From Polyangia bacterium (GTDB taxonomy: Bacteria; Myxococcota_A; Polyangia; HGW-17): 13,565 nucleotides of DNA. Position numbers and translations under genes: made by a program. Positions 1 through 13,565 of this stretch are shown here, piece by piece (within the stretch, counting starts at the first letter, position 1; each line of letters starts with the position of its first letter). Location of the stretch: positions 1 to 13,565 of the forward strand of contig JAWLEA010000016.1 of NCBI GenBank assembly GCA_041686345.1. The letters are read 5' to 3'. The notes under the pieces were generated by a model. That model was not told the origin of the DNA. It saw nothing but the letters and a program-made list of their open reading frames with translations, and did no database searches.

Positions 1-145
1 GTCATCGCCTGAAAGCGGAATTTTACCTCATCATCTTTGTCGTAACTTCTTGAAATAGTGGCAACTATGTCGGCGAAGTTACTCCGCGCATCTGAGGCAA
101 ACTTCTTATTCAGTCAATAACCCCCATTCTGGGATGGGAACTATC
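1..145. mobile_element. MITE-like repeat element, copy A. It is cut by the window's left edge and is the inverted copy of the element at 10243..10405. Its terminal inverted repeat GGGATGGGAACT lies at 131..142.
   Basis: The reverse complement of 1..145 aligns to 10243..10390 at about 85-90% identity. Example: rc 'GATGCGCGGAGTAACTTCGCCGACATAGTTGCCACTATTTCAAGAAGTTACGACAAAG' against 'GATGCGCGGAATAACTTCGCCGACATAGTTGATACTATTTCAAGAAGTTATGACAAAG'. The 14-nt end 'ATAGTTCCCATCCC' is shared exactly. Copy B carries the matching TIR at both of its ends. Confidence 0.6.
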
Positions 146-1136
146 TGGTTATCTTACGCCAGACAGCTTCCATAAGTGGTTTGATACCTTTTTGGGTAAC
201 AGCCGAAATTGGATAAAATTCATAATCTTCAAATTGCTTACGCAATTCTTCGATTCTAGCAGGTTTACTACAAAGATCAATCTTGGACAAAACTACAATT
301 CGAGGCAATTTCGCCAGATTCGGATCGTATTTTTCCAATTCTCTGGAAAGGGTGATAAAATCTTCCCCTGGATCTCCAAATTCAGGATCCAACGGATATT
401 CAATTAAATGAACAAGCACTTTAGTTCTTTCAAGGTGTTTTAAAAAACGATGTCCCAAACCTTTCCCCTGATGAGCTCCCTCAACCAACCCCGGAATATC
501 GGCCATTACAAAATTACGCTCTCCATCAATCTGAACAACTCCAAGATTTGGAATAAGTGTAGTAAAAGGATAGTTGGCAATTTTTGGTTTGGCTGCACTT
601 ACTGAAGAAAGCAAGGTGGATTTTCCGGCATTGGGCAATCCCAATAGACCTGCCTGAGCCAGTAATTTCAATTCTAAACGTAGATTTTTTGCTTCTCCCT
701 TTTCACCGGCTGTACATTTTCTGGGTGCCTGATTTGAAGAAGAAACATAGTGAATATTCCCCCAACCTCCTGTTCCCCCTTGGGCTACAATCAAATTTTC
801 ACCATCCTTGATCAAATCTCCAAGTATCTCTTCAGTATCATCATCTATAACTGTTGTACCTACGGGGACTTTGAGAATCAGATCATCACCACCAGCGCCA
901 TATCGATCGTTTCCCTGTCCATGAGTACCGCTTTTTGCCTTGTAGTGTTTTTTATAACGAAAATCCAGAAGAGTTGAAGCTCTCTCAGTGGCCTGAATAA
1001 TAATGTCTCCGCCTTTTCCTCCATCGCCTCCGCTGGGGCCTCCTTTGGGATTATATTTTTCCCGACGGAAAGCACAACATCCATTACCTCCATTACCTGC
1101 AATTACCTCGATTTTCGCTTCATCTACAAAATTCAT
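141..1136 (-). CDS. obg: GTPase Obg (ObgE/CgtA), 331 aa. ATG start with an AGGAGA Shine-Dalgarno 7 nt upstream.
   Basis: The N-terminal Obg fold signature 'MNFVDEAKIEVIAGNGGNGCCAFRREKYNPKGGPSGGDGGKGGDII' is glycine-rich. G1 is 'GLPNAGKSTLL', G3 is 'DIPGL' and G4 is 'LSKIDL'. Architecture and length are typical of Obg. Confidence 0.95.
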   Translation of the reverse strand: MNFVDEAKIEVIAGNGGNGCCAFRREKYNPKGGPSGGDGGKGGDIIIQATERASTLLDFRYKKHYKAKSGTHGQGNDRYGAGGDDLILKVPVGTTVIDDDTEEILGDLIKDGENLIVAQGGTGGWGNIHYVSSSNQAPRKCTAGEKGEAKNLRLELKLLAQAGLLGLPNAGKSTLLSSVSAAKPKIANYPFTTLIPNLGVVQIDGERNFVMADIPGLVEGAHQGKGLGHRFLKHLERTKVLVHLIEYPLDPEFGDPGEDFITLSRELEKYDPNLAKLPRIVVLSKIDLCSKPARIEELRKQFEDYEFYPISAVTQKGIKPLMEAVWRKITR

Positions 1137-1182
1137 CTTCTATCTCCTGAAAAGATACCGTCCAAAACCGATGCTCTTCATT

Positions 1183-2724
1183 TTATTGATAATATTCTTT
1201 TTTCAGCCATTCATAAAACTTGATACATTGGTTTTCATCAAAATCTTCAAGTTTATAATCATCAATGTAAAGAATCCTGTTATCCCGAGTTCGGTGGACA
1301 AGCAAAAAAACATTATATTGATGAGCTCCAGGCTGACGAGTTATCCGACCCTTGATTTCCATATAGGCAGGATTTGGTTCTTTGTTATCTCTGCCATCAA
1401 TAATTTCGATTGCAGGCAGATAAGAAATATGTTTCAAATAACATTGTTCAATCAACCACTTGCTACCTTCCTTTTCATCTGAGGTATTAAAACCTCGAAA
1501 CAGAATTTTGCGATTAAACCCTTTTTTTGAAAATTCTTCGTCAACAACTACCTGAATTCTCTGTGTTTCCAAATATTTATAATACTTGTACCCAAATGCC
1601 AACCCCAAGAGTAGCAATAAAAGCAGGAAAAAGGTCAGCCAACTTTTTATCCAACTTAAATTCAATCCCAAAAAATTAACTGATTTTGAATTTTCAACAT
1701 TTTTATAATGTTTATCTGAAAAAATTGCTGCTTCCGGAGAACCACAATAAAAATAAAGAAGGTGATTAGGATCTCTGCGATTATCCTTGGCAATACCACC
1801 TTCCCTTGCTTTGTTCAAACTCTTTCCGAAACTTGAACCATTCAGCAATTGTCGGTAAAACTCTGAAGGATAAATTTCAGTATTCTGATCAATAAGATCG
1901 TAAAGAGTTCCAATATAATGTCTGGTATTGGAGACAAGCCAGGACTTGGCAAATTCTAATCCCTCCTGATGGTTATTTCCCCCGCAGGAATGGGAAAAAA
2001 CCAACCAGGGCATAGAACCGGTTTTGCCAATATCTCTGATCTGATCTGCAGAAAGAATTCCGTCACTGAGTTTCCAACCACATTTCCTGCCATTATCAAC
2101 GAGGTGACCAATATAATGAATCAAATCGTATTGTTTTATATATTTTTTCATCTCGGCACAACCGGGGTTGGTTTTATATCTGACTTTTAATTTTTTTTCT
2201 TTTCCCAGTTGCTGAAAGAGGGACTGCCCTTCTTCCCAACTCTGAGGAAGATTTTGCTCCGGATCGGAAACAACAATCAACAGATCCAGAGGATAAAAAT
2301 ATCCCTTTTTAATTTTTCTGTGTGAGCTTTCGGAAACCAGGATTCTGCCCAGATAAAAACGATGCAGAGCAAACTCATTGTCAAAAACAAGCAATTCCCA
2401 AGGAAGATGAAATATTTCCTCATCAAGAGTCAGAGTAAGATTACCTCTGGCTTGGGCAAGATTTCTGATTATCTCGCGAGGGAGAAGAAGAGAAGTAAGT
2501 TGCTCACCACAGGCTTTGATATCTTTAAGAATTTGATTTTCCAACCGTTCTTTACCAATTGCCAAAGAAAAATTGGAAAAAATTTCCTGACTTATTTCTT
2601 CACTTAACTTTTTATTATAAATGCTAATCCCCTTGATAAATTCCCCTCCGATACTTAGAGTACAGAGAATTTTGCCTTCATGAAACACAAGGGTAAGATT
2701 CAAAAGCAGCCTTTCTGATTCCAA
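1183..2724 (-). CDS. CHAT-domain (caspase-like, clan CD) protease carrying one internal transmembrane helix and a C-terminal domain of about 125 aa with unknown function. Predicted start is TTG at 2722-2724, with no clear Shine-Dalgarno, 10 nt after the stop of the upstream gene.
   Basis: A His/Cys dyad sits in CHAT-like context: 'DLIHYIGHLVD' (H-x-G-H) and 'PWLVFSHSCGGNN' (catalytic Cys). The upstream 'LPWELL' motif is typical of CHAT N-flanks. A hydrophobic segment 'WLTFFLLLLLLLGLAFGYKYY' follows the protease domain. The C-terminal region (QVVVDEEF...EWLKKEYYQ) matches nothing I recognise. There is no N-terminal signal peptide. Confidence 0.75.
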   Translation of the reverse strand: MESERLLLNLTLVFHEGKILCTLSIGGEFIKGISIYNKKLSEEISQEIFSNFSLAIGKERLENQILKDIKACGEQLTSLLLPREIIRNLAQARGNLTLTLDEEIFHLPWELLVFDNEFALHRFYLGRILVSESSHRKIKKGYFYPLDLLIVVSDPEQNLPQSWEEGQSLFQQLGKEKKLKVRYKTNPGCAEMKKYIKQYDLIHYIGHLVDNGRKCGWKLSDGILSADQIRDIGKTGSMPWLVFSHSCGGNNHQEGLEFAKSWLVSNTRHYIGTLYDLIDQNTEIYPSEFYRQLLNGSSFGKSLNKAREGGIAKDNRRDPNHLLYFYCGSPEAAIFSDKHYKNVENSKSVNFLGLNLSWIKSWLTFFLLLLLLLGLAFGYKYYKYLETQRIQVVVDEEFSKKGFNRKILFRGFNTSDEKEGSKWLIEQCYLKHISYLPAIEIIDGRDNKEPNPAYMEIKGRITRQPGAHQYNVFLLVHRTRDNRILYIDDYKLEDFDENQCIKFYEWLKKEYYQ

Positions 2725-2734
2725 ATCAACAGAA

Positions 2735-3571
2735 TCAATATTTTTCTATTATGGAAAAACTAACATTTTTCCCATAGGGAAAGAGGTAGTTGCTCTTTTG
2801 GTGGCCGGCTGGAAACCCAGCAAACAAAGGTATTTTCAAGTGATATTTTTTGATCAGATTGATGAAAATACTTCCGGGATTTCTACAGCCGGAAAAAGAA
2901 CCCATGATAAGTGATTTTGCCTGTTTGATATTAGTGGAAATAAGAAGATGATTCAACATTCGATCAATCTTATAAGGGGGCTCGTTAACATCTTCGAGAA
3001 TCACAATCTTGTCTTTGTAATCAGGTTCACAAGCAGTAGCTGTCATGGAACAAAAGGTTGCAAGATTCCCTCCCAATAATTCTCCAGTCAATTCGGAATG
3101 ATTTTCACATTGAAAGAGAGGTGATATTCCAGGCAATTTTCTAAAATTAAAAGAAATACTGTCAAAAAATTCCAAAATAAATTGCAAAGATTCTCTTTCA
3201 AGTAAAGGAAGTTGGGTTAAAACTGGGCCGTGAAAAGAAGCAACTCCCATCTGGCACCACAATTCCAGCAATATGGTAATATCTGAAAAACCCACCAGAG
3301 GCTTGGGGTTATTGCTCAAAGCAGTTCTCAACCTTTTATGATCTAATCTCATTGCTCCGTATCCACCCCTGGCAGCCAAAATTAAATTGATTTTTTTATC
3401 ATTAAGAGCCCTGATTATACTCTCAGTACGTTCTTTGTCATCTCCTGCCAAATATTTTGTATCTGATTTTTTAACAGCAAAAATCCTGAAAGGAAGCTTC
3501 CTCAACAGTTCCAAACCTTGATTAAATCTTGACAACTGAACAGGTCCGCTTGGAAAAACAATACCAATCAA
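2735..3571 (-). CDS. ldcA: LD-carboxypeptidase, peptidase family S66 (LdcA/MccF-like), 278 aa. TTG start with a strong GGAGGTG Shine-Dalgarno 6-7 nt upstream.
   Basis: The N-terminal 'IGIVFPSGPV' matches the S66 consensus IGIIAPSS. 'GGYGAMRL' is present. The nucleophile motif is 'GFSDIT' (Ser). A C-terminal 'GHQ' His lies near 'FPAGH'. A TGA stop sits immediately upstream in frame, so the TTG is the first possible start. Confidence 0.85.
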   Translation of the reverse strand: MIGIVFPSGPVQLSRFNQGLELLRKLPFRIFAVKKSDTKYLAGDDKERTESIIRALNDKKINLILAARGGYGAMRLDHKRLRTALSNNPKPLVGFSDITILLELWCQMGVASFHGPVLTQLPLLERESLQFILEFFDSISFNFRKLPGISPLFQCENHSELTGELLGGNLATFCSMTATACEPDYKDKIVILEDVNEPPYKIDRMLNHLLISTNIKQAKSLIMGSFSGCRNPGSIFINLIKKYHLKIPLFAGFPAGHQKSNYLFPYGKNVSFSIIEKY

Positions 3572-3715
3572 TCAAACACCTCCGCCATTAATTGGAGAAA
3601 TATTCCCCTTACATAAAGATAAAACCTTAATTTGTGGGCAGGGAAAATAAAGATGGGAAAAAACAATGAAAATTTAAGAACAATTTATTAATGAAATATG
3701 CTTTGCTCAAATTTA

Positions 3716-4558
3716 CTATTTTTCATCTTTTTTCTTTTTCTTGCTTTTCTTTTTCTTACTTTTCTTTTTCTTGCTTTTCTTTTTCTTACTTTTCTTTTTC
3801 TTGCTTTTCTTTTTCTTTTGTTTATCTTCACTTTGTTCAGGCTCTTCAGGTGCTGAATCAGAACTCTTTTCCGATTCAGAATCATCGGAATCGGTTTCAG
3901 GTGTTTCAAGTTCTGCTTCTTCCAGGTTAGAAGTATCTTCCGAAGTCTCTTTGTTTTCATCTTTTTCAGAAACTTCATCTGTTTCTTCCTCAACTTCGTC
4001 TTCCTCAAGAGTTTCTTCTTCCTCCGCAGAAACATCTGTTGCCGGGGAGGTTTCTTCCTCAACTTCGTCTTCCTCAAGAGTTTCTTCTTCCTCCGCAGAA
4101 ACATCTGTTGCCGGGGAAGTTTCTTCCTCAACTTCGTCTTCCTCAGGAGTTTCTTCTTCCTCCGCAGAAACATCTGTTGCCGGGGAAGTTTCTTCCTCAA
4201 CTTCGTCTTCCTCAGGAGTTTCTTCTTCCTTATTTCTGATTGGTTCTTCCAACTGAATTTCGGAATCAGTCAACTTCTCCATTTTTTTGAGATTGTCAGC
4301 GCTGAGTTCCACCCAAGCCAATTCCATTTGACTGTCGGAATCACGTTTAACTTTTTCTTTGACCGATTTTACAACACAATCACCCTCTATTTCCATGTCT
4401 TCGGTTTTTAATATAATTTTCAATTCTGTTGCAACAGGCATGGGTTTTTCTTCTGTAATTCTTATTTTATTGGAAGAACTGATAAAAATCTGTGCATCCT
4501 CAGTCAGAAGTATATCTCCATAAAAAACATTTCCTTGCATTGCTTTATCTTTACTCAT
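3716..4558 (-). CDS. Charge-block protein with three parts: an N-terminal globular domain of about 95 aa, 3.4 tandem copies of an acidic 23-aa repeat (EEETPEEDEVEEETSPATDVSAE), and a C-terminal (KKKKS)6-KKKKKDEK tail. The likely start is the ATG at 4558 (MSKDKAMQG...) with a GGAGA Shine-Dalgarno. The ORF track begins at a TTG at 4603 that lacks one.
   Basis: The long ORF spans the entire repeat region in one frame. The repeats are near-identical at DNA level (69-nt period). The extreme composition is consistent across the ORF. The N-terminal domain is non-repetitive (ILLTEDAQIFISSSNKIRITEEKPMPVATELKIILKTEDMEIEGDCVVKSV). Confidence 0.6.
   Translation of the reverse strand: MSKDKAMQGNVFYGDILLTEDAQIFISSSNKIRITEEKPMPVATELKIILKTEDMEIEGDCVVKSVKEKVKRDSDSQMELAWVELSADNLKKMEKLTDSEIQLEEPIRNKEEETPEEDEVEEETSPATDVSAEEEETPEEDEVEEETSPATDVSAEEEETLEEDEVEEETSPATDVSAEEEETLEEDEVEEETDEVSEKDENKETSEDTSNLEEAELETPETDSDDSESEKSSDSAPEEPEQSEDKQKKKKSKKKKSKKKKSKKKKSKKKKSKKKKKDEK
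3741..3830. repeat. 30-nt-period tandem repeat, 3 copies (TTTTCTTGCTTTTCTTTTTCTTACTTTTCT), that encodes the (KKKKS)n tail.
   Basis: Direct reading of 3741..3830. Confidence 0.9.
3978..4230. repeat. 69-nt tandem repeat in about 3.5 near-identical copies, with unit starts at 3991, 4060, 4129 and 4198. It encodes the acidic 23-aa repeat.
   Basis: The unit is 'CAACTTCGTCTTCCTCAAGAGTTTCTTCTTCCTCCGCAGAAACATCTGTTGCCGGGGAGGTTTCTTCCT'. Copies differ by 1-2 SNPs (caagag/caggag, ggagg/ggaag). Confidence 0.9.
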
Positions 4559-4664
4559 TTTTTTCTCCAATACTTCATGTTCAACTTTTACAATATTTTG
4601 CAAGAATCATTTTCCAATTCCGCAAGTTCAACCGCAATTATTCTTTTTCATGTTCATGGTATAA

Positions 4665-5966
4665 TCAAGCCGATTGAGGAGAACCACAATAAGGACAAAA
4701 CTTGGCTCCCGGTGACAACTCTTTTTGACATTTTACACAAACAGGCTTGGCTGCTTGTTCCTGGTTTGAACCACAATTGGGGCAAAATTTGGAACCTTTA
4801 ATAATCGGTGTCTGACATTTGATACACGGAACTTTTTCTTGCTTAGATTCAAACTTGTTTCCACAATTAGGACAAAATTTAATTCCCGGTCCTACCGGAT
4901 AATTACATTTAGGGCATTTCTGTCCGGCAGCCTGCTGATGACCATGCTGCTGCCGAGTATGTTGTTGTTTACCATGTTGCTGCTGATAACCTTGTTGGGC
5001 TCCCATACCAGCCGCTGCTCCCATACCGGCCTGTTGGCGCATTTGTTGCTGGTGGGGAGGCATTCCACCCTGAGGAGGCATTCCACCCTGAGGAGGCATT
5101 CCACCACCCTGCATCCCGGGCGCCATTCCCTGGGACATCATTCCGGGCATCATAAACCCCATACCGAGTCCCATGCCCATGCCCATACCGCTTCCGGCAA
5201 CTCCACCTTCGTTCTGGGCAGCATCTCTCATGGCATAGCCCATTTGATATTGCTGAAATGCAGGCATGCTTTCTTCGAAAAGACCAAGACCAGAACGTTC
5301 GTCGATCTTTTTCTGTACTTCCTTGGGAGGACTGATGGCGTTGATACGCAAATCTTCCAACTCAAGTCCGTTCTTGGCAAAATCCTGAGCCAACCTTGCT
5401 TTGCAAGCAGCTGTTACTTCATCATACATTGCAGGCAGATCAAAAATTGATTTCATTACCTCGCCAAGAACATCGGTCATTCTTTGCACGACTGAATCAC
5501 GAACCCAATTGGCAAGATCTTTGGCAGAATATGTTTTACTGGATTTGAGTCTCTTATTGCTGAAAAGCACCGGATCGACAATTTTATAAGTCATAGTACC
5601 GAATGAACGAAGTCGAACAACTTTCAAAACGGAATCCCTAAAAGAAATGGGTTCTTTTGTGCCCCATTTTTGATCGTCAATCAAACCGGTATCAACAAAA
5701 ACAACCTCAGCTTTAAAAGGTGTTTGACCTCCAAAAGGAAGATTGATCAACTTGGAAAGAATTGGCAAATTAGCTGAAGTCAGGGTATGACGACCTGGAC
5801 CAAATGAATCCAGTGCCTGCCCTCCCCTGTAGAAAATTGCTGTTTGGGCTTCCCTGACAATTAATTGTGCTCCCAGCTTGATATCCGCATTGAGATCTTC
5901 TGGAAGACGCTTTGCCATTACTTCACGGGTTTGATCTTGAAATTCCAGTAATTCTATTATAGCCAT
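4665..5966 (-). CDS. SPFH/Band-7 (stomatin/prohibitin-like) domain protein of the COG4260 / B. subtilis YdjI type. It has a Gly/Met/Gln-rich low-complexity linker and three C-terminal zinc ribbons. ATG start with a GAGAGGAA Shine-Dalgarno.
   Basis: The N-terminal 'MAIIELLEFQDQTREVMAKRLPEDLNADIKLGAQLIVREAQTAIFYRGGQALDSFGPGRHTLTSANLPIL' resembles the YdjI family. The region of about 200-215 is coiled/EA-rich. The linker reads 'GMGMGMGLGMGFMMPGMMSQGMAPGMQGGGMPPQGGMPPQGGMPP'. Three ribbons each have C-x2-C-x9-14-F-C-P-x-C-G: 'CPKCNYPVGPGIKFCPNCG', 'CIKCQTPIIKGSKFCPNCG' and 'CVKCQKELSPGAKFCPYCG'. Confidence 0.85.
   Translation of the reverse strand: MAIIELLEFQDQTREVMAKRLPEDLNADIKLGAQLIVREAQTAIFYRGGQALDSFGPGRHTLTSANLPILSKLINLPFGGQTPFKAEVVFVDTGLIDDQKWGTKEPISFRDSVLKVVRLRSFGTMTYKIVDPVLFSNKRLKSSKTYSAKDLANWVRDSVVQRMTDVLGEVMKSIFDLPAMYDEVTAACKARLAQDFAKNGLELEDLRINAISPPKEVQKKIDERSGLGLFEESMPAFQQYQMGYAMRDAAQNEGGVAGSGMGMGMGLGMGFMMPGMMSQGMAPGMQGGGMPPQGGMPPQGGMPPHQQQMRQQAGMGAAAGMGAQQGYQQQHGKQQHTRQQHGHQQAAGQKCPKCNYPVGPGIKFCPNCGNKFESKQEKVPCIKCQTPIIKGSKFCPNCGSNQEQAAKPVCVKCQKELSPGAKFCPYCGSPQSA
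5056..5110. repeat. 21-nt tandem repeat, 3 copies (GGAGGCATTCCACCCTGAGGA), that encodes GMPPQG repeats inside the SPFH protein linker.
   Basis: Direct reading. Confidence 0.8.
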
Positions 5967-6073
5967 ATGTTCCTCTCTTAATTACCCGAAAAATATTTAC
6001 CGATTAAATTCGGGCAGAATGTCAGTCGTTTCAGCTATTCGACCAAATCAAATCATGACAAGGATATATTACT

Positions 6074-6559
6074 TTATCCAATTGTCTTCCTCAAGAGATT
6101 TTCTCTATCATTGAGATGAGTATCCATAGCTCTGAGGGAATTAGTCAATTTCATGAACAGGGGCTTTATGTTTTCACCCTCTGCAAATTTGGTTTCGATT
6201 TCTTCGAGAGCACTGAAAACTTTTTCCCGATGTTCTTCGAGTTTTTTGTCAAATTCAGCTATTGCCTCAATTGACTTGGTTTCTGTTTTGCTGCCAAAAA
6301 GATTACCGGCAAAACCCTGATTAGACCAACGCAAGCGGTCTCTAACCTTGGTCAGCAACATAGTTGCATTCTCTGCATCATTCATCAATGAAATTTTGCT
6401 TAGATCGGAAGTTATATTGTATTTTACCTGCTCCAGGCGATCGTGGACTTCTTTCATCTTGGCAGTTAAATAATCCCTGAAGGCGCGATCAGTGGCTCGA
6501 GATTGTGTTCTTTCGCGATAACCTTTATAACCTGGTATAATATAATCAAGTACAGCCAT
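6074..6559 (-). CDS. Hypothetical 161-aa soluble protein, predicted alpha-helical/coiled-coil. ATG start with an AGGAGA Shine-Dalgarno. Only 11 nt separate it from the upstream TM gene.
   Basis: Clean ORF with a good Shine-Dalgarno. Heptad-like charged sequence (KMKEVHDRLEQVKYNITSDLSKI...KKLEEHREKVFSALEEIETKF). No motif I can assign. Its position directly upstream of the SPFH gene suggests a partner role. Confidence 0.55.
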   Translation of the reverse strand: MAVLDYIIPGYKGYRERTQSRATDRAFRDYLTAKMKEVHDRLEQVKYNITSDLSKISLMNDAENATMLLTKVRDRLRWSNQGFAGNLFGSKTETKSIEAIAEFDKKLEEHREKVFSALEEIETKFAEGENIKPLFMKLTNSLRAMDTHLNDRENLLRKTIG

Positions 6560-6570
6560 AATTATCTCCT

Positions 6571-6927
6571 TTAATTAGTTGAATTTTGTTTCTTTTTGAG
6601 GACAAAGACAACAACAACAAGCACTCCTGCAATTAAAACCAGAAAAGGCCAGGTTCTGGCCATGGGAATAACATTGCTGGTACTGAGTAAAAGCAAAATA
6701 AAAAATGAAGTCAGAAAAAGGGAACCAGGCCACCAGTCGGTTGCACCACCTGAATAGGTAACAAAAGCTATAGCTGCAAACAGAATAGTTGGTATCAAAG
6801 GCCAAAGAGTTCCAAATCCTGGTCCATCAAAGGTAAAGGAAACAATTAATACAATTGCAGCTGCAAACAAGGTTGCAACTACCGGGATTAATGCAGATAT
6901 ACCGGAATTAGATTTTTCTTCACTCAT
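6571..6927 (-). CDS. Small integral membrane protein with about 4 TM helices. The likely start is the ATG at 6927 (MSEEKSN...) with an AAGGA Shine-Dalgarno 9 nt upstream. The ORF-track start at 6969 lacks one.
   Basis: Hydrophobic stretches: 'ISALIPVVATLFAAAIVLIVSF', 'LWPLIPTILFAAIAFVTY', 'WWPGSLFLTSFFILLLLSTS' and 'FLVLIAGVLVVVVFVL'. Tight spacing to the flanking genes. Confidence 0.6.
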   Translation of the reverse strand: MSEEKSNSGISALIPVVATLFAAAIVLIVSFTFDGPGFGTLWPLIPTILFAAIAFVTYSGGATDWWPGSLFLTSFFILLLLSTSNVIPMARTWPFLVLIAGVLVVVVFVLKKKQNSTN

Positions 6928-6972
6928 ATATTTATCCTTTCTTGATCTGAATAAACCAAATCGAACCAAAAA

Positions 6973-9249
6973 TTATTTTTTGGTGGTTTTTGTCTTTTTT
7001 TGCTTGAGAATTTTGAATTCCACTCTTCTGTTCTTGCGACGCAACCTTGCAGAAATATTGGCATATCTAGGTCTGTTTTTACCGTAACCTTTTACTTCAA
7101 GGCGAGAAGCTTCAACTCCTTGTTTGACCAGATATTTTTTAACTGCTTGAGCCCGTTTGCGGGAAAGCTTGAGATTATAACTTGAAGAACCGTGATTGTC
7201 GGTGTGGCCTTCGATTCTGACTTTTAAAACTTCGGGATGTTCGATCAAAATTGAAGCAACTGCATCAAGAGTTTCATAAGAACGCGATCTCAAAACAGCT
7301 TTGGCGTATTTGAAATGGATTCGTTTTTTAATACTGATTTTTTTGTAGCGTTTGCTGAGTGTAGCAACACTGCGCTTTGGTTTGCGTTTCAGACTTATTT
7401 GCAAATCCATTTTTTTGCATTTGGACATGGTGATAGTTTTTGAACGACTGAAATATTTGTCCTTTTTGAACACCACCTGATAAGCACCAGGCCTTACCTT
7501 GAGAACCACTTTTCCTTCTGGATCAGTGGAGCCTTCCCTGGTTAAGGAGTTGCCTTTCATTGTTTCGCCTTTAATTTGAACTTTAGCTTTTGACAAAGGT
7601 TTATTCTTTTTCTCACTTTTTACAAATACAGAAACAGGGCATGGTTTTGCCTGTTTGGATTTGAGTTTTACAATCAGGCTTTTTTGAGGTGTTTCCTTGT
7701 TAATTTTAACTTCAACTTCCTTGTTGTGATAACCTTTTTTCCAAAACTTCATTTTATACTTGCCGGGAGCCAATTCATAGGAAACAAAGCCACCGGATTC
7801 ATCACTTGATTGATCGCTTTTACCCAATCCTACATAGGAAATTTTAACTTTAGGCAACGGGTTTTCCTTGTCATCAATAACTTTACCAAGAATAATTCCT
7901 TTGAATTCCTTTTTGTCTACTTCCTTTATCTTTTCCTTGACCACTACTTTAGGCTTGCAAACAGCCGGAGCTGCGGTAGTACCAGGGGTTTTGTAATAAG
8001 TGATTCCAGCAAAAAGATTGTAAACGGGCAAAGAAGGAGAAACTGCATAACCTGGATAATCAAGTGCCAGTTCAACTCCACCCTGAACAACAAAATTTTT
8101 GGCGAATTGGTATTTCAAGCCGAAGGTCAACTGTTGGGAAAGAGCATCGTCAGGAGAACCTCCACCTGAAACATCAACTCTGTCCTGCCAGGTAAGCAGA
8201 TTGGAATCTGCTGAATCGGTAAAATAATTTAAATTGTAATCAACAAAGGGGATAATAAGATTGCCGGCAAGATTAATTGGAAATTCAAGCCCTGCAGTGA
8301 AGTTGATCCTGCTTCTGGAAACCCCCATAGCGAACTGTCTGACAACATATTGATAAAAAGGTTCCATACTGGCGTTTTCAGAAGAAAGTGGAGAATCTTC
8401 CATGAGAGCATAGGAATTGTCATAAATAAAACCGAGATTGACATGTCCTATTATTCGGAGAGGCAAAGAACCTCTAAGCCCTTTACTGTCAAAACGAGCC
8501 AAGCCGATCGCTCCAAGGGAACTGGCAGCCGGATCGGGATAAACCTGACCCACTCCACTCACAAGTTTGCCAAATCCCTGCAAACCCAAATTCAAAAAAC
8601 TGTTAACCGGATAGACATATTTGACAGAAAAAAGAAAATCTCCTAGAGCCGATTGCATATCAGGCTCGGCAGATAATACCTCATGATTTCTTTCATTTAC
8701 ATTGGCGTGGGCAAAAACAGAAGCTGAAATTTCGAAATTATGTGGCAGAAAAATTCCCCATGAAATAAGTCCTCCAAACCTGGAATTCTTTTCATTAGCA
8801 TCAGCTATAATAAAATCAGACCAGGAAAAATAATCCATTCCGTAGCCCAGATAAAAAGTCCAGGGCTTTGCGGTTGCAGCTGCAGCAGTATAACGAAGAC
8901 CAACATTTCCGTTTTTGTTGATACTGGGAAAAACCGAATAATCGGAGATAGATCTCGAAGCAGTACCAGAACTTTTTTCTGTTTTTGCAGTTTTTTCATC
9001 AGTCAACTTTGTTTTGTCGGCGTCAGATCCAGGTTTGAGTTTTTCTTGAGATGTATCATTTTGTGCAGCTTCAACTTCTTTCGATTCCGGCTTTTTATCT
9101 TTATCATCTGCAAGAGCTGCAAAAGATGATTTTTCAGGTTTTTCTTCATTTTTATTTTCGGTCGCATCAGTTGTTTTATTTTGAGCAACAGCAGAATTCC
9201 AAACAAAATTTGAAAACAATATTATTAAAAGGGAAAAAACCGCTTTCAT
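6973..9249 (-). CDS. OmpA-family outer-membrane protein of about 758 aa. It has a signal peptide, a Lys/Glu-rich disordered region, a putative beta-barrel/porin-like region, two CarboxypepD_reg-like (transthyretin-like) domains and a C-terminal OmpA peptidoglycan-binding domain. The likely start is the ATG at 9249 with a GGAGGT Shine-Dalgarno.
   Basis: Signal peptide 'MKAVFSLLIILFSNFVWNSAVAQ'. OmpA_C motifs 'IEGHTDNHGSSSYNLKLSRKRAQAVKKYLVKQGV...NRRVEF'. CarboxypepD_reg-like segments 'GIILGKVIDDKENPLPKVKISYVGLG...GGFVSYELAPGKYKMKF' and 'KAKVQIKGETMKGNSLTREGSTDPEGKVVLKVRPGAYQVVF'. The middle region is rich in aromatic/Gly alternation typical of a beta-barrel. Confidence 0.85.
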   Translation of the reverse strand: MKAVFSLLIILFSNFVWNSAVAQNKTTDATENKNEEKPEKSSFAALADDKDKKPESKEVEAAQNDTSQEKLKPGSDADKTKLTDEKTAKTEKSSGTASRSISDYSVFPSINKNGNVGLRYTAAAATAKPWTFYLGYGMDYFSWSDFIIADANEKNSRFGGLISWGIFLPHNFEISASVFAHANVNERNHEVLSAEPDMQSALGDFLFSVKYVYPVNSFLNLGLQGFGKLVSGVGQVYPDPAASSLGAIGLARFDSKGLRGSLPLRIIGHVNLGFIYDNSYALMEDSPLSSENASMEPFYQYVVRQFAMGVSRSRINFTAGLEFPINLAGNLIIPFVDYNLNYFTDSADSNLLTWQDRVDVSGGGSPDDALSQQLTFGLKYQFAKNFVVQGGVELALDYPGYAVSPSLPVYNLFAGITYYKTPGTTAAPAVCKPKVVVKEKIKEVDKKEFKGIILGKVIDDKENPLPKVKISYVGLGKSDQSSDESGGFVSYELAPGKYKMKFWKKGYHNKEVEVKINKETPQKSLIVKLKSKQAKPCPVSVFVKSEKKNKPLSKAKVQIKGETMKGNSLTREGSTDPEGKVVLKVRPGAYQVVFKKDKYFSRSKTITMSKCKKMDLQISLKRKPKRSVATLSKRYKKISIKKRIHFKYAKAVLRSRSYETLDAVASILIEHPEVLKVRIEGHTDNHGSSSYNLKLSRKRAQAVKKYLVKQGVEASRLEVKGYGKNRPRYANISARLRRKNRRVEFKILKQKKTKTTKK

Positions 9250-9344
9250 TTTTACCTCCACATACTGGTAATGTATTTTTTGGCAGACATAGTTAGTTTT
9301 TTAGCACACATTCCATAAAATTAAAATTGTATTCTGCAAGTAAT

Positions 9345-10223
9345 TCAATTTACTGATTGGGCACAGCGAAAACCAAGTTGAGGAGCAAAAAATTCTGCCG
9401 GAACCACCTGCCTGATTGTAGTTCTGATACTGGCAGGGCTATCAAGGCAGGAGCCTCCCCTGATTATATGGTTCTTTTTTTTATCTTCTTTAATTTTAAT
9501 AGATTCCAACCGATTATAACCTGCTTTTCTGCCTTTTGGATCATTTTGCTTGTCCCAGGATTCTTTCAGGGTTGCAGTCCATTCCCAAACATTACCCGCT
9601 TGATCCATGGTTCCATAGGGAGATTTTCCCTGAGGACAGGAGCCAACAGGCTTAGGTGCCAATGAAGAACATTGATTAAAAACAGCTTTTTTGCAATCGG
9701 GAGGAGATTCACCCCAGGGATAACGACGAGCATCCGTCCCGCGAGCAGCTTTTTCCCATTCAAATTCTGAAGGCAGACGTTTATCAACATATCTGCAATA
9801 ACGGGAGGCATCCTTAAAAGTTATACCAGAAACCGGGAGACTATTTTCCAACTGCATTTCCAACCGAGGCGAGGAACATATATTGGCTTTAATGCATTTT
9901 TCGTATTCTCCCCAAGTAACTTCAAATTTATCGATAAAAAAACTGTCAACAAAAACCATTTTCTGGGGTTTTTCCAATCTGCCTCCTGCTGTATTACCCA
10001 GGTAAAACTTGCCTGCAGGAATAAAAACCATACCTGCAGGAGCCTTTTTGGAGGTTTTCACAGGAACATTTTCCAAATCCACACATTTGTGTTGTAGACA
10101 TAATTTTCCAGAGTCACACTGGGAATTTGAAACACACTCGCCCCAATCTTCTGAATAAACTACTTTGTTTCTCTCTTTACATCCAAATGTCAGAAAAAAC
10201 AAACAAAATAGAAATGTTTTCAA
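9345..10223 (-). CDS. Formylglycine-generating-enzyme (FGE-sulfatase/SUMF1) family lipoprotein with a Cys-rich N-terminal mini-domain. TTG start with an AGAGGA Shine-Dalgarno.
   Basis: Lipobox 'LTFGC'. Cys-rich segment 'EDWGECVSNSQCDSGKLCLQHKCVD'. FGE-sulfatase signatures: 'MVFIPAGKFYLG', 'VSGITFKDASRYCRYVDKRLPSEFEWEKAARG', 'GNVWEWT', 'RGGSC' and 'GFRCA'. Confidence 0.8.
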   Translation of the reverse strand: MKTFLFCLFFLTFGCKERNKVVYSEDWGECVSNSQCDSGKLCLQHKCVDLENVPVKTSKKAPAGMVFIPAGKFYLGNTAGGRLEKPQKMVFVDSFFIDKFEVTWGEYEKCIKANICSSPRLEMQLENSLPVSGITFKDASRYCRYVDKRLPSEFEWEKAARGTDARRYPWGESPPDCKKAVFNQCSSLAPKPVGSCPQGKSPYGTMDQAGNVWEWTATLKESWDKQNDPKGRKAGYNRLESIKIKEDKKKNHIIRGGSCLDSPASIRTTIRQVVPAEFFAPQLGFRCAQSVN

Positions 10224-10242
10224 AATAATCCTCTTTTTTAAT

Positions 10243-10405
10243 AGTTCCCATCCCAGAAGTGGTGTTTTTGACTGGGGAAGAAATTGGATTGAGATGCGCG
10301 GAATAACTTCGCCGACATAGTTGATACTATTTCAAGAAGTTATGACAAAGCAGATTAATTCAATTTCCGTCGCCAGACGATGACATCCATTTTTGGGATG
10401 GAACT
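10243..10405. mobile_element. MITE-like repeat element, copy B, complete at about 163 bp. Terminal inverted repeats are AGTTCCCATCCCA (10243-10255) and TGGGATGGAACT (10394-10405). It sits between the large lipoprotein gene and the RBS of the FGE-family gene.
   Basis: Its internal sequence is 85-90% identical to the reverse complement of 1..145. The two ends are mutually inverse complementary. It contains no ORF. One sequence line near 10200 appears to hold 59 characters, so coordinates here may be off by 1. Confidence 0.6.
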
Positions 10406-10462
10406 AAATAACCTTGTTTAAAAAAATAAACAACTTGGTACTTCAGGTCAAAATAAAAATTT

Positions 10463-12457
10463 TTAATTAAGATCTTTTCGGCGAACTTCGTTTTGGTTGA
10501 ATTGAAGACTTGTACAAGGGGTCGATGTAACCAGAGGAGGTGAAGTTGAATTATCAAGAGTTCCGGTGCAATCAGGTGCGAGCGATTCGTTTTGACATTC
10601 TGCCGATTGGGGGCCCTGTACAGGATCATAATTGTATTCAATGCAAATCCTCAGGGGTCGACTGACACCTGCATTGCCTGCATTATCGACAGCCTTGACT
10701 GCAGCACAAGTCCACCCTTCCGAAATATTATTGGCCAGGGAATCAAATTGAATTCCTGCACATAAGGTGGGATTGGTGGAATCTACCGGAGGCAGGGTGT
10801 AAATAGCCGGTTCAGACATATCATAAGTATACCAGACAGCAGTGGTAATATCTCCGGAAACTACAGGACAAAGGGGATCAGGAGGATCAGTATCATCTCC
10901 GGGAGCCTCACAGCCAATACCCGGATCGGGTAAGGAGGAATCAACCGTAAAATCTGCACTTCCGGTGGGATCAATTTTATACATTTGAAGCATAAGGGTT
11001 TCCAGGGAACTGCCGGTAAGATGAACAGTGGGAACAAGTTCCGGGTTGATACTGTCACAAATGCCATCGCTGTTAGAGTCGACAACCAGAGGATGATCAG
11101 CATCGTCAAGGATATATAGTTCAACTGAAGAATGATCAACCAGAGAAAGTGGGGTATAAACACTTCCGGGAGCATTATTCCCCTGATCTTCAACTCTTGC
11201 CCGTATCCAGAACAATTGGGAAACAACTTCCATGTCATCGACTGCACTTTCCCCTACAGGATCGAATTCCCAAGAACAACTGATGAGGCCGTCAGCATTT
11301 TCTTCGGCCAACCTGAAATTTTCTGGAGGATCCATACTTGCCAGAGGCGAAGTATTGTCCAAAGCAATCTCGAAACCGATTGAAGCTTCATTTTCAAGTT
11401 GATCTGAAGCAAAAACCTGTAGAGCCGGCCAGACAAAATTGGTGGGAAGAACAGAAGTATCAAAGGAACCGGCATAGGCATCAGTTCCTTGAACCTTGGC
11501 AAGGGGTATTTCGTAGTTTAAATCATTATTGCCGATAATGGCAAAAACAGATGAAGTTTGAACACCAGCCGGATCGACAATCTCAGCCTCAATCTGAATA
11601 ATCCCTCCAACAATTTCGCCGGGAGAATGGGAAAGGATCGAAATAACAGGACCGTTGTTGTCAATTGTAAAATCAACTTCCCTGGTAGCACTGTTGGTTA
11701 AAGAATTGAAAGCCTCTAAAACAATTCTTTTTTCACCTGTCAGGGGTGGAGAAAAAATTGAATCTTCAAAAACAATCTCGGTATTGTATGTAACAGTAAG
11801 GGGATTGCCGTTTGCTGTCTCAGTTGATTCATTATCTACAGTCAATTCAATTTCAACATTTCCAATAAAACAATTGGTATCACCGGGAATTATCCCGTCG
11901 TTGTCATATACTGTAAAGGAAAGATTGAGAGCACCGTGATAACGATCACCATCTTCCGGAGAATGAACTGTAAAAGTAGGTCCCTTATCCAGATTAAAGG
12001 TGCCATCTGTATAAGAAGTCCTGCCTTGAACATCTTGAGCCGTAATTCTGAAGGTAGTATCTCCGTCAGGAATTTCCGAGAGGTCGATTGTGACCATAAA
12101 GCCATTGTCTGTGGTGGGATCCACAGTCATTGAATATTCATCTCCCTCAACAGTTACCATGACAGAACCATAATCCACACTTGAACTTCCTGATACTATG
12201 ACTGCTTTAATCTTTAGAAAATCAGCACTTACAACCTGCCCGGTCTCAGGGCTGGTTATGGTGATTTCGGGACCATCTGGATCAGCGTCAGGGACATCAG
12301 GAAGTTCAGTATGATCTTGGGAACCGTCGGCATCAATCCCAGTATCTTCAACTCCTGAATCATTTGGAGGCACTGGATTGTAGTCATCATCGTTTTCACA
12401 TCCCCCGGAAAAAACCATTAAGAAAAGGATTATCAGGATTTTAAAGCTAATTTTCAT
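10463..12457 (-). CDS. Large acidic lipoprotein of 664 aa. It is probably cell-surface or periplasmic and built from multiple beta-sandwich-like domains. ATG start with a GAGGTG Shine-Dalgarno.
   Basis: Signal peptide plus lipobox 'LMVFSGGC'. Asp/Thr/Ser/Gly-rich composition with periodic hydrophobic-alternating beta patterns. Several Cys pairs in the C-terminal third. No catalytic motif recognised. Confidence 0.7.
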   Translation of the reverse strand: MKISFKILIILFLMVFSGGCENDDDYNPVPPNDSGVEDTGIDADGSQDHTELPDVPDADPDGPEITITSPETGQVVSADFLKIKAVIVSGSSSVDYGSVMVTVEGDEYSMTVDPTTDNGFMVTIDLSEIPDGDTTFRITAQDVQGRTSYTDGTFNLDKGPTFTVHSPEDGDRYHGALNLSFTVYDNDGIIPGDTNCFIGNVEIELTVDNESTETANGNPLTVTYNTEIVFEDSIFSPPLTGEKRIVLEAFNSLTNSATREVDFTIDNNGPVISILSHSPGEIVGGIIQIEAEIVDPAGVQTSSVFAIIGNNDLNYEIPLAKVQGTDAYAGSFDTSVLPTNFVWPALQVFASDQLENEASIGFEIALDNTSPLASMDPPENFRLAEENADGLISCSWEFDPVGESAVDDMEVVSQLFWIRARVEDQGNNAPGSVYTPLSLVDHSSVELYILDDADHPLVVDSNSDGICDSINPELVPTVHLTGSSLETLMLQMYKIDPTGSADFTVDSSLPDPGIGCEAPGDDTDPPDPLCPVVSGDITTAVWYTYDMSEPAIYTLPPVDSTNPTLCAGIQFDSLANNISEGWTCAAVKAVDNAGNAGVSRPLRICIEYNYDPVQGPQSAECQNESLAPDCTGTLDNSTSPPLVTSTPCTSLQFNQNEVRRKDLN

Positions 12458-12585
12458 AAAAACACCTCAATAATAATATAGTTTACAACTCCCTGTCTTG
12501 GCAAATATTTTCTTGGTCTCAACAAACAAAAATTTTGTATTTATTAACAGGATTAGATGATTTGGATTTGAAAAACTGTAAAATT

Positions 12586-12625
12586 GGGTTCAGATAAAAA
12601 ACTTGAACCCCATTTTAAATTGTAA
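12586..12625 (-). terminator. Candidate intrinsic terminator for the upstream minus-strand gene. Stem GGGTTCA / TGAACCC (7 bp), 11-nt loop, followed on the minus strand by a T-rich tract (AATTTTACAGTTTTTC).
   Basis: Read directly from 12586-12610: 'GGGTTCAgataaaaaactTGAACCC'. It lies about 65 nt downstream of the stop at 12675 and before the next gene's promoter region. Confidence 0.35.
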
Positions 12626-12674
12626 AAATTACAGTTGAAAAATCAGAAGGGAATTTAAACAAGAAGTGATGTTT

Positions 12675-13565
12675 TTATACATATTTCTGGCAATTATCGC
12701 ACCAATTGCGCTGATATTGCTGAATATATCGAGTTGGTCCACCACAGGTAGTGCATCTTTTACTTTGAGGTTGAGCCTGCTGCTGAGGTTGAGCCTGTTG
12801 CTGAGGTTGAGCCTGCTGCTGAGGTTGAGCCTGCTGCTGGGGTTGAACCTGCTGTTGGGGTTGAACCTGCTGTTGTGGTTGAGCCTGCTGCTGGGGTTGA
12901 GCCTGTTGCTGGCCAAAATTATTGCCAGGCTGAGCTCCCATGGCTCCGCCGGCGGCCACACCGCCCATTGCCTGACCCATGCCGGAATTTTGGGCTTTTT
13001 GAAGCATATTGTTTGCTTTTTCTACAAAAGAATTGGGAAGAAAAGTTTGAACTGCACCTTCTTCTTTGAAATTCTTGACATAATACATGATACAAAAAAT
13101 AAAGGCAGGCAGAAGAGTAAGAACAGAGGAAAGAGCAAAATCAAAACCGTTGTTTTTGAATTCGAAGGTGAACAGGATACGGATAAGCTCTGAAAGTTGC
13201 AAAAGGCCGATAAAGCCAACTAAGAATACAGCAAGTGCATAGAAAAGTTTGCGGGGTATGAAATTCTTTTTGACATCCAGTTTGACCAGAATGAATTCCA
13301 CAATAACTATCACCAGAGTGTAGCCGATGAAAATGGACAAGGAAGTCTTGATGCCCTCTCCAATTCCAACGGGACTGCTGAATATTTTGCCGACAAATGT
13401 ATTGAGAAACCCGGTTACGGACATTATTGCCCCGAGAAAAAAGGACAATTGGATGGAATAAAGTACGACCTTAAGGAAAAGTAGTTTATCCTGCTTTTCC
13501 TCATCTTTGTCTTTTTGAAGCATGAATGCCAAAGCGAAAAGAATGGGAATAAAAATAGCTGACAT
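12675..13565 (-). CDS. Integral membrane protein with about 4 TM helices. Its cytoplasmic tail is a Gly/Met-rich segment, then a (QQQAQP/QQQVQP)x8 repeat, then a terminal zinc ribbon. The N-terminus may extend beyond the window edge.
   Basis: TM segments 'IFIPILFALAFML', 'LSFFLGAIMSVTGFL', 'IFIGYTLVIVIVEFILV' and 'LFYALAVFLVGFIGLL'. Tail 'SGMGQAMGGVAAGGAMGAQPG...QQQAQPQQQAQP...'. Zinc ribbon 'CTTCGGPTRYIQQYQRNWCDNC'. The ORF reaches position 13565 with an ATG, but no in-frame upstream stop is visible. Confidence 0.65.
   Translation of the reverse strand: MSAIFIPILFALAFMLQKDKDEEKQDKLLFLKVVLYSIQLSFFLGAIMSVTGFLNTFVGKIFSSPVGIGEGIKTSLSIFIGYTLVIVIVEFILVKLDVKKNFIPRKLFYALAVFLVGFIGLLQLSELIRILFTFEFKNNGFDFALSSVLTLLPAFIFCIMYYVKNFKEEGAVQTFLPNSFVEKANNMLQKAQNSGMGQAMGGVAAGGAMGAQPGNNFGQQQAQPQQQAQPQQQVQPQQQVQPQQQAQPQQQAQPQQQAQPQQQAQPQSKRCTTCGGPTRYIQQYQRNWCDNCQKYV
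12768..12912. repeat. 18-nt tandem repeat in about 8 copies (GGTTGAGCCTGCTGCTGA and variants). It encodes the QQQAQP repeat.
   Basis: Direct reading. Copies differ by synonymous or conservative changes (gagc/gaac, ctg/ttg). Confidence 0.9.

Follow-up and report, generated by a model that had tools for sequence, protein, structure and literature searches.

Two inverted copies of a MITE

The two inverted repeats in the window (the whole stretch of 13,565 nucleotides that was analysed) are, with a probability of roughly 0.9, copies of a 162 bp non-coding MITE, a non-autonomous relative of the insertion sequences of the ISNCY type (NF033593). An ISNCY-type transposase acting in trans most likely moves this MITE. 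It belongs to a family with defined ends and a target duplication, its insertions are polymorphic, and its ends are common to autonomous insertion sequences. The initial annotation had proposed that the element is MITE-like and carries short terminal inverted repeats, and this is borne out by the copies, the duplications, the empty sites and the transposase-encoding insertion sequences with matching ends. The family is a clear but unremarkable example of an element type already known, and it shares its ends and insertion footprint with a common family of full-size insertion sequences. The features concerned are the following:

1..141, minus strand: copy A of the MITE, covering positions 1-141 of the 162 in the element (nhmmer score 152.8)
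127..141, minus strand: left terminal inverted repeat of copy A, which reads GTTCCCATCCCAGAA on this strand (terminal-repeat scan and sequence)
142..147, minus strand: left target-site duplication of copy A, which reads CAGATA on this strand
141..1136, minus strand: obg, GTPase (Pfam GTP1_OBG, 6.9e-62)
141..143, minus strand: stop codon TAG of obg, made up of the duplicated TA and the first base of the element, G
9345..10223, minus strand: FGE-sulfatase-family gene (Pfam FGE-sulfatase, 1.3e-46)
10238..10243, plus strand: left target-site duplication of copy B, TTAATA
10244..10404, plus strand: copy B of the MITE, complete, 161 bp, G10244 to C10404
10244..10258, plus strand: left terminal inverted repeat of copy B, GTTCCCATCCCAGAA (terminal-repeat scan)
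10390..10404, plus strand: right terminal inverted repeat of copy B, TTTTTGGGATGGAAC
10405..10410, plus strand: right target-site duplication of copy B, TAAATA
10463..12457, minus strand: 664-aa Big_7-domain protein with a lipoprotein-like signal peptide (Pfam and N-terminus)

A repeat finder gave one outstanding inverted pair in the window, with arms at 1-144 and 10241-10384 (144 nt, 81% complementary), whereas the next-best pair measured only 32 nt. Reverse-complemented copy A aligned to copy B, both in a direct alignment and with blastn, and by the agreement of these methods the two inverted repeats of about 160 bp are real. The copies are 80% identical across the 141 nt of copy A that lie in the window, which is below the 85-90% estimated initially. 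Their longest exact run is 20 nt, and the best 58-nt stretch contains 4 mismatches and not 3, as had been reported for a conserved core. The ends of copy B, placed at 10243 and 10405 in the initial annotation, lie 1 nt further inside, the outer A and T being part of the target duplication. Its left terminal repeat agrees base for base with the termini of full-length ISNCY-type insertion sequences, and its right terminal repeat is one G short of the family consensus GGGAAC. Copy A is cut by the edge of the window, which is also the edge of the contig; its complete form is found at L026 1037-1198, with the right target duplication TAGATT, outside the window, at L026 1199-1204. Neither copy is coding, as had been stated before: the sole open reading frame in the list that touches copy B, a 93-aa frame at 10360..10641 on the minus strand, overlaps the real gene of the 664-aa protein and is spurious.

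A dispersed family with a 6 bp target duplication

A core 20-mer of the element matched 25 contigs, all of which belong to one MAG, Deltaproteobacteria bacterium GH18. The GH18 sequence examined amounted to about 180 kb from this one related MAG, at loci picked by the core 20-mer. With blastn and nhmmer 35 full-length copies were identified (at least 34 in GH18 contigs, and copy B of the window), besides fragments. The genome of the window itself (L026) carries 3 further full copies and 1 partial copy at most 1.7 kb downstream of obg, and its known 18 kb hold 5 full copies and 1 partial copy. By 20-mer, blastn and nhmmer searches the element is thus present in dozens of dispersed copies. The mean pairwise identity among the copies is 83%, and the 35 aligned full copies are 160-163 bp long.

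The element opens with GTTCCCATCCCA(G/A)AA and its other end is the reverse complement; GTTCCCATCCCA and TGGGATGGGAAC are conserved at the two ends in nearly all copies. When the copies were aligned together with their flanks, the similarity ended exactly at GTTCC...GGAAC. The 6-mers on either side fit TANNTA. In 16 of 33 copies the left and right 6-mers are the same, and in 25 of 33 they agree in at least 5 of 6 positions. Their central NN is the same on both sides in 20 of the 33 copies (61%), compared with 14% between different copies. Copy B follows this pattern with 5 of 6 identical bases (TTAATA and TAAATA), and the 6-mers around copy A (CAGATA and TAGATT) match at just 4 of 6 positions. 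Target-site duplications, which the initial annotation had left to be found, therefore flank the copies as 6 bp TANNTA repeats, and one of them, TAGTTA, could be verified against an empty site.

Empty sites in relatives

This empty site was found in the relatives L028 and L029, where the sequence reads CAT-TAGTTA-GTATAAGG. The occupied site in L026 reads CAT-TAGTTA-(162 bp)-TAGTTA-(162 bp)-TAGTTA-GTTTAAGG. Because the single TAGTTA of the relatives became TAGTTA-element-TAGTTA-element-TAGTTA in L026, the 6 bp duplication is established. The site of copy A at obg is likewise empty in L028 and L029, in which the spacer measures 22 nt and the site reads aacTAAATTtgccg; the left flank of copy A can be related to it if a 1-nt deletion is allowed for. 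The site of copy B is empty in the GH18 orthologue (L062), with a spacer of 75 nt as against 239 nt in the window. Presence or absence of the MITE is therefore polymorphic at three orthologous sites, those of copy A, of copy B and of the tandem pair.

The copies are inverted and bracket 10.1 kb, as would be expected if they were the ends of a segmental duplication or composite unit and recombination substrates that invert the 10-kb block. The same sites make this very improbable: both are empty in relatives that have the gene order and direction of the window, so that an inversion of the block, as raised in the initial annotation, has left no trace in gene order. A larger segmental duplication, which had been named there as the alternative to a mobile element, does not agree with the flanks of the two copies, which are unrelated, the similarity stopping at the element ends. 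Moreover, each copy has its own target duplication, and at 80% identity with no more than 20 identical bases in a row the pair is poorly suited to homologous recombination. Inverting the block would also set its uniformly co-directional genes against their neighbours.

Insertion sequences with matching ends

A terminal-repeat scan of metagenomes, built to leave out the MITE itself, yielded full-length insertion sequences with matching termini, which measured 1666, 1693 and 1793 bp. Three more complete insertion sequences of 1693-1704 bp (L063, L065 and L066/L067) were obtained by looking up transposase homologues. These insertion sequences and the MITE have the same 15-nt termini. The 6-mers flanking the insertion sequences are TANNTA-like, left and right agreeing at 4-5 of 6 positions. 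Their open reading frame of about 450 aa scores 421-471 bits against NF033593 (transpos_ISNCY_1, cutoff 325); the scores of 420.8 bits for L049 and 470.5 bits for L038 apply to the insertion sequences, not to the MITE. The encoded transposase has the domains DUF772 and DDE_Tnp_1 and is of the IS5-like DDE type, classed by NCBI as ISNCY. We take the NF033593-type insertion sequences to be the ISDol1 group of ISfinder (1.6-1.9 kb, with 6-7 bp direct repeats).

The MITE terminus GTTCCCATCCCA(R)AA recurs unchanged in full-length members from metagenomes, and when the left end of the MITE is set against the transposase-distal end of the insertion sequence L063, 25 of 30 positions agree. The likeness is confined to about 30 terminal nt. 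In contrast to the insertion sequences, the MITE is only 162 bp long, contains no open reading frame, cannot move itself and has an interior that is unrelated to any of them and forms a full-length palindrome. ISRm17 of S. meliloti, a named relative, the transposase of which is 46-48% identical in amino acids, has termini GTGCCCGTCC... and is flanked on both sides by a 7-bp TAGTCTA repeat. The MITE termini follow its GTnCCCnTCC pattern and the flanking duplication is likewise TA..TA shaped, although it measures 6 bp in the MITE and 7 bp in ISRm17. Tandem insertions that have one duplicated target in common occur in the insertion sequence L065 as well as in the MITE (L006 and L026). A candidate cognate transposase, of the kind that the initial annotation had proposed to look for, is encoded by full-length insertion sequences with matching terminal repeats in metagenomes, but an ISNCY-type transposase gene was not found in about 200 kb of sequence from GH18 and the genome of the window. 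The partner transposase could be absent from these fragmented MAGs, a type of assembly from which insertion-sequence copies frequently drop out, or it could have been lost.

These ends also bear on whether the element could be a palindrome of the REP/BIME type, spread by a RAYT (IS200/IS605-like HUH) enzyme and not by a DDE transposase, an option mentioned in the initial annotation. Like REP/BIME, the element is intergenic, palindromic and repeated, and at times it is clustered or in tandem. However, REP units are much shorter (20-40 nt, against 162 bp) and depend on the HUH enzyme, the insertions of which make no target duplication. The element has DDE-type terminal repeats identical to those of the ISNCY insertion sequences and a proven 6 bp duplication, and no RAYT gene was seen. 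A RAYT-dependent origin is extremely unlikely.

Several bacterial MITEs have been described, among them Correia/NEMIS in Neisseria, ERIC in enterobacteria, RUP in Streptococcus, Nezha in cyanobacteria and Chunjie in Geobacter. They resemble the present element in being short intergenic sequences without coding capacity that carry inverted repeats at their ends, are flanked by a target duplication, occur in tens of copies with mosaics of subfamilies, form a long hairpin and often abut gene ends. Their partners are IS630, IS5, IS1595 and others, and their targets are TA or TNA, whereas the present element has ISNCY as its probable partner and a 6 bp TANNTA target. It differs also in its host, which is another, uncultured lineage. 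Searches for sequences similar to the element turned up no Rfam, plasmid or phage record. To our knowledge, MITE derivatives of ISNCY-type insertion sequences are poorly documented.

Insertion at gene ends

The insertion of copy A struck the 3' end of obg. Obg ends in ...WRKITR-TAG in the window and in ...WRKVN-TAA at the empty site in the relatives. The suggestion that the terminal repeat supplies the stop codon proved correct, TAG being the duplicated TA followed by the first G of the element. The last codons of the essential GTPase Obg have therefore been rewritten without destroying the protein. Copy B, which is antisense to the flanking genes, lies between the 3' end of a lipoprotein gene and the ribosome-binding site of the FGE-family gene, as had been noted. 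The 664-aa protein has the lipoprotein-like N-terminus MKISFKILIILFLMVFSGGC and its stop codon is 58 nt away from copy B; on the other side the copy is found just upstream of the FGE-sulfatase-family gene, with the ribosome-binding site AGAGGA at a distance of about 9 nt.

We infer from these data both which transposase moves the MITE and its cut-and-paste chemistry. An ISNCY-type transposase, supplied in trans, would bind both terminal repeats, excise the MITE and paste it into a staggered 6 bp cut at TANNTA. The TANNTA sequence would be re-formed on each side of every insertion, and because of this further copies could land beside the first one and give rise to head-to-tail arrays. The target begins with TA(A/G), and TA together with the first G of the element likewise reads TAG. 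Insertions at gene ends thus keep or recreate a stop codon and are tolerated, which explains the position of copy A at the obg stop.

The view of how MITEs work is unchanged by these findings, which mainly concern annotation and assembly. Contigs of this lineage break where they do because of the MITE family, and the window itself ends inside a copy. The family marks lineage-specific insertions that separate close relatives. In addition, its paired empty and occupied sites provide a clean natural example of the target choice of the ISNCY type, with TANNTA, a 6 bp duplication and tandem re-insertion.

The hairpin and a possible role as RNA

The element folds over its full length into one long hairpin, for which copy B gave -76.4 kcal/mol and z = -10.8. 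The element might be a MITE by origin of which the long hairpin is maintained as a structured RNA; this would add to the MITE reading and not replace it. When co-transcribed, such a hairpin could serve as an RNase III target, as a stabiliser or destabiliser of mRNA, or as an intergenic attenuator. For ERIC and Correia elements, such RNA-level roles have been proposed. In 33 of 35 copies the GTTCCC... strand gives a more stable fold than its complement (mean -68.3 versus -53.3 kcal/mol). Over the 62 pairs of the hairpin there are 206 G-U cells against 37 A-C cells. This excess holds for variants common to several copies (21 G-U versus 6 A-C) and not for private ones (12 versus 18; Fisher p = 0.007). 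Changes on both sides are seen in 14 pairs, and the covariation score of 0.154, compared with 0.110 in shuffles, was reached by 0 of 500 shuffles. The location of copy B between two co-directional genes, close to a ribosome-binding site, fits as well.

On the other hand, related sequences are known to score above the shuffle control even when they have no structure, and the selection of loci by the core 20-mer inflates the apparent conservation of the core. Many copies are mosaics that combine arms of different subfamilies, and these arms have ceased to pair (L021, L017 and L014). The copies, all intergenic, occur in both orientations and show no bias relative to the flanking genes, with 10 sense and 9 antisense between co-directional genes, and 8 of each just downstream of stop codons. 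The element contains neither a terminator-like nor a promoter-like site. A structured RNA maintained in addition to the MITE is therefore unlikely. It is quite unlikely, too, that the hairpin is kept by selection on the RNA of one strand, with the source copies that spread tolerating G-U but not A-C and with stem segments swapped compensatorily. If an RNA role did apply, the family would double as a dispersed mobile RNA-structure module that alters the processing or coupling of neighbouring genes, an example being the junction of the lipoprotein gene and the FGE-family gene at copy B.

A search of the whole window against Rfam 15 gave no match at the gathering thresholds, for the element or elsewhere; the best sub-threshold match was WsnRNA46 (19.9 bits versus 65.3, E = 0.19). 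A family of small RNAs, terminators or attenuators, as considered in the initial annotation, is supported neither by this result nor by the orientation of the copies, which shows no preference. A known RNA family was rejected, as were REP/BIME and segmental duplication.

The compensatory changes in the arms and the excess of G-U over A-C are features that double-strand cut-and-paste transposition does not require.

The inverted pair in the window

The repeat at issue is non-coding and 162 bp long, has DDE-type terminal repeats and a 6-bp duplication at TANNTA, and is present in many copies. Its occurrence differs among close relatives, and the same termini and flanks are found on transposase-encoding ISNCY elements. 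It is a new MITE family of an uncultured deltaproteobacterial lineage, and its termini and target link it to ISNCY (ISRm17-like) insertion sequences. MITEs are an already known element type, of which this family is a solid and complete example. All 10 long ORFs in the window lie on the minus strand; the two copies and the genes discussed here are:

1-141, minus: copy A (element positions 1-141 of 162), cut by the window edge
141-1136, minus: obg
4665-5966, minus: SPFH/Band-7 zinc-ribbon protein gene
9345-10223, minus: FGE-sulfatase-family (FGE) gene
10244-10404, plus: copy B, complete
10463-12457, minus: gene for a 664-aa Big_7-domain protein with a lipoprotein-like N-terminus
within the window, minus: CHAT protease-like gene, LD-carboxypeptidase gene and OmpA-like protein gene

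A repeat finder returned a single outstanding inverted repeat in the window, with 144-nt arms at 1-144 and 10241-10384 that are 81% complementary; the runner-up pair measured 32 nt. Alignment of 10225-10420 with the reverse complement of 1-160 showed unbroken similarity from ..TAGTTCCCATCCCAGAA to the window edge. The inverted pair described in the initial annotation is thus real, but its similarity (about 85-90%, with 3 mismatches in a 58-nt core) had been slightly overstated. Copies A and B are 80% identical across the 141 nt of copy A within the window; they show 4 mismatches in their best 58-nt stretch and agree without interruption over at most 20 nt. Copy A lies in sense orientation directly 3' of obg, and copy B in antisense orientation between the Big_7 and FGE genes. 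The suggestion that the pair could invert the enclosed 10-kb block is without support, as gene order and direction are the same in relatives without either copy and exact runs do not exceed 20 bases. A larger segmental duplication is ruled out by the unrelated flanks and by the separate target duplication of each copy.

A multi-copy family in a sparsely sampled lineage

In the genome collection, a 20-mer taken from the conserved core, TAACTTCGCCGACATAGTTG, was found on 25 contigs, all from a single MAG, Deltaproteobacteria bacterium isolate GH18 (assembly GCA_027858615.1). By blastn and profile search, these contigs, which were ascertained by the core 20-mer match, and the window contain 35 full-length copies as well as fragments. 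The element is therefore a multi-copy family and not just two copies. Full copies measure 160-163 bp and are 77-92% identical to copy B, with a mean pairwise identity of 83%. The plasmid and phage collections gave no blastn match to the element, and after masking of the family no second dispersed repeat or IS fragment was common to the GH18 loci.

The window sequence itself is absent from GH18. Its Obg protein has an exact match in GCA_051747125.1 (locus L026, from the window's own genome) and in a Logan assembly. Obg of GH18 and of a related JGI contig (L028) is 88-89% identical, and the next homologue only 63%, which indicates that this lineage (G+C about 40%) is sparsely sampled. L026 extends beyond the window edge and contains the entire copy A at 1037-1198. 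Within 1.7 kb downstream of obg (L026 1037-2691) it carries four family insertions, namely a single copy, a tandem pair and a truncated copy, against none in the matching region of two close relatives. This cluster represents either a local insertion hotspot or a burst that happened recently in the window's genome. At L028 17335-17463 there is a diverged and shorter form of the element (about 135 bp, GTTCCCATCTCA...TGAGATAGGAAC), which implies that the family is older than the split of these genomes.

Ends, target duplication and arrays

Alignment with the flanks placed the similarity boundaries exactly at GTTCCCATCCCA...TGGGATGGGAAC, and the 6 bases beyond each end form a direct repeat of the form TANNTA. 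Of 33 copies, 16 have identical 6-mers on the left and right, and in 25 at least 5 of the 6 positions agree. Their central dinucleotide is the same on both sides of a copy in 20/33, compared with 14% between different copies. The extent of the duplication follows from an empty site, which reads CAT-TAGTTA-GTATAAGG in L028 and in the GH18 locus L029, and CAT-TAGTTA-(element)-TAGTTA-(element)-TAGTTA-GTTTAAGG in L026. A single TAGTTA became three around two insertions, which sets the duplication at 6 bp and the terminal bases of the element at G...C; this proves the target-site duplications that had been looked for. Because the flanks of copy A have only AGAT in common, a 4-bp parse (ANNT, with ends AGTTCC...GGAACT) and a 2-bp parse (NN) were considered. 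Both are ruled out by the same comparison, and the empty site at obg, whose TAAATT runs directly into the right flank, contradicts them too. In the literature nothing relevant was found on TANNTA targets, ISDol1 or ISNCY MITEs, and NTANNTAN came up there solely as an 8-bp target of eukaryotic hAT elements.

Each insertion remakes the preferred target on both sides, and re-insertion there would produce the head-to-tail arrays that were also seen in loci L006, L015 and L018. Derivatives of 36-55 nt, with little beyond the two terminal repeats, were found at L007 843-883, L025 1786-1820, L001 919-953 and L019 1382-1436, the first two with perfect 6-bp duplications (TAAATA and TATTTA, respectively). 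Internal deletion through microhomology may have produced them, or they may form a mini-family that is mobile in its own right. Orphan terminal-repeat matches in the loci were considered as IS ends and turned out to be truncated copies or such internally deleted derivatives.

Empty sites and the obg stop codon

Both window copies are insertions absent from relatives. In L028 and L029 the 22-nt spacer 3' of obg reads ...cgtaaggtaaacTAAATTtgccgaacaggag and lacks the element, while in the window's genome the same site reads ...cgtaagataacCAGATA(element)TAGATTtgccgaacaggag. The right flank of copy A, TAGATT followed by tgccg..., is contiguous target DNA. Its left duplicate has since been altered to CAGATA (two changes), and 1 nt was deleted upstream of it. 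As a result Obg ends in ...WRKITR-TAG in the window (141-160, minus) in place of ...WRKVN-TAA in the relatives (L028 9020-9036). The idea that the terminal repeat supplies the obg stop codon was right: TAG consists of the duplicated TA and the first G of the element. At the site of copy B, the orthologous Big_7 and FGE genes of GH18 (L062) are separated by a 75-nt spacer without the element, compared with 239 nt in the window, and conserved sequence flanks the L062 spacer on both sides.

The positions of 36 copies were scored against crude ORF calls, and all 36 were intergenic. Between co-directional genes 10 copies were sense and 9 antisense, and those no more than 35 nt past a stop codon were divided 8 to 8 by orientation. 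In 9 copies the TAG formed by the duplicated TA and the terminal G ends the flanking ORF; in others the flanking stop is the TA(A/G) that opens the duplicated 6-mer. Through this combination of target consensus and first element base, insertion at gene ends does no harm, which is probably why so many copies survive there.

Transposase-encoding relatives

Metagenomes were scanned for TANNTA plus the terminal repeat, with one position set to exclude the base of the MITE, because MITE copies would have swamped the result. Several of the 32 matches led straight into an ORF starting MRK..QQL.IVEP..H.HA.EL. Complete insertion sequences of 1666, 1693 and 1793 bp, with the 12-15-nt termini of the MITE at both ends, were recovered at L038, L049 and L043, respectively. 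Look-ups of transposase homologues yielded further elements (L063, L065 and L066/L067) with termini GTTCCC(A/G)TCCC and TANNTA-like flanks, left and right matching at 4-5 of 6 positions. In L065 (1-3423; JGI 3300031842) two full-length ISNCY-type elements stand in direct tandem with a single TAGTTA between them, the same arrangement as in the tandem MITEs.

The IS protein of about 450 aa scored 421-471 bits on NCBIfam NF033593 (ISNCY family transposase; cutoff 325), with weaker matches to IS5 and IS1182 models, and contains DUF772 and DDE_Tnp_1 domains. It has more than 6800 homologues, mostly on contigs of insertion-sequence size. ISRm17 of Sinorhizobium meliloti, an ISNCY-like element, is the best annotated relative (46-48% amino acid identity); one of its copies has termini GTGCCCGTCCATAAAC and TAGTCTA on either side. 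ISRm17 shares the terminal pattern of the MITE, and its duplication is a 7-bp TA...TA.

The left end of the MITE matches the transposase-distal end of the L063 element at 25 of 30 positions, and past about 30 nt the two show no similarity. An unrelated 176-bp element from a metagenome of higher G+C (L030 405-580; Ga0307990_1000152) shares these termini and is flanked by a perfect TAGGTA duplication. ISNCY-type insertion sequences appear to have given rise to MITEs on more than one occasion. A candidate for the cognate transposase with matching termini, the search for which had been proposed, is encoded by metagenomic ISNCY elements, but no ISNCY transposase was found in about 200 kb from this lineage (GH18 and the window's genome). 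MAGs routinely lose insertion-sequence copies. An ISNCY-type transposase would move the element in trans via the ordinary DDE route. A REP/BIME-like repeat, another class put forward in the initial annotation, is ruled out by the length of the unit, the target duplication and the DDE-type termini.

The hairpin and a possible RNA role

The fold of copy B spans its full length at -76.4 kcal/mol (z = -10.8; complement -52.6), and the GTTCCC strand folds better in 33 of 35 copies. In the 62-pair consensus hairpin 92% of cells are paired and both sides have changed in 14 pairs; the covariation score lay above 500/500 shuffles and all slid controls. Whole segments of the stem come in two forms that compensate one another, TTGGATTGAG / ATCAATTCAA and TTTGCCTCAG / ATGAGGCAAA. 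Hairpin cells hold 206 G-U against 37 A-C, the ratio being 21 to 6 among multi-copy variants and 12 to 18 among private ones (Fisher p = 0.007). These features could point to a role of the hairpin at the RNA level, added to its being a MITE. However, many copies are mosaic with arms that do not match, the shuffle control is known to be beaten by related sequences without structure, and the locus set was ascertained through the core 20-mer. Orientation bias and an Rfam match are likewise absent, and a promoter and terminator scan of copy B revealed nothing within the element. Such an additional role is accordingly unlikely, and the hairpin is read here as part of a MITE.

For the small-RNA family that had been thought possible no Rfam match was found: the whole window gave 0 matches at gathering thresholds, and around copy B only chance-level ones at E up to 10. 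One of the weak similarities, full-length to Wolbachia sRNA 46 (window 10241-10403; 19.9 bits versus a gathering threshold of 65.3, E = 0.19), probably reflects only the common long-hairpin shape. A short ORF within the conserved core, 17 codons long in copy A, was rejected by eye: it lacks a ribosome-binding site, and changes in the paired arms would be non-synonymous.

Other repeats in the window

A 295-aa ORF without Pfam match (3716-4603, minus) contains a 69-nt tandem repeat of 3.6 copies that are 97-98% identical (3981-4230) and a 15-nt T/C-rich tandem repeat (3715-3834). About 11 units of an 18-nt tandem repeat (TGAGGTTGAGCCTGCTGC) occupy 12730-12927 within the ORF 12675-13565 (minus), which exits the window. 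In the SPFH/Band-7 gene, zinc-ribbon-coding units are repeated about 87-90 nt apart (4684-4890), and an 18-nt triplet repeat is present at 5053-5106.
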